DNA of 64,000 nucleotides, from NCBI GenBank assembly GCA_041669265.1, contig JBAYBM010000005.1:1444-65443 (forward strand), in the 5' to 3' direction. The notes under the pieces are model-generated. The model was given only the letters and a program-made list of their open reading frames with translations. It did not search any database and was not told the DNA's origin. This document shows, piece by piece, positions 1-64,000 of the stretch. A program made the translations under genes and the position numbers. Positions within the stretch are counted from its first letter, which is position 1. The number at the start of each line of letters is the position of its first letter. This stretch comes from Bacilli bacterium. Lineage in GTDB: Bacteria; Bacillota_I; Bacilli_A; RFN20; CAG-826.

Positions 1-143
1 GATTGATGTGTTTCTTTATATTGGAATAAAGTCATTACACTATCATCCTCCATATTATAAAACTGTGCTTTTACACCATTTTCATTTTCCATTCCGCAAA
101 TGATACACATTCTTGAATTATATTGCTTACTAACTACTTTCAT
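1..143 (-). CDS. PaaI/hotdog-fold thioesterase, N-terminal fragment (continues off the window)
   Basis: Not in the ORF track because it is truncated. The reverse complement reads ATG(143-141) MKVVSKQYNSRMCIICGMENENGVKAQFYNMEDDSVMTLFQYKETHQ with no stop. AGGAGG lies about 6 nt upstream. The ATG overlaps the TGA of the GNAT gene (ATGA). The C-x-x-C-G-x-x-N-x-x-G pattern is the usual N-terminus of PaaI-type thioesterases. Confidence 0.45.
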   Translation of the reverse strand, partial: MKVVSKQYNSRMCIICGMENENGVKAQFYNMEDDSVMTLFQYKETHQ

Positions 144-622
144 CTCTTCCCTCCTAACTTAATAATCCCTTCTTCATCTAAACGATATGTAGTCCAATCT
201 GACATTGGTTTTGCACCCATTTTTTTATAAAATTCTTTTGATGGCTCATTCCAATTTAAACATACCCATTCAAATCTAGCGCAACCATTATTTAAAGCAA
301 TGTTAGCTAATTCCTTAAAAATATATGTTCCATATCCTTTATGACGATATTCTGGTAATAAATACAAATCTTCTAAATATAATCCTGCTTTCCCTGTAAA
401 AGTAGAAAAATTATAAAAATATACTACATATCCGATGTCTTTTTTATTTTCTTCACACAAAAGAACATGAACAAGTTGTTTATCAAATATCCATTTCTTT
501 AAATCTTCTTTATTTGCTTTAACTTGATCAGATAATTTTTCATATTCAGCAATCTTTTTGACAAAAAATAATATAGTGTCTAAATCTTCAAGTTTAGCTT
601 CTTTTAAAATAAAAAAACTCAT
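140..622 (-). CDS. GNAT family N-acetyltransferase
   Basis: 160-aa ORF with the acetyl-CoA-binding motif A (RHKGYGTYIFKEL). The size and layout are typical of small GNATs. Confidence 0.8.
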   Translation of the reverse strand: MSFFILKEAKLEDLDTILFFVKKIAEYEKLSDQVKANKEDLKKWIFDKQLVHVLLCEENKKDIGYVVYFYNFSTFTGKAGLYLEDLYLLPEYRHKGYGTYIFKELANIALNNGCARFEWVCLNWNEPSKEFYKKMGAKPMSDWTTYRLDEEGIIKLGGKR

Positions 623-674
623 ATATTCATTTTATATGAGTTTTATGATTATATAAAGAAAAGAGTGATAAAAA

Positions 675-2012
675 CTATAATTTTAAATATTTAGCAACTT
701 CCCAATCGCTAACTAATACTCTATATTGATCCCACTCTAGACTCTTAGCTTCGATATATTTATTAAATATATGTTCACCTAAAACTTCTTTAGCTAAAGT
801 AGATTTTTTAAATTCCTTAACTGCATCTTTTAAATTCTCTGGTAAATTATCAATACCTTGGGCCTCTCTTTGTTCTCTAGTTAGCTCAAAAATATTATCA
901 TATACCGCATCAATTAATGGTTCGTCTTTTTTAATTCCATCAAGACCACTACCTAAAACACAAGCGGCCATTAAATATGGATTTGCGGCTGGATCAACAT
1001 TACGAATTTCGGTACGAGTTCCTTCTCCTCTTTTTTCAGGAATACGAATCATACTACTTCTATTAGCGTCACTCCAGCAAATATAACAAGGAGCTTCATA
1101 TCCAGGAACAATTCTCTTGTATGAATTTACTATAGGATTAGTAATGGCAGAAATTCCTCTACTATTCTTTAAGATTCCATTAATCCATTTTCTACATAAC
1201 ATACTTAATTGAAATGGTTGACTTGGATCATAAAATAAATTATTTCCTTCTTTATCTGATAACGAACAATTTACATGCATCCCATTCCCAGCTTTAAAAG
1301 CAACTGGTTTTGGCATAAATGTAGCAACTAAATGATGCTTTCTAGCAACTTCATGAACAACTTGTTTAAAAGTTTGAATATTATCACAGCAATCTAAAAC
1401 ATTTGAATATCTAAAATCAACTTCGTTTTGACCAGGACCAACTTCATGATGTGATGCTTCAACAGAAAAACCATATTTTTCAAGTTCTAAAACTATATCA
1501 TGACGACACTCAAAATCTTGATCAATTGAACCCATATCAAAATAACTAGCACTATCAGAAAAATCTAATGTAGCATTCCCTTTTTCATCTTCTTTTAATA
1601 AATAGAATTCTGGCTCAACACCCATATTGAAATTCTCGATACCCATTTCATGCATTTTTTCAATTTCTTGTTTCAAAACATAACGTGGATCACCTTTAAA
1701 TGGCTCACCAGTTGGCAAATAAACATCACAAATTAAACGGGCAGTTCTTGTTCCGTTTAAATTTTCAAAAGGTAAAACGATCCATGTATGATAATCTGGG
1801 TGGAGATACATATCAGCTTCCATAATACGAACAAATCCTTCAATTGAAGAACCATCGAACATAACTTTTCCATCCAAAACCTCTTTGATTCTTGAAACAG
1901 GAACTTCGACTGATTTTATCGTGCCTAACATATCAGTAAATTGTAAACGTATGTAAGAAACATTCTCTTTTTTGGCACTGAGTAATATCTCTTCTCTACT
2001 AATAGACTTCAT
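675..2012 (-). CDS. glnA: glutamine synthetase, type I
   Basis: Beta-grasp FDGSSIEGF, active-site KP..AGNGMHVNCSL, collinear over about 445 aa. The track start at 2027 is a TTG. The ATG at 2012-2010 has GGAGGA 7 nt upstream, so it is preferred. Confidence 0.95.
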   Translation of the reverse strand: MKSISREEILLSAKKENVSYIRLQFTDMLGTIKSVEVPVSRIKEVLDGKVMFDGSSIEGFVRIMEADMYLHPDYHTWIVLPFENLNGTRTARLICDVYLPTGEPFKGDPRYVLKQEIEKMHEMGIENFNMGVEPEFYLLKEDEKGNATLDFSDSASYFDMGSIDQDFECRHDIVLELEKYGFSVEASHHEVGPGQNEVDFRYSNVLDCCDNIQTFKQVVHEVARKHHLVATFMPKPVAFKAGNGMHVNCSLSDKEGNNLFYDPSQPFQLSMLCRKWINGILKNSRGISAITNPIVNSYKRIVPGYEAPCYICWSDANRSSMIRIPEKRGEGTRTEIRNVDPAANPYLMAACVLGSGLDGIKKDEPLIDAVYDNIFELTREQREAQGIDNLPENLKDAVKEFKKSTLAKEVLGEHIFNKYIEAKSLEWDQYRVLVSDWEVAKYLKL

Positions 2013-2129
2013 ATATGAGTCCTCCAAAAAATAACAACATAAATTATTATAAATACATTCAAAAATGATGGTATTAATTTTCTATTATTTTAAATAATAA
2101 GACTTATAATAATAACACGAGGTATTTTT

Positions 2130-3911
2130 ATGAGTGTTATAAACGAGAATTTATTAAAGTTACAAAAATTAATGAAAGAAAAAAATATAAGTTTGTATGT
2201 TATCCCAACAAGTGATAATCATTCTTCTGAATATATCAGTGATTATTTTAAATCTAGAGAATTTATGTCGGGTTTTACGGGTTCTGCTGGAACATTATTA
2301 GTAAGCTTAACAAACGCCTATTTATTTGTTGATGGAAGATATTTTATTCAAGCAGAAAACCAAATTAATGGAACAAATATTACCCTAGAAAAAATTGGTG
2401 AACCAAATGTTCCATCAATTAATGAATTAATTAAATCCTTATTAAAAGAAGGAGATAATATTGGTTTTGATGGAAATGTTTTGCCTTATTATGAAGCTAA
2501 AAATTATATTGATCTTGTTAATTACGTTGGCGGACATGTAGTTTCTATTGATTTAATTAATAATGTTTGGGAGAAACGTCCACCACTACCAAATGGAAAA
2601 ATCTTTATTCTAGATATTAAATATGCTGGAAAAGAAAGTAAAAACAAAATCGAGGACATAAGAAAAGAAATGATTGCTAAAAATGCAAAATATAATGTGA
2701 TTACTTCTCTTGATGATATTGCATGGATATTAAATCTTCGTGGAAACGATATTTCTTATAACCCTGTATTTTTAAGTTATTTAGTTATTGGAGAAAAAAC
2801 TATCGACTTATTTATTGATAAAAGTAAGATAGATTTAGATGTAGCAACATACTTAAAAGTTAATAAAATAAATGTTCATGATTATTATGAAATAATTAAT
2901 TTTGTTAAATTGATTAAAGAACCTATTCTTCTTGATTATCAAAAGGTAAATTATGAAATAGTATCAAATATTAAAGCTAATATTATTAATTCATATAACC
3001 CCTCTTTACTAATGAAATCTATTAAAAATCCAGTAGAAATTTCAAATCAAAAGAAATGTTTAATTAAAGATGGAGTTGCAATGACTAAATTTATGTATTG
3101 GTTAAAAAACAATATTGGTATTATTCCTATTACAGAAATTAGTGCACAAAACAAACTATATAAATTAAGAGAAGAACAAGAACATTATATTGAACCTTCT
3201 TTCAATACGATTTGTGCTTATAAATCACATGCTGCAATGATGCATTATAGCGCTACAAAGGAAAGTGATGTCCCTTTAACTAATGAGGGGATGTTGCTTG
3301 TCGATTCAGGTGGACAATATCTCGAAGGCACTACCGATATAACAAGAACCTTTGTTCTTGGAGAAATTTCTAAAGCTGAAAAACACCACTTTACTCTTGT
3401 TCTAGAATCTAGTTTAAATTTAATGAGGGTAGTTTTCTTACATGGTTGTACAGGTATTTCGCTTGATTTAGCAGCCAGAGAACCAATATGGAGAGAATTT
3501 TTAGATTATAAATGTGGCACTGGACATGGGGTAGGTTTTTTATTAAATGTTCATGAAGCTCCAAATGGTTTTAGATATAAAATTGTTCCCGAAAGAAATG
3601 ATTCACATGTTCTTGAACCAGGAATGATTACAACTGATGAACCTGGTATTTATTTAGAAAATGAATATGGAATTCGCCATGAAAACGAATTGCTTTGTAA
3701 AGAAATCATGACTAATAACCAAGGCACTTTCTTAGGTTTTGAAAATATAACTATGTGCCCTATTGATATTGATGGAATCGATCCAAAAGAATTGAGTAAA
3801 GAAAATAGAGAATATTTAAATAATTATCATAAAAAAGTATATAAGACAATTAAGCCATTTTTAACCAAAGAAGAGGCAAGATGGCTTAGAAAATATACTA
3901 GAAAAATCTAA
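2130..3911 (+). CDS. Xaa-Pro aminopeptidase (M24B family, creatinase-type N-domains)
   Basis: 593 aa. The pita-bread domain metal-ligand motifs are HGVGFLLNVHE and EPGIYLENEYGIRHEN, and the long N-terminal domains are typical of aminopeptidase P. Confidence 0.85.
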   Translation: MSVINENLLKLQKLMKEKNISLYVIPTSDNHSSEYISDYFKSREFMSGFTGSAGTLLVSLTNAYLFVDGRYFIQAENQINGTNITLEKIGEPNVPSINELIKSLLKEGDNIGFDGNVLPYYEAKNYIDLVNYVGGHVVSIDLINNVWEKRPPLPNGKIFILDIKYAGKESKNKIEDIRKEMIAKNAKYNVITSLDDIAWILNLRGNDISYNPVFLSYLVIGEKTIDLFIDKSKIDLDVATYLKVNKINVHDYYEIINFVKLIKEPILLDYQKVNYEIVSNIKANIINSYNPSLLMKSIKNPVEISNQKKCLIKDGVAMTKFMYWLKNNIGIIPITEISAQNKLYKLREEQEHYIEPSFNTICAYKSHAAMMHYSATKESDVPLTNEGMLLVDSGGQYLEGTTDITRTFVLGEISKAEKHHFTLVLESSLNLMRVVFLHGCTGISLDLAAREPIWREFLDYKCGTGHGVGFLLNVHEAPNGFRYKIVPERNDSHVLEPGMITTDEPGIYLENEYGIRHENELLCKEIMTNNQGTFLGFENITMCPIDIDGIDPKELSKENREYLNNYHKKVYKTIKPFLTKEEARWLRKYTRKI

Positions 3912-4005
3912 TTGCCTACTTTTCTTTACATAATGTAAATAACATTTAATTGATATAAACTTAGAAAATAAGTAGTATTTTTATTGTTAAAGAGAGGTAT
4001 TTATT

Positions 4006-4728
4006 ATGAGCAATAAATTCATTAAAGGTGCTGGCAAATTAGGATTGCCAAGTCTATATAAATATGAAGACAGTGAATCGTTTTCTCCTATTGAAGGAGA
4101 AATTAAAATTGATAAACAGATTAATCGTTTATTTATAGATTGGATTGATGGAGAAATTCATATTAATCAAAGAGATAATTTGACTATAAGAGAAGATATA
4201 AATACAACAGACAAACAATATAGAGCATTCTATAGAGTTAAAGATGATGAACTAATTATTAGATATGTAGAAAATGATACAAATATTGGAGTAAATCACT
4301 ATAATAAAGACTTATTTATAAGTCTACCAAAAAAACTATATGAAAGAATTTATATTGACAATATTAACGCAAATATCAAAATTAAAGATCAAGAGATAAA
4401 TGAATTGAAATTTGATAATGTTAATGGAGATATTACCATCAATTCAAATGTTAAAACACTAAATATTAATGATGTAGGAGGATCGATTGTATATTATCCA
4501 TATCTAGGAAAATACGAAACGAATTTAAAACTACATGCCGTTAGCGGAGACTTAACTATTTATATGAATGAAGAATCAAGTTTTAGAATTAAATCTAATT
4601 TTGTAAGTGGTAATGTTTCTTCTTATCTTCCACTTGACAATAATCAATATAATAATGGTAAATCTATTATTCAATTAGATGTAGTAAGTGGCGATTTAAA
4701 AATTAAAAAATATACAAAGGAAAACTAA
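4006..4728 (+). CDS. DUF4097-like beta-strand-repeat protein (no signal peptide)
   Basis: 240 aa of short repeated strands with recurring VSGD/VSGN/NGDI units. It is paralogous to the next ORF (IDWIDGEIHI vs VDWIYGNIDI). Confidence 0.55.
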   Translation: MSNKFIKGAGKLGLPSLYKYEDSESFSPIEGEIKIDKQINRLFIDWIDGEIHINQRDNLTIREDINTTDKQYRAFYRVKDDELIIRYVENDTNIGVNHYNKDLFISLPKKLYERIYIDNINANIKIKDQEINELKFDNVNGDITINSNVKTLNINDVGGSIVYYPYLGKYETNLKLHAVSGDLTIYMNEESSFRIKSNFVSGNVSSYLPLDNNQYNNGKSIIQLDVVSGDLKIKKYTKEN

Positions 4729-4729
4729 A

Positions 4730-5491
4730 ATGAAAAACAAAATATTATTATTAGCAACATCTTTATTGTTATTAGTAACAACAAGTTGCAAAAACACCGT
4801 TTCTATAGGAACAATTTATAGATATAATAATTCAGATAAATATACAATTATTAATGAAGAAGCTTCTTTTGAAAATAATGAAATTACTACAATTGATGTT
4901 GATTGGATTTATGGAAATATTGATATTATATATGACTTAGATTCAGCCTCTTTATTTACAATTAAAGAAGATAATGGTTATTCTTCGCAAGCAGGTAAAG
5001 GAAGATATTATATTGATAACTCTACTTTATATATTCGTTTCTTTGAAAACAATGCTGGCCTAATCAATTTAGATAAAAGTAAGAATAAAAATTTAACAAT
5101 TACTTTGCCACAAAAAGATTACTCATTAATTAATATTGATACAATTAGTACAGATACAATTTGTGATATAAACGCAAACAAAATTACTTGTGATTCAGTG
5201 AGTGGAAATTTCACTTGTAACGCAAATCCAGGTAACATTGACATTGATAATGTAAGTGGAAATATTTATATAAACCCTTCAAATCCCCTCTCTTTTAATG
5301 TTGAAATCGACACTGTGAGTGGTGATAGTAATTTTATTCTTCATGAAACCTCTGACTTTAAAGTTGATTTATCTTCGGTTTCTGGATCTATTAATAGCGA
5401 TTTTTCTTTAACAAATAATTCCTATGGAAAGGGAACATATTTATTAAATGTTGATTCAGTAAGTGGCTCTGTGAATATAAATAAACTCTAA
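4730..5491 (+). CDS. DUF4097-like beta-strand-repeat lipoprotein
   Basis: 253 aa with a signal peptide and lipobox-like LVTTSC, then the same VSGN/VSGD/VSGS repeat organisation. It starts 2 nt after the previous stop. Confidence 0.55.
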   Translation: MKNKILLLATSLLLLVTTSCKNTVSIGTIYRYNNSDKYTIINEEASFENNEITTIDVDWIYGNIDIIYDLDSASLFTIKEDNGYSSQAGKGRYYIDNSTLYIRFFENNAGLINLDKSKNKNLTITLPQKDYSLINIDTISTDTICDINANKITCDSVSGNFTCNANPGNIDIDNVSGNIYINPSNPLSFNVEIDTVSGDSNFILHETSDFKVDLSSVSGSINSDFSLTNNSYGKGTYLLNVDSVSGSVNINKL

Positions 5492-5517
5492 TTATCTATT
5501 TATATATTTCGTATTAT

Positions 5518-5545
5518 AAAAAGAGGTTTTTATACCTCTTTTTTT
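5518..5545. terminator. bidirectional rho-independent terminator
   Basis: AAGAGGT-TTTTAT-ACCTCTT hairpin flanked by an A-run on the left and T5 on the right. It can terminate both the + strand DUF4097 pair and the - strand tRNA-Gln transcript. Confidence 0.75.
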
Positions 5546-5639
5546 GATACTTTTTACAAACAAATTTCTTTTTATAAGTATCATTATTTTTAAAAACTAT
5601 ATCATTTATGCATTCAATTAAAACATTCGTATTTTCTTT

Positions 5640-5715
5640 TGGTTGAGGCGGGTGGGTTCGAACCACCGTATGTAGGTTTCAGAGACCTATGACTTTACCA
5701 CTTGTCTACGCCTCA
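5640..5715 (-). tRNA. tRNA-Gln (anticodon CUG), CCA encoded
   Basis: Acceptor stem TGAGGCG/CGCCTCA. Anticodon stem TAGGT/ACCTA with loop CTCTGAA (anticodon CTG). 5-nt variable loop. T arm GGTGG-TTCGAAC-CCACC. Discriminator A followed by CCA. Confidence 0.9.
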
Positions 5716-5724
5716 ATATTATTT

Positions 5725-6192
5725 TTAGTTCTCTATATAAATTACATCTTGAAACAATCTTTTTGTATCTTCATCTAATTTTTCATATGTATTATGCATA
5801 TTCTCCATTATGTTTTGAGGAACAATTCTATCAGGATTTCTCATCTTGTTTCTTTCAATACAAATCTCAAAAGGGACTTCAAAAATTACTAAAACATATT
5901 TATTAAACGATGGCACTCTTTTAATTATTCCTTTTCTAATTTCATTTGTTAAGTTAGTTGAATCAAGAATAACTGAACAATCTTTTAAATCAGCAGCATA
6001 ACGATTTGCTCTTGAATAATATTCATCCCAAACTTTTGCTTCATTACCAAAATATTGAAATTTTCCACCAATTTCTTTCCTTATATTATCGCTTGAAATA
6101 ATAAATGTATTTGGATGACTTTTATTAAATAAAAGCCCCCAAGTTGATTTACCACTTCCAGGCAATCCACTTAAAACATAAAGGATGCGCAT
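5725..6192 (-). CDS. small P-loop kinase-like ATP-binding protein (AAA_33 / polynucleotide-kinase-like)
   Basis: 155 aa with an N-terminal Walker A, GLPGSGKST. It starts 2 nt after the galE stop, so it is operonic. Confidence 0.6.
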   Translation of the reverse strand: MRILYVLSGLPGSGKSTWGLLFNKSHPNTFIISSDNIRKEIGGKFQYFGNEAKVWDEYYSRANRYAADLKDCSVILDSTNLTNEIRKGIIKRVPSFNKYVLVIFEVPFEICIERNKMRNPDRIVPQNIMENMHNTYEKLDEDTKRLFQDVIYIEN

Positions 6193-6194
6193 AT

Positions 6195-7217
6195 TTATTT
6201 CTTCATTGAATTTCTTTTATTTTCAGCTAATTGAAAATTATAGCCATCTCTACAAGCATCTAAAACTGTAAATTTACATTCAAATCCAAGTTCTTTTTTA
6301 GCTTTATCACAATTTGCATAACTTGTTGCAATATCGCCAGGTCTACGAGGCCCAATAACATAAGGAATTTTAATACCAGTAGCTTTTTCATAATCATGAA
6401 TCATTTCTAAAACACTTGTTCCTTTTCCAGTTCCTAAATTATAAATAACTAAACCACATTTTGTAGCAAGTTTCTTTAGAGCTAAAACATGGCCATTTGC
6501 TAAATCAACAACGTGTATATAATCTCTTACACCTGTTCCATCAACAGTATCATAATCATTCCCATAAACATTAACTTGTTTTAATTTTCCAGTTGCTACT
6601 TTTGCAATGTATGGTAATAAATTATTTGGAATTCCATTTGGATCTTCACCTAACAAACCGGATTCATGTGCTCCAATTGGATTAAAATATCTTAACAATG
6701 CAACATTATATTCTGGATGAACATGGCAAACATCAGTTAAAATTCTTTCAATCATAACCTTGCTTTCACCATATGGAGAAGTTGCAGATTTAACAGGATC
6801 ATTCTCAGTCATTGGAATGTGATCTGGATTGCCATAAACTGTTGCACTACTACTAAAAACAAAATTATTAACTTTATATATATTCATCATTTCTAATAAA
6901 ACAAATGTAGAAATAAGATTATTTTCATAATATTCAAGTGGTTTACTTACAGATTCACCAACTGCTTTATATCCTGCAAAATGTATTATTGAATCAATTT
7001 TCTCTTTAGCAAATATTTTGTCCATTTCTTTTCGATTTTGAACATCAACATCATAATAATTACATTTCACACCAGTAATTTTTTTGATTCTATCTAATAC
7101 TTCGATTTTAGCATTATATAGATTATCTACAATAACTACCTCAAATCCTGCTTCAATTAAACTAACAACTGTGTGACTTCCAATAAAACCTAATCCGCCT
7201 GTTACTAATACTCTCAT
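6195..7217 (-). CDS. galE: UDP-glucose 4-epimerase
   Basis: 340 aa with Rossmann motif GGLGFIGSH and catalytic SPYGESK (YxxxK). It is collinear with GalE throughout. Confidence 0.9.
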   Translation of the reverse strand: MRVLVTGGLGFIGSHTVVSLIEAGFEVVIVDNLYNAKIEVLDRIKKITGVKCNYYDVDVQNRKEMDKIFAKEKIDSIIHFAGYKAVGESVSKPLEYYENNLISTFVLLEMMNIYKVNNFVFSSSATVYGNPDHIPMTENDPVKSATSPYGESKVMIERILTDVCHVHPEYNVALLRYFNPIGAHESGLLGEDPNGIPNNLLPYIAKVATGKLKQVNVYGNDYDTVDGTGVRDYIHVVDLANGHVLALKKLATKCGLVIYNLGTGKGTSVLEMIHDYEKATGIKIPYVIGPRRPGDIATSYANCDKAKKELGFECKFTVLDACRDGYNFQLAENKRNSMKK

Positions 7218-7229
7218 AAAGTTTCCTCC

Positions 7230-7904
7230 CTAACGACTGCCAATTTTTTTGGCTTCTTTATGTTCTTTTTTTGTAGTATATTTAATTTCTTTTTTAGATT
7301 CAACTAATACCGATTTTGGCAACACATCTTTACTTACTTTTGACATAATTGAATCTGCCATACTTTTAGCTGTATCTGCTTCAGTATAAAGTCTAAGAGC
7401 TACATAAATAAGGTTAAGATTTTCAATATCTTTCTGTGATTCACCTTTTTTTGGTTTCTTTTTTACTGCTTTATCAATTGCATCTAATCTAACTTTAACT
7501 TTATGTGCTTGGTTTTTAATAGCTTCATCTTGAATGCTTTTAAATAAGGCATATAAAGACTGCTTGTTATCAGTAAACTTTTTATCCATATCAATAAGAA
7601 CAGCAATATCTTTCATTGGAACAACGCCCTTTAATAAAGAAATTGATATTAAATAAGCGATTAAATCAGTACTATATTTTTTATCTTTTGGCGAACCAAT
7701 TATCTTTGCTTTAACATAATTATTAACCATAAAAGGAGTAATAATTTGATCATTATTAATATAAATTGGATTCAAAGCATCTTTAACATAGGTAATAACT
7801 TGTTCCATATAAAGTGGAATTTGAGGTAATTCTTTATAGTCTGGCAATTTATATTTTTCTAAATTTTTGAAATATTCATTTAAGTCTTTTAATGTTTCAC
7901 TCAT
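7230..7904 (-). CDS. DUF1836 domain protein (putative DNA-binding)
   Basis: 224 aa. The N-terminal ..LPQIPLYMEQVITYV.. motif is characteristic of DUF1836. The C-terminal tail is Lys-rich. Confidence 0.5.
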   Translation of the reverse strand: MSETLKDLNEYFKNLEKYKLPDYKELPQIPLYMEQVITYVKDALNPIYINNDQIITPFMVNNYVKAKIIGSPKDKKYSTDLIAYLISISLLKGVVPMKDIAVLIDMDKKFTDNKQSLYALFKSIQDEAIKNQAHKVKVRLDAIDKAVKKKPKKGESQKDIENLNLIYVALRLYTEADTAKSMADSIMSKVSKDVLPKSVLVESKKEIKYTTKKEHKEAKKIGSR

Positions 7905-7984
7905 ATTGAATATTTTATCATACTTTATTCTTCATATGTAGTTTTTTAAACTAGAACAATATAAAATAAATTAAGGAGATTTTT

Positions 7985-8902
7985 ATGGATAATAAACTTA
8001 CAAGTAACAAAATAATCTTAGGATTAATGCGATTAAAAAATGTAACAATAGAAGAACTTGAAAAATTAATTAAAGAGTCAACTGATTTAGGAATTACTTA
8101 TTTTGATCTTTCTGATATCTACGGACGGGGAGAATCAGAAGAAAAATTTGGTGAAGTAATGAAACGAAACCCTTCTTTAAGAAACAAAATAATTATTCAA
8201 ACAAAATGTGGCATTATTAAAAACGACATAGAAGGCTATGCTTTGTATGATTTATCATATGAACACATAATTGAAGCCTGTAATGCATCACTAAAAAGAC
8301 TAAACATTAATTACCTAGATGTTTTATTGCTTCATAGACCAGATATTTTAATGGATTCTAAAGAAATAAATAAGGCAATAAAACAACTATTTGACGAGGG
8401 TAAAATTAAACATTTTGGTGTTTCTAATTTTTCATCCACAGCAATTGAATATTTAAGAAAAGATATGCAAATCCCTGTTGAAATTGATCAACTCCAATTA
8501 GGTTTAGGGAGTCTAAATTTAATTAAGCAAGAAATGAATATAAATTTAACAAATGAGGAATCAATATCACGAGATAATGGAACTTATTTTTATTTAAAGA
8601 AGAATAATATGCTTTTACAAACTTGGTCGCCTTATCAAGTTGGTTTTTTTGGTGGTTCAATTTTTAAAGATGAGAAATATAAAAAAACTAATGAATTGCT
8701 AGAAGATTTAGCGAAAAAATATAATACTTCTCCTTGTGCAATTGCTACGAGTTTTTTACTCATGCTCGGGAAAAACATTCAAGTTATTACAGGATCAACT
8801 AACATTGAACATGTTAAACAAAGTTACGATGGAACAAAAATAAAATTAACAAAAATCGAATGGTATAAACTCTATTGTTCAACTGGAAATATGCTCCCAT
8901 AA
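7985..8902 (+). CDS. aldo/keto reductase
   Basis: 305 aa with the AKR signature region GITYFDLSDIYGRGESEEKFG and LLLHRPD. Confidence 0.8.
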   Translation: MDNKLTSNKIILGLMRLKNVTIEELEKLIKESTDLGITYFDLSDIYGRGESEEKFGEVMKRNPSLRNKIIIQTKCGIIKNDIEGYALYDLSYEHIIEACNASLKRLNINYLDVLLLHRPDILMDSKEINKAIKQLFDEGKIKHFGVSNFSSTAIEYLRKDMQIPVEIDQLQLGLGSLNLIKQEMNINLTNEESISRDNGTYFYLKKNNMLLQTWSPYQVGFFGGSIFKDEKYKKTNELLEDLAKKYNTSPCAIATSFLLMLGKNIQVITGSTNIEHVKQSYDGTKIKLTKIEWYKLYCSTGNMLP

Positions 8903-9040
8903 AAATTATTAAAAATCTATTTTTAAACTAAAAAAATTGTTATTAATTTAACATTAAAAATTAGCATTATAAACCAATGTTTCTTTATTTATAACTAATA
9001 AAATATTTATAATATTAATATTATTTAAATGGAGAGAATT

Positions 9041-9616
9041 ATGAAAGAAATTATATTATCAGAAGAAGAAATTCGTGAAGTAATTGCTAGATTAGGCAAA
9101 GATTTAACAAAAAAATTCAAAAAATCAGGCTCAGTCCCTGTATTTGTTGGTGTTTTAAAGGGTGCAACAATGTTTATGATGGACTTAATTCGTCAATGTG
9201 ATTTCCCATTAATTTGTGATTTTATCCAAGTTACAAGTTATGATGGAACATCATCTACTGGCGTAATTCACTTAAAAAAGGACATTAGTGAAGACATTAA
9301 AGATAAAGACTTAGTTATTGTTGAAGATATTGTTGATACCGGTTTAACTTTAAATTACTTAAAACAATATATTCAAATTAAATACAAACCAAGATCAATT
9401 ACTGTTGTTTGCTTTATTGATAAAAAGCCTTTAAGAAAAGTTGATTTTAAATGTGATTATGTTGGCGTCACTTTAAACGAAAAGAAATTCTTATTTGGTT
9501 ATGGATTTGATTATCATGAAATTGGTCGTAATGTTCCTTATGTTTATGTCCCAGATCAAAAACAAATTGAAGAGATGGATAAAATTGTCGCAGAAAACCA
9601 TTTAGCAGACAAATAA
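9041..9616 (+). CDS. hpt: hypoxanthine phosphoribosyltransferase
   Basis: PRPP-binding motif LVIVEDIVDTGLTL and typical length. The second ATG (9041) follows GGAGAG; the track start at 9029 is less likely. Confidence 0.9.
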   Translation: MKEIILSEEEIREVIARLGKDLTKKFKKSGSVPVFVGVLKGATMFMMDLIRQCDFPLICDFIQVTSYDGTSSTGVIHLKKDISEDIKDKDLVIVEDIVDTGLTLNYLKQYIQIKYKPRSITVVCFIDKKPLRKVDFKCDYVGVTLNEKKFLFGYGFDYHEIGRNVPYVYVPDQKQIEEMDKIVAENHLADK

Positions 9617-9645
9617 AAAAGTGCCGCAAAGAGCACTTAAAATAT

Positions 9646-9675
9646 AAAAAGAACCAGCATTTGCTGGTTCTTTTG
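9646..9675. terminator. bidirectional terminator between convergent hpt and the gltD-like gene
   Basis: A5 + AGAACCAGCA-TT-TGCTGGTTCT + T-run. Confidence 0.8.
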
Positions 9676-9677
9676 TT

Positions 9678-11099
9678 TTACTTATTTAGTTCTTCATCAA
9701 TTGCTTTAGCAGCCTTTTTACCAGCTCCCATAGCAAGTATAACTGTGGCAGCACCAGTTACGGCATCTCCACCAGCATAAACGTGATCTTTTGTAGTTAG
9801 TCCTTCTTCATTCTTTGTAAGAATACAACCATGTGGATTGACTTCAAGACCTTCTGTAGTTTGTTTAATTAATGGATTTGGTGAAGTACCAATAGCAATA
9901 ATTACACAATCAACATCTAACTCTTCATAGGTTCCTGTTCCAACTGGTTTTCTTCTTCCCTTTTCATCAGGAGCACCAAGTTCCATAACTTCAACTTTCA
10001 TTTTAGAAACTAATTTAGTAGCTGGATCACCATCTATTTCAACAGGATTTCTTAATAATCTGAAATCAATGCCTTCTTCCATAGCATGATGAACTTCTTC
10101 TTTACGAGCTGGAAGTTCTTCTAAACTTCTTCTATAAACAATATAAACATGCTCAGCACCTAATCTTAATGCACATCTTGCAGCATCCATAGCGACGTTT
10201 CCACCACCAACAACTGCTACATTCTTTGCATGTTCGATTGGAGTATCACTTCCATCTTTATATGCTTTCATTAAGTTCATACGAGTTAAAAACTCATTTG
10301 CACTATAAACACCTTTTAAGTTTTCACCAGGAATTCCCATAAATCTTGGTAATCCTGCGCCACTTCCTACAAATATTGCTTCAAAATGATATTCACTTAA
10401 TAATTCATCAATAGAAATAACTCTACCAATGACCATATTTGTTTCAACTTTAACACCTAAAGCTTTAAGTCCATCAACTTCCTTTTGAACAATTGCTTTT
10501 GGTAAACGGAATTCTGGAATACCATAAACAAGAACGCCACCAGCTAAATGTAAAGCTTCAAAAATTGTTACATCATAACCTTTTTTGGCTAAATCTCCAG
10601 CACAAGTTAATCCACTTGGACCGCTTCCAATTACAGCGACTTTATGCCCATTCTTTTTAATGTTTACTTTTGTATCTATAGCATGTGAATTATGATAATC
10701 AGCAACAAATCTTTCAAGTCTTCCAATAGCTACAGGTTCTTTTACCATTCCTGGTTTATTACCTAAACCACGAGTACAAGCTCCTTCACATTGACTTTCT
10801 TGAGGGCAAACTCTACCACAAACAGCAGGTAAAGAGCTTGATTCACTTATAATATCATATGCTTTTTCAAAATTTCCTAATGCTACTTCATGAATAAAAT
10901 CAGGAATATCAATATTAACAGGACAATGAGCAATACATGGTTTATTAGGACAACCTAAACAACGTTTTGCTTCATCTAAAGCCATTTCTTCAGTATATCC
11001 TGAAGTAACTTCCTTAAAATTATGAGCTCTTACTTTTGGATCTTGTGAAGGCATTGGATTCTTAGTAGGTCTCATGTTTGGTTTATATTCTTTATACAT
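9678..11099 (-). CDS. GltD-like NADPH-dependent FeS flavoprotein (database name: NADPH-dependent glutamate synthase, homotetrameric type; NfnB/SudA-like)
   Basis: 473 aa. Two Cys clusters (CLGCPNKPCIAHCP, CGRVCPQESQCEGAC) and two dinucleotide folds (VIGSGPSGL, VVGGGNVAMD). Confidence 0.85.
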   Translation of the reverse strand: MYKEYKPNMRPTKNPMPSQDPKVRAHNFKEVTSGYTEEMALDEAKRCLGCPNKPCIAHCPVNIDIPDFIHEVALGNFEKAYDIISESSSLPAVCGRVCPQESQCEGACTRGLGNKPGMVKEPVAIGRLERFVADYHNSHAIDTKVNIKKNGHKVAVIGSGPSGLTCAGDLAKKGYDVTIFEALHLAGGVLVYGIPEFRLPKAIVQKEVDGLKALGVKVETNMVIGRVISIDELLSEYHFEAIFVGSGAGLPRFMGIPGENLKGVYSANEFLTRMNLMKAYKDGSDTPIEHAKNVAVVGGGNVAMDAARCALRLGAEHVYIVYRRSLEELPARKEEVHHAMEEGIDFRLLRNPVEIDGDPATKLVSKMKVEVMELGAPDEKGRRKPVGTGTYEELDVDCVIIAIGTSPNPLIKQTTEGLEVNPHGCILTKNEEGLTTKDHVYAGGDAVTGAATVILAMGAGKKAAKAIDEELNK

Positions 11100-11101
11100 A
11101 A

Positions 11102-11944
11102 CTATTTAACCTCCTTTTTGAATAAATTACATGTTTCTTCATAAGCATGTCTTTCAAAAGGTTTATACATTGTATTTCTATCCATAGCACTATCAAAATC
11201 AACATCATAACCATTAAAATCTGGCCCATCCACACATGCGAATTTTGTTTGTCCGCCTACAGATAATCTACAACATCCACACATTCCAGTTCCATCAATC
11301 ATAATTGGATTCATGCTGACTGTACATGGAATATTATATTTTTGACAAGTTTTAACAACAAATTTCATCATAATAATAGGCCCAATTGCCATTACCATAT
11401 CAACTGTTTTATCACTTGCTAATATTTCATCTAAAGGAAGAGTTACAACACCCTTTCTTCCATAGGTTCCATCATCAGAAACAGGAACATAAATATCACT
11501 AACTTCTTTAAATTCATCTTCAAGAATAACTAATTCTTTATTTCTAAAACCGACAATTGAAGTAACTTTAGCACCGGCTTCATGATATCCTCTTGCAACT
11601 GGTAAAGCGATTGCACATCCAGCTCCACCACCAACAATAATGACATTCTTTTTACCTTCAACTGCGGTTGGTTTACCTAAAGGTCCAACGAAAGCAAAAA
11701 CTTCATCACCTTCATTTTTATGAGCTAATTTTAATGTAGTAACTCCTACAATTTGGAAAATAATTCCTACTGTTCCCTTTTTTCTATCATAGTCAGCAAC
11801 AGTTAATGGAATTCTTTCTCCACCTTCATCTGGAATTACAATAATAAATTGACCAGCTTTTGCTTTTTTGGCTACAAAAGGAGCATCAATTGATAAATAT
11901 ACCATTGTAGGATTTAATTCTCTCTTTTTTACAATTCTGTACAT
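11102..11944 (-). CDS. PyrK/SudB/NfnA-like FAD/NAD-binding 2Fe-2S subunit
   Basis: Ferredoxin-reductase fold plus the C-terminal GMCGCCR...C cluster. The ATG at 11944 is preceded by GGAGAAAG. The track start at 11992 would read through the upstream terminator. Confidence 0.8.
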   Translation of the reverse strand: MYRIVKKRELNPTMVYLSIDAPFVAKKAKAGQFIIVIPDEGGERIPLTVADYDRKKGTVGIIFQIVGVTTLKLAHKNEGDEVFAFVGPLGKPTAVEGKKNVIIVGGGAGCAIALPVARGYHEAGAKVTSIVGFRNKELVILEDEFKEVSDIYVPVSDDGTYGRKGVVTLPLDEILASDKTVDMVMAIGPIIMMKFVVKTCQKYNIPCTVSMNPIMIDGTGMCGCCRLSVGGQTKFACVDGPDFNGYDVDFDSAMDRNTMYKPFERHAYEETCNLFKKEVK

Positions 11945-11966
11945 ACTTTCTCCTATTAAACAAATA

Positions 11967-11990
11967 GCGATGGGTTCAAAAACCCATCGC
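11967..11990 (-). terminator. terminator of the Fe-ADH gene
   Basis: GCGATGGGTT-CAAA-AACCCATCGC; on the minus strand it is followed by TATTTGTTT. Confidence 0.7.
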
Positions 11991-12012
11991 ATATTATTCT
12001 ACAATTATTCTA

Positions 12013-13194
12013 TTAAAACTTACAAGGTTTGTTATAGTAACAACACTTAAATAATTCTTCCATTTGTTTTGGTGTAATTGGTTGTGGGTTTGTACTAGTA
12101 CAAGCATCAGCAACTGCGTTCTTGGAAATTTCTGGTAATTTTTCTAAGAATTCTTTTTCATTAACACCAAATTCTTGCATAGAATGTGGAATTCCAAGTT
12201 CATTATTCATTGAATGAATTTTATTAATTAAAGCTTGGGTTAATTCATGTGCATCTTCACCTTCTAAACCTAATGATTGAGCAATTTGAGCATATCTTTC
12301 AAGTGCTCTCTTATTGTTTGCATTATATTCAATAACATGTGGTAAATACATAGCATTTGCACATCCATGTGGAATATGTCCAGTTGAGAATGCAGCACCA
12401 GTCTTATGTGCCATTGAGTGAGTAATTCCAAGTAAGGCATTTGAGAAAGCCATACCAGCTATACATTGAGCATAGTGCATTTCTTCTCTAGCTTTTCCAT
12501 TTGGATCTTTATAAGAATCTAATAAATATGTGCAAACCATTTTGATTGCTTTTAAAGATAAGCATTCAGTAAATGGAGTAGCAATAGTTCCAACATATGA
12601 TTCAATAGCATGTGTTAAAGCATCCATTCCAGTATAAGCAACTTGCTTTTGTGGTAAAGAACGAACAATATCAGGATCAACAATAGCAACATCTGGAGTT
12701 ATTTCAAAATCAGCTAAAGGATATTTAATTCCTTTTTTATAATCAGTGATAACAGCAAATGAAGTAACTTCTGTTGCAGTTCCACTTGTAGAAGAAATGG
12801 CAACAAATTTAGCTTTTGTTCTTAACTTTGGGAAATTAAATGGAATGCATAAATCATCAAAAGTTACATTTGGATATTCATAAAATGCCCACATAGCTTT
12901 TGCAGCATCAATTGGTGAACCCCCGCCAATTGCAACAATCCAATCTGGTCCGAAGTTTCTCATAGCTTCAGCACCTTTCATAACTGTTTCAACAGATGGA
13001 TCTGGTTCAACACCTTCAAATAATTGAACTTCCATTCCAGCTTCTTTTAAATAAGCAATAGTCTTGTCAAGGAAACCACTTGCTTTCATTGCGTGTCCAC
13101 CACTAACAACGATTGCTTTTTTTCCTTTTAAATTTTTTAATTCGGCTAAACAGCCACTTCCATAATATACATCTCTAGGTAATGTGAATCTCAT
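12013..13194 (-). CDS. iron-containing (group III) alcohol dehydrogenase
   Basis: 393 aa with GGGSPIDAAKA and metal-ligand His motifs DALTHAIESY, HSMAHKTG and HGCANA. Confidence 0.85.
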   Translation of the reverse strand: MRFTLPRDVYYGSGCLAELKNLKGKKAIVVSGGHAMKASGFLDKTIAYLKEAGMEVQLFEGVEPDPSVETVMKGAEAMRNFGPDWIVAIGGGSPIDAAKAMWAFYEYPNVTFDDLCIPFNFPKLRTKAKFVAISSTSGTATEVTSFAVITDYKKGIKYPLADFEITPDVAIVDPDIVRSLPQKQVAYTGMDALTHAIESYVGTIATPFTECLSLKAIKMVCTYLLDSYKDPNGKAREEMHYAQCIAGMAFSNALLGITHSMAHKTGAAFSTGHIPHGCANAMYLPHVIEYNANNKRALERYAQIAQSLGLEGEDAHELTQALINKIHSMNNELGIPHSMQEFGVNEKEFLEKLPEISKNAVADACTSTNPQPITPKQMEELFKCCYYNKPCKF

Positions 13195-13216
13195 ATAAAT
13201 CCTCCTTCATGAATTC

Positions 13217-13293
13217 AGTATTTTTTTACCGACATTACTATTATATAAGAAAAACTATATCAAGTAAATACAAAGTTAGTATTTTTTTACCGA
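13217..13293 (-). repeat. two identical 16-nt direct repeats bracketing the Fe-ADH promoter region
   Basis: AGTATTTTTTTACCGA occurs at 13217-13232 and 13278-13293 (+ strand reading). One copy lies just upstream of the RBS and the other about 60 nt further upstream. Confidence 0.6.
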
Positions 13294-13302
13294 ATATATT
13301 TT

Positions 13303-13334
13303 AAATAAAAATCACTATCGTAAGACAGTGATTT
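13303..13334 (-). terminator. terminator of the ABC-importer/HAD operon
   Basis: 11-bp stem with one mismatch (AAATCACTATC / GACAGTGATTT) and a 4-nt loop. A T-rich tract follows on the minus strand. Confidence 0.6.
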
Positions 13335-13343
13335 CTTGTTATT

Positions 13344-14147
13344 TTATAAAACTTTTAAAATATTTTTTAAAGCGTATGTAACTCCATCATCTTTAACATC
13401 AATAGTTACATGTTTCGCTACTTTTTTGCATTCATCAATAGCATTTCCTAGAGCAGTTCCATTATAATGCTCAATCATTTCTGAATCATTATTATTATCG
13501 CCAAAGGTATAAACATCATTTTCATTTATATTTAAATATTTGACTAAATCTTCTATTCTTTCCAATTTAGAGGCGCCCTTTATTAGGATTTCGTAAAAAT
13601 TCACTGTACTTCTAGTTGGATGGAACTTTTTAAATTCTTCTTTTGTTAATGCTATATTTCTACTAATTTCACTTTCAGATGCAATCATGGTTTTATAAAT
13701 TTTAATATTAGAATTCCTATAATCTTTTTTATCAAACTCTATATGATTTTGAATCTTATTAACATCAAACTCATGTCGAGTCCATTTATCATCTGTAAAG
13801 GTAATCATGCCACTTGCATTATCATATGCATAAACACTTGTAGTAGGTAAATGACCATAATGATCATAAAGATAATATACTTCTTTTGGAGTCATAAACT
13901 TTTCACTTATAAGTTTCCCATCATATGTATATAATCCCGCACCATTTGCCACAATAGCATATTTTTCGCCATTACAAAATTCATCCAAATATTGTTTAAT
14001 TCCAGTATATGGGCGACCACTAGCTAAGCAAATTGCATTTCCGTTTTTAAGTAATTCGTTAATGGATTTAACGGTACTTAATGGAATATGCTTATCACCT
14101 CGTGGTAATATCGTGTCATCAATATCAAATACAAACAGTTTTTTCAT
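13344..14147 (-). CDS. Cof-type HAD-IIB phosphatase
   Basis: DxD motif FVFDIDDT and C-terminal GDNNND. The ATG at 14147 (MKKLFVFDID) lies 2 nt after the ATPase stop; the track start at 14171 overlaps that gene. Confidence 0.8.
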   Translation of the reverse strand: MKKLFVFDIDDTILPRGDKHIPLSTVKSINELLKNGNAICLASGRPYTGIKQYLDEFCNGEKYAIVANGAGLYTYDGKLISEKFMTPKEVYYLYDHYGHLPTTSVYAYDNASGMITFTDDKWTRHEFDVNKIQNHIEFDKKDYRNSNIKIYKTMIASESEISRNIALTKEEFKKFHPTRSTVNFYEILIKGASKLERIEDLVKYLNINENDVYTFGDNNNDSEMIEHYNGTALGNAIDECKKVAKHVTIDVKDDGVTYALKNILKVL

Positions 14148-14149
14148 TG

Positions 14150-15790
14150 TTATTTTAGAGAACCAGAGCAAACTAATTTCCCTGTTTTTCTATCATACAA
14201 TAATATTCCATTACTTTCAAAACTTACTTTGATTGATTCATCAAGTTTAAATGCTGCGCCACCAAACATAACTCCTGTAATTAAATATTCATCAATATTA
14301 ATTCTTACAGTAGTTTCCATTCCAGTTGGCATTGAACTATAAATAATTCCATCTAATTGACCTTTTTCATGACCAAATTTAATAAATTCTGGTCTAATTG
14401 CCAAAACAAAATCATCATTTTGAATAATATATTCATCGTCAACAGGATTTTCATTTACCATTGGAGTGTGATATTTAAAAGTTACATCTTTATTTGATTT
14501 TTCAACATAACCTTTATCTTTTTTCTTTTTATCATCAATTGCATTTTTCTCTTTAATTATCTTGTCTTCGTTTGCTCTCCACGCATCAAGATCTATTTTT
14601 TCATTTGGCACAAAAGTCAATTCTCTATCTTTAAAGAATTTAACTTTGATTGAACCATTTTTATCTTGTCTCACTTTTGTTTCGACAAAGTTAATTGAAG
14701 GATTGCCAACGAAATCGGCAACAAATAAATTGTTTGGTTTTTTATAGACTTCAAGAGGAGCATCATATTGTTGCAATACTCCATTATTTATAAGACAAAT
14801 TTTTGTTGCTAAAGTCATGGCTTCAAGTTGATCATGAGTAACATAAACGAAAGTTGAACCAGTAGAAGCATGTAATCTTTGTAATTCTCCACGCATTTCA
14901 AGACGTAATTTAGCATCAAGATTGGATAAAGGTTCATCCATAAATAAAACATGAGGAGCTGGAGCTAAAGTTCTAGCAATAGCAACTCTTTGTTGTTGTC
15001 CACCACTAAGTTCACTTGGATATCTATCCATGAATTCACCAATTTTAACTACTCTACTAACTCTTCTAACAGCTAAATCAATTTCTTCTTTATCAAGTTT
15101 TCTTTCTTTAATAACGGGCTTCCCGTCCTTAATAACTTCATAATTATCATTTAATTCAACGTTCTTTTTAGCATTCTTAAGTTGAATATCTTTCCACCTG
15201 TTTTCATAAGTTTTATAGATTTCATTTGCAGCTGAAACATAGTCTTCTTTTTCATTTAATTTGAAACCATAAATTTCTTTTGCTGTATACATTGAAATTT
15301 CATAGTTATCAACTAAATGGATAAGAACTTTTTTATCTTCAATATTTCCTTTTTTATCTGCACAATCTTTTATTAATTCAATTATTTCCTTTGGTTTTTT
15401 AAGAATTTGCATAATACGATTACAATTTTTTAAATCATAATCAATAATACTCATTTCTTCTTTAACATTTTTTAAACCAAATGAAATATTTTGATATACG
15501 GTCATATTTGGCCATAATGCATAGTTTTGAAATAAGAATCCTACTCTTCTCTTACTAGCTGGAACATTAATTCCTTGATTACTATCGAAAACAACATGAT
15601 CTCCAATAGTAATTTTTCCACTTGTTGGAGTTTCAAGACCAGCAATCATACGTAAAGTAGTTGTTTTACCACAACCTGAAGGTCCTAGTAAAGTAACAAA
15701 CGAATTATCATCCATTACTAAATTTAAATCATCAACACCATAGAAATTGTTCCATCTTTTGGTAACATGTTCTAATACAATTTTTGGCAT
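14150..15790 (-). CDS. ABC importer ATP-binding protein (MalK/PotA/FbpC-like) with a large insertion
   Basis: Walker A GPSGCGKTT, Q-loop FLFQNYALWP, signature LSGGQQQR, Walker B VLFMDEP and a C-terminal TOBE-like domain. About 120 extra residues sit between the Q-loop region and the signature. The ATG at 15790 is preceded by GGAGGA. Confidence 0.85.
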   Translation of the reverse strand: MPKIVLEHVTKRWNNFYGVDDLNLVMDDNSFVTLLGPSGCGKTTTLRMIAGLETPTSGKITIGDHVVFDSNQGINVPASKRRVGFLFQNYALWPNMTVYQNISFGLKNVKEEMSIIDYDLKNCNRIMQILKKPKEIIELIKDCADKKGNIEDKKVLIHLVDNYEISMYTAKEIYGFKLNEKEDYVSAANEIYKTYENRWKDIQLKNAKKNVELNDNYEVIKDGKPVIKERKLDKEEIDLAVRRVSRVVKIGEFMDRYPSELSGGQQQRVAIARTLAPAPHVLFMDEPLSNLDAKLRLEMRGELQRLHASTGSTFVYVTHDQLEAMTLATKICLINNGVLQQYDAPLEVYKKPNNLFVADFVGNPSINFVETKVRQDKNGSIKVKFFKDRELTFVPNEKIDLDAWRANEDKIIKEKNAIDDKKKKDKGYVEKSNKDVTFKYHTPMVNENPVDDEYIIQNDDFVLAIRPEFIKFGHEKGQLDGIIYSSMPTGMETTVRINIDEYLITGVMFGGAAFKLDESIKVSFESNGILLYDRKTGKLVCSGSLK

Positions 15791-15791
15791 A

Positions 15792-17624
15792 TTATTTTCC
15801 TCCACCAATTCCCTTATCTAGGGATGCACCAGTTAATTTATTAATTAAGAAATTACATAATAATATAAACACAACAAGAATTAAGTTAATACCACTTGAG
15901 AAGGCGTATAACCCCATTTCATCAAAGTAATCAAGTAAAGTTGTAATAATTTTTCCAGTACCACATAACATCATAAATAAGGTTAATTCTCTCATTGCTG
16001 TGATAAATGGTAATAAATATCCACTTAATATCGAGCTCTTTTGAATTGGAATTATTATCCTAAACATTCTCTTCCACCATGGCACTCGTTGAATAACAGC
16101 AGCTTCTTCAATTTCACCACTAATTTGCATCATTGCACTTAAAGATGCTCTACTTGCAAATGGAATATATTTAATAGTTCCTACCATAATTAATAAACCA
16201 AATGTATTCCAAATACCTAGGTTACTACCTAAAACGAAGAATGCAGCACCAACAGATAAGGAAGGTAATAAGTAAGGTAAGAAAGCTATATTATTTACAT
16301 AATTAGCAAACTTACTCTTTCTATTTTTAGATACACAATACCCAACTAATAAACCAATAGTTCCAGCGAGTAATGCGCAGCATACAGCAACTAAAACTGT
16401 TCCACCAAATGCCGTCCATATGCCTTCATTGTGTAATAAACCTAATTGGCCATACATTCCATTTTCTTCTCCAACAACATCGTTGGTCCACCATTTCGTA
16501 GTGAATTTACTATAATCTCCAGGATTTGCTAAGAATGTTTCTACAGCAAATGAAATAACTGGATATATTGAGGTAAAGAAGGTTCCAATTACTAATATAA
16601 CAGCAATTAAATATTTACCTACTTTACCAAGATTAACTAAACTTGCTTGTCCAGATTTTCCAGTAACTGTTGTATATTGTTTTCTACTACTTGTTGCTCT
16701 ATTATTTATTCCTAAAATAATAAAACCAATCATCATCATAATAATTGAAATAATACTACCTGTTCCTGGTCGGGCAACGTTTAAATCCATATATCTTGTA
16801 GCCAATGTGGCAAAACTAGTATTTGGTCCTGTTCCTAAATAATGTGGAACTGGATAAGATCCCATTGCACTTGAGAAAACAAGTAAAATAGTTGAAAGAA
16901 TAGCTGGCTTTACCATTGGTAAAGTAACATTAGTAAATATCTTCCATTTTGGAGTATTTAATATAGTTGCAGCCTCTTCAAGGTTTGCATCCATATTTCT
17001 AAAAATACCACCAATTAAAATATAAGCAAAAGGAGCGTAGTGTAATCCTAAAACTAATGCCGTTGGAAATAGTCCACAACACCACCATTCAGGCATATGT
17101 ATACCAAAAAAGTATGCCAAAGCCCCATCGGATGTTCCCATAATTGCATTACTATTAAATAAATTTTTCCAAACAACAGCTAAAGTCCATTGAGGCATAA
17201 TGTAAGGAAAAATGAATATTGAACTAATCCATTTTTTACATTTTAAATTTGTTCTTGTTACTAAATAAGCTACTAAACCACCAAAAACTACAGCAAATAA
17301 ACAACTTAATAATGAAAGTTCCATTGTATTAAGTAATGGCTGCCAGAAGTTCCTTTTTGCTAGTTTACCTGTAAATGCATCAATCCAATTACTAAAACTT
17401 AAAGCTCCACCATCAAGACCACTAACAACAATTTCAGTAGTTCCTTCATGGATAGTAAATGAATCAATTAAAACATCATATAAAGGCAAAATAGTAAAAA
17501 TAGTTAGTAAAACACCTAGAATTACAAGAATAAAATTTTGAGGTTTACTAAAATAATTCCCCATATGGTGCATTGTTTTAGTAAAACTATTTATTTGTTT
17601 TGTTTGTTCCATATTTTTTACCAC
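15792..17624 (-). CDS. fused two-domain ABC importer permease (FbpB/ThiP-type architecture)
   Basis: 610 aa, about 12 TM, with two EAA loops (EEAATILNTPKWKIF.., EEAAVIQRVPWWKRMF..). The start is uncertain: GTG at 17624 or ATG at 17612. Confidence 0.8.
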   Translation of the reverse strand: MVKNMEQTKQINSFTKTMHHMGNYFSKPQNFILVILGVLLTIFTILPLYDVLIDSFTIHEGTTEIVVSGLDGGALSFSNWIDAFTGKLAKRNFWQPLLNTMELSLLSCLFAVVFGGLVAYLVTRTNLKCKKWISSIFIFPYIMPQWTLAVVWKNLFNSNAIMGTSDGALAYFFGIHMPEWWCCGLFPTALVLGLHYAPFAYILIGGIFRNMDANLEEAATILNTPKWKIFTNVTLPMVKPAILSTILLVFSSAMGSYPVPHYLGTGPNTSFATLATRYMDLNVARPGTGSIISIIMMMIGFIILGINNRATSSRKQYTTVTGKSGQASLVNLGKVGKYLIAVILVIGTFFTSIYPVISFAVETFLANPGDYSKFTTKWWTNDVVGEENGMYGQLGLLHNEGIWTAFGGTVLVAVCCALLAGTIGLLVGYCVSKNRKSKFANYVNNIAFLPYLLPSLSVGAAFFVLGSNLGIWNTFGLLIMVGTIKYIPFASRASLSAMMQISGEIEEAAVIQRVPWWKRMFRIIIPIQKSSILSGYLLPFITAMRELTLFMMLCGTGKIITTLLDYFDEMGLYAFSSGINLILVVFILLCNFLINKLTGASLDKGIGGGK

Positions 17625-17630
17625 TTATAC

Positions 17631-17664
17631 AAACATAAGAGCGTTAGGTGACGCTCTTATGTTT
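17631..17664 (-). promoter_or_regulatory. intercistronic 13-bp stem-loop after the binding-protein gene
   Basis: AAACATAAGAGCG-TTAGGTGA-CGCTCTTATGTTT. The T7 run lies on the + strand side, which is antisense to the operon. Confidence 0.6.
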
Positions 17665-17691
17665 TTTTAAAATTAAATTAGCGAATTAGTA

Positions 17692-19002
17692 CTATAAAGT
17701 ATCAATCCAATCACCTAAGACAGCACTTACACTTGCAGCATAAGTAGAATCTTCAATAATTAATCTACCTTTGCCTTTTTCATTAGCAGTCCACCAGTCA
17801 TAACCTTTATCGTTTTTAACTGGATATTCATTAACTCCATCGACATAACCATCTTGGCTATGATCAAATGTAGCTTGAACTGTTGGTGAAGAAGAATAAC
17901 CACCCATATCTTTTCCCCATGGATAGAAGCCATCATGCTCTGTAACCATGAAGTTAATTAATGCACATGAAGTCCATGGATATGGTGATGTTTTTAAGAT
18001 TTGTAAATAGTGTTTATACATAAATCCACCAAATCCAACATAGTTATCTTGATAAGCAGCAACATTGATATATTTATTTGATGTAGCATCAGTTTCTTCT
18101 GTTGATCTAAATTTTGAATAAACAAGCAAACCTGCTTCTCCAGCACTTGATTTATTTGTTAAGTTCTTTGAAATTGGGCCATCATCTGTTTGTTCATTAA
18201 ATGAAGTTTGCCAGAGATAAATCCAAGCAAGAGAATATTTTGCATTAGCAGCTGTTAAACCAAATTCTTCAGCAACACCATCAACTGTTTTTAAGGCAGC
18301 ATCGAAATAAGTTTTATCGCCGGTATAAGAATCATATGCTTCTTTTACAACATCAGCATATTGTTCTTGAGTTAACATATATAAGAAGTTTTTACCAACT
18401 GGTTCACTATTTGGTGCCATAAATTGAGTCTTTTGTCCTTCAGCGACGAAATCCCAAACGTTAGTAAATTTAGTTCCATCAAGATTGTTATAGCAGAATA
18501 CTTTGTTTAATGATTGTAAAGCTAATGGCTCACCATCTTTTGCTTTAACACCATCCCATTCTTTTGGTATGTAATTTAATAAATACCCTGGATCTGTCAT
18601 TTTATTCTTAATTTGGTTGCCATCTTGAATAAGAGTCATTGCAATTGTGTGGTTTGTACCAGTTACATCTGCTTTGATTTGTGTAAATATACGGTTATTT
18701 TTTGGTTGAGTTGATGAGAAATTGAAATCAAAAGTTGAATCATAATTCTTTTGGCAATATTCTTTCCATGCAGGTGCAGAATCCTTCATACGTGAAGAGT
18801 TTGCAACAACTACATAGTCCTTACCATTAACTTCTTCCATGGCTTTTTTATATAAATCAGCCTTATCCATTTTTTCTGCTTCAGCAATAATGTCGGCAAC
18901 ACGAGTATCCTCGGTAGTTCCACCACTACTTGAACAAGAAGCAACACCTACTAACAATAGCATTGCGGCGCTTAAAGTTAGAATCCTATTAACATGTTTC
19001 AT
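17692..19002 (-). CDS. ABC importer substrate-binding lipoprotein
   Basis: Signal peptide with lipobox VASC. GGAGGA lies upstream of the ATG at 19002 (MKHVNRIL..). It is the first gene of the binding protein-permease-ATPase-HAD operon. Confidence 0.7.
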   Translation of the reverse strand: MKHVNRILTLSAAMLLLVGVASCSSSGGTTEDTRVADIIAEAEKMDKADLYKKAMEEVNGKDYVVVANSSRMKDSAPAWKEYCQKNYDSTFDFNFSSTQPKNNRIFTQIKADVTGTNHTIAMTLIQDGNQIKNKMTDPGYLLNYIPKEWDGVKAKDGEPLALQSLNKVFCYNNLDGTKFTNVWDFVAEGQKTQFMAPNSEPVGKNFLYMLTQEQYADVVKEAYDSYTGDKTYFDAALKTVDGVAEEFGLTAANAKYSLAWIYLWQTSFNEQTDDGPISKNLTNKSSAGEAGLLVYSKFRSTEETDATSNKYINVAAYQDNYVGFGGFMYKHYLQILKTSPYPWTSCALINFMVTEHDGFYPWGKDMGGYSSSPTVQATFDHSQDGYVDGVNEYPVKNDKGYDWWTANEKGKGRLIIEDSTYAASVSAVLGDWIDTL

Positions 19003-19099
19003 AAATATGATATTTCCTCCTAGCATGTTTTAGGCAAAATGAAAACACTTTTGTACTCAAACGAATTACAAACAAACATTTTTTCAAATTGCTAAACAT

Positions 19100-19128
19100 A
19101 TACTACTATGTAACCGCTTACATTTCAA
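19100..19128 (-). promoter_or_regulatory. sigmaA-type promoter with embedded cre (CcpA) box
   Basis: Minus strand reads TTGAAA-17 nt-TAGTAT. The 17-nt spacer contains TGTAAGCGGTTACA (19109-19122), a perfect match to TGWAANCGNTNWCA. Confidence 0.6.
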
Positions 19129-19265
19129 GCAAAATATTTACTTTTTCTTTACATTTAAAATTATCTATTGAATTATTTTTGTTATTTTATTCGATTATAA
19201 CGTATATTTTTAATACTTACATTTTTTTACTTAATTATTAAGTTTTATAAAAAATGTAATGATAA

Positions 19266-20936
19266 CTAAAAGTGAATTATGAAATCCGAGCCCTCATTTA
19301 TTTTAGTTTTTACTTCAATTTTTAGATTATAATATTCCATTATTCTCTTAACAATTGATAAGCCTATGCCACTAGAATCTGAATCTCTATTTCTGCCTTT
19401 ATCAACCATATAAAAACGATCAAATATTTTATCAATTTCAGATTGTTTCATTCCTATTCCAGTATCTCTTATAGATAAAGTTCTATCATTAGCATTAGAA
19501 ATTATCTCTATTAATCCACCCTTTTTATTATACTTAACGGCATTTAAAATTATATTTCTTAACAATTTGTCTAAATCATCATGATTCATTTTAATAATAA
19601 AGTCTTCAAGTTTTGTTTTAACTACTATTTTCTTCTCTTGAATTTCAAAATTTAAAGAATCTAATATTGCAGTTATATATTTGCTAACGCTATGTTCACT
19701 AACAGAGATAACATCTAAATTACGGCTATTTTCCATCATATATTTTACAATGCCCTTCATTCTTTGAGCTTCTTTTAAAGTTCGGGTGTTGGCATCTTCT
19801 AATTCATCTTTACTTGATATTATTCCTTCTTTAATCATTTCTTGATAACCTAAAATTGAAGTTAAAGGACTCTTTAATTCATGGGAAGCATTGGCAAAGA
19901 AATCTCGTTGCATTTCATCTGCGTTCTTTTGAGAAGTTATATCATACATAAAAACAAGACAACCTAACTTATTCTCTTCTTTACTCCATTGATAATTTAT
20001 AGAACTAAATTCAAACATATAATCACGATCATTTATTTGAATATCAAAATGAGGTGCTTTATCTTTATTAATTACTTTTTCTACTGATTTATAAAATCTG
20101 TCATCTAATTCAATATTTTTATAATTCCAATTAATTATTTGTTTTTTATCAACTTTTAATAAATTTGCAGCTTCGTTATTAATCATAATAACTTTAGAAT
20201 TTCCGCTTATAACAATGATTCCTTGTGTTAAAGAGTTAATAATAAAATCTAGTTTTTCTCTTGACTCGTTAGTTTCTTTTAATTGTTTTTCAAATTCATA
20301 ACCTACTTTATCAATTGATTCTCCTAAAGACTTCAAGGAATATGATTCATTTTGATCAGGAACTTTTTGAACTATTCCCTGTAATCTTGTAATAGTCATC
20401 TTTAAAGGTAATAAAGATTTCTTAAAATTAAAGAAAGAATAAGCCATAAAAAGAATGTCTAAAATTAAAAAACCAGAAACACCAAAATATAACATCATCA
20501 TACTTGTTTTTTCTGAATCGCTTCTTGGAAATCCTACTCTAATATATAAACCACTATCTGTATCGTAACTTGCGTGGTAGACCATATCTGCATTTATTGT
20601 GTCACTATATTGATAATATGTTTTATCAAGATTTTCTAAAACTACTGCAAAACCCCCTTCGATTTCTGGGAAAGGCCTTGTATCAGCTATTGGAGTATCA
20701 TTGTTCTCTTCATAAATAGATACTCTAAAATTATCAATTAATGAAAATTCAATTATTACATCATCAGCATTTCTTTCACTAATTAACTCACTACTAACTT
20801 GTTGTGAATATGAATTTAAAGATGTAGCTATTTCACTTCTATTCATATTTAAAATAGCAAAAAAAGATATAAAGTAGATTATTGCTGTTATTACAAAAAA
20901 TATTATGTTTTGTGTAATAATTCTTTTTTTGTCCAT
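19266..20936 (-). CDS. sensor histidine kinase (2 TM, extracellular loop, PAS, HisKA, HATPase)
   Basis: H-box FFANASHELKSPLTSILGY and G-boxes IRDTGIGM / GIGLSIV. The start overlaps the RR stop by 1 nt. Confidence 0.85.
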   Translation of the reverse strand: MDKKRIITQNIIFFVITAIIYFISFFAILNMNRSEIATSLNSYSQQVSSELISERNADDVIIEFSLIDNFRVSIYEENNDTPIADTRPFPEIEGGFAVVLENLDKTYYQYSDTINADMVYHASYDTDSGLYIRVGFPRSDSEKTSMMMLYFGVSGFLILDILFMAYSFFNFKKSLLPLKMTITRLQGIVQKVPDQNESYSLKSLGESIDKVGYEFEKQLKETNESREKLDFIINSLTQGIIVISGNSKVIMINNEAANLLKVDKKQIINWNYKNIELDDRFYKSVEKVINKDKAPHFDIQINDRDYMFEFSSINYQWSKEENKLGCLVFMYDITSQKNADEMQRDFFANASHELKSPLTSILGYQEMIKEGIISSKDELEDANTRTLKEAQRMKGIVKYMMENSRNLDVISVSEHSVSKYITAILDSLNFEIQEKKIVVKTKLEDFIIKMNHDDLDKLLRNIILNAVKYNKKGGLIEIISNANDRTLSIRDTGIGMKQSEIDKIFDRFYMVDKGRNRDSDSSGIGLSIVKRIMEYYNLKIEVKTKINEGSDFIIHF

Positions 20937-21589
20937 TAATTCAACCTGTAACCAACTCCATAAATTGATTCAATTATTTTTTGGTTATCATCACCAATTT
21001 TATTTCTAATAGATTTAATATGCATATCTAAAGCTCTTGAATTAGAATCAGTTTCACCTAAAGATGAGCGGTTTACTATTTCACCAGCATTATTTGCCAA
21101 AATCTCAATAATTTGTAATTCTTTATTTGTTAATTTTATTTCTTTGTTTCCTTTAAAAATAAGGTGATTATTAATATCTATTTTTAAGTATTTAGTTTCT
21201 ATCATTTTCTTTTTATCGTGTCTACGATATTTAGAATTTACTCTTGAAATTAATTCCATAACATCAAATGGTTTTTCAATATAATCATCTGCTCCTAAGT
21301 CAAGTCCATCAACCTTATCAACGATTAATCTATTTGCACTAATAATAATTATCTCGATGTCATCGTTATTTGGGTTATCTCTAACTTTTGTAAGAATCTC
21401 TTTTCCTTGAATCCCGGGAAGCATCATATCTAATAAAATCATATTTGGTTTTCTATGTGCAAAAAACTCTAAAAATGATTCCCCATCATAAAATGTTTCT
21501 ACTTCATATCCTTGCTTAGATAAAGATAAATTAATGATATGCGCGATATCTTTATCATCTTCAATAGAGCAAATTAAATAATCTTTCAT
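20936..21589 (-). CDS. OmpR/PhoB-family response regulator
   Basis: Receiver domain (IEDD.., LLDMMLPG, K in EKPF) plus a winged-helix C-terminus ending YGVGYRLN. Confidence 0.9.
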   Translation of the reverse strand: MKDYLICSIEDDKDIAHIINLSLSKQGYEVETFYDGESFLEFFAHRKPNMILLDMMLPGIQGKEILTKVRDNPNNDDIEIIIISANRLIVDKVDGLDLGADDYIEKPFDVMELISRVNSKYRRHDKKKMIETKYLKIDINNHLIFKGNKEIKLTNKELQIIEILANNAGEIVNRSSLGETDSNSRALDMHIKSIRNKIGDDNQKIIESIYGVGYRLN

Positions 21590-21658
21590 ATAATGATTAT
21601 ATAATTAATAAAGCAAATTGTAATGAAATATTTACATTTTGATTGCTATAATATATTT

Positions 21659-23023
21659 ATGAATAAAAAGAAAATAGTTTATTTACTTTTATTATCTACA
21701 TTTACCACCTCTTTCTTAGTCAGTGGCTGTTCTTCTAATTCTAATTTATCTGTTGAAGATATAATTTCTCAAGCAGAAAAAATGGATCGAGCAGAACTAT
21801 ATAAAAAGGCTATGGAAGAACTTGGTAATAATACAATGTATGCTATCGGAAATTCTTCTAGATGTAATACAGCAAAAGATTATTTTTTAAATTATCTTAA
21901 AGGTAAAACATATGATAGTAATACTAAATTGTATGTAGATTCGACTGATATCCAAAACGAATTTAAATATTATAATCCTGATTTTGCCGGCAAAATTGAA
22001 TACAATCAACCAATAAACAATAAGATATTTTCTTATATTTCAAGTGATGTAAGAAGTTCATCACATCTTTTATCAATGACATTAATCCAAGATGGAAATC
22101 AAATTCAATCAAAGATGTTAGATACAGACTATTTATTAAATTATATTCCTAAAGAATGGGAAGGTGATGAAGCTACAAATGGGCAACCTTTAGCACTTCA
22201 ATCACTTAATAAAATTTTTGAATTTAATAATTTAGGTGGAAAAGAATATAAGAATGTATGGGATTTTGTAAACGAAGAAAGTAATCCTTATTTTATGAAT
22301 ATTATAAATGAACCAGTTGGTAAAAACTTTTTATATATGCTTACAAGCGAGCATTATTCTTCAATAATGCAAGATGCATTTGAAAAATACACGGGGAATG
22401 ATAAAGATATTATTAACGATGAAATAAATAGTCTTTCAAACGATGTCAAAACATTAGGTTTAACAAACGAGAACGCTAAATATTCTTTGGCATTTATTAA
22501 ACGATTTAAAAACCAAAGTGACACCCGCTCTTTTAACGATGACACTCCAATATGTAACTATTTAGTAAAAAAAGAAGCAGCTGGAAAATCTGCATTAATT
22601 GTTTATTCTAAATTAAGAACAGTTTATGAAACTGAAGAAGCATCTAGTAAAAATATAACAGTAGCAGCATACCAAGATGATTATGTTGGAATTGGTGGAT
22701 ATATGTATAAACATTATCTTCAAATAGTAAAAACATGTCCATATCCATGGACTGCATGTGCTTTAATTAATTTTATCTCCACCACTCAATATGGCTTTTC
22801 TCCATGGGGGAAAGATATTGGTGGATATTGTAGTGATCCTTCTGCAAATAAAGATCATAGTCAAGATGGCTATATTGATGGAGAAAATGTATATCCATGT
22901 AAAAATGATAAAGGCTATGATTGGTGGACCAACCAAGATACAGGTGGAAAAATGGTCATTGAAGACCCAAAATATTGTGCAAAAGTTGATTATTTACTTG
23001 GTGAATGGATAAATAGTATATAA
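21659..23023 (+). CDS. orphan substrate-binding lipoprotein, paralogue of 17692-19002
   Basis: MNKKKIVYLLLLSTFTTSFLVSGC lipoprotein signal. Long blocks are shared with the other binding protein (MTLIQDGNQI, YLLNYIPKEW, PLALQSLNK, NVWDFV, EPVGKNFLYMLT, VAAYQD.YVG.GG.MYKHYLQI.KT.PYPWT.CALINF, DHSQDGY.DG, KNDKGYDWWT). The track start at 21623 has no RBS. Confidence 0.7.
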   Translation: MNKKKIVYLLLLSTFTTSFLVSGCSSNSNLSVEDIISQAEKMDRAELYKKAMEELGNNTMYAIGNSSRCNTAKDYFLNYLKGKTYDSNTKLYVDSTDIQNEFKYYNPDFAGKIEYNQPINNKIFSYISSDVRSSSHLLSMTLIQDGNQIQSKMLDTDYLLNYIPKEWEGDEATNGQPLALQSLNKIFEFNNLGGKEYKNVWDFVNEESNPYFMNIINEPVGKNFLYMLTSEHYSSIMQDAFEKYTGNDKDIINDEINSLSNDVKTLGLTNENAKYSLAFIKRFKNQSDTRSFNDDTPICNYLVKKEAAGKSALIVYSKLRTVYETEEASSKNITVAAYQDDYVGIGGYMYKHYLQIVKTCPYPWTACALINFISTTQYGFSPWGKDIGGYCSDPSANKDHSQDGYIDGENVYPCKNDKGYDWWTNQDTGGKMVIEDPKYCAKVDYLLGEWINSI

Positions 23024-23026
23024 AAA

Positions 23027-23049
23027 GAAACGATATTATCTATCGTTTC
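23027..23049 (-). terminator. terminator overlapping the 3' end of the macro-domain gene
   Basis: GAAACGATA-TTATC-TATCGTTTC, followed by TTTTTA on the minus strand. The stop codon sits in the loop. Confidence 0.6.
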
Positions 23050-23932
23050 CTAATGATGCATAATTATACTTAAATAATGCTCTATTGATATCAAATATAT
23101 TGTAATTTTTTGAATCTAAATAGAAACAAACAATTAAATCAGGTATGAAATTATCTTCTAATTTAAAACCTTTACTAACTAACAAATCATTTAATTCTTG
23201 TTTATTAAGTTCTAAAGCAACACCAATTGATATAATATCGTTCTTTTCAATATCATTTACTGAATCATTTAAAATATTATTTAAATACTCTTCTCTAATA
23301 TTTGCTTTATAACTTAATTCATTTAATGGGATTTTCTTCTTTTCAATATCTTCTTTTAATAATGTTAAAAAGTCATTTTTATTAGAATTAACTAAATTAA
23401 AGGTTTGGTTATTAATAATATAGGTAGTTAAATTTTGTTGTTCTTCTTCATTAAAAAATTCTGGAAAATTCTTATACATAATTAAATATGCGACAAAATC
23501 TGTATGTTTCTTTAAAAAAGTAGAAATAGAGTGTTCAGCAACTAAATAACAATCTTTTAAAGGATAATTAAATTCACCACTTAATAAAGGGAATGCAATT
23601 GTTTTAAAATCATTTTTTAAAGCAATATCTAAACATTTATTGTATGTACTCATTAAGTTTTTTTCTTCGCCATGTTTGCCATTAATATAGATTGGACCAA
23701 CCGCATGAATAATTCCTTTACAATTCTCCATCTTAAAACTTGGAGTCAAAACGGCATCTCCAACGTTACAATGACCAATCTTTTTACAACACATTGAAAG
23801 TTCACGATCTCCAGCTTTATGGAATATTGCTCTTCCAACACCTTCAACCATACTTAGTTTGATGTTACTAGCATTTACTATAGCATCAACTTTCATACTT
23901 ACTAAATCGTCTTTTTTAACAATAAATGGCAT
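23036..23932 (-). CDS. macro domain protein (ADP-ribose binding/hydrolase) with C-terminal HTH-like domain
   Basis: VDAIVNASN...GVGRAIFHKAG...IIHAVGP...IAFPLLSGEF macro motifs in the first ~170 aa. The C-terminal ~120 aa resemble an XRE-type HTH (IPLNELSYKANIREEYLNNIL). The ATG at 23932 follows GAGGA. Confidence 0.75.
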   Translation of the reverse strand: MPFIVKKDDLVSMKVDAIVNASNIKLSMVEGVGRAIFHKAGDRELSMCCKKIGHCNVGDAVLTPSFKMENCKGIIHAVGPIYINGKHGEEKNLMSTYNKCLDIALKNDFKTIAFPLLSGEFNYPLKDCYLVAEHSISTFLKKHTDFVAYLIMYKNFPEFFNEEEQQNLTTYIINNQTFNLVNSNKNDFLTLLKEDIEKKKIPLNELSYKANIREEYLNNILNDSVNDIEKNDIISIGVALELNKQELNDLLVSKGFKLEDNFIPDLIVCFYLDSKNYNIFDINRALFKYNYASLGNDR

Positions 23933-23992
23933 AATACTTAATCCTCGCCCTAAATTATATAAAAAAACATAGTATGTTTTCAAATAAATATA

Positions 23993-25450
23993 TTAGTTTT
24001 GTTGATTATCTATTAAATAATTTCGTGCATTTATGTCCATTTTAGCATCGACCTTCTTTTTTATGATGAAATATTCTATTATTTCAGCAATAAAAGCTAA
24101 TATCCAACTTATAGGATAACAAGCATATAAAACACCTAAACTATGTAATGAACTATCTACATCATTACTATAAACTGTAGCATTCCAAATAATTCTATAA
24201 ATACAGCATGAAAATAAAGTAATTACTAAAGGACTAATTGAATAATTAAGCCCTCTTAAAACTCCACATTCCACATCCATTAATCCACATAAAAAATAAG
24301 TACCTAAAATGACAAATAATCTTTGTTCAGCATATTTATATACGGTTTCATCAAAATTACTACCCATATAGAATTGCATCATTGGATAACGAATTAATAG
24401 TGTAATTCCTCCAACTACTATTCCAATAATAGTAACTAATATTAATGTAATAGCGTTAATTTTACGTATATTTTCCTTTTTTCCTCTACCATAATTTGCA
24501 CTAGTAAAAGAAGATGAAGTTTGACTAACAGCAAACATAGAAGTATAAGTATAACCTTCAAGATTCGATGCATCACTATTTGCAGCCACAACTTCTGGCC
24601 CCCAAGTATTTAAAGAAGATTGTAATATAACATTAGAAATAGAAAATACCATTCCTTGAATTCCACTAGGAACTCCAATTTGTAATATCTCTATTAATTG
24701 ATTTTTATGAATTCTAAGTTCTTTAATTCTAAAATTAATAAAACCAGTGTTTCTTCTTAATAATATTAAACATACTAGAGCACTCACTGCTTCACTAATA
24801 ACAGTAGTCCAAGCAACTCCAGCCACACCAAGATTAAATCCATAAACAAATAAATAATTTAAACCAACATTTAATACACCTGTAATAATAAGGATAAGTA
24901 ATGGTTTTCTAGTATCACCAATTCCTCTAAATGTTGCAGCGCCAAAATTATATATAGCAATAAAAGGCAAACCAACAAAATAAATTTTTAAGTATTGAGT
25001 TGCAAGATCAAGATAAGATGCATCAACATTCATCCAAATAAGAAAATATCTACATAGAAAATAACCAAATATTCCAATAACAATTCCACCTATAATAGCT
25101 AATAATATCGATGTATGTTCGCTTTTTCTTGCATTTAAAGCATCTTTCTTACCATAATACCTAGCAATTACAACATTTGTTCCTGTCGAAATTCCAAGAA
25201 ATCCATTAGTAATTAAAGCTATTAGACTTCCATTTGCACCAACAGCTGCAGCAGCAGTATTTCCATCATGAGATTGGACACATATTAAATCAAAAGATGA
25301 ATATAATAGTTGAAGCACTCCAACAAAAATAATTGGTAAAGTATAGAGAATAATTTTCTTTATCAACTCTTTAGTGTTTCCATTGATTAAATCCATTTCT
25401 GCGTTTTTGAACATAAATTTGTACCAATGCTTAATCATACTCTTATTCAA
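23993..25450 (-). CDS. MATE family efflux transporter
   Basis: 485 aa, about 12 TM, with MATE-like repeats (..RYYGKKD.., ..GIGDTRKPL..). Confidence 0.8.
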   Translation of the reverse strand: MNKSMIKHWYKFMFKNAEMDLINGNTKELIKKIILYTLPIIFVGVLQLLYSSFDLICVQSHDGNTAAAAVGANGSLIALITNGFLGISTGTNVVIARYYGKKDALNARKSEHTSILLAIIGGIVIGIFGYFLCRYFLIWMNVDASYLDLATQYLKIYFVGLPFIAIYNFGAATFRGIGDTRKPLLILIITGVLNVGLNYLFVYGFNLGVAGVAWTTVISEAVSALVCLILLRRNTGFINFRIKELRIHKNQLIEILQIGVPSGIQGMVFSISNVILQSSLNTWGPEVVAANSDASNLEGYTYTSMFAVSQTSSSFTSANYGRGKKENIRKINAITLILVTIIGIVVGGITLLIRYPMMQFYMGSNFDETVYKYAEQRLFVILGTYFLCGLMDVECGVLRGLNYSISPLVITLFSCCIYRIIWNATVYSNDVDSSLHSLGVLYACYPISWILAFIAEIIEYFIIKKKVDAKMDINARNYLIDNQQN

Positions 25451-25613
25451 AAATTAATTAAACAAAAATGATTATAAAAAAGTTTTTTGAAAAAATCTTA
25501 AAAAATTAGGTAATAATCTTACTTTTTTTCTTTTTGAAATTATCTAGTTTTCTATACTATGTTTCCTAAAACTTAAAAACATAGTAATATAAATAAGCGA
25601 AGGATTAATTGTT

Positions 25614-26471
25614 ATGAAAATTTGTATTGTTACTGATTCAAATGTCCATCTAAGTAAAGAAGAAATAGGTAATTTACCTATATATATACTAAGAATGCCA
25701 ATCTTAATTGATGGTGTTCCTTTTTTTGAAGATGAAGATATAGATGAAGCTACTTTCTTTAAAGAATTAGCTTCTAAAGATGTTAGAACTTCACAACCTG
25801 CTCCTCAAGCAGTTTGTGGTTTATGGGATGAATTACTTGAAAAATATGATCAAGTTGTTCACATTCCTTTTTCAAGTGGTTTGAGTTCCTCTACACAAAC
25901 TGCTGCTATGTTAGCAGAAGATTATAAAGGAAAAGTTTTTGTTGTTGATAATCACCGTGTCAGCGTTACTTTAAAGCGTTCAATTTTTGATGCTATTAAT
26001 TTAATTAATGATGGTAAATCTGCAGATGAAATTAAGAAAATTCTAGAAGAAACAAAGGCTGAATCTTCTATTTATATTATGGTTGATACATTAACATATC
26101 TTAAAAAAGGTGGCAGAGTAAATGCTACTGCTGCAGCTATTGGAAACACTATTCACTTAAAACCAATTCTTGAAATTCAAGGCGGTGTTTTAAACCCTGT
26201 TGCTGCTGGACTAGGTACTAAAAAAGCAAAAAAGATTATGATTGAAAAAATTCATAGAGATATTGCTAATAAATTTAAAGATGTTCCTGCTGAAGATTTA
26301 GAAATTGGAATGGCATATACTCATGATTTAAAAGAAGCTAATGTTTTTAAAGAAGAAGTATCAAAAGAATTTAATATTAAAGATATAATTATGGATCCAT
26401 TATCCCTACAAATTAGTGCACATATTGGTCCAGGAGCATTAGCAATTACTGTTAGTAAGATAATTCGTTAG
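25614..26471 (+). CDS. DegV family fatty-acid-binding protein
   Basis: 285 aa with IVTDSN.., RTSQPAP, DNHRVS and YLKKGGR motifs typical of DegV/FakB. Confidence 0.85.
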   Translation: MKICIVTDSNVHLSKEEIGNLPIYILRMPILIDGVPFFEDEDIDEATFFKELASKDVRTSQPAPQAVCGLWDELLEKYDQVVHIPFSSGLSSSTQTAAMLAEDYKGKVFVVDNHRVSVTLKRSIFDAINLINDGKSADEIKKILEETKAESSIYIMVDTLTYLKKGGRVNATAAAIGNTIHLKPILEIQGGVLNPVAAGLGTKKAKKIMIEKIHRDIANKFKDVPAEDLEIGMAYTHDLKEANVFKEEVSKEFNIKDIIMDPLSLQISAHIGPGALAITVSKIIR

Positions 26472-26493
26472 AATATCTAAAAAATAACAAAAT

Positions 26494-26518
26494 AAAAACT
26501 AGGTATTACCTAGTTTTT
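26494..26518. terminator. bidirectional terminator (degV and the small minus-strand gene)
   Basis: AAAAACTAGGT-ATT-ACCTAGTTTTT, with A/T runs on both sides. Confidence 0.8.
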
Positions 26519-26523
26519 TAACT

Positions 26524-26658
26524 TTAAATATTAAAGTTTTTTGGATCGACATAATCCGTAAAAGATTCTACAAAATTCATAAACCCACGTCTATAAGTTG
26601 GTCTATCTTTTTTGGAGAATCTCACTTTTGATGCGATCTTTCTTATGATTTTTGCCAT
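26524..26658 (-). CDS. unannotated 44-aa basic protein
   Basis: Below the ORF-track size cut-off. ATG(26658-26656) MAKIIRKIASKVRFSKKDRPTYRRGFMNFVESFTDYVDPKNFNI TAA(26526-26524). GGAGGA lies 7 nt upstream. It has its own promoter and a terminator 5 nt downstream. Confidence 0.5.
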   Translation of the reverse strand: MAKIIRKIASKVRFSKKDRPTYRRGFMNFVESFTDYVDPKNFNI

Positions 26659-26681
26659 AAGGAAATCCTCCTATCTTTTTT

Positions 26682-26710
26682 AAACATTTAATGGGTTAAA
26701 TTAAATGTTT
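26682..26710 (-). promoter_or_regulatory. perfect 11-bp stem-loop at the predicted 5' end of the small-gene mRNA
   Basis: AAACATTTAAT-GGGTTAA-ATTAAATGTTT. On the minus strand it is followed by A6 and then the SD. Confidence 0.55.
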
Positions 26711-26717
26711 GTCCTCT

Positions 26718-26745
26718 ATATTACCACAGGAAATCTACGAGTCAA
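26718..26745 (-). promoter_or_regulatory. strong sigmaA-type promoter for the small gene
   Basis: Minus strand reads TTGACT-16 nt-TGgTAATAT, an extended -10. Confidence 0.55.
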
Positions 26746-26850
26746 GCACAATATTGTTAAAAATGCTATAAATACACATCATTTAGATAGATTTTTTAAT
26801 GTTTATATATAAAAATTTATTATAATATATCATATATATTGGAGAATCTT

Positions 26851-27720
26851 ATGAACATAATTATAGAATTTAATAAAGAAACAAAAAATGTACGTGAATT
26901 AAGTCAAGCAATTAAAATATTTTTAAAAAAATACATTTCTAACTATTCTTTTACTCTTGTTGGACCAAAAGAACTACTTTTTACAATTAGCGAAGAAAAA
27001 AGAATTAATATAATAGATTTGCAAAATAAAGAAGAAATAATAAATAAAGCCTTAGAGTTATCAAAAGAAAAAGATTCCGCCCTACTTTGTTTTGGTTCGC
27101 CAAAAGAAATTATATCTATTGCTAATAATGCATTAGAATTTAAAAACAAAAACAAATTGTTAGTAACTGGAACTAGTTTTCTTACAAAGGAAGTTAAAAA
27201 ACCTGTCATGTTAGTTAATATAGATAATATCAATGATGAAGGAATCATCTCATATCAAGAAATGAGTAATTTATTTAATGACTATTTAAAGAAAAAAGAT
27301 ACATCTAAAACTAAAACTTTTAAGTTTTTAAAAACCGGAACTGAATTTGATAAAGGAATTAATGATTGCTTTAATAAAGATAATGATTATAAAGGTTTAA
27401 TTGAAATTAAAGATTTACTAAAACCAGAATGTGATTATATTTTGGGTAAAAGTTTACAAATGTCTACCTTTTTAGATACCTTTAATTTAGTATTCCATGC
27501 GGTAAATGATATAGAAAACGATAAAATGAACGACACAACATTAATTAAAATTGGTAAGTCATTAACAAAATCAATTAATATACAAATAGAAAATACATTT
27601 GATAAAAAAACAAGATCATTTGGAACGATCTTGCTTGGTTATTCATATCCAATTATCTTTGCTAAAGATAATGATAATGTAAATAGTTTATTAAATATAT
27701 TTAATACAGTAATTTATTAA
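26851..27720 (+). CDS. hypothetical protein, possibly a divergent PlsX-like fold lacking the conserved GGD motif
   Basis: 289 aa from the ATG at 26851 (GGAG upstream; the track start at 26839 is a TTG). By eye it is collinear with PlsX blocks: ..FTLVGPKE.. vs ITLVGD, DSALLCFGSPKEII vs DACISAGNTGALM, GLIEIKDLL..CDYILG vs GNVEARDLL..DVVVTDG, and LLGYSYPIIFAKDN vs LFGLKAPVIKAHGS. Confidence 0.4.
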   Translation: MNIIIEFNKETKNVRELSQAIKIFLKKYISNYSFTLVGPKELLFTISEEKRINIIDLQNKEEIINKALELSKEKDSALLCFGSPKEIISIANNALEFKNKNKLLVTGTSFLTKEVKKPVMLVNIDNINDEGIISYQEMSNLFNDYLKKKDTSKTKTFKFLKTGTEFDKGINDCFNKDNDYKGLIEIKDLLKPECDYILGKSLQMSTFLDTFNLVFHAVNDIENDKMNDTTLIKIGKSLTKSINIQIENTFDKKTRSFGTILLGYSYPIIFAKDNDNVNSLLNIFNTVIY

Positions 27721-28010
27721 CTAAAAATAATAACGTTAAAATAAATTAATAAAAATACTAATAAACATTGTAATACCGTATATACTATTCCCCAAATAAG
27801 GAATAAATGTTTTTCATCATCAAGTCTTACGTCACTATATACATTATATAATAATAAAATAGGCCCACCGAAAAATATAGCGCTAGCTAATATTTCACCT
27901 TTTTTAAACCCTTCACCATTATTTCTTAATCTTCTTATATGATTGATCATAATAAGATAATTAATTAATAAACCGAAGACAATAATTACTACTAAAATGT
28001 AAAAGTTCAT
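27717..28010 (-). CDS. small membrane protein (3 TM), hypothetical
   Basis: 97-aa hydrophobic ORF with no obvious SD. It overlaps the convergent gene end by 4 nt. Confidence 0.35.
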   Translation of the reverse strand: MNFYILVVIIVFGLLINYLIMINHIRRLRNNGEGFKKGEILASAIFFGGPILLLYNVYSDVRLDDEKHLFLIWGIVYTVLQCLLVFLLIYFNVIIFS

Positions 28011-28022
28011 ATTTTTTAATAA

Positions 28023-28047
28023 AAGGAAGGAGTATTGCTCCTTCCTT
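28023..28047 (-). terminator. terminator of the sugar ABC operon
   Basis: AAGGAAGGAG-TATTG-CTCCTTCCTT, followed by TTTTATT on the minus strand. Confidence 0.7.
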
Positions 28048-28066
28048 ATTCCTTTTTAAAATTAAA

Positions 28067-29725
28067 TTATTTTCTCTTAATATATTTTAAGGAGTCTAAG
28101 CAAACAGCTGCCATAATTATAACACCCTTGAAGATATATTGAACGTTAACATCAAATCCAAGGTTACTTAAACAATAAGTCATACCTGCGAAAATGATTG
28201 TACCAATGACTGCTCCCTTAACTTTACCAACACCACCAGAGAAGGAAATACCACCGATAACACATGCCGCAATAGCATCAAGTTCAGTACCGAATGCTGT
28301 ATTTGGATTAGCAACACCAACTCTTGCGCCTTCTAAGAATCCGCCTAAGCCATAAAGAATACCAGCCATAACGAAGATTCCCATTGTTACTTTGAAAACA
28401 GAAATACCACTAACACTAGCAGCTTCACTATTTCCACCAACAGCATACATATATTTACCAAACTTAGTCTTATTCCAAATAAACCATACAATTAACGTAG
28501 CAACAGCAGCAAAGATAATTAAGTTAATATTGCTATCACCTGTAATCAATTTCTTAATATCAAGATTCATATTGAAAGCAGGAACTGTACTATAGAAAAT
28601 CATCATAATACCAAATATCAATAATTGAGTAGACAAGGTAGTAATGAATGGATGCATTTTGAATTTAGCAGTAAAGAAACCAGCAATTGATGAGAAGAAT
28701 ACACAAACAATAATACATACTAGAATTGCAATAAAGATTCTTCCACCCCATCCCATCCAAGTAACATCAATCGTTCCACCAAAATTATCTGTATATAAAG
28801 TGTTAGACAAGAATAAACAAGCAAATGATGCTGCCATACCTGTCATACGACCAATAGATAAATCGGTACCAGCAATCAGAATTAATCCTGCAACACCAAG
28901 TGAGAAGAATAATTTCGTTGATGATTGAGATAAAATACCAAGAATGTTCTTCCAACTTAATAAGTTACCGCCATCTTGTATTGACTTAATAATACAAACT
29001 GCAAAGAAGATAACAATAATGAAATAAAGAGCATTTCTTAAGAAGTAATCCTTAAATACAAAGTTATAAGCATATGTTTTTGATTTGTATTCCAACGCTT
29101 CTTTAATAGAATGATGTGAATTTCTTACTTTTCCTTCATAACCATATTTTTCAAGATAAACATTATAGTTTTTAGTTTTTGCTTTATCGATTGCATCATT
29201 TCTATCTGAACGAGCTTCACTACATCTTGAATTGAAAAGAATTTTTTCAGCTTTTAAATCTGTTTTATGAGCTTGAATTTCCTCTTTAGTAGCATTTTCT
29301 GGTAAAACAAGCTTTGTTAAACGAGCTTGATGATCAGTTCTTTCTTTTTCAATTCTTTGAGAATATGTAGTTTTTGCTTCAGCAATAGCTGCTTTTTTTG
29401 TTTCTTTTGAAGAAGCATATACTTTTTTACCAGCAACTTCTGCCTTAGCAGTTGATTCTTTAATAATTTTATTTACTTTTTCTTTATTTTTTACGAGTAC
29501 TTTCTTAGCTTCTTCAATTAGAGTTTTATCTTTAAGAATAATCTTATTTTTCGTATCCTTATCAATTTGCTTATTAAGCTTAATGTCTCTAATTTCATTA
29601 CGAAGAGCGATTATTTTATTTTCTCCTTCTTGTCTTAATTCTTGTAATTTATCTAAATAAGAATCAAAAGCAGGAGTCTCGAAAGTGCCTTTTTCTGAAA
29701 TATCAGATTTAATTGTTTTTTCCAT
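28067..29725 (-). CDS. sugar ABC permease (RbsC/MglC type) with ~225-aa charged N-terminal extension
   Basis: The C-terminal ~330 aa form a polytopic BPD_transp_2-type permease. The N-terminal K/E-rich, coiled-coil-like region has no TM segment. Confidence 0.8.
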   Translation of the reverse strand: MEKTIKSDISEKGTFETPAFDSYLDKLQELRQEGENKIIALRNEIRDIKLNKQIDKDTKNKIILKDKTLIEEAKKVLVKNKEKVNKIIKESTAKAEVAGKKVYASSKETKKAAIAEAKTTYSQRIEKERTDHQARLTKLVLPENATKEEIQAHKTDLKAEKILFNSRCSEARSDRNDAIDKAKTKNYNVYLEKYGYEGKVRNSHHSIKEALEYKSKTYAYNFVFKDYFLRNALYFIIVIFFAVCIIKSIQDGGNLLSWKNILGILSQSSTKLFFSLGVAGLILIAGTDLSIGRMTGMAASFACLFLSNTLYTDNFGGTIDVTWMGWGGRIFIAILVCIIVCVFFSSIAGFFTAKFKMHPFITTLSTQLLIFGIMMIFYSTVPAFNMNLDIKKLITGDSNINLIIFAAVATLIVWFIWNKTKFGKYMYAVGGNSEAASVSGISVFKVTMGIFVMAGILYGLGGFLEGARVGVANPNTAFGTELDAIAACVIGGISFSGGVGKVKGAVIGTIIFAGMTYCLSNLGFDVNVQYIFKGVIIMAAVCLDSLKYIKRK

Positions 29726-29737
29726 TTTTTAGGCCTC

Positions 29738-31237
29738 CTATAAATTTTTAGCACAGAGTCTTAATAATTCTTCTTGGTTGGTATCTTTTGTATTTACAAT
29801 ACCAGCAACTCTGTAATTTGACATAACTACAATTCGATTCGTAACACCAAGAATTTCAGGCATTTCACTTGAGACCATGATAATGCTTTTCCCTTCATTT
29901 GCTAAACGAATCATTGTTTCATAAATTTGATATTTTGCCATAATATCAATACCACGGGTAGGTTCATCCATTAAGAAGAGATCTGGTTGTCTTTCAAGCC
30001 ACTTACCAACAATAACTTTTTGTTGATTACCACCACTTAAGGATTTAATTAAGTCTTTCCTACCATTACATTTAACATTAGTAAGAGCAATTTCTTTATC
30101 CGTTGCTTTTTTCATTTCTGAATCAGAAAGAATTCCACCTTTTTTATACTTGTCTAAATTAGTAATACAAGTATTAAAGACTAAGTCTCCGAAATAATAA
30201 ATTCCATTAACTTTTCTTTCTTCAGTAATAAAAGCAAAGTTTGTATCCATTGCTTCTTTTGTATTTTTAAAAGAAATTCTTTTTCCTTTATATACAATTT
30301 CACCTTCACTCATTGTTCGAGCACCAAAAAGTGTTTCAAGTAATTCACTTCTTCCAGCTCCAACTAGACCATATATACCAAGAATTTCACCTTTTTTGAG
30401 TTCAAAAGAAATATCTTTTAAATGAGGTGTATATTTTGTACATAGATTTTTAACTTTTAAGATAACTTCACCTGGTTTATTAGTTAATGGTGGGAATCGA
30501 TTATCTAGTGATCTACCAACCATTGCTTTAACTAATTCATCAAGGTTTGTATCTTTAACATGTTTATCAAGAGTAACAGCTCCATCACGAAGAATAACGA
30601 CATCATCGCATAAATCAAAAATTTCATCCATCTTATGTGAGATGAAAATAAAACTGATATTTTTCTTCGCTTTTAAGTCACGTATAATCTTAAATAATTT
30701 CTTAACTTCACGTTCTGATAAAGAACTTGTAGGTTCATCAAGAACAATAATTTTGGAATTGTAACTAACGGCTTTTGCAATTTCAACCATTTGTCTTTGA
30801 GAAACGGACATCGTTCTCATAATGGTTTTTGGATTTACATCCATGTCCAAGTCAGCAAAAATTTGCTTACATTTCGCAAGCATAACTCCTTCGTTTACTA
30901 ATCCACATGAACCAATATAACGCCCTAAGAACATATTATCTAAGACAGTACGATCAAGACATTGATTTAACTCTTGGTGAACCATTGCGATTCCATTCTC
31001 TAGAGCCTCCTTAGGACCTGAGAAAGAAACAGCCTTTCCATCAAGAATTACAGAACCAGCATCCATTCCATAGATTCCGAATAAACACTTCATCATTGTC
31101 GATTTTCCTGCACCGTTTTCACCCATTAAACCAAGAATAGTTGCTGGTTTAACATTAAGTGAAATGTTCTTTAAAACTTGATTCTTACCGAAGGACTTAG
31201 ATAAACCATTGATTTCAAGAATATATTTTTCTTTCAT
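29738..31237 (-). CDS. sugar ABC ATP-binding protein, duplicated cassette (RbsA/MglA type)
   Basis: GENGAGKST / VSQRQMVEIAKA / IVLDEPT in the first cassette, and GLVGAGRSE / LSGGNQQKV / LFLMDEPT in the second. Confidence 0.9.
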   Translation of the reverse strand: MKEKYILEINGLSKSFGKNQVLKNISLNVKPATILGLMGENGAGKSTMMKCLFGIYGMDAGSVILDGKAVSFSGPKEALENGIAMVHQELNQCLDRTVLDNMFLGRYIGSCGLVNEGVMLAKCKQIFADLDMDVNPKTIMRTMSVSQRQMVEIAKAVSYNSKIIVLDEPTSSLSEREVKKLFKIIRDLKAKKNISFIFISHKMDEIFDLCDDVVILRDGAVTLDKHVKDTNLDELVKAMVGRSLDNRFPPLTNKPGEVILKVKNLCTKYTPHLKDISFELKKGEILGIYGLVGAGRSELLETLFGARTMSEGEIVYKGKRISFKNTKEAMDTNFAFITEERKVNGIYYFGDLVFNTCITNLDKYKKGGILSDSEMKKATDKEIALTNVKCNGRKDLIKSLSGGNQQKVIVGKWLERQPDLFLMDEPTRGIDIMAKYQIYETMIRLANEGKSIIMVSSEMPEILGVTNRIVVMSNYRVAGIVNTKDTNQEELLRLCAKNL

Positions 31238-31274
31238 ATTTATCCTTCCTTTAAAAATACAACTAATTTAAGAG

Positions 31275-31306
31275 TTGAGGCCCATTTCTTACGTCATGGG
31301 CCTCAA
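31275..31306 (-). promoter_or_regulatory. intercistronic 11-bp stem-loop after the binding-protein gene
   Basis: TTGAGGCCCAT-N10-ATGGGCCTCAA. The T-run is on the + strand (antisense) side. Confidence 0.6.
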
Positions 31307-31327
31307 TTTTAGATTTTATTTTATTAT

Positions 31328-32572
31328 TTATTTAGCAGCGTCTTTTAACCAATCGACGATCATTTGACCTTGCATTGTACCACCTTGAATTGCATCGAAT
31401 CCAACGTAGTAAATGTATTTAAATCTCTTATCGTGCATTGTGGTTGAATCAACTGTACCATCAGCATTTGTTCCTTGTCTGTTCCAGAAGATTACTGGTA
31501 CAGATGTTGGGTTAGCTTCAGTTGCACCTGTTTTAGTAGCAATCATTTCAAGATAGTTAGCAGTACTTGTAGTCTTAATCATATTGATAATGTATGCTTT
31601 ATAATCATTATCAGCAGACTCTAACTTATCACTAACTGTATTTTCTGAGTTGCCATCACCTTGTAAGGCTGTAACATCAAGATTGAATGTATCTTTGTAG
31701 ATGTTGAATAATGGAGCCATATTACTATTAAGGAATGTATCACTTTGTGAATAGTATGACATCCAAACTTTTGCTTTATCAGTTGTTCCTTTAGTAACCT
31801 TGCTATCAATTAAATCAGCTGGTTCTTTTCCTAAATATGAACTGACATTATCTTTTGTAATTGCGAAGTTATCAACGAGCATTGAACCGTTTGTTTCGTT
31901 TAAGGTGTAATTAGAAGAAATTTGTCCATAACCTTTACTATTTGCGGTTGAGAATCCTTCACTTGTAACTTTGTCTGTACCTAAATCATCAATACAGTTA
32001 CGGGCAAGCATGAAGATACCTGCGGCTTGAGCACTTGCGTTTTGGTTGATTGTTCCCATTGTTTTACCATCTGCAATGTATTGGAGCATATCAGCGTTGC
32101 TATCATAACCGAAGATTGGTAAACCATCAATCCAGTTTGAAGCACCAATTGCACCGACAGCCATACCATCGTTATTACTAACGAAGAAATCGATATCACT
32201 GTGCTTATTTAACCAAGTTTCAGTGGTATTGGTTGCAGTTTGTTGATCCCAAGTTGCACCACCAGTGTTCTTTTGTTCAGCATGTTCAGCTTCAATAACG
32301 GTGTATGATTTTCCGCCAATTGTAAGTTTGCCTTCTACTGGATCTTCAGTATTAGCATTTGTTTTTACTGTACCACGTGTGCCTAATGCATCACGAATAC
32401 CTGCGGTACGAGCAGCACTGTCGTTGTGATCAATTTGTCCGATTAATAAACAGTACTTTAAAACACCATCACTACTTGCACTACTCCAACTCCAGCTTGA
32501 TGCTTCTCCACAAGAAGCTAAGACTGTGGCTGTAAGAGCTAATGCTACAAAAGGAATTATTCTTTTTTTCAT
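31328..32572 (-). CDS. sugar-binding lipoprotein (type-I periplasmic binding fold, MglB/ChvE-like)
   Basis: Lipobox LASC. The VSNNDGMAVGAI motif matches the (A/S)NND.MA.GA motif of MglB/RbsB-type proteins. 414 aa. Confidence 0.75.
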   Translation of the reverse strand: MKKRIIPFVALALTATVLASCGEASSWSWSSASSDGVLKYCLLIGQIDHNDSAARTAGIRDALGTRGTVKTNANTEDPVEGKLTIGGKSYTVIEAEHAEQKNTGGATWDQQTATNTTETWLNKHSDIDFFVSNNDGMAVGAIGASNWIDGLPIFGYDSNADMLQYIADGKTMGTINQNASAQAAGIFMLARNCIDDLGTDKVTSEGFSTANSKGYGQISSNYTLNETNGSMLVDNFAITKDNVSSYLGKEPADLIDSKVTKGTTDKAKVWMSYYSQSDTFLNSNMAPLFNIYKDTFNLDVTALQGDGNSENTVSDKLESADNDYKAYIINMIKTTSTANYLEMIATKTGATEANPTSVPVIFWNRQGTNADGTVDSTTMHDKRFKYIYYVGFDAIQGGTMQGQMIVDWLKDAAK

Positions 32573-32669
32573 AATTTAAAATTACCTCCTATAATTCCAA
32601 GACAGAGAGTAAATTATTTATTTTGTTCGATACGACTTTTTTAAACAATTTCTCTCAATTGTCATGATT

Positions 32670-32698
32670 ATTATAGATGTAACCGCTTTCATAAAAGA
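32670..32698 (-). promoter_or_regulatory. promoter with embedded cre box for the sugar ABC operon
   Basis: Minus strand has TATAAT (32675-32670). TGAAAGCGGTTACA (32678-32691) matches TGWAANCGNTNWCA and sits immediately upstream in the spacer. The -35 (TCTTTT) is poor. Confidence 0.55.
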
Positions 32699-32756
32699 AT
32701 TGAGAAATCTCTAATAATAATGTAATTTTTTACAATTTAAATATTTTCGTAGATTT

Positions 32757-33758
32757 TTATATATCTTTAATAGTTATCTTAGTTTCGTCTATATAAATAC
32801 GATTGCCATCGCTAAATTCATATGGGAAATCTTTAAAGTCTTTATTGTTTATTTGATAATCGAGTAAAGTTTTTATAGCAGTTGCTTGTCCTTCAGCGTC
32901 ATTTAATACAGTTCCAGAAAGATACCCATCTCTAATTGCACGTCGACCAACATCAGTAGCATCAACACCAAATATTGAGAATATTTGTTCACTATTATCT
33001 ACTCCACTTTTAAAAGCTCCAACATTCAATAAATAATCAATAGCTCCTAAAGCCATATCATCATTATTAGATAATACAAGTTCAATAGAATCTTCATATT
33101 CCTTATATTGTTTTTCCATTGCATCATAACCTTCAAGTCGATTCCAATTTGCAGTTTCTACTGATAAAACTTCAATATTATAACCAAGTTCTTTTAAGTG
33201 ACTAGTACAATATTTTGTTCGTAATTCTGCATCTTGGTGTCCATTTTCGCCCTTTATTATGACTAATTGGATGATATTATCACCATTTTTATCATAATGA
33301 GCATTTAAACTTGATGGAGTTCCAAATAAATCTGCAGCCATATCAGCTTGATAAATACCAGCAAGTTCTGCACTTGTTCCAACATAATAAACATTATCCT
33401 TATTATATATATCTTCTTCTAATGGCTCTCTATTAAAAAATATTAAAGGTATATTTGATAATTGGCATTTTTCTACTATAGCACTACTTGCTAATCTATC
33501 TACAGTATTAACTAATAAATAATTATAACTATTATTTATTGAATCTAAGATTTGTTCATTTTGTGTCACTTGAGATTCTGAAGCATCAAAAACTTTATAT
33601 TCATAATCATCCATTTTGTTCTTCAAATAATAAGTTAATTCAGAAATAAAAGTATCGGTTCCACTATAAATATAAATACCAATCTTATTGGATTGTTCTC
33701 CACAACTTGTTAAGCACAAACTTGCTAATGTTAATATTAATAGTTTAGATTTTTTCAT
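32757..33758 (-). CDS. sugar-binding-protein-like lipoprotein, probable sensor co-receptor
   Basis: Lipobox LTSC and LSNNDDMALGAIDYL (type-I PBP motif). It is encoded in the HK/RR operon rather than with the transporter. Confidence 0.7.
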   Translation of the reverse strand: MKKSKLLILTLASLCLTSCGEQSNKIGIYIYSGTDTFISELTYYLKNKMDDYEYKVFDASESQVTQNEQILDSINNSYNYLLVNTVDRLASSAIVEKCQLSNIPLIFFNREPLEEDIYNKDNVYYVGTSAELAGIYQADMAADLFGTPSSLNAHYDKNGDNIIQLVIIKGENGHQDAELRTKYCTSHLKELGYNIEVLSVETANWNRLEGYDAMEKQYKEYEDSIELVLSNNDDMALGAIDYLLNVGAFKSGVDNSEQIFSIFGVDATDVGRRAIRDGYLSGTVLNDAEGQATAIKTLLDYQINNKDFKDFPYEFSDGNRIYIDETKITIKDI

Positions 33759-33787
33759 ATATATCCTTATATTTTTACATATAGTTA

Positions 33788-35512
33788 TTAAATAACTTCC
33801 TTATTAGAAACACCTTCAATTGGTATTAATAAAATTATTGTAGTACCAACATCTAAATCACTATGAATTTCTAAGTCTGCTCTATTTCCATAATATATCT
33901 TTAGTCTTTGATATACATTTTTTAATCCAACGCCATTATAAACTTCTGGATCATCAAATGACTTTTTAATTTCATTTATTTTACTTTCAGTTATTCCATA
34001 TCCATTATCTTTGACGCTTAATTTTAAGAAACCATTTTCTTCATAACAATTAACTTCAATCAATCCATTCTCTTTATCTTTAATACCATGATAAATAGCA
34101 TTTTCTACAATTGGTTGAAGAATTAATTTAATAACCGCATATTGTAAACAGTTTTTATCCGCTTTAATTTCATATTTAAAGGCATCTTTATAACGCATTT
34201 TTTGAATAATTAAATAATTTTTAATGTGTTCAATTTCACTCTCAAGAGGTATGATTGTTCTTCCTTTTGAAATTGATATTCTAAAAAATTTAGAAAGAGC
34301 TAAAACAATCGTTTGAGCATCATCATTTTTTCCTTCATCAATAAGATAGATTATTGAGTCAAGAGTATTATAAAGAAAATGAGGATTAATTTGATTAGTT
34401 AAAGCCTTAAATTCTGATTTACGTTGATTAGTTTGTTCTTCGACAACGTTATTCATAAGTTTTTTAATTTGTTCCATCATTGCATTATAAGATTCATTTA
34501 AATCTTGAACTTCTGTAGAACCTTTAATCTTTACTGGAACATAATTTAAATAATCACTATTACGAACTTTATTCATCGCACTTTGTAATTTACGAAGTGG
34601 TTGAGTTGTTGAACGAACAGTAAAAATAAGTAAAATACTAACAGCAATAAAAACAATAACTGCCAATATAATCGCAGTAAAAATAAATTTATTAATTAAA
34701 GAACGGACACTATCAACATTAGAAAATACAGCAACTCTCCAAGTTGTATTAGAAATTGTATATTGAGTAATAACAAATTCACTACTATCAATTGTAGCTC
34801 TATGAGTACCTAAAACATTATTTTCAAGTAATGTAATTTCATCATTACTATATTCAGAACTAGATGTATAAACTAAATTATAATTCTTATCATAAATAAC
34901 AATATGCCCATTGGTTCCTAAATCAACTTTATAAATAGAATTAACAATGGAAGTAAAATCTAAATCCATACGCATAATACATTTTCTTTCTCCTTTATTA
35001 GATTCTCCATATCGAGAAAGAATAATATTATAAGTGTCTCCACTATAAGTAACTGGAGAGAAGTTATCAATTAATTGATTATTTTTAGCAGATTTAAACC
35101 ATTCTTCATCTATTTTTACATTTTCTTTAGAGTTTTTACTATCGCCAACTATATATGTGCCATCTAAATCATAAACACTAATATTGCTAATTTCAGTTTT
35201 GATAGAAATAACATTGTCAAAATATGCAGTAAATGTATCTTTAGAAGAATAAATATCTTTTTCATTATATATTTCATCTTGTATTAAATAACTGACATTA
35301 CTTATATTTTTAAAATATGTTTCATAATTAAATAATACTTGTTCACTTAATATAGTATTTTGATTTAAAGCATTTTCATTAACATAGTTTGAATAACTTA
35401 TAATGGTAGAACTAATAACTCCAACTGTAAAAGCAACTAAAATAACAAGGCAAATAGCGATTAATTTAAAACTTAATGTATTTATGAATCTTTTATTTTT
35501 TTCTATATTCAA
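33788..35512 (-). CDS. sensor histidine kinase, YesM/LytS class (Cache-like, HAMP, PF06580-type His kinase, HATPase)
   Basis: 2 TM flank a ~260-aa extracellular domain. NQINPHFLYNTLDSI H-box and GYGI..NGVGLKNV ATPase motifs. Confidence 0.85.
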   Translation of the reverse strand: MNIEKNKRFINTLSFKLIAICLVILVAFTVGVISSTIISYSNYVNENALNQNTILSEQVLFNYETYFKNISNVSYLIQDEIYNEKDIYSSKDTFTAYFDNVISIKTEISNISVYDLDGTYIVGDSKNSKENVKIDEEWFKSAKNNQLIDNFSPVTYSGDTYNIILSRYGESNKGERKCIMRMDLDFTSIVNSIYKVDLGTNGHIVIYDKNYNLVYTSSSEYSNDEITLLENNVLGTHRATIDSSEFVITQYTISNTTWRVAVFSNVDSVRSLINKFIFTAIILAVIVFIAVSILLIFTVRSTTQPLRKLQSAMNKVRNSDYLNYVPVKIKGSTEVQDLNESYNAMMEQIKKLMNNVVEEQTNQRKSEFKALTNQINPHFLYNTLDSIIYLIDEGKNDDAQTIVLALSKFFRISISKGRTIIPLESEIEHIKNYLIIQKMRYKDAFKYEIKADKNCLQYAVIKLILQPIVENAIYHGIKDKENGLIEVNCYEENGFLKLSVKDNGYGITESKINEIKKSFDDPEVYNGVGLKNVYQRLKIYYGNRADLEIHSDLDVGTTIILLIPIEGVSNKEVI

Positions 35513-37073
35513 GTGGGCTTACTCCAAAATATTTTTTAAAACAATGTGAGAAATAATATGGATCACGATATCCTACCATTTCAGAAATATTAACAATCTT
35601 ATTATTTGGATCAATTAATAATTCTTTTGCGTGTTCCATTCTTACACTCATTAAGTATTTAGTAAATGTTTTATCATCTCTTTTAAGTAATAAAGATATA
35701 TAAGAAACACTATAATTTAAACTGCCAGATAATGTTTCTAAAGATAAATCAGGATCAGTATAATTAGTTTCAATATAGAGTAATATTTGTTTTAAACAAG
35801 TTTCAACTCCACCTGCCCTTGTAGTTTCATTAACTTTAGCTATAGCATCGATTAACGAATAATATAAATCTTCTAAACTATCGATATTTTTTGAATTATA
35901 AATCTCTTGGAAAATTTGATTATTATCCATATATGTTTTATATAATTCTTTAAAATTGGTGCAGGATTTGAGTAAGAAATTGGTAATATTACTATTAATA
36001 TAGAAATATGAATCAGCATATTCTGGGTTCTTAATTCTATTTAAAATAGAAGATACTTTATTTTTACAATCATCTATATTTCCATAAGATAAATCATAAG
36101 CAATTGCTTTATATTCGTTATCATCAATTTTACCAATTGAAACTTCTTCTTTTTGAATATCACTGAAAAATAGTACATTATTATTTCCAACAACAGTTCG
36201 ATAAGTTAATGTTCTTGTAGCATGACGAAACATTCTTCTATAGCTTCTATTTGTATCATCTATAGGTTCACTTAAAGCAACAGATAAAGAGACTCCACAA
36301 GTTTTATATATTTTTGAAATTATAGATGCTAATTTTTCTTCAATCTCATCTTTAACAAATTGTTTTTCATTTAAAGCTAAAAATAAAGTTTGATTACTTC
36401 TATTAAAAACATAACATTTATATTGTTTAAGTTCATCTGGAATATATTTATGTAAATATGCCCCTACAATTTCACTTTTTTCGTAACCTATTTTATCTAA
36501 ATCTTCATCAAAATCAAATACTCCTAAAATGCAATATTTTAAAGTTATATCAATTTGATCTGCTTTTAATTTATCTTTAAAATTTTGAGTTAGTTCTTTT
36601 TGAGATAACAATTTACACAAATCGTCTTCTTGAATGAAAGAAAGGTTTGTTTTTGCTTGTTCTTGTAAATCAATAATATTTTTATCAATTGATAGTTCCT
36701 TATCAATTTCATTTTTAGCTTTATACATGGCTTCTTTTAATTCATCAAATGAAATTGGTTTAGAAATATATCCTACTACTTTTAAGTCTATTGCTTGTTT
36801 AGCATAATCAAAAGAATCATATCCTGAAATGATAATAGTTTGTAATAAGGGTAATTCTAATTTTGCTTGTTTTATTAATTCAATACCATCAATATATGGC
36901 ATTTTAATATCTGTAATTAATAGGTCTGGTTGAAGTGTTTCTAATGCTTCAAGAGTATCATATCCATTTTCAAAACTTCCAACAACTTCAAAATCTTTAT
37001 TAAGTTTATTTACTAAAGATAATAATCTTTCACGAACTGCACTCTCATCGTCTGCAATAATTACTCGATACAT
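35493..37073 (-). CDS. response regulator with AraC-type HTH output (YesN class)
   Basis: Receiver domain (IADDE.., LITDIKMP, SKP) plus C-terminal AraC motifs (MVGYRDPYYFSHCFKKYFGVSPLEYR). Confidence 0.9.
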   Translation of the reverse strand: MYRVIIADDESAVRERLLSLVNKLNKDFEVVGSFENGYDTLEALETLQPDLLITDIKMPYIDGIELIKQAKLELPLLQTIIISGYDSFDYAKQAIDLKVVGYISKPISFDELKEAMYKAKNEIDKELSIDKNIIDLQEQAKTNLSFIQEDDLCKLLSQKELTQNFKDKLKADQIDITLKYCILGVFDFDEDLDKIGYEKSEIVGAYLHKYIPDELKQYKCYVFNRSNQTLFLALNEKQFVKDEIEEKLASIISKIYKTCGVSLSVALSEPIDDTNRSYRRMFRHATRTLTYRTVVGNNNVLFFSDIQKEEVSIGKIDDNEYKAIAYDLSYGNIDDCKNKVSSILNRIKNPEYADSYFYINSNITNFLLKSCTNFKELYKTYMDNNQIFQEIYNSKNIDSLEDLYYSLIDAIAKVNETTRAGGVETCLKQILLYIETNYTDPDLSLETLSGSLNYSVSYISLLLKRDDKTFTKYLMSVRMEHAKELLIDPNNKIVNISEMVGYRDPYYFSHCFKKYFGVSPLEYRKK

Positions 37074-37715
37074 TTAATAGCCTCTAATCTCTTTTAATTC
37101 TTTTGCATATAAGAAATATATAACACTAAATCCACAACTTACAAATGAAGCAACTATATTAACTATGAAAGCAAATATTACTAAGGGAGTATATGAAGTA
37201 AGAGCAATAAATGATGAAATTAAACTATATAATGTAAAACCTAAATCAATAAGAGCAAAACACATCATAATTATTCCAAATACAAATAATGTGATTCCAT
37301 AACTCTTTTTTCTATTTTTTGTTTCTAGAATTAAAAATATAAAATAAACAATACCAAGAGCTAATCCTAAAGATGAAATTAATGAAGAAATAATAGCAGT
37401 TGGTCCTGTAGTAATAAAATTTATTGAACCAATTAACAAATTGTAGACGAATGGAAAAACATAATCTGAAATAATTAAAATTAACAACGCTCTATAATTA
37501 AAGAAAAAATTATCTTTTCCTCTAGAAAAACTTGTTGCGACAATAATATAGAAAACTACACTTATTAAATAATTAAGTATTGTATAAATACCTGCACTAT
37601 CCATAGCAATTGTATTATTTATAAATACACCAAACAAAAATTGAATTAATATAATTATTACATTAACAGCACATACAATCGAACCAAAAGTTGATAGAGT
37701 AATTTTCTTTCTCAT
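37074..37715 (-). CDS. polytopic membrane protein (about 6 TM), hypothetical
   Basis: 213-aa hydrophobic ORF. Its stop abuts the RR start codon (37074/37073). Confidence 0.5.
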   Translation of the reverse strand: MRKKITLSTFGSIVCAVNVIIILIQFLFGVFINNTIAMDSAGIYTILNYLISVVFYIIVATSFSRGKDNFFFNYRALLILIISDYVFPFVYNLLIGSINFITTGPTAIISSLISSLGLALGIVYFIFLILETKNRKKSYGITLFVFGIIMMCFALIDLGFTLYSLISSFIALTSYTPLVIFAFIVNIVASFVSCGFSVIYFLYAKELKEIRGY

Positions 37716-37780
37716 ATTAAAATGATAATTTATTTTTATTTATAAAACAACATAAATACTATGTAAAAATAAGCTTTGAA

Positions 37781-37816
37781 ATAAAAAGAGTCAAACCATT
37801 TTTATTGGTTTGACTC
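37781..37816 (-). terminator. rho-independent terminator
   Basis: GAGTCAAACCA-TTTTTAT-TGGTTTGACTC, followed by T5 on the minus strand. Confidence 0.75.
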
Positions 37817-37832
37817 GATATTATTATTTATT

Positions 37833-38546
37833 TTATTTTTTCTCAATTACTTTTAATGTTTGAGGATAGCCAACAAACATAAATGATAATAGAACAAATA
37901 AAACAGCAAGAATGTCATTTAATACAAAGAATATTATTTTTTCAATATACATTAATAAATAATAGTTAGCGTCAACACTTGTTTTATCGTATCCTGCATT
38001 AATTACATCAATTAAACCTTTTGTGAAATGAAATACATTTAAAACACACATCGCAACAGCAAGTACAAGTAGGATAATACCAAAAACAGTTAAACCGGTT
38101 TTAACACCTTTAGCTGGGTTTTTAGCACTCTTTGCAATTAAACAAATATATACAATTGATAAAATAGTACCAACTAGGAAACCATAAAAAGTATAAGGAT
38201 CAAGTTTAATAAGATTTAAACCAGTAATATTTAAAGTCATAAATCCTAATTCGACTTTTCCAAGAAATAATGAGAATAAGAAGAATACAACGTAAGAAAA
38301 TAAAAGCATTATAACCATAGAAATTCTCTTTTTAGAATCTTCTTTTCTTCCTAAAAATGCAAGAATTGCGCCAAATATAAAAGCAATACCAAATAACCAA
38401 CCAGCGGTAGCTTCAAATTTAACATTCATCATTTCTCCACTTGCTTGAACACTAGTTTCAATCCAAGTTAAGACTAAACAAAGAACAGCGAAAATAAAAT
38501 AGATGATTGCATCACCTTTTTGAAAGAATGATTTGAGTTTTTTCAT
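37833..38546 (-). CDS. polytopic membrane protein (about 6 TM), hypothetical
   Basis: 237-aa hydrophobic ORF. It shows weak by-eye similarity to 37074-37715 (GLTVFGIILL vs GITLFVFGIIMM). Confidence 0.5.
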   Translation of the reverse strand: MKKLKSFFQKGDAIIYFIFAVLCLVLTWIETSVQASGEMMNVKFEATAGWLFGIAFIFGAILAFLGRKEDSKKRISMVIMLLFSYVVFFLFSLFLGKVELGFMTLNITGLNLIKLDPYTFYGFLVGTILSIVYICLIAKSAKNPAKGVKTGLTVFGIILLVLAVAMCVLNVFHFTKGLIDVINAGYDKTSVDANYYLLMYIEKIIFFVLNDILAVLFVLLSFMFVGYPQTLKVIEKK

Positions 38547-38833
38547 ATTTTTTTACCTCTGTTAAATATTTTACTATAAAAACAACTTTAAGTTAAACAA
38601 AAAAATAACCTACTAAATATTAATTCTTTTCTTGATTTAAGCCACTTTTAACATTAAATTTAAAAAACATATGCAAATCCCACTCGGATTTTAAAATTAC
38701 GAAAAAATATCGTGTAAATAAGGCATAAATAAATATTTTTACTTTTTGTTATAAACAATAATTATTGAGTTAATTACATTCTAAAGTTTATCAAATCTTG
38801 AATTTTGTATATAATAATGACAAGAGGTTTTTT

Positions 38834-39322
38834 ATGAAAGAATATACACCACTTGGAAAGAAATCAAAAAGTTATCTTGTTGTTTATATTGTTACTCTTT
38901 TAATTTGCGTAGCAGTTTCAATTTTGTTATTCATTCCAGCTATTAATTCAATTCAAAATGATAAAGTAAATGTTACATATTTAGTTATTGCCATTCTTTT
39001 TTGCATTATTGATTTTATATTGCTTTATTATCTATTCAATTATTTAATGAAACCCGAAGTTTTAATTGAATATAATAATCAAGGAATAAAAATTCACAAG
39101 AATAAAATGAAAGAAATTGTTATTAATATTCATGAAATAAGAGACACATCATTTATGTTTACTCCACTTTCAATAGTTTTACCAACTACAGGTAATGTAA
39201 TTATTAAAACAAAAGATAACAAAAGTTATAATATCGGCTACATCGTAGATTATACGTCCGTAGAAAGAAGCATTGCTGCTATGAAAAAAGTAAGTGAGGT
39301 AATTGATAATGAAAAAATTTAA
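38834..39322 (+). CDS. membrane protein with 2 TM + PH-like C-terminal domain (bPH-type), hypothetical
   Basis: ATG at 38834 after AGAGG. The track start at 38798 is a TTG that overlaps a TATAAT box. The topology of two TM helices followed by a ~80-aa beta-rich domain resembles bacterial PH-domain proteins. Confidence 0.45.
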   Translation: MKEYTPLGKKSKSYLVVYIVTLLICVAVSILLFIPAINSIQNDKVNVTYLVIAILFCIIDFILLYYLFNYLMKPEVLIEYNNQGIKIHKNKMKEIVINIHEIRDTSFMFTPLSIVLPTTGNVIIKTKDNKSYNIGYIVDYTSVERSIAAMKKVSEVIDNEKI

Positions 39323-40517
39323 ATTGTTTTTCGTAAGGTTCGTTGAATTCTTTATAAACATTGTTGAACATATTTTAGTTTGGAAAGAACCAAAATTACT
39401 CGAAGGTTATAGTGAATTAGTCGATGCTTTAACCTTTAGAAATGTAGATAATGTTTTAATAGTTTCTGATGCTAATTGCGTTAAATTTGGTTTAACAAAA
39501 CACCTTCAAGAGAAGCTAAAAGAATCTGATATTAAATTCACTATTTTTAGTGATATAACTCCTAATCCAACCTTTGATAATGTATATAATGGTAAAAAAA
39601 TATACATCGACAACAAATGTAATGGAATTATTGCTGTTGGTGGTGGTTCTACAATGGATTGTGCAAAAGGAATTGGTGTTGTAGTTAATAATAAGAAACC
39701 TATTGAAAAATATAAAGGCTTATTTAAAGTTGGTCATAAATTACCATTACTAATTGCTATTCCAACAACATCAGGAACTGGTAGTGAAACAACAATGGCT
39801 GCCGTAATAAGAAATGATAAAACAAAAGAAAAGTTCCCAATTGAATCATTTAAAGTAGTTCCTAGTTTTGCGCTTTTAGATGAAAAATTATTAGAAAAAC
39901 TTCCAAAAAACGTTTTTTCTACTACTGGAATGGATGCTTTAACTCATGCTATAGAATCATATCTAAATTCTTATGCCACAAAAAAGACAAAAAAATATTC
40001 TTTAGATGCTATCAAATTAATCAAAGAAAATATTGTTAATGGCTATAAAGATCCAACTGATTTAGTAGCAAAGAAAAATATGCTATATGCTTCATTTTTA
40101 GCAGGTAAGGCTTTTACTCGTGCGATGGTTGGTAGTGTTCACGCAGTTGCTCATGCTCTTGGAGGAAAATATAATTTACCACATGGTTATTTAAATGCAA
40201 TAATTCTCCCTAATATTTTAAATATATATAAGAGTGTTTCTCGTAAAAAGATGAAAGAAATGGCAGTATATGCTGGAATTGCTTCTGATAAAGATAGTGA
40301 ATCATTAGCAAGCTATAAGTTCTTAACATTTGTTAGAGACCTTAATAAAACATTTGAAATACCTACCACTATTAAAGAAATCAAAGTTAAGGATATTCCT
40401 GAATTAGCACATACTTCATATAAAGAAGCAGTTCCTTTATATGCTACTCCAATAATATTTGATGAACTTGATTACAGGTTTATATATATAGATTTGAAAG
40501 GAGATATTAATGAATAA
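39303..40517 (+). CDS. iron-containing (group III) alcohol dehydrogenase, second copy
   Basis: GGGSTMDCAKG, DALTHAIESY, HAVAHALG and HGYLNA motifs. It overlaps the upstream ORF by 20 nt. Confidence 0.85.
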   Translation: MIMKKFKLFFVRFVEFFINIVEHILVWKEPKLLEGYSELVDALTFRNVDNVLIVSDANCVKFGLTKHLQEKLKESDIKFTIFSDITPNPTFDNVYNGKKIYIDNKCNGIIAVGGGSTMDCAKGIGVVVNNKKPIEKYKGLFKVGHKLPLLIAIPTTSGTGSETTMAAVIRNDKTKEKFPIESFKVVPSFALLDEKLLEKLPKNVFSTTGMDALTHAIESYLNSYATKKTKKYSLDAIKLIKENIVNGYKDPTDLVAKKNMLYASFLAGKAFTRAMVGSVHAVAHALGGKYNLPHGYLNAIILPNILNIYKSVSRKKMKEMAVYAGIASDKDSESLASYKFLTFVRDLNKTFEIPTTIKEIKVKDIPELAHTSYKEAVPLYATPIIFDELDYRFIYIDLKGDINE

Positions 40518-41529
40518 AGAATTATCTAAAGGACGTCTCCTTGATGCTGAAGGAAATTTAAAAGAAGCTGGATTTGCTTATTCTTTAATAAAAGATTATT
40601 CAAGAAAAGATATAAAAGGTTTAATTACAAGAATTAAAGAATGGGATTATTATTGTTTTTTAACAAATGAATATGGAATTGCTTTAACAATTGATGATAA
40701 CTCATACATGTCTATGGTGAGTGTTTCATTTTTAGATTTTAGATATAGAACTTATATTACAAAATCACTTATAAAGCCTTTCAGTTTTGGAAAAGTTAAA
40801 TTACCATCTACTAGCACAGTTGGAAATATTGTGTTTGAAGGAAAGAAATTTTCTTTTAGTTTTTTAAATGATGGAAAAGAAAGAAAGCTAAAATGTTCAT
40901 TTAAGAATTTTACAAAACATAGTGATTTTTCTTGTGACTTAATCGTTCACCAAAGTAGTGATAAATCTATGGTTATTGCCACTCCTTTTGCTAAGAAAAA
41001 ACACTTTTATTACAATCAAAAAATTAATAATTTAGTATGTAATGGAACCTTTAAAATTGGCGAAAGAGAATATAAACTAGAAAATGCTCTTGGCGTATTA
41101 GATTGGGGAAGGGGCACCTGGACTTATAACAATACATGGTATTGGGGTTCATGCTCTTTTAAAGATAAAGAAGGATATAAAGGATTTAATTTAGGTTACG
41201 GCTTTGGTGATACATCAAATGCTACAGAAAATATGGCTTTCTTTAATGACAAAGCTTATAAATTAAATGATGTAAAATTCTTAATTCCTAAAAATGAAAA
41301 AGGTGAATATATCTATACTAAAACATGGCGTATAGTTTCAGAAGATAATTCAATTAATATGGAATTTGCACCACTTTTTGATAGACACGATGATACAAAT
41401 GTAATTGTTTTATGTTCATTACAACATCAAGTTTATGGTTATTTTACAGGCACTATAAAAGCAGGTAGAAAAATTATAAAATTTGACCATGCTCTTGGTT
41501 TTGCAGAACGTGTGACTAATAAATGGTAA
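40510..41529 (+). CDS. DUF2804-like protein
   Basis: 339 aa. It overlaps the ADH gene by 8 nt. The WDYY..., GRGTWTYNNTWYWGS pattern is recalled from DUF2804, but the assignment is tentative. Confidence 0.4.
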   Translation: MNKELSKGRLLDAEGNLKEAGFAYSLIKDYSRKDIKGLITRIKEWDYYCFLTNEYGIALTIDDNSYMSMVSVSFLDFRYRTYITKSLIKPFSFGKVKLPSTSTVGNIVFEGKKFSFSFLNDGKERKLKCSFKNFTKHSDFSCDLIVHQSSDKSMVIATPFAKKKHFYYNQKINNLVCNGTFKIGEREYKLENALGVLDWGRGTWTYNNTWYWGSCSFKDKEGYKGFNLGYGFGDTSNATENMAFFNDKAYKLNDVKFLIPKNEKGEYIYTKTWRIVSEDNSINMEFAPLFDRHDDTNVIVLCSLQHQVYGYFTGTIKAGRKIIKFDHALGFAERVTNKW

Positions 41530-43929
41530 CTAACAAGTTACCTTTTTTAATATACTCATTAAAGTCTTTGAAGCACGAATAAGATGTGCTGGATTTATTG
41601 ATCCGTTTAATGCTTTTAATAATGAATTAATTTGCTTTTCATTAATATCAGGATTCATAAGAATTAATTGACGTACAGTTTCTTCTAAAGCGGAATGCCA
41701 TAACATAGGAGCAGCTTTTAAAGTTTTATTATGATTAATTATTGAATTAATAATCTTGCCAAAGAATGTTTTTCTAGCTAAATAAAAATTAATATTTAAT
41801 CCTAAATCAATATTCTTATTGTATGTTTTTGGTGCTAGCTTTCTTTGATAAATTCTTTCAAATTCCTCATCAGATATATTATCAAGATTACCAGCAAAAT
41901 AACTTGGCAAATCTTCTTTTGTAAAATAAATAGTAGTTTCATCTTTATTAAAAATTAAGAAATCTAATGAAACCTCTAAATTATCAATAGAAGGCCCAAC
42001 AAGGAAACTATATGTTCCATTTTCTAATGTCCATTTTTTTGTTAAAAGATTAAAGAATCTTATATCTTCTTTTTTAACAATTAAAGTAACTTCTTTTTCT
42101 TCGTTTGGTTCAAGTTCTACTTTTGTAAAATCTCTTAAACCACGTTTACCCTTAAAAACAGATGTATTTGGAGATCCAACATAAAGTTCTACTACTTCTT
42201 TTCCCTTAACATCTCCAATATTTTTAACAAATACTTTAATTATAAATCTATCATCTTCACTCTTAATTGAGATGTCTCTATATGAAAAATTTGTATAAGA
42301 TAAACCGAATCCGAATGGGAAAAGCACTGGTTTTTTAAAAGTATCAAAATATCTATAACCTACATAAATTGATTCTTTATAGGTAGAAGTCATATCACTT
42401 CCAGGGAAATAATGTGAAGATGGTAGATCTTCATATTTAATTGGGAAGGTTTCTCCTAATCTTCCTGAAGGGTTAACATTACCAAATAAAACATCTACAA
42501 TACTTTCTCCATAAGCTTCTCCACCACAATAAGCTTCTATAATTCCTTTAACATTATTAATAAAAGGCATTTCTATTGGTGAACCATTAAATAATGTAAT
42601 TATTATATTTTTATTCACTTTACACATTTCATCAATAAACTTAAGTTGCATATTAGATAAACGCATATTTGGTCTATCCATACCTTCTGTTTCTTCTAAA
42701 TCTGTAAGACCAACAAAAAGAACTAATTTATCAACATTCTTTGCAATGTCTCTGGCTTCTTTTAATAAACCAGAATCTAATTCTTTTTTAGTAGAATCAA
42801 ATCCTTTTGCTACCTTTACATTGCTATATCCTTTAAGTTTTAATGCATCAATTACATTAGTTACTTTATATGCATTAATATGAGATGATCCTCCACCTTG
42901 ATATTTATTAATGAAGGCAAAATCACCAATAAAAGCAACATTGTCTTTTCTTTTTAAAGGCAATACATTGTTATTTTTTAACAAAACTATACTTTCATCA
43001 CTAATTGATTTTGAAATTTCATAGTGTTTATCTAAATCACATTTTGTAGTTTTACTTAAATTCTTATGTGATTCTAAAACAAAAGAAATTACTCTATCAC
43101 AACATAAATCAATTTCTTCTTCAGTTATTTTCTTATCTTTTACTGCTTGTAATAATTTTTTGGCATCTCTTCCATGAGAAGTAGGCATTTCAAGGTCGTT
43201 TCCTGCTTTAATAGCAGTTACTTTATCATTCATACCTAACCAGTCTGTACAAACTAAACCTTTAAATCCCCATTCATTTCTTAAAATGTCATTTATAAAG
43301 TATTTATTATCGCTACTATAAACTCCATTTACTCTATTATATGAACTCATTATCATTCTTGGTTGAGATTCTCTAATTGCAATTTGAAATGGCCTTAAAT
43401 AAATTTCTCTCAAGGCTCTTTCATCTACTTCAGCATTAATACTATTTCTTAAAGTCTCTTGGTTATTACATGCAAAATGTTTTATACATGCTCCAACGCC
43501 AGTTGATTGTAAGCCGTTTATAAAAGAGGCACCCATTAATCCAGCAAGAAATGGATCTTCAGAATAATATTCAAAATTTCTTCCACATAATGGATTTCTT
43601 TTAATGTTAACTCCAGGTCCAAGAATCATAGAAACTTGATTTGCTTTAGCTTCTTCACCAATTGTTTTTCCTTCTAAATATGCTAAATCTTTATTGAACG
43701 TTGCTCCAATACTAACGTTAGTAGGAAAACATGTAGCTTTTACACTATTAACCATTCCATTAACACCAACTGTATTTGGAATTTCTTTTCGAACACCGTT
43801 TGGACCATCAGTCATCATAACTGAAGGTAAAATATCTTTAATTTCAAGAGTATGCCAATTATCAATACCCTCTAACAACAAACACTTCTCTTCTAATGTT
43901 AATTTTTTAATTATGTCGTTATTTTTCAT
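41530..43929 (-). CDS. glycoside hydrolase family 3 beta-glucosidase
   Basis: 799 aa. GH3 N-domain (KHFACNNQE, nucleophile region GLVCTDW), alpha/beta sandwich domain and a fibronectin-III-like C-domain. No signal peptide. Confidence 0.9.
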   Translation of the reverse strand: MKNNDIIKKLTLEEKCLLLEGIDNWHTLEIKDILPSVMMTDGPNGVRKEIPNTVGVNGMVNSVKATCFPTNVSIGATFNKDLAYLEGKTIGEEAKANQVSMILGPGVNIKRNPLCGRNFEYYSEDPFLAGLMGASFINGLQSTGVGACIKHFACNNQETLRNSINAEVDERALREIYLRPFQIAIRESQPRMIMSSYNRVNGVYSSDNKYFINDILRNEWGFKGLVCTDWLGMNDKVTAIKAGNDLEMPTSHGRDAKKLLQAVKDKKITEEEIDLCCDRVISFVLESHKNLSKTTKCDLDKHYEISKSISDESIVLLKNNNVLPLKRKDNVAFIGDFAFINKYQGGGSSHINAYKVTNVIDALKLKGYSNVKVAKGFDSTKKELDSGLLKEARDIAKNVDKLVLFVGLTDLEETEGMDRPNMRLSNMQLKFIDEMCKVNKNIIITLFNGSPIEMPFINNVKGIIEAYCGGEAYGESIVDVLFGNVNPSGRLGETFPIKYEDLPSSHYFPGSDMTSTYKESIYVGYRYFDTFKKPVLFPFGFGLSYTNFSYRDISIKSEDDRFIIKVFVKNIGDVKGKEVVELYVGSPNTSVFKGKRGLRDFTKVELEPNEEKEVTLIVKKEDIRFFNLLTKKWTLENGTYSFLVGPSIDNLEVSLDFLIFNKDETTIYFTKEDLPSYFAGNLDNISDEEFERIYQRKLAPKTYNKNIDLGLNINFYLARKTFFGKIINSIINHNKTLKAAPMLWHSALEETVRQLILMNPDINEKQINSLLKALNGSINPAHLIRASKTLMSILKKVTC

Positions 43930-44039
43930 ATTAACCTCTTATTACTATTATATTAAAATGTATATAAATTTCAAATATTATAAGACCGTTTTTTTATTAA
44001 GAAACAAAAGAATTTGAAAACATATAATTAAAGCAAATA

Positions 44040-44064
44040 AAAATCTCACATTTTGTGAGATTTT
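44040..44064 (-). terminator. terminator of the STAS/PP2C operon
   Basis: AAAATCTCAC-ATTTT-GTGAGATTTT, followed by TTATTT on the minus strand. Confidence 0.75.
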
Positions 44065-44072
44065 ATATTTAA

Positions 44073-45263
44073 TTAATTCGCTTTAAAATCTAAACTATCG
44101 ATTCGAGACAATAAATCACTTAAGGCTTTCTTACAATATTCTACAATTGGCTTCCCTTCTGGTGTATCTATACCAATTCTTTTTATTGTTCTTCTCATTA
44201 AACGAATATTTGCTACTACTTTTGCTTTGTCTAGTACTTCATTAACTACTTTATCATCTGTTGTATTTAAGTATTGCTTCATAGCATTAATAAAGAAATA
44301 TTCAGCTACATCAGCTTTGATGCCTAAGAATTTTTCAACATTATTTTTATCTACTACACCAAATCCTTCAAAAGCTAGATACATTGAAGATATTTCAAAA
44401 ATTGGATGGCCCATTGCTAATGTATCCATATCGATTAACAATACTTCATTATTTTGCATCATTATATTTTTAGTATGATAATCTCCATGAATCATTGTAT
44501 CTCTATCTGGAATAGCATTAAATAATGCTAATGCTTTATCATATTGATCTTTTGGTAAATAGTCTTTTAAATACTTAACCCACTCAATAGCCACTTCTTT
44601 TTGATTTGGCATATCTCCTGGTTTCACTTTAGTCGAATGAATTTTCTTCAATAAATCAACATATAATTTAATATACTTATCATTGTTTTTTGGATCTTCA
44701 TTTAGTAATTTTGTAAAACTCTTAGCATTTAAAAGTTCAAATACTGAGCCATATCCTTTACCAACTTTAACTACATCATAAGGAATTGCAGTTGGAATGC
44801 CTAAAAAAAATGCTTTACGAGCTAATTCTCTTTCACGATTAATTTCTGGAAGAGCATCAGCATTATTATAAACTTTAATAATTGTGTCAGGATCAAGTCG
44901 ATATACTTTACCATTTGCTCCTTGACCAATAACTTCACATCCTTCTACAGAAATAACTCTAAATGCTTTTTCAATATGCATTAATTCAGAAAAACCAGTC
45001 ATTTCAAATACTTCATATACACTTGAAGAAACGTTTTTAATAACAAGTTCAGGATATGTTTTTGATAATCTTAAAATTACACGTAATCCTGCACTTGAAA
45101 TGTATTCAAGTTTCTCAGCATTAATTATTAAATCCTTGCCTTTAAAATTAGCTAGAAGAGCATTAATATCCTCTTCTACTTTTGGAGCATTTGTAGAATC
45201 AATATGACCAATTAAATCAATTGTTAATACTCCGTTTTCTTCTTTTCCGTTTACGTTTTCCAT
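44073..45263 (-). CDS. STAS domain fused to an APH/choline-kinase-type phosphotransferase (protein-kinase-like) domain
   Basis: Residues 1-100 form a STAS domain (EKLEYISSAGLRVILRL, EVFEMTGFSEL). Residues ~105-396 are kinase-like: Gly-loop IGQGANGKVY, IIKVY Lys, Brenner motif HGDYHTKNIM and LIDMD. Confidence 0.7.
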   Translation of the reverse strand: MENVNGKEENGVLTIDLIGHIDSTNAPKVEEDINALLANFKGKDLIINAEKLEYISSAGLRVILRLSKTYPELVIKNVSSSVYEVFEMTGFSELMHIEKAFRVISVEGCEVIGQGANGKVYRLDPDTIIKVYNNADALPEINRERELARKAFFLGIPTAIPYDVVKVGKGYGSVFELLNAKSFTKLLNEDPKNNDKYIKLYVDLLKKIHSTKVKPGDMPNQKEVAIEWVKYLKDYLPKDQYDKALALFNAIPDRDTMIHGDYHTKNIMMQNNEVLLIDMDTLAMGHPIFEISSMYLAFEGFGVVDKNNVEKFLGIKADVAEYFFINAMKQYLNTTDDKVVNEVLDKAKVVANIRLMRRTIKRIGIDTPEGKPIVEYCKKALSDLLSRIDSLDFKAN

Positions 45264-45275
45264 ACATATCCCTTT

Positions 45276-47060
45276 CTATTTGTATTTCTTAGTAACAGTA
45301 ACAACATTATATTCACCATCTGCTTTATAAATAACAGTATCACATATTTTACGAACAATTAATAATCCTAAACCACCAATTTTTCTATCTTTGATTGGTG
45401 CATTAATATCGGGTTCTTCACTTTTTGTTATATCAAATAAAGTACCTTTATATTTAAGTTCCATCTCAATTGTTGCTCCATCAGTATTAACAACAAACTC
45501 TAAATCATTACTTCCTGAATATTTCACAACATTAGAGAATAATTCATCAAGAACTATATCCATTTTATTAACTACTTCAGTTGGAACATTACTCTTATTT
45601 AATTTTTCTTCCATATATGAAGCGACTTTTTCAAAATTTTCTGTTTTTGCTTCTACTAATAATGGATGCTCACAATTATTAATTTTTAACGCTAACATAG
45701 TCATATCATCTGAATGTTCAATTCCATTAATAAATTTTTTAACATCATCACCAATTAAATTAATTGCATCATTAGGATGTAATTTTTTATCCATATCATT
45801 AACTAATTTAATTAATCTATCTTCGCCATATTGTTCTTTATTAATATTCATTGCTTCAGTAATACCATCAGTATAAAGGAATATTCTATCATCATTATTA
45901 AGTTGCATTTCATATTGCTTATATACTGTTTTATCACTTCCAGCTAATACTAATCCTGAATATTTTCTTAAATATACAAATGGTTCATTATTACTACAAA
46001 TTAATGGAGGATTATGGCCACAATTTACATATGTTAATTTATTTGTACTTATTTCTAATACACCAATCCAACAAGTAACGAACATATGCTGCTCATTTCC
46101 CTCAAGTAATTTTATATTTGCCTTTGTCATTGCAAGAGCTAAACTGTCCTTAGATTGAACACAACTCTTGATTAATGTCTTCGCAATGACCATAAATAAT
46201 GCAGCAGGAACACCTTTTCCTGAAACATCAGCAATTAAGAAAGCAAAATGATCATCATCAACAAAGAAGAAATCATAGAAATCTCCACCAACTTCTTTTG
46301 CTGGTTCCATCGAAGCAAAAATTGAGAATTCTTTTCTTCCTGGAAAATCTGGGAATATTTTAGGCAACATAGAATCTTGAATATTGTATGCAACATTTAA
46401 TTCCGACTCTATTTGTTTAGTATGTGCCTCATTCTTACGTAATTTTCTAATATAGTTTTGTACATAAATTAATACACCATAAGCAATAGCATTACTTAAA
46501 ATAAGATATATAGTCAATTTAGAAATTGTTGACCAAGCATCACTAACTGGTTCAATTATACAAAGATATCCAAATGCAATTAATAAATGCATTACTTCAA
46601 ATCCTGCTCCAGAAAGCATTGCCCATAATGCTTGATGTTTTGTTTTTCTTATTGGTTTACTTAATAATCCACTTAATAAACCTATTAATATTGTAGCAAT
46701 TGCACATGGTATAGAAGTACCAACAGTAACATCTGGTAAACCTACTAATAATCTATGAGTTCCTGCAATAACTCCAGCAATAAGGCCTCCAATTGGTCCG
46801 CCCATAAATCCAGCCATCATTGCACCAACATCACGAATAGTAACAACAACTCCACTTTGCATTGTATATCCACTTATCGTGGCATATATCCCAAATAATC
46901 CACCAACAACACCATAAAAGATAACTCTAATCCAACGATTATTATCTCCCCTTAATTTAGCGATACTATGAATGCTCTCTAAAAATATAGCTACTAAATC
47001 AATAACAGCAATTGTTCCAATTAAGTAAACAATCATCTTTACTACTTGATTCCAATCCAT
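45276..47060 (-). CDS. 5TM (LytS-YhcK type) receptor + PP2C/SpoIIE phosphatase + RsbW/SpoIIAB-like GHKL Ser-kinase fusion
   Basis: The N-terminal ~200 aa are polytopic (TIRDVGAMMAGFMGGPIGG..THR). PP2C motifs are GGDFYDFF, ADVSGKGVPAALFM and TDGITEA. The C-terminal ~130 aa carry N-box DELFSNVVKY and G-box GGLGLLIV. Confidence 0.8.
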   Translation of the reverse strand: MDWNQVVKMIVYLIGTIAVIDLVAIFLESIHSIAKLRGDNNRWIRVIFYGVVGGLFGIYATISGYTMQSGVVVTIRDVGAMMAGFMGGPIGGLIAGVIAGTHRLLVGLPDVTVGTSIPCAIATILIGLLSGLLSKPIRKTKHQALWAMLSGAGFEVMHLLIAFGYLCIIEPVSDAWSTISKLTIYLILSNAIAYGVLIYVQNYIRKLRKNEAHTKQIESELNVAYNIQDSMLPKIFPDFPGRKEFSIFASMEPAKEVGGDFYDFFFVDDDHFAFLIADVSGKGVPAALFMVIAKTLIKSCVQSKDSLALAMTKANIKLLEGNEQHMFVTCWIGVLEISTNKLTYVNCGHNPPLICSNNEPFVYLRKYSGLVLAGSDKTVYKQYEMQLNNDDRIFLYTDGITEAMNINKEQYGEDRLIKLVNDMDKKLHPNDAINLIGDDVKKFINGIEHSDDMTMLALKINNCEHPLLVEAKTENFEKVASYMEEKLNKSNVPTEVVNKMDIVLDELFSNVVKYSGSNDLEFVVNTDGATIEMELKYKGTLFDITKSEEPDINAPIKDRKIGGLGLLIVRKICDTVIYKADGEYNVVTVTKKYK

Positions 47061-47064
47061 AAGA

Positions 47065-47361
47065 TTAACCTATATTTAATATTGAAGAAAATCCTGTCAT
47101 ATCAAAGACTTCTTTAACTTCTTCTTTGATATTAATTATCTTCATATTTTCTTTCCCTTCAATAGCATTAGAAGTTGTTAAAAACACTCTAAGACCAGCT
47201 GAAGAAACATAATCTACATCTTTTAAATCAATTATTAGTTCTTTAGATTTACCTAAAACACCATTGATTTCTTTTTCAAAATCAGCAGCAGTTTGTGAGT
47301 TAATACTTCCACTAACAGTTAGAGTACAAGTATCACCAGTTATTTTTGAACTTATATTCAT
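47065..47361 (-). CDS. STAS-domain anti-sigma-factor-antagonist-like protein
   Basis: 98 aa from the ATG at 47361 (AGGAG upstream). The phospho-acceptor region is DVDYVSSAGLRVFL, followed by EVFDMTGFSSIL. Confidence 0.8.
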   Translation of the reverse strand: MNISSKITGDTCTLTVSGSINSQTAADFEKEINGVLGKSKELIIDLKDVDYVSSAGLRVFLTTSNAIEGKENMKIINIKEEVKEVFDMTGFSSILNIG

Positions 47362-47518
47362 ATGATAACTCCTATCTTTATAATTATACACTTTGGAGTA
47401 AAATTCTTGAATTGTTTGCTTAAAAATTTATTTTAAGAAAATAATTAATTTACCTTTTAGGATAATATATGACATAATAATGTTATAAAAGTGTTATATT
47501 ACTAAAAAGGGGATTGTT

Positions 47519-49387
47519 ATGATTGTTTACCACAAAAGTAAAAGTGAATTTGATAATGATGTTATGAATAATGCAATTGCTGATCAAGTAAAAGAAGAAC
47601 TAGCAAGACATGGATATAATGATAATAATCAAAGAGAATTCAATTCATGGCAAAATAGTTTAACATTCATGAAAATTGCTCTTGAAGATAAAGAAATACC
47701 TTTAGATTGTGATATTTCAATTGAATATCAAATTCCACAAACTTCAAAAAGAGTTGATTTTATAATTACAGGAGCAGATAAAAATAATATTGATAATGTT
47801 GTAATTGTAGAATTAAAACAATGGCAAAAAGCCACTAAAATAGATGACATACAAGAACATAGTGTAATGACTCAAGTTGGAGGAGGTCTTCGAAGCGAAG
47901 CCCATCCTTCTTACCAAGCTTATAGTTATGCAATGTTAATAAAAGGATATTCTCAAGTAGTAAATGATTTTGATATGAAAATAGCTCCTTGTGCTTATTT
48001 ACATAATTTTGATACTAAGAATGGAAATGTATTAAATGACCCAATATATAAAACATGGTATATAGAAGCTCCTTTCTTTACTAAAGAGCAAAGAAAACAA
48101 TTTACAGATTTTATAAAAGCTCATATTTATAAAAAAAGTAGTAATGGAGATTTACTATATAAAATTGAAGGTGGAAGAATACATCCTACTAAAGCATTAC
48201 AAGATTGCTTAGCTTCAATGTTAAAAGGAAACCAAGAATTTACCCTTATTGATGATCAAATTACTATTTATGATAAATGTGTTAAGGCAATGGTTGATAC
48301 TGATTACGATAAAGATAAAAGAGTAATTATCATTAAAGGTGGCCCAGGAACAGGTAAATCTGTAGTAGCAATAAACTTATTATGTAAACTATTAAAAAAA
48401 GGATACAACGCATGTTATGTTACTAAAAATAGCGCCCCTAGAAATTGTTATTTAAATTTATTAGGAAAAGATGATGAACTTAAGAAGGTGGCAATTAAAG
48501 GTTTATTTAAGTCTCCTTTTGGTTTATCTAATTCTCCTCGTGATGCTTATGATTGTTTAATAGTAGATGAAGCACATAGATTAGTTAATAAAATGTATGG
48601 AGATTGGAATGGAGTTAATCAAATTAAAGAATGTATTGATTCTAGTAAATTAACTATATTTTTTATTGATGAAGATCAAAGAATAACAACTAAAGATATA
48701 GGAACAATAAAATCTATAAGAGATTGGGCACATGAATTAGGTGTTCATAATGAAAACATATATTTTGGAGATGAATACATATTAAAATCACAATTTAGAT
48801 GTAATGGAAGTGATGGATTTATTTCTTTTATTGATAATATTTTATATGGTAGAGAAACCGCAAATAATATATTTGATTTAGAAGATTTTGATTTTGAAAT
48901 ATTTAATGATCCTAATATGATGAGAGAAAAACTAAGAGAAAAAAATAATATAAATAATAAAGCTAGAATGGTAGCTGGATATTGTTTTGATTGGAATGTA
49001 AAAAATAAAAGAGGCGAATATGACATATATTTACCAAACGGATTCCAAGCAAAATGGAATTTATTAGGAGATAATATTTGGGCAATAAATAAAAAATCAT
49101 TCGAAGAAGTGGGTTGTATTCATACATGTCAAGGAATGGAATTTGATTATGTTGGAGTAATTATTGGTGATGATTTAATTTATAGAGATAATAAAGTAGA
49201 AACCAATAGAAATGCTATATCAAATGATGATAAATCAAGTGGAATTAAACACTCAAAAGATACCTATTTATCAGATACTCTAATTAGAAACACTTATAAA
49301 GTATTATTAACAAGAGGCCAAAAAGGTTGTTATGTTTATTGTAAAGACAAAGCATTAAGCGATTATTTAAAAACAAAAATTAGATAA
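47519..49387 (+). CDS. PD-(D/E)xK nuclease-like N-domain + DUF2075 / Schlafen-group-III-type P-loop helicase
   Basis: 622 aa. E68..D80(RVDFIITG)..E98-x-K100 (VIVELKQW). Walker A GGPGTGKS, Walker B LIVDEAHR, and late helicase motifs HTCQGMEFDYVGVIIGDDL and LLTRGQKGCYVY. Confidence 0.75.
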   Translation: MIVYHKSKSEFDNDVMNNAIADQVKEELARHGYNDNNQREFNSWQNSLTFMKIALEDKEIPLDCDISIEYQIPQTSKRVDFIITGADKNNIDNVVIVELKQWQKATKIDDIQEHSVMTQVGGGLRSEAHPSYQAYSYAMLIKGYSQVVNDFDMKIAPCAYLHNFDTKNGNVLNDPIYKTWYIEAPFFTKEQRKQFTDFIKAHIYKKSSNGDLLYKIEGGRIHPTKALQDCLASMLKGNQEFTLIDDQITIYDKCVKAMVDTDYDKDKRVIIIKGGPGTGKSVVAINLLCKLLKKGYNACYVTKNSAPRNCYLNLLGKDDELKKVAIKGLFKSPFGLSNSPRDAYDCLIVDEAHRLVNKMYGDWNGVNQIKECIDSSKLTIFFIDEDQRITTKDIGTIKSIRDWAHELGVHNENIYFGDEYILKSQFRCNGSDGFISFIDNILYGRETANNIFDLEDFDFEIFNDPNMMREKLREKNNINNKARMVAGYCFDWNVKNKRGEYDIYLPNGFQAKWNLLGDNIWAINKKSFEEVGCIHTCQGMEFDYVGVIIGDDLIYRDNKVETNRNAISNDDKSSGIKHSKDTYLSDTLIRNTYKVLLTRGQKGCYVYCKDKALSDYLKTKIR

Positions 49388-49652
49388 GTTGATCACTAGG
49401 AATACATAAAGTTAATATTCCACCAACTAAACCACAAAAAATCATAGTACATATCCCACAAGCAATTTTATGACCATTATTAATACTATGTTGACGCCAT
49501 AATAAAATACCTAAATCTATTAAAGTATACACAATAGGAATAATTACTAAATATGCCATATCTGTTTCTATATAACCTAAAACATTAGAAAAACTTAAAA
49601 AAGCAGTTAGTACACCACCAATCCAAGAAAATACTGTAGAACTAGTTTTCAT
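49380..49652 (-). CDS. small membrane protein (3 TM), hypothetical
   Basis: 90-aa hydrophobic ORF. Its 3' end overlaps the convergent DUF2075 gene by 8 nt. Confidence 0.4.
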   Translation of the reverse strand: MKTSSTVFSWIGGVLTAFLSFSNVLGYIETDMAYLVIIPIVYTLIDLGILLWRQHSINNGHKIACGICTMIFCGLVGGILTLCIPSDQLI

Positions 49653-49768
49653 AACTAAAACCTCGAAATGATTGTATTCTTGTATTTTAAGATGTTAACA
49701 GTATAAAAACCAGTACATTTAGCGTCTGAAAATAAATCCATACGGTATTTGATATACTTTTCCAAAAG

Positions 49769-49804
49769 AAAAGCCATTCTTTTAGGGTAGAGAGAATGGC
49801 TTTT
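49769..49804 (-). terminator. terminator of the beta-helix lipoprotein gene
   Basis: 12-bp stem AAAAGCCATTCT / AGAATGGCTTTT with a 12-nt loop, then CTTTTGG on the minus strand. Confidence 0.7.
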
Positions 49805-49832
49805 ATAGAGGGGGGGTAATTTTAAAATTTAA

Positions 49833-51764
49833 TTAAGGCCTATTACCACCAGGTTGACCTCCGCCAACTCCAGGGTTACCTTGATTACCAGTTGTAATAT
49901 CACTAGTAACAACACTACTTTGTGTAAAGGAAGTAGTTTTAGTATCATCTACATAAACATCATACGTACTATTAAGTGTTAATGCACTTGAAGAAATAAT
50001 CATACATTTAATTTGTTTTTGTGGGGTATACGTAAAGACTGTTTCACTTGTAGAACTATCTTTTACTACAATTTTTGAATTAGCACTTGCAGTTAAACTA
50101 ATACCAGCAACATTTTGTGTACTACTTGTAGTAGGAAGCTCAATCATACCATTACTTCCTCCAGCAATAATAGTTCCGCCATTTACCATAATTTCACCAT
50201 TTGAATCAAGAGCACTATCTCCATCACTTGTAGGTCCATCAACAACAACAGTTCCTGAATTGAATTCAATTGATCCATTGCTATCTAAACCATCACAAGC
50301 ACTATTAACGTATACTGTAGATCCATTAAAGTACATTTGGCATTCTTCATGATATTGAGCTTTTTCTGCTTCAGTTTCATCGTTTCTAGAAGAAGCATTC
50401 ATTCCATCATCACTTGCAACAATAGAAATATCGCCTCCAGTTAAATTAATTTCTTCTGCCTCTAAACCTTCAGTACAAGCTTTAATATCAACATTACCTG
50501 CAGCAACTTCAAGTTTAATATCAGCTTGAATTCCATCATCTCCTGCATAGACTTCCATATTTCCACCATCAACAAATGTTAAATTATTACAATTTACTCC
50601 ATCATCTGCAGTATTAAGTTTAATATCTCCACTTAATACATATAAACCCATATCAGCTTTAAATCCTTTAGCACTAATTTCATCATCAGTATCTTTTAAA
50701 GCATCTACTACGCTACCATTTGTATATCCATCATAAGTAGTAACATCAATATTAGCATTATCTACTACAATATAATTGAAAGCAGATATACCATCAAATT
50801 CACTAACAATATTTAAATCTATGGCACCTATATAAAGATTATAGTTCGCCATAGTTTCACTACGAGAGATATAACCCATATCATCATCACCTACACTAGT
50901 AGTATCATCAAATTCATAATACTTTAATAGGTCTGCTTGATCTGGTTCATCAGTTTTAACACCATCTCCATTAGTGGTTGTAACATTAAATGTTCCACCA
51001 ATAAAGAATAAATTCTTATTACCTTTAATTCCATTGTCATAGGAATTTACATTATATATGCCATCTAAAAACTTTAATACTCCATTACTACCCTTGGTTT
51101 TAATACCTTCATGATAATAACTTTTAACATTTAATATACCTGTACCATTAAAAGTTAAAGCACGTTTAGCAAAGATTGTAGCTTCATTTTCATATTCGCC
51201 ATTATCTTTTAAGCCACTCGTATAAGTTTCTAAATTAGCATCAATTAACTCGTTAGTGGTATCTTCTACAAGAGTGATTACGCTCAAAGCATCACTTTTT
51301 GCGAAGATTAAGGGGTCTCCACTATTTGAGTTAATTGATACACCATTTAAATATAGATGAACATCAACGTTTTTATTAACTAGAAGATATCCATCTGTAA
51401 GAGTTCCACTAACAACATAATTTCCACTTGTTGTAATAGTAATTACGTTATCAACAACTGTAAAACCATCACCTTCTAAAGTATTATCTTGAACTAAACT
51501 AATACTAATAGCATCGCTTGGAATAGCTACTGTAGTTTCTTCAGTAGTATTTGTGTATGCTACATTAGTAATAGCATTTTCTTTTATATCATCATATACA
51601 CTAGCATCAGGGATAGTAGTATCACTGTCTCCTCCAGTGTCTCCAGTATCATCACCACCAGGATTAGTAGTTGATCCAGTATCTGTGTCGGTAGTTGTAT
51701 TTCCACAACTTGCTAATAAACTAGCAGCACATAATATAGGAAATAATATTCTAAGTTTTTTCAT
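49833..51764 (-). CDS. secreted lipoprotein with parallel-beta-helix-like repeats (DUF4353 / 'carbohydrate-binding domain' type)
   Basis: Lipobox LASC. T/D/G-rich linker, recurring DG(I/V)(K/N/Q/S) turn motifs across ~450 aa, and a G/N/P-rich C-terminal tail. Confidence 0.6.
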   Translation of the reverse strand: MKKLRILFPILCAASLLASCGNTTTDTDTGSTTNPGGDDTGDTGGDSDTTIPDASVYDDIKENAITNVAYTNTTEETTVAIPSDAISISLVQDNTLEGDGFTVVDNVITITTSGNYVVSGTLTDGYLLVNKNVDVHLYLNGVSINSNSGDPLIFAKSDALSVITLVEDTTNELIDANLETYTSGLKDNGEYENEATIFAKRALTFNGTGILNVKSYYHEGIKTKGSNGVLKFLDGIYNVNSYDNGIKGNKNLFFIGGTFNVTTTNGDGVKTDEPDQADLLKYYEFDDTTSVGDDDMGYISRSETMANYNLYIGAIDLNIVSEFDGISAFNYIVVDNANIDVTTYDGYTNGSVVDALKDTDDEISAKGFKADMGLYVLSGDIKLNTADDGVNCNNLTFVDGGNMEVYAGDDGIQADIKLEVAAGNVDIKACTEGLEAEEINLTGGDISIVASDDGMNASSRNDETEAEKAQYHEECQMYFNGSTVYVNSACDGLDSNGSIEFNSGTVVVDGPTSDGDSALDSNGEIMVNGGTIIAGGSNGMIELPTTSSTQNVAGISLTASANSKIVVKDSSTSETVFTYTPQKQIKCMIISSSALTLNSTYDVYVDDTKTTSFTQSSVVTSDITTGNQGNPGVGGGQPGGNRP

Positions 51765-51870
51765 ATTTTTTCTCCTCCTACAACTATATCTTATTAGATG
51801 AAACTTAAAGAAGCCTTGAAAAAAGGTAAAAATATTAGGACTTTTACAAAAAACTATCTAGAATAGAGTT

Positions 51871-52545
51871 ATGAAAGTATTAATTATAGAGGATAAAATC
51901 CTTCTTACAGATGCCATTAACGAATATTTAACTAATAAAAAAATATTAGTAAAAGTATGTAATAATGGCTTAAAAGGGTATGAAGAAGCCCTTAATAATA
52001 TTTATGATGTAATAGTTTTAGATATTATGCTTCCTGGAAAAAATGGTTTAGATATCTTAAAAGATTTAAGAAGTAATAATATTAATACTCCTATATTAAT
52101 GTTAAGTGCTTTAAGTGAAGTAAGTGATAAAGTTAAAGGATTAACACTAGGAGCAGATGATTATTTAGCAAAACCATTTGCAATGGATGAATTACTTGCA
52201 AGATTAAAAGTATTAACTAGAAGAAAAGGTGAAATATTAGATAATGAACTTAAAGTTGGTGATTTAACTTTAAATAAAGATACTCATGAATTACATAAAG
52301 ATAGTGAAACTATATTATTAGGTTATAAAGAATATGAAATATTCTCTTTATTAATGGAAAAATATCCAAATCAAATTAATAAAGACTATTTATTAGATAA
52401 AGTATTGGGATATGATAATGATTCTTTATATAATAGTGTTGAAGTATATATATCCTTTTTAAGACGTAAATTAAAAGCTTTAAAAAGTAATGTATCTATA
52501 AAATCCATACGTAGTTTGGGGTACTTATTAGAAGTAGAAAAGTAA
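51871..52545 (+). CDS. OmpR-family response regulator
   Basis: Receiver domain (IIEDK, VLDIMLPG, AKPF) plus a winged helix (SIRSLGYLLE). Confidence 0.9.
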   Translation: MKVLIIEDKILLTDAINEYLTNKKILVKVCNNGLKGYEEALNNIYDVIVLDIMLPGKNGLDILKDLRSNNINTPILMLSALSEVSDKVKGLTLGADDYLAKPFAMDELLARLKVLTRRKGEILDNELKVGDLTLNKDTHELHKDSETILLGYKEYEIFSLLMEKYPNQINKDYLLDKVLGYDNDSLYNSVEVYISFLRRKLKALKSNVSIKSIRSLGYLLEVEK

Positions 52546-52551
52546 AAATAT

Positions 52552-53763
52552 ATGAAAAAAGAAATAACAAAAGATGAAAAGATGTTTAAAAAAACCAGAA
52601 CAAAATTTATTGCTCTAGTTATGTCCATTATTGGATTAATTTTTGTTGCTTCTGATTCTTCTATTATTATTTATCAATATATAAACGAAAATAGCGAAAC
52701 TGAACGTAGTTTAACTATGGCTTTAAAAGATTTAAATGGAAATCACGATAGTAACATGAATCCAAATAATCCAATGGAAAACTTTAGAACATTTGCTATT
52801 AAAGTTAAAGAAGATAAAACATATGTCTTTGCTAATGGAGAAAACGCATATTCAAATTTTGTTGCTACTAATATTGGAACATTTTTAACTAATAAAAATG
52901 GAAATATTAGTTATGTATATTATGAAACATCTAATAGTACCGACGTTAATTACGATTATTTTATAGTAGGTACTGATAGATCAATTGAAAGAAGTACATT
53001 ACTTACTAATTCCTTAACAATGTCTGGCGCATTTCTTATTTCTTTTATTATTTTATTTATTGTAGTCACTTTGTTTTCTAAACAAATATTAAAACCTATA
53101 AAAGAGTCTATTAAAAAACAAAAAGAATTTGTTGCTGATGCATCTCATGAACTTAAAACACCTTTAACTATTATTGATGCTAATGCTTCAATCTTAAAAG
53201 AAAATAATACTGATAATAAATGGGTAAATAATATATTAAATGAAACTAAAAATATGAACAATATCATTTTAGATATGATTAGTTTAGTAAGTACAGAAGA
53301 AATAAATACCACTCTTTTACCTATTGATTTATCTACTCTTGTTAACAACATTGCCCTTTCTTTTGATGCAATATGTTATGAAAAAAGTATCGAATATAAA
53401 CTAAATATAAATGAAAATATAAATATAAATGGAAATCAAAAAGATGTAGAAAAAATAGTAAGAATATTATTAGATAACGCAATAAAATATGTATCTAATA
53501 AAGGAATTATTGATGTATCTTTAGCAAAGATAAAAAATAACATTTATTTTGCTGTTTATAATTCTGGATGCACTATTAAAAATGAAAATAGAGAAAAAAT
53601 ATTTGATAGATTTTATAGAGATGATGAATCTAGAGATACTACTGTTGCAAAAGGAAGTGGCTTAGGTTTAGCAATATTAAAAGAAATATCTGATAAATAT
53701 AATTATAAAATTGTTGTAGAAAGTGAAGAAAACGTCTTCTTTAAAATATCTATAAAATTCTAA
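52552..53763 (+). CDS. sensor histidine kinase (HisKA/HATPase)
   Basis: 2 TM, H-box FVADASHELKTPLT, N-box LLDNAIKY and G-box GSGLGLAI. Confidence 0.85.
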   Translation: MKKEITKDEKMFKKTRTKFIALVMSIIGLIFVASDSSIIIYQYINENSETERSLTMALKDLNGNHDSNMNPNNPMENFRTFAIKVKEDKTYVFANGENAYSNFVATNIGTFLTNKNGNISYVYYETSNSTDVNYDYFIVGTDRSIERSTLLTNSLTMSGAFLISFIILFIVVTLFSKQILKPIKESIKKQKEFVADASHELKTPLTIIDANASILKENNTDNKWVNNILNETKNMNNIILDMISLVSTEEINTTLLPIDLSTLVNNIALSFDAICYEKSIEYKLNINENININGNQKDVEKIVRILLDNAIKYVSNKGIIDVSLAKIKNNIYFAVYNSGCTIKNENREKIFDRFYRDDESRDTTVAKGSGLGLAILKEISDKYNYKIVVESEENVFFKISIKF

Positions 53764-54747
53764 TTAATGACGATGTCTTCTTTCAATAAAGAATAGTATT
53801 ACTGCTGCAATAAGTGATAATCCTGCAGAGATAGCAAGAATAACATAAAATGCATTATTATTGTCTGCTAAAGGTATATCTTTTACGTTCATTCCATAAA
53901 AAGAAGCTACTAGAGTAGGAACAGATAAAACTATTGTAACGATAGCTAAAATTTTCATTACTATATTTAAGTTATTAGAAATAATAGAAGCAAAAGCATC
54001 CATCATACCTGATAAAATATCTCGATAAATATTACACATTTCAATAGCTTGGTTTAATTCAACTTGTACATCTTCCATCAAATCATAATCATCAGAAAAT
54101 TGTTTAAAATCAGGAGTTTTCATTAATCTTTCAAGGACAGCTTTATCAGCAGATAAAGCAGTAGAAAAATAAACTAACATTTTATTTAAAGCCATTAAGT
54201 CAAATAGCTCTTTATTTTTCATTGAAGAATGTAATTTTGCTTCTACATCTTTTGATTCAGCATCAATTTTCTTTAAATAAGAGATAAATTCTTGAGCTAA
54301 AGCATATAAAAATAAAAGAGTAGTTCTAACATGTTTATGTGGTTCACATACTTTTGTTTTTTGTAAAAAAGCATCTACTAGACCTGTGTCTTTTTTACTA
54401 ATAGTTACGATATATGAAGAATTATAAATAATTAAAAATGGTATGGTTGTAAATGATTTTCTAAAATTAGATTTAGTTTTACTATCAAGATCTTTCTCGC
54501 AAGGTACATCTAAAACTATAAGTGAATCATCACCAGATTTATCAATACGAGCAGATTCTTCACTATCTAAAGAAGTCAATAAAAATGGCAAATTAATCTT
54601 TGTTTTCTTTGCAACTTTTTTTAGCAAGTTTGCATTTGGAGCAGTTATACTAATCCACATGCTAGGTTTAATTGCTGGTAAAGTTCCTTCATTATCAGTT
54701 TTTTTAGAAACTAACTTGCCTTTGCTTTCCATATAAACATTAATCAT
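53764..54747 (-). CDS. corA: CorA-family magnesium/cobalt transporter
   Basis: 327 aa with two C-terminal TM helices and the YGMNV signature. AGGAGG lies 6 nt upstream of the ATG at 54747. Confidence 0.85.
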   Translation of the reverse strand: MINVYMESKGKLVSKKTDNEGTLPAIKPSMWISITAPNANLLKKVAKKTKINLPFLLTSLDSEESARIDKSGDDSLIVLDVPCEKDLDSKTKSNFRKSFTTIPFLIIYNSSYIVTISKKDTGLVDAFLQKTKVCEPHKHVRTTLLFLYALAQEFISYLKKIDAESKDVEAKLHSSMKNKELFDLMALNKMLVYFSTALSADKAVLERLMKTPDFKQFSDDYDLMEDVQVELNQAIEMCNIYRDILSGMMDAFASIISNNLNIVMKILAIVTIVLSVPTLVASFYGMNVKDIPLADNNNAFYVILAISAGLSLIAAVILFFIERRHRH

Positions 54748-54982
54748 AAGTTACCTCCTCTTATTTTTTAAAATATAAAATCCAATTAATATATTTATTT
54801 TATTAAATCCGAGGCTTATTTGATAGTCTTTTTTAAATTCATGTCGTAAATGATATAGTAATTTGGAAATTTATAAAACGATAAAATATTTTATACAATT
54901 TAAATAAGGAATGTATATCTTTGGAAACTATTACTTGCTATTTTCGTTTCCTATTATTACACTATTGCTGAGGTAATAGGTT

Positions 54983-55498
54983 ATGGATATGATTAAAGAA
55001 AAAGAAATGTATGAAGAGGCTTTAAATCAAGTCATAAACCATGGAATTAAATTCACAGTTGATGATTTATGTAAAAAAATTAAAATTTCTAAAAAAACTT
55101 TCTACAAAATGTTCCCCTCTAAAGGTGATTTTGCAAAATGGATTTATGAAAATGCTTTTAAAGATTTCGACAAAAACTTAAAAAATTGTAATAAAAGTTC
55201 AAAACAAAATAAGTTAGAAATAGAAAATTTATTTACCTCTTATTGTGTTTTATTATCAATTACAAAAGAACACACCTTTAATCTTTATTCTTTAAATGAA
55301 CAAATAAAAGACTTTGCCTTAAAAAATAAAGCAATAAAACAAAAAGAGTTTTTCAATTTCCTAAAAACATCAAAAATTAACAAATACATGGAAAACGAAA
55401 TGTTCTTATATACTATCAAAGCCTCGTTAAATGAGATTACATTAACTAAAAATACTCTATTCTTAAAAAAATATATATCTTTCATTGAAGGACTATAA
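54983..55498 (+). CDS. TetR-family transcriptional regulator
   Basis: N-terminal HTH (FTVDDLCKKIKISKKTFYKMFPSKGDF). It lies 2 nt upstream of the antiporter gene. Confidence 0.7.
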   Translation: MDMIKEKEMYEEALNQVINHGIKFTVDDLCKKIKISKKTFYKMFPSKGDFAKWIYENAFKDFDKNLKNCNKSSKQNKLEIENLFTSYCVLLSITKEHTFNLYSLNEQIKDFALKNKAIKQKEFFNFLKTSKINKYMENEMFLYTIKASLNEITLTKNTLFLKKYISFIEGL

Positions 55499-55500
55499 AT

Positions 55501-56724
55501 ATGATTAATGACATTATTGGTTTTATAGCAATTTTAGCAACCGCTTATGTGTTTGGGAAAATAATAAGTAAAATCAAATTACCAGCAATATTAGGTTGGT
55601 TAATTATTGGTATTATTTTTGGGCCTTATCTTGGCGAATTAGTATCTTTGGATTTTATAAATAATAAATATTATAAAATCTTTATACATGCATTTGAATG
55701 TTTTGCTGGCGTAATGATTGGAAATGAAATTAATTTTCAAAAACTTAAAAGTAGTGGCAAATCATTAATTATCACTACACTATTCCAATCTCTTGGAACA
55801 TTCATTGTTGTCAGTTGTTTCTTTTTAGTTACTTTTTTAATAGCTGGCAAGCCATTATATTTGGCATTCATTTTTGGTGGAATTGCTCTTGCTACCGCTC
55901 CAGCTCCTGCTTTGTCAATTGTAAAACAATATAAAACTGATGGACCAGTTACACGAACCCTTATTCCAATGGCTGCATTAGATGATATAGTTGGCGTAAT
56001 TGTTTTCTTTACTGTTATCTCTATTGTCAGCATTTATCTTGGTTCTGGAAGTATTGCATGGTGGGAAATAATACTTATGGTTTTATTACCATTTGTTATT
56101 GGTATCTTTACAGGCTTAATGTGCTCTTTATTGACAAAATTATCTAAGAACAAAATTGTAAATTTATTAATTATGATTTTATTTTTATTAATTTCTGTTG
56201 CTATTGGAGTATTATGCGATAAATTTATTTTTGGAAGCTCAACTCTAAATTATTTGTTAATTGGCATGGCATTTGCTGCTACAATTACAAATTTAATACC
56301 AAAAGAAAAATATGAAGAAACTTCAAAATGTTTTGATCCTATATTGTCATTATCATTAATAATTGTCATAGTTAATTTAGGAATGCCACTCAACTACAAA
56401 GATGTTGCGGGAGCAGGATTATTTACATTTATTTATATTTTAAGTAGAGCATTAGGAAAAATTGGTGGTGCATTTCTTGGTTCGCATATTTGTAAATCAG
56501 ATAAAAATATACAGAAATATTTAGGTCTTACACTATTACCTCATTCTGGGGTTTCTTTAGTTTTTACTGGGATTGCAGTAAATACTATATCTTCTGTTGA
56601 TCCAACTTCTGCTACCATTATTCAAGGAACTATCGTTGCAGCAGCTATAATTAACGAAATTATTGCGGTTATTTTAGCTAAAGTTGCATTTGCAAAAGCT
56701 GGCGAACTTAATAAAGTCCCATAA
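55501..56724 (+). CDS. cation:proton antiporter (Na+/H+ exchanger family)
   Basis: 407 aa, about 11-12 TM, with Na_H_Exchanger-like motifs (ATAPA, AALDDIVGV). Confidence 0.8.
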   Translation: MINDIIGFIAILATAYVFGKIISKIKLPAILGWLIIGIIFGPYLGELVSLDFINNKYYKIFIHAFECFAGVMIGNEINFQKLKSSGKSLIITTLFQSLGTFIVVSCFFLVTFLIAGKPLYLAFIFGGIALATAPAPALSIVKQYKTDGPVTRTLIPMAALDDIVGVIVFFTVISIVSIYLGSGSIAWWEIILMVLLPFVIGIFTGLMCSLLTKLSKNKIVNLLIMILFLLISVAIGVLCDKFIFGSSTLNYLLIGMAFAATITNLIPKEKYEETSKCFDPILSLSLIIVIVNLGMPLNYKDVAGAGLFTFIYILSRALGKIGGAFLGSHICKSDKNIQKYLGLTLLPHSGVSLVFTGIAVNTISSVDPTSATIIQGTIVAAAIINEIIAVILAKVAFAKAGELNKVP

Positions 56725-56811
56725 TAACATAAATATTTACTTAAACATAATTGACTTTTCGTGTTAAAATGTAAAACGTTGTAGGATAAATTATTATCCA
56801 GAAAAGTTACT

Positions 56812-57927
56812 ATGAAAATAAATAACATATTACATTATGGTTTAACTAAAGAAGAGTTCGATAAATGCGGCTCAAGAAACGAAGAATATTGTTTTAAAAA
56901 CAATAAAGTTTTTTCTATTGTAAGCGTTGTTACAATGCTTATTTTATTTATAGTTTCTTTATTCTTTGAAGAACTTGCAAAATTTAGATATGTTTATTTA
57001 TCATTTTTTATAGCATTTATTATCATAACAATTATATCTTTCCTTATTAAAAAAGATAAACATCATATTGGATTAATTGGTGTATATATTATTTGTACTG
57101 TCTATTATGCTTTTGGAATTTTCTTAGCTATGCAATATACAGGACAAAAATCTACCATAATCCAATTAGAATTTGTTTTGCTTCCACTGTTATTTACAGA
57201 TAAACCAGTTAGAGTATTTATTTATATTTTAACTATGCTTGCTACATATATGACTACATTGTTCTTGTTTCAGGATAAATCAATTTTATTTGCAGAATGT
57301 TTTAATGCTGTTGCTTTAAGCTTATTATCGGTTTTTACTTCATATATTATTAGTAAAAACAGAATGAAAGGTTTCTTCGCAGAAATATCAAATAAAGAAA
57401 CTATTTCAGAATTAAAAGAAATTCAGAAAAAATTACTTTATTCCTCAGAGCGTGATTCCCTTACTGGATTATTAAATCGTGGAAAATTATTTGAAACTTT
57501 AACAAAAATTGATGAAGAATCTGCTCCTGCTCCAAAAGCCCTATTAATGATAGATGTTGATCATTTTAAATTAATAAATGATACATATGGCCATCCAGAA
57601 GGAGACCGTGTATTAGCAAATTTTTCAAGTGAGATGCTTAAATTAAAAAATAATGGAAATATAAATATATATCGTTATGGTGGTGATGAATTCATTATTC
57701 TTGCCTATAAATATAAAGATTCAGAATTAGAAGAATTAGCTAAAGATATTCATAAAGGAGCTAATAAGATCATTTTTGGTAAAGACAAAAACTTATCAGT
57801 TAGTATTGGAATTGCCCTTAATTCTGATATTGATAATAGAAACTATGAAAAATGGGTGGATAGAGCTGACAAAGCCGCTTATGAAGCAAAAAATAATGGC
57901 AAAAACCAAACAACATATAAAAACTAA
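56812..57927 (+). CDS. membrane-anchored diguanylate cyclase (GGDEF)
   Basis: About 5-6 N-terminal TM helices, then SERDSLTGLLNRG..DVDHFKLINDTYGHPEGD..RYGGDEF. No RxxD I-site is seen upstream of GGDEF. Confidence 0.85.
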   Translation: MKINNILHYGLTKEEFDKCGSRNEEYCFKNNKVFSIVSVVTMLILFIVSLFFEELAKFRYVYLSFFIAFIIITIISFLIKKDKHHIGLIGVYIICTVYYAFGIFLAMQYTGQKSTIIQLEFVLLPLLFTDKPVRVFIYILTMLATYMTTLFLFQDKSILFAECFNAVALSLLSVFTSYIISKNRMKGFFAEISNKETISELKEIQKKLLYSSERDSLTGLLNRGKLFETLTKIDEESAPAPKALLMIDVDHFKLINDTYGHPEGDRVLANFSSEMLKLKNNGNINIYRYGGDEFIILAYKYKDSELEELAKDIHKGANKIIFGKDKNLSVSIGIALNSDIDNRNYEKWVDRADKAAYEAKNNGKNQTTYKN

Positions 57928-58050
57928 AAGAATAGATTGATACCACTTTTTTCTTTAAAATTTTCATAAAAATACATATACTATTTATATAAGTTAATAT
58001 AAAAGTGAATTAATATAATATATTTTTTGTTATTAAAAAGGGTAATATTT

Positions 58051-58791
58051 ATGGAAAAAGAAGAAACAAAATCAAAGAATCTTGATAAGAATATTTTAAT
58101 TAAAATTACTGGCGCTACTAAAACTTATGGTAAAGGTGAAGGCCAAGTTTATGCTTTAAAAGGCGTAGATTTAGAAGTTAAAAAAGGTGAATTACTAGTT
58201 ATTCTAGGAAATAGCGGAAGCGGCAAGTCAACTTTATTAAATTTAATAGGTGGTATGGAAAGACCAACTTCAGGAACAATTTTAGTAAATGGGATTGATG
58301 TAGCTAAATTAAATGATAAAGATTTAACTTTATATAGAAGAAATAATGTTGGCTATATTTTTCAATCTTTTAATTTATTAACTGATTTAACAGCTGGGGA
58401 AAATGTCTTACTTTCAGCTGCCCTTTCACACAATACAAAAGATGTTAATAAAGCCCTAGAAATGGTTGGTTTAGGAAAGAAATATAAAAAATATCCTTCT
58501 CAAATGTCTGGAGGAGAACAACAAAGAGTTTCTATAGCAAGAGCTTTAGTAAAAGATTCGGATTTTTTACTTTGTGATGAACCTACTGGATCACTAGATT
58601 ATCAAACAGGAAAACAAATTGTATCTATCTTAGAAAAATTATCTAAAGAAGATGGGAAAACAATTATATTTGTTACTCATACTCAAGCAATTGGAGCAAT
58701 TGCTAATAGAGTTATTAGAGTAAAGAATGGTCAAATTGTAGAGGAAACAATTAATAAAAACCCTACTAGCGTGGAGAATATTGAATGGTAA
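58051..58791 (+). CDS. ABC exporter ATP-binding protein (MacB/LolD class)
   Basis: GNSGSGKST, MSGGEQQRVSIARAL and LLCDEPT. The ATG at 58051 is preferred; the track start at 58027 is a TTG. Confidence 0.9.
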   Translation: MEKEETKSKNLDKNILIKITGATKTYGKGEGQVYALKGVDLEVKKGELLVILGNSGSGKSTLLNLIGGMERPTSGTILVNGIDVAKLNDKDLTLYRRNNVGYIFQSFNLLTDLTAGENVLLSAALSHNTKDVNKALEMVGLGKKYKKYPSQMSGGEQQRVSIARALVKDSDFLLCDEPTGSLDYQTGKQIVSILEKLSKEDGKTIIFVTHTQAIGAIANRVIRVKNGQIVEETINKNPTSVENIEW

Positions 58792-61095
58792 AAGCTTTAT
58801 ATAAAGTTATTATTTCAATGATACGCCATTTCAAATGGCTAATTATTGCAATGATTATAACTTCTGCATTAGGTACCTCAATGATGATTGGATTAACTTC
58901 TAGTTATGATTCTTTTAAAACTTCTAGTTATGAATATTTAGATAGTTATGGTTATCCTGATGTAACTATAAATACAGAGTTTTTAACTCCACTAGATTTT
59001 GATAAATTAAGAGCTATAGATGGAGTAGAAAAGATATGTGGAAGAACAACATTTCAAGGTGGGCTAAAAACTCAAGATGAAGATTCTTTATCCGCTAAAT
59101 ATTATTGTTTTGGTACAGATGAAATAGAATCATTTTATTTTTATGAAAAAGATGAATCAATTGATGGAGTATATTTAGAAAAACAATTTGCTAATAAAAA
59201 TAATATTAATGTAGGAGATACAATATCCGTTAAATTTGAATTATTTGGAAGTTTAGATATAAAAGTTTCTTCTATAGTTACTTCTCCAGAATGTTTAAAC
59301 AATAAGCAAACTTCTGGTTCTTGGGGTGATAATTATAGATTTGGTACGGTATTTGTTCCCTATTCTATAATTGGAGCAGATCTTATACCTGCTGATATTC
59401 AAATCTATAATCAAGTGCTTTTTAAAATCTACTAGTGAAGATAAAGATGAATCTATTTTAAAAGCAGCTACAGAAATAATTGGAGCAAACTATATAACAA
59501 GTTCTTACACATTTGCTACATCAAATGCTAAAAATACTATTGATGTTAATTTAGGTCCTTTAAAAGCATTATCCTTATTTTTACCATTATGTTTTTATGC
59601 AGGAGCCTTACTTGTTTCTTGTGTTTTTCTTTTACAAATAGCACGTCAATATAGAAAACAATTTGGAATATTAACTGCTATTGGTTATACAAAAGGACAA
59701 CTTATATTAATAATGAGTTTATTAAGTCTTTCTATTACTATAATTTCTTCTATATTAGCAATAATAATTGGAGTTCTTTTAGCAAATTTATCTTTCTCAT
59801 TATTCATGAATTCCATACATATCCCAATCGGAATCTCTAAATTAACTGCTTCCTCAACAGTTTTAGCTTGTTTAATTTCTATACTAATTAGTCAAGGGGC
59901 TGCACTACTTTCTACAATTGTTTTGTTTAAAATCTCTCCTTCTCAAATTATCAATCAAGCCCCAGATCCAGCTCAAACAAAACAGAATCATTTATTAAGT
60001 AAGATTGTAAGCAAAGCATCTGCTTATACTAAAATTAATATTTTAACAATATTTAGATCAAAACGAAGGCTATTAATATCTTCATTATGTTTAATTGCTT
60101 CAATATTTTTAATCACTTCTTCTTGTTCATTTCATTATTCAAAAGAAGCTATAATAGAACAATTATTTGATGTTAGATTTGATAATGATTGTCAAATTGT
60201 ATATTCTACCTATCCTGATAAAGATGTTATAGAACAAGTAAAAAGTATTGAAGGAGTAGAAGAAGTAGAAACTTATTCTTACTATAATGTTGATATTACG
60301 TTTAACGACAAAACAGAAAACATAAATATGAATGGATTACCATCTAATCCTACATTATTAAAAATTCCAGATGAATCAAATGGTATCATAACTGATTTTA
60401 ATGGCTTTATCTTAGAGAAACATATTGCTAATAATTTAGGAGTTAAAGTGGGTGATTATGTTCTTTTAGATGGAGTTAAAACGCTTGTTACTGCACTCTC
60501 TAATCAATATGTATATAGAGTCTCTTATATTCCTATAACTGATGAATCATTAGAAAGTAAACACAATGGAATCCTTTTATGTAATTTATCTAATAAAGAA
60601 GCAATAGAAAAGAATATTTATAATACTAATTATTTCTATGGTATAACATTTACCGATGAATTATATGAATCTTCAAAAGATAATTTTGCTTTATACGATA
60701 TAGGCGTATTTATATGTATATTGTTTGCTATAGTAATGGGTTTAATTATTATATTTAATACTGAACAAACTAATTTATTAGAAGAACAAAGAAGATTATC
60801 TATATTAAGAGTTTTAGGTGTAAAAATATCACAAATATCCATGTGGTGGTTAATTAATTTATTAATCCAGCTTATAATTGCACTACTTATTGGCTTACCA
60901 CTTGGAACAATAGTAGCAAAAGTTATACTATCTGGAATGAATACAGTTTCTAGAGAATATCCGTTTATTAATGATCCAAGATTATATTTATTTACTATTG
61001 CGATAATTTTATTATTCTCAATTATTAGTCATTTTATATGTATGCTCTTTATTAAAAAATGGAATTTGGCTGAGAACACAAAGAGTAAAACTTAA
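58785..61095 (+). pseudogene. FtsX/MacB-type ABC permease (two FtsX repeats) interrupted by a frameshift
   Basis: ORFs 58785-59435 and 59371-61095 are consecutive parts of one permease in frames offset by +1. The switch maps to the T5A4 tract at 59419-59427. Removing one base there gives the continuous reading ..YNQVLFKSTSEDKDE.. Confidence 0.7.
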
Positions 61096-61115
61096 ATTTT
61101 AAAAAGGAGAAAAAC

Positions 61116-61931
61116 ATGGAACCAACATTACAAAACGACTTTTTTAGTGAAGGATTTTTTGGGTATGGTGAAGTTGGTAATTTTAAACCATGGAGTTTAG
61201 CCCACTTTATTCCTTTAATATTATTATGTTTAGGAATTTTCTTTCTTTACTTCTTTAGAAATAAAATAAAAAATAATAAACATGAAGAAACCATTCGTTA
61301 CGTTATTGCTGTAACTATGCTTTTATTTGAAATGTCATACTTTTGGCGCTTACTTTATGTTGGAAGTGGCGATTCTTCAAAAACAAATTTACTTACTAAA
61401 TTACCACTTCAAGTATGTGAATGGACATGTATTATTGGTTCAATTATGTTAATGAAAAAAAGTAATAAACTTTGTGATATTTGTTTCTATACATGTTTAA
61501 CAGCTGGGTTATTACCTTTATTATTTCCTGCAGTTATCTCTACTACAGGACCAATGTATTTTAGATATTATCAATATTGGGCTGAACATATAATTCCAAT
61601 ATGGGCGGTATTTTATATGGTTTTTGTTATTGGATATAGGCCTAAATTAATAAATATTTATAAACCATGTATATTTTTATTTATCCTTGCAGTTTTAGCT
61701 TCCATTGCAAATTATTATATTCCTGAAGCTGATTATTTATATTTAGCAAATAATACAAGTGGATTAACTATAACTAGTTGGTTACCTGAAAAAATTTTCT
61801 TAAAATTCTTAGTATTAATTGTTTTATTTTTAAGTGCTTTTACATTAATCTATTTTATTTATAGATTAATTATATTTTTATTTAATAAATATAATAAAAA
61901 TAAAATGACCCCATTAGCGAACAAAGAATAA
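61116..61931 (+). CDS. TIGR02206/YwaF-like integral membrane protein
   Basis: 271 aa, about 7 TM, with the LPLQVCEW motif (compare the family's PLHLC). Confidence 0.5.
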   Translation: MEPTLQNDFFSEGFFGYGEVGNFKPWSLAHFIPLILLCLGIFFLYFFRNKIKNNKHEETIRYVIAVTMLLFEMSYFWRLLYVGSGDSSKTNLLTKLPLQVCEWTCIIGSIMLMKKSNKLCDICFYTCLTAGLLPLLFPAVISTTGPMYFRYYQYWAEHIIPIWAVFYMVFVIGYRPKLINIYKPCIFLFILAVLASIANYYIPEADYLYLANNTSGLTITSWLPEKIFLKFLVLIVLFLSAFTLIYFIYRLIIFLFNKYNKNKMTPLANKE

Positions 61932-61937
61932 TACTAA

Positions 61938-63386
61938 TTAAGAATGCATTCTTAATCTAGCTAAATATACTTCTCCCCAATGTTGCTCTAATAAAGGTGA
62001 AGTTACTCCTAAAGTTCCTATTTCTTTTAAAGTATCAAAAGCTAATTGTTCTTCATCAGTTCCTGCTCCCATATAAAGAGTAATTGCAAAACTTATAATC
62101 TCACTAATCTTTTCTAATAATTCATCATTATAAGAATCTTTATTTCCCCAATATTCTTCTCCGGCATTTAAAGTATTACCAATTTTTGTAACTAATCCTA
62201 TAATTGCTGTTATATCAGAAAAATCAATACCTTTTACCGATTCAATAAGACTTTCTATACTAATAGCATCTTCGTTTGTTCCTTCACAAGAAAGAATATT
62301 ATCGATATATGAATAATCAATACTTCCATCATCTTTTCTATTAAAAATGCTCTTAACAGCATCCTCTAAAACAAGAGCATATTCCTCTCGACTTGGAGCG
62401 TATTTTAAAAGCATATTAATCATACTTTTTGAAATGCTTTCATAGTCATTTAATCCAGTATAAGTAATACCACAAAGATTATATAATTCAGTTTCAAAAG
62501 ATGAACGTGTATCTTCAGTTATTAAAGGTAATTCAACTTTTGTTCCTTCAATACCAAAATCCCATTCAATAGGTGGAATCATTGGAACAATATCTCCACT
62601 ATTAATTATGTTAAATATATTCTTAAGTAATTCATCATTAGTTACATTAACTTTGTAAGCAGGAGTTGCAAAAGCATAAGTATAAATGTTCTTTCTATCC
62701 ATAATATCACCTAAAAATATAGAAGCAATATTTGCTGCTGCAGCTGATCTACTAAAACCTGTTAGCCATACTTTTGTATTATCTAAATCAATATTTTTAT
62801 CAGTAACATATGTTTTAATTTCATTAAAAGCAAATAAACCAGCAGTATAAAAACCTAAATGATATTGTTTGTTATCAGTATTATCAATATCTTCTTTACC
62901 TTCTCCAATATTAAAATTACTTATCCAACCACCACTTCCATATCCAATTCCACGAAGATTAATTGATAATATAGTGGATTCTTTTCCACTATTTGTAACA
63001 TTCTTTGAAGCAATTGATAAAGCAACTTTATCAGTATCTTCTTCATTAAAACCAACTGAATAATATGATTCACTAGAAAATCCTAGATCTTCATATAATT
63101 GTTTTATATTTTTATCACCAGTTTTATTATCTACATCATATTCTTCATTATCTGCAGAAGATAAAGTTAAACCTAAACTCATTTCAGCCAAATCTTCGTT
63201 ATATGTATAAGAATCTTTAAAAAACCAATTTTCATCATATGTCAAATTAGAAATAGCACTATCTTTATTTTCAGCAGTAGTTCTAAAAGTAACACTTACA
63301 TTATTATTTGTAGTAAGTCCTTTCCCACCACAAGAAGTAAGAAGTGTAATAGTTAATAAACTTGTAATAATAAGATTTTTTTTCAT
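61938..63386 (-). CDS. lipoprotein with class-3-lipase-like alpha/beta-hydrolase core
   Basis: Lipobox LTSC. The motif order matches lipase_3: ..INLRG.., YHLGF, nucleophile elbow WLTGFSRSAAAAN, YTYAFATP, SGDIVPMIPP. Confidence 0.5.
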   Translation of the reverse strand: MKKNLIITSLLTITLLTSCGGKGLTTNNNVSVTFRTTAENKDSAISNLTYDENWFFKDSYTYNEDLAEMSLGLTLSSADNEEYDVDNKTGDKNIKQLYEDLGFSSESYYSVGFNEEDTDKVALSIASKNVTNSGKESTILSINLRGIGYGSGGWISNFNIGEGKEDIDNTDNKQYHLGFYTAGLFAFNEIKTYVTDKNIDLDNTKVWLTGFSRSAAAANIASIFLGDIMDRKNIYTYAFATPAYKVNVTNDELLKNIFNIINSGDIVPMIPPIEWDFGIEGTKVELPLITEDTRSSFETELYNLCGITYTGLNDYESISKSMINMLLKYAPSREEYALVLEDAVKSIFNRKDDGSIDYSYIDNILSCEGTNEDAISIESLIESVKGIDFSDITAIIGLVTKIGNTLNAGEEYWGNKDSYNDELLEKISEIISFAITLYMGAGTDEEQLAFDTLKEIGTLGVTSPLLEQHWGEVYLARLRMHS

Positions 63387-63783
63387 AATAACACCACTTT
63401 ACAATAAAATAATGTATACTTCCTTTCTTATTAAATAATATTACAATACTTTTAATTATTTAAAAATATTTATATTTATTATAAAAAAGAAATTTATTAT
63501 TAATTTATATAAACTATAAATACTTATTTAGACTAAACTTTAAAGAAAAGGTTCCATTTATTACGCTAATCAAACAAAAATGAATAATTTTGCCATTTGG
63601 TGGAGCAAGGCAGGTTCGGAATGGTGCATAACTATTCGCTTCAGTTCGCACTCATAGTTACTATGATTTCAAATTATGGAAAGTTATAAAAAAGAGAAAA
63701 AGTTATAAAGAGTTATAAAAATTAATGTCTAGGAAAGCTTAGTAAAAGTCTTTACTCTATCTGCGACTATTTCTCCCTTCTGT

Positions 63784-63999
63784 TATTTAGATTTGTCAGT
63801 AACTTCCCAATAGCCATTCTTATTAGAGCCAACTCTTTTAATAATCTGGCGTTTTCTTAATGAAGATACATTATTTTGAATAGATGTTCTTCCTAATGAA
63901 AGTATGCTTTGTAATTCCAGAAGAGTGATATTGGGGTTATCTCTCATCTCTTTGATAATCAAAGTTTGTGTTTTATTTGTCTGAGTTGCTGTTTTATCC
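63784..63999 (-). CDS. C-terminal winged-helix DNA-binding domain of a larger protein (5' end outside the window)
   Basis: Open frame to the window edge: ..TQTLIIKEMRDNPNITLLELQSILSLGRTSIQNNVSSLRKRQIIKRVGSNKNGYWEVTDKSK, with TAA at 63786-63784. The ..R.GS.K.GYWEV ending is typical of wHTH tails on COG2865/AlbA_2-type or Fic-type proteins. Confidence 0.5.
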
Positions 64000-64000
64000 C

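Follow-up and report, generated by a model that had tools for sequence, protein, structure and literature searches.

What does a partner switch control when no sigma factor is encoded beside it? The question is raised by a 64-kb stretch of DNA from a Bacilli bacterium (the window), in which a phosphatase, an RsbW-like GHKL domain and two STAS domains are encoded together with a kinase. The answer given here starts from the observed gene organization, domain content, motif conservation, lack of a linked sigma factor, and patterns of co-occurrence and fusion. With moderate confidence, the locus is read as a self-contained, sigma-less partner-switching operon with an enzyme as its output, a kinase that most likely acts on a nucleotide-like small molecule. 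No published description of this arrangement was found in a literature search. Its novelty is bounded, in that sigma-less switches, PP2C-GHKL fusions and enzyme outputs all have precedents (HsbR/HsbA/HsbD, SiaABCD, BgrR, SypE/SypA, Rv1364c).

The operon and its three products

The operon consists of three tightly packed ORFs on the minus strand, on which all features given below lie, with intergenic gaps of 4 and 12 nt. The products are a 98-aa STAS protein, a 594-aa protein with 5TMR-LYT, PP2C and GHKL domains, and a 396-aa fusion of a STAS domain to an APH-fold kinase. ORF coordinates and a hairpin agree with the first-pass annotation, which had described three co-directional genes with their own upstream region and terminator. 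The intrinsic terminator (44040..44064) has an 11-bp stem, a 3-nt loop and a T-run and begins 8 nt past the stop codon; three terminator-like sites were seen in the region vs. 0.7 expected. ORF 1 (47065-47391) would encode 108 aa if read from the GTG at 47391, but translation almost certainly begins at the ATG at 47361. A ribosome-binding site, AGGAG (47369..47373), lies 7 nt 5' of this ATG, and the GTG falls within a putative extended -10 promoter element, TGTATAAT (47383..47390), as read from the sequence itself. The candidate -35 element paired with it, TTCAAG (47406-47411), is weak, and because it matches the consensus at only 3 of 6 positions, TGTATAAT is absent from the list produced by a consensus promoter scan.

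The small STAS gene (47065..47361) encodes a single-domain protein, as had been proposed, with scores above the Pfam gathering cut-off for STAS (62.6 bits) and the cut-off of NCBIfam TIGR00377 (68.7 bits; cut-off 53.45). Its homologues are 96-109 aa long. The motif SSAGLR (47188-47205) stands in the SSAGLRV context that both STAS domains had been said to carry, and its second serine, Ser54 here and Ser57 in the fused domain, pairs with the phospho-serine of SpoIIAA. Across loci, SSxGLR is kept in 48 of 49 small and 83 of 83 fused STAS domains, and of 120 representative clusters with a STAS domain (from the best 150 of 507), 111 have it too. The free and kinase-fused STAS domains are ancient paralogues.

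The second gene (45276..47060) encodes a membrane sensor-phosphatase, and the three domains attributed to this single polypeptide all exceed Pfam gathering cut-offs. These are a 5TM-5TMR_LYT sensor domain of S-component fold (PF07694, 91.2 bits; aa 38-200, 46461..46949), a PP2C/SpoIIE phosphatase domain (PF07228, 158 bits; aa 268-460, 45681..46259), and an RsbW/SpoIIAB-like GHKL domain, HATPase_c_2 (PF13581, 54.4 bits; aa 470-591, 45288..45653). Residues 4-202 contain about 6-7 hydrophobic segments. The metal-binding motifs of the phosphatase, GGDFYD, DVSGKG, YTDG and SDDMT, are all intact and align with those of SiaA (6k4e) and RssB (3eq2); the nearest solved relatives of this part are RssB, Rv1364c and SiaA.

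The GHKL profile (A2) matches RsbW (6m36, E 2.8e-11) and SpoIIAB (1til, E 7.6e-6), and the window's domain keeps the N-box (DELFSN) and the G2 box (GGLGL). The G1 box, KYKGTLFD (45432..45455), is non-canonical: Tyr537 replaces the adenine-contacting Asp (DEG) of RsbW and SpoIIAB. This Tyr is present in every three-domain homologue at 46% identity or above and Asp in more distant ones; the GHKL domains adjoining most family members have the canonical, Asp-type G1 box. With a conserved Tyr at the position that meets the ATP adenine, the kinase competence of the domain in this lineage must be judged uncertain, although the N-box residues Glu and Asn are conserved along with the G2 box, which suggests that the Tyr-type domain still binds nucleotide. 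The description of this domain as a GHKL serine kinase is thus right as to its family and only partly so as to its canonical residues, and the same replacement, conserved in the clade, weakens the proposal that either STAS domain is a substrate of the fused kinase/phosphatase.

The third gene (44073..45263) encodes the fusion, in which very little linker separates STAS (aa 7-99, acceptor Ser57; 54.7 bits) from an APH/ELK-fold kinase (aa 105-396; Pfam APH, 61.7 bits). Profile searches placed the borders where they had been claimed, with all Pfam domains above gathering cut-offs. The catalytic residues are intact: the Gly loop GQGANG (44910-44927), K130 (44868-44882), E144, and the catalytic loop HGDYHTKN (aa 259-266) with the metal-binding IDMD (aa 277-280; together 44424..44489) do not change in an alignment of 21 homologues, nor does the phospho-acceptor loop SSAGLR of the fused STAS domain (Ser56 and Ser57; 45081..45098). 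The nearest named family is NCBIfam TIGR02172, at 128.5 bits under a cut-off of 228.2.

At the level of sequence, the best PDB match of the kinase has an E value of 0.21. An AlphaFold2 model of the fusion (pLDDT 90.3, pTM 0.75) gave Foldseek matches of probability 1.0 to MTR kinase, capreomycin phosphotransferase, APH(2''), APH(3'), MPH and AmiN at 11-18% identity, and the fold is nearest to small-molecule kinases. With the Pfam APH match, and with APH(2''), APH(3'), capreomycin and macrolide phosphotransferases and amicoumacin kinase as top Foldseek matches, one might think of an antibiotic-resistance kinase under regulation, of the kind that acts on aminoglycosides, macrolides or tuberactinomycins. 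That is highly improbable in view of the low identity to the resistance enzymes, NCBIfam APH_3p and APH_6 scores of 15-18 bits vs. cut-offs of 205-325, and the nature of the gene, which is chromosomal and conserved within signalling operons in hundreds of anaerobic commensal species, with no mobile-element link seen.

Sigma factors and gene neighbourhoods

A probe search detected no sigma-70-family ORF in the operon or in the whole 64-kb window, as the first-pass annotation had stated for the operon. Across 84 related loci there were three sigma genes, all ECF and none within 4 kb of the fusion gene; the module itself is adjoined by none. Pfam confirmed these three as true sigma factors, which provides a positive control for the probes. 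A conventional anti-sigma system, in which GHKL sequesters a sigma factor encoded elsewhere and the STAS-kinase is a second antagonist, is accordingly set against this distribution, against the tethering of GHKL to the membrane by its sensor, and against a conserved, catalytically intact kinase domain that it leaves without a role. It is improbable, even though the search of the bacterium's own genome covers 64 kb, the databases name these proteins "anti-sigma factor antagonist" and "anti-sigma regulatory factor", and HsbR was long believed to have no sigma target until binding to RpoS was reported (PMC6482189).

The kinase family has relatives in at least 589 species-representative genomes, mostly of gut and rumen Firmicutes, and a database search for STAS+APH-type proteins gave at least 8000 matches. 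Kinase relatives at E <= 1e-30 fall into 507 clusters (50% identity), and 120 of the best 150 of these are STAS-fused. The neighbourhoods of the 84 loci contain GHKL in 57, HD_4 in 57, small STAS in 50 and PP2C in 46, with PP2C and GHKL fused as one protein in 36. Forty-six loci have flanks of 5 kb or more on either side; in this subset STAS-APH co-occurs with GHKL 30 times, with small STAS 29 times and with PP2C 26 times, and partner-switch parts are missing nearby in 6. The identical three-gene module is found in three other loci (L005, L008 and L090), and 5TMR-PP2C-GHKL proteins without STAS-APH in two (L089 and L091). The relatives also include GHKL-STAS-APH and STAS-APH-GHKL fusion proteins and a split variant, in which STAS has a gene of its own (80 aa) that ends 30 nt 5' of the kinase gene. 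The coupling of STAS-APH to partner-switch genes is modular, not obligatory.

Candidate substrates of the kinase

The strongest functional clue is a family-wide link to SAH-type HD_4 hydrolases, a gene for which is present in about 61-68% of loci. The neighbour is of RelA/SpoT-hydrolase type, with PDB matches to Rel/SpoT hydrolase domains, Lmo0812 and Mesh1 (approximately E 1e-21 to 1e-16), and a match to NCBIfam TIGR00691 under its curated cut-off. Thus Rel/SpoT and SAH/Mesh1 have a hydrolase domain homologous to the HD_4 domain that is paired with, or fused to, relatives of the window's kinase. The HD_4-kinase fusion is recurrent, is about 491 aa long and has no STAS domain; a search gave 505 proteins at E <= 1e-20, with HD_4 and APH in 120 of 120 among the matches listed. 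No partner-switch genes were found near it at one locus that was read, L096. It is laid out like Rel, with the hydrolase N-terminal to a domain that transfers phosphoryl groups, but the second domain is an APH-fold kinase, whereas that of Rel/SpoT is a synthetase of RelA/SpoT nucleotidyltransferase fold. Elsewhere in the family the fusion partner of the kinase is a PHP domain, for which 3',5'-nucleoside bisphosphate phosphatase is the closest match, or a nucleotidyltransferase head closest to PcnB/CCA enzymes, according to NCBIfam, in which all partner-enzyme matches to named families are under the curated cut-offs.

The HD_4, PHP, nucleotidyltransferase and GHKL partnerships suggest a nucleotide-like substrate, since relatives adjoin or are fused to enzymes acting on the 2'/3' ribose position or RNA 3' ends. 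The occurrence of the family fused to HD_4 without STAS, and at L096 without partner-switch genes nearby, speaks for a regulated output and against a role confined to phosphorylating STAS. By probe, no HD_4 gene was found in the window's operon or elsewhere in the 64 kb. Because the operon has none, the likely substrate is borrowed from relatives, kinases 58-65% identical to the window's, and for the same reason the first-pass annotation missed the HD_4 link, while its view of the kinase as the output of a sigma-less switch is the reading best supported by co-occurrence, fusions and the lack of a linked sigma factor.

The substrate might instead be an envelope precursor, for example a lipid, a sugar or a head group resembling choline or ethanolamine, and the module an envelope-homeostasis switch. 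This would fit a sensor of LytS/YhcK type and, among the 84 loci, MatE-GHKL transporter fusions (13), LPG_synthase_C (8) and Formyl_trans_N (7), as well as a Na+/H+ exchanger-STAS-APH fusion, SDF transporters with an N-terminal extension, and weak Choline_kinase and EcKL Pfam matches in one distant relative. Envelope-type genes are, however, present in just 8-15% of loci, approximately, far fewer than HD_4, the recurrent partners are nucleotide enzymes, and no envelope genes lie inside the window's own operon, which makes the proposal distinctly unlikely.

A further possibility is that the APH-fold domain phosphorylates the serine of its own or the free STAS domain. The Tyr-type GHKL would then be a non-catalytic dock, PP2C would reverse the modification, and the output would be a target of the free STAS elsewhere, as with SypA, HsbA and BtrV. 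There are reports of anti-sigma GHKL proteins that lack kinase activity, e.g., UsfX of M. tuberculosis. If the Tyr-type GHKL cannot bind ATP, the APH-fold domain is the only obvious STAS kinase in the operon; the Tyr is conserved in the window's clade, and neither the window's locus nor those with the identical module encode another GHKL. Intact PP2C motifs lead one to expect a phospho-substrate, the acceptor serine is invariant, STAS is nearly always fused to or directly 5' of the kinase, and there is weak NCBIfam similarity to the APH-fold protein kinases SrkA, CotS, CotI and Bud32. We consider this unlikely, given that an Asp-type GHKL adjoins most family members and would make a second STAS kinase redundant, and that HD_4-fused kinases have no STAS in the protein and, at L096, none nearby. 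The HD_4, PHP and nucleotidyltransferase partners point to nucleotide chemistry, the best fold matches are small-molecule kinases, and the boxes retained by the Tyr-type GHKL suggest nucleotide binding.

A possible mechanism and its relatives

In the preferred reading, that of a sigma-less switch with the kinase as output, the 5TMR-LYT domain would sense a membrane-associated or extracellular ligand and pass the signal to the PP2C and GHKL domains. Together these would set the phosphorylation or binding state of the conserved serine on both STAS domains, and the state of the tethered STAS would turn the kinase on or off; what phosphorylates the serine, which way the switch runs and what the kinase acts on are inferred. 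The unphosphorylated tethered STAS might dock on GHKL and keep the kinase bound at the sensor, in competition with the free STAS for the site; alternatively, phosphorylation might alter an intramolecular STAS-kinase contact. The most likely substrate of the kinase is not a protein but a small nucleotide-like molecule, on which it would phosphorylate a hydroxyl.

Partner switches controlling enzymes have precedent (PMC8457831), as do fused REC-PP2C-GHKL proteins (PMC6482189). HsbR-HsbA of Pseudomonas aeruginosa and CrsR-CrsA of Shewanella, like the window, have PP2C and RsbW-like GHKL in one polypeptide and a separate Ser-phosphorylatable STAS (PMC6482189), and the targets of HsbR-HsbA include an enzyme, the diguanylate cyclase HsbD (PMC8457831). 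Their input comes from a phosphorelay by way of a REC domain and not through a 5TMR-LYT membrane domain, they lack a second STAS fused to an enzyme, and their targets include sigma factors, RpoS, and FliA via FlgM. The NCBIfam RssB-type model scores 53 bits vs. a cut-off of 700. SiaABCD of P. aeruginosa shares with the window a membrane PP2C (SiaA), a kinase, a small phosphorylatable partner and an enzyme output without a sigma factor (PMC8457831). SiaA (6k4e) is the fourth-best PDB match of the window's PP2C, and the NCBIfam SiaA model scores 42.5 bits vs. a cut-off of 700. SiaC, however, is a Thr-phosphorylated DUF1987 protein that binds a diguanylate cyclase in trans, whereas the window's STAS is covalently fused to its output kinase.

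SypE-SypA of Vibrio fischeri, BtrUVW and Chlamydia Rsb are partner switches with no sigma factor or an uncertain one (PMC3610818, PMC8256260, PMC11619594). SypE resembles the window in its fused GHKL kinase and PP2C, and Chlamydia Rsb in its membrane sensor phosphatase and two RsbV paralogues, but a fusion of STAS to a catalytic domain is absent from all three, and they have other sensor domains. STAS is fused in cis to an effector in SulP/SLC26 transporters and in Anabaena all4160, a STAS-glycosyltransferase (PMC8256260); in the window the effector is a kinase, and the PP2C and GHKL enzymes of its partner switch are encoded in the same operon as the fusion. The third-best solved-structure match is Rv1364c of Mycobacterium tuberculosis (3ke6, E 3.6e-9). 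PP2C, STAS and an RsbW-like kinase are combined in this multidomain protein, which is cytoplasmic, receives its input through PAS and has a link to SigF; the fusion partners of its STAS are the switch enzymes and do not include an output enzyme. Small-molecule kinases of APH/ELK fold have the bilobal fold, Gly loop, Lys-Glu pair, HxDxxxxN catalytic loop and metal-binding Asp of the window's kinase, but they and TIGR02172 are without its N-terminal STAS and signalling context. The usual pairing of kinases of the window's family with an alarmone-hydrolase-like enzyme hints at an undescribed nucleotide-signalling pathway.

Organization of the operon and its domains

The three co-directional genes lie on the minus strand. 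The first, encoding the small STAS protein, can be read as a frame of 108 aa from a GTG codon (47065-47391) or of 98 aa from an ATG at 47361. The 98-aa product, as given in the first-pass annotation, is indicated by an AGGAG ribosome-binding site 7 nt upstream of the ATG, by an extended -10 element, TGTATAAT, which overlaps the GTG, and by the lengths of its homologues, 96-109 aa. A gap of 4 nt separates it from the gene for a 594-aa sensor-phosphatase (45276-47060), and one of 12 nt, containing the ribosome-binding site AAAGGGA, separates the latter from the gene for the 396-aa STAS-kinase fusion (44073-45263). The terminator noted earlier at 44040-44064 was found again, as an 11-bp hairpin with a T-run that begins 8 nt past the last stop codon; around the operon three terminator-like sites were found vs. 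0.7 expected. Since the downstream neighbour, a GH3 glycosidase gene, has its own strong promoter match and the upstream neighbour is divergently oriented, the three genes, with their own terminator, form a self-contained operon. The G+C content of this DNA is approximately 28%.

The divergent upstream gene (47519-49387, plus strand) encodes a 622-aa Schlafen group-3/DUF2075-type helicase (SLFN-g3_helicase, E 1.9e-95) with PADLOC matches to PDC-S41, Nhi and AbiO-like proteins. It may be a stand-alone anti-phage gene and appears unconnected with the operon. A response regulator of the OmpR type (224 aa) and a histidine kinase with HisKA and HATPase_c domains (403 aa) are encoded 4.5 kb upstream of the operon (51871-53763, plus strand), with no evident link to it. 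A single tRNA gene (5643-5715, minus strand) was the only Rfam match at gathering level in the 64-kb window.

All five domain types proposed from the sequence, STAS, 5TM-5TMR_LYT, SpoIIE, HATPase_c_2 and APH, scored above their Pfam gathering thresholds. The small STAS protein reached 62.6 bits with Pfam STAS and 68.7 bits with TIGR00377 (cut-off 53.45), and the fused STAS domain, aa 7-99 of the 396-aa protein, reached 54.7 bits with Pfam; in NCBIfam both are named ‘anti-sigma factor antagonist’, above cut-off. They are 39% identical to each other and have in common the loop SSAGLRV, as had been proposed, the second Ser of which (S54 in the small protein, S57 in the fusion) aligns with the phosphorylated Ser of SpoIIAA.

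In the 594-aa protein, which has some 6-7 hydrophobic segments, a 5TM-5TMR_LYT domain (PF07694, aa 38-200, 91.2 bits vs. 24.6) is followed by a SpoIIE/PP2C domain (aa 268-460, 158 bits) and HATPase_c_2 (aa 470-591, 54.4 bits vs. 27.4). No HisKA domain was found by Pfam, the histidine-kinase output of LytS/YhcK being replaced by PP2C and HATPase_c_2. A 2024 study of the S-component fold noted 5TMR-PPM phosphatase fusions and found them prevalent in archaea rather than bacteria (PMC11109136). A search with the window protein gave at least 8000 candidates, and among the matches listed with a source name all were bacterial (Bacilli, Clostridia, Erysipelotrichia, Solobacterium). The PP2C domain, when aligned to SiaA and RssB, retains the acidic metal-binding motifs GGDFYD, DVSGKG, YTDG and SDDMT, and its best solved relatives are the partner-switch phosphatases RssB (3eq2/3es2), Rv1364c (3ke6) and SiaA (6k4e). 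The NCBIfam equivalog cut-offs were missed for RssB (53 bits vs. 700), SiaA (42.5 vs. 700) and SpoIIE (30.1 vs. 490.8), and the operon proteins also fell below the curated threshold for RsbW.

The APH domain of the third protein begins at aa 110 (PF01636, 61.7 bits vs. 23.2). In an alignment of 21 homologues with 58-81% identity, the Gly loop G113xG115xxG118, K130, E144, the catalytic loop H259-G-D-Y-H-x-x-N266, which reads HGDYHTKN in the window, and I277-D-M-D280 are invariant, as is S56-S57-A-G-L-R in the STAS domain. An AlphaFold2 model of the fusion (pLDDT 90.3, pTM 0.75) was matched by Foldseek, with probability 1.0 and 11-18% identity, to 5-methylthioribose kinase, capreomycin phosphotransferase, APH(2''), APH(3'), macrolide phosphotransferase and amicoumacin kinase. 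A sequence-only search of the PDB gave no solved kinase better than E 0.21. The nearest named family is TIGR02172, an uncharacterised APH-like paralogous family whose name is used in the JGI annotation of homologues, with 128.5 bits, below its cut-off of 228.2; the NCBIfam models for aminoglycoside resistance were not reached (APH_3p 18 bits vs. 205, APH_6 15.4 vs. 325). The invariant motifs, the fold match in the model and the lack of a close solved relative together suggest an ELK/APH-fold kinase that looks catalytically competent and has no characterised close relative. The APH-type kinase with intact motifs that was read from the sequence alone is thus borne out.

An Arg-rich helix, RLMRRTI(K/R)R, lies in the C-lobe of the kinase (44178-44204, minus strand; aa 354-362), with R357, R358 and R362 invariant and R354 almost invariant, and may form one wall of a pocket that takes an anionic substrate or phospho-Ser. 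The argument from these residues to an anionic substrate was dropped, as family members have an acidic kinase domain overall (mean net charge -12, compared with 0 in the window).

Distribution of the family and its neighbourhoods

The STAS-APH architecture is very common. A homologue search gave at least 8000 candidates, the best 120 of which were all proteins of approximately 390 aa with STAS and APH domains, and a scan of one genome per species confirmed at least 589 relatives. These are mostly from Clostridia (Oscillospiraceae, Lachnospiraceae, Acutalibacteraceae) and Erysipelotrichia (Solobacterium, Bulleidia), and mostly from uncultured organisms; Flavonifractor, Coprococcus catus and Solobacterium are among the named carriers, and close homologues bear the annotation Faecalibacterium. 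Database labels for the family are limited to ‘anti-sigma factor antagonist’, ‘phosphotransferase’ and ‘HD domain-containing protein’. With only the kinase domain as query, an exhaustive search gave 507 clusters (50% identity) at E <= 1e-30; among the best 150 of these, 120 are fused to STAS, and the SSxGLR loop is kept in 111 of the 120. In one case a kinase that seemed to stand alone turned out to be split from its STAS domain, which is encoded by an 80-aa gene 30 nt upstream. SSxGLR is likewise kept in 48 of 49 small STAS proteins across loci, so that the phospho-acceptor Ser is conserved in both types. Small and fused STAS domains fall into two reciprocally distinct groups in which every domain has its nearest neighbour within its own type; identity is 53-54% within types and 36% between them, and pairs from the same locus are no closer (37%). 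They are ancient paralogues that travel together.

Neighbourhoods were compared by labelling all reading frames of 84 non-redundant loci with phmmer probes and counting those on the same strand within 9 kb of STAS-APH. In this sample, which is non-random since its 80 genome loci are the best-scoring of the at least 589, a GHKL domain was present at 57 of 84 loci (30 of the 46 with at least 5 kb on both flanks), a RelA/SpoT-hydrolase-type gene, HD_4, also at 57 (28 of 46), a small STAS at 50 (29 of 46) and PP2C at 46 (26 of 46), the last fused to GHKL at 36 (21 of 46). Six of the 46 well-flanked loci had none of these, MatE-GHKL genes included. The window operon reappears gene for gene in L005, L008 and L090, three of the related loci from other genomes. 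5TMR-LYT-PP2C-GHKL proteins also occur without STAS-APH (L089:6001-7851 and L091:5687-7806), which indicates that sensor-phosphatase and STAS-kinase are separable modules. One of this pair is Tyr-type at the GHKL position discussed below and has no STAS nearby, and the other is Asp-type with only MatE and a small STAS.

The operon had been described as a partner switch without a sigma factor, and this held on a wider scale. Probes for RpoD, SigB and RpoE regions found no sigma-70-family frame in the operon or the 64-kb window, and in every frame of the 84 loci only three ECF-type genes, each at a distance of over 4 kb from STAS-APH; Pfam confirmed these three as sigma factors, a positive control for the probes. 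Of the three outcomes that the first-pass annotation had named as speaking against its reading (kinase residues lost, a sigma factor regularly nearby, a variable STAS Ser), none was seen. Clustering of the unlabelled neighbours at the 84 loci gave no hidden recurrent regulator, the clusters being mostly antisense artefacts and generic ABC ATPases. The sole notable cluster was an SDF (sodium:dicarboxylate symporter) protein with an N-terminal extension of approximately 135 aa, on the same strand near STAS-APH in L058 (3924-5567) and seven other loci; on visual inspection the extension looks like a degenerate GHKL domain, and it was not called by Pfam.

The GHKL pocket and the substrate of the kinase

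In GHKL ATPases the adenine of ATP is contacted by the Asp of the G1 box, a residue that is as a rule indispensable. The GHKL domain of the window, used as a single sequence, gave no match in the PDB, and a profile was required. Built from the window and related domains (including one spurious 33-aa row, L076:2000-2100, which is harmless), the profile aligned to RsbW (6m36, E 2.8e-11) and SpoIIAB (1til, 1l0o, 1th8). Most GHKL domains adjoining STAS-APH have the canonical G1 box F-I/V-D-x-G-x-P-F/Y-D/N-P. In the window and its nearest relatives it reads Y-x-G...F/Y-D-x-T, and Tyr537 falls exactly at the Asp of the ‘DEG’ motif of RsbW/SpoIIAB, a register first set with landmark sequences of SpoIIAB and RsbW and then confirmed by the profile alignment to PDB. 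Tyr is found in all three-domain homologues at 46% identity or more, and Asp in more distant ones. The N-box Glu/Asn and the G2 box, on the other side, are still conserved. The domain with Tyr537 may thus still act as a STAS kinase or may be only a docking module, and the assumption of the first-pass annotation that the fused GHKL domain is the STAS kinase is weakened.

The same substitution raises a rival idea, that the APH-fold domain rather than GHKL phosphorylates STAS in the window clade. Against it, the kinase family also occurs without any STAS, and its partner enzymes point to nucleotides. Besides STAS-APH, the family includes GHKL-STAS-APH, STAS-APH-GHKL, HD_4-APH, HD-CE-STAS-APH, STAS-APH-PHP, STAS-APH-PolyA_pol head and Na+/H+ exchanger-STAS-APH. 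The triple fusions with HATPase_c_2 at either end (L085:10277-11905 and the related proteins P0242, P0247 and P0260) unite an RsbW-like domain and the STAS-kinase in a single polypeptide. A search with one HD_4-kinase fusion gave 505 proteins at an E of 1e-20 or below; the 120 of them that were listed all consist of HD_4 and APH, with a length of approximately 491 aa. They are carried by Lachnospiraceae, Ruminococcus, Oscillospiraceae, Coriobacteriia and Treponema (including Treponema sp. C6A8), and are annotated only as ‘HD domain-containing protein’, as in L096:6001-7476, L099:6001-7476 and P0391-P0509. The gene in L096 has no partner-switch genes nearby; that in L099 is followed by a 99-aa STAS gene. 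This widespread fusion is possibly a bifunctional kinase/phosphohydrolase.

Where HD_4 is a separate gene, it usually lies directly against the STAS-APH gene or overlaps it, most gaps being from -14 to +15 nt. Its product matches Rel/SpoT hydrolase domains, Lmo0812 and Mesh1 in the PDB at approximately E 1e-21 to 1e-16 and the N-terminal hydrolase region of TIGR00691, below the curated cut-off; it is a predicted hydrolase of the RelA/SpoT type, similar to small alarmone hydrolases. Among named families, 3',5'-nucleoside-bisphosphate phosphatase and RNase AM-type enzymes come nearest to the PHP domain of the fusions, and PcnB and CCA-adding enzymes to the nucleotidyltransferase head, in both cases with scores below curated cut-offs. 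Every enzymatic partner would thus act on the ribose 2'/3' positions of nucleotides or on RNA 3' ends. Given these partners and the existence of the kinase without STAS, a nucleotide-like substrate is more likely than STAS itself, and the STAS domain would be a regulatory addition. The window operon lacks an HD_4 gene, and a probe search found none in the 64 kb, so that for the window the proposed substrate is borrowed from relatives.

A more specific proposal is that the kinase tethered to STAS, gated by a signal, phosphorylates the ribose 2'/3'-OH of a nucleotide or of an RNA 3' end. Its product would be a new messenger of the alarmone type, or an RNA or tRNA with a blocked end, and hydrolases of the SAH-type HD_4 or PHP kinds would erase the mark. 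We regard this as rather unlikely. An envelope-related role of the module is a live alternative, for which the addition of Formyl_trans_N, LPG_synthase_C and MatE-GHKL genes in approximately 8-15% of loci speaks. Extended modules of this kind (L001:9488-14554; L014, L020, L022, L028, L031) also carry a separate PP2C. Their Formyl_trans_N protein best matches the fmt/ArnA type, LPG_synthase_C is the aminoacyl-tRNA-dependent transferase domain of MprF, and the MatE transporter is fused to a C-terminal HATPase_c_2, which suggests STAS-regulated transport.

Relation to known partner switches and a proposed mechanism

Partner switching is a textbook mechanism for the control of sigma factors. To our knowledge, few partner switches control enzymes, and those have been studied mostly in Proteobacteria with diguanylate cyclases as targets. 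The present operon resembles RsbV/W/U and SpoIIAA/AB/E in having a single-domain STAS protein with an acceptor Ser and a PP2C domain with metal-binding motifs, but differs in the sigma target that is usual there and is missing from this operon and window, though it may be encoded elsewhere in the genome. Fused PP2C-GHKL proteins act on a STAS partner in HsbR/HsbA, CrsR/CrsA and SypE/SypA, and the diguanylate cyclases HsbD, BgrR and SiaD are outputs other than sigma factors (PMC6482189, PMC8457831, PMC8256260, PMC3610818). Rv1364c is a precedent for an all-in-one switch protein. A review of STAS proteins gives transporters and one glycosyltransferase as multidomain forms and names no kinase fusion (PMC8256260). 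In agreement with the earlier statement that no experimental description was known, the literature search found no paper on a STAS-APH fusion, TIGR02172 or a link between an alarmone-hydrolase-like enzyme and STAS, and nothing relevant for the combination of STAS, APH, SpoIIE and HATPase_c_2 or for a small alarmone hydrolase with an anti-sigma antagonist. Fused PP2C-GHKL and enzyme outputs are therefore already known; what appears to be new is the combination of sensor and output in this partner switch. Control of a new nucleotide-phosphorylation signal by this switch has a lower probability. The idea of an anti-phage defence system was dropped, there being no PADLOC-DB match for the three window proteins or the HD_4 neighbour.

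The mechanism that we infer, including which way the switch works, which domain phosphorylates STAS and what the kinase acts on, builds on the observed operon, domains, conservation and association statistics. The 5TMR-LYT domain, of a type that has the S-component fold and in BtsS binds pyruvate (PMC11109136, PMC10653868), would sense a ligand and tilt the system towards either the phosphatase activity of PP2C or the binding or kinase activity of GHKL. This would set the state of Ser54 in the small STAS and Ser57 in the fused STAS, and the tethered STAS would gate the kinase. Gating may occur by docking of the kinase on GHKL with the free STAS competing, a true partner switch in which the kinase takes the place of the sigma factor, or by a phospho-dependent contact within the STAS-kinase molecule. 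The gated kinase would then phosphorylate its substrate, which is probably nucleotide-like.

A switch domain is joined here to a kinase that looks catalytically intact, and the kinase family is present in at least 589 species-representative genomes. The replacement of Asp by Tyr in the GHKL pocket offers a natural test of whether an RsbW-like domain can be a pure docking module, and the recurrent coupling or fusion to a RelA/SpoT-type hydrolase points, in a concrete way that can be tested, to a possible new chemistry of nucleotide signalling. If the kinase does act on the ribose 2'/3'-OH, the system would correspond to the Rel synthetase/hydrolase pair, with a kinase in the place of the synthetase and a partner switch in control, and would be widespread in the Firmicutes of the gut and rumen.
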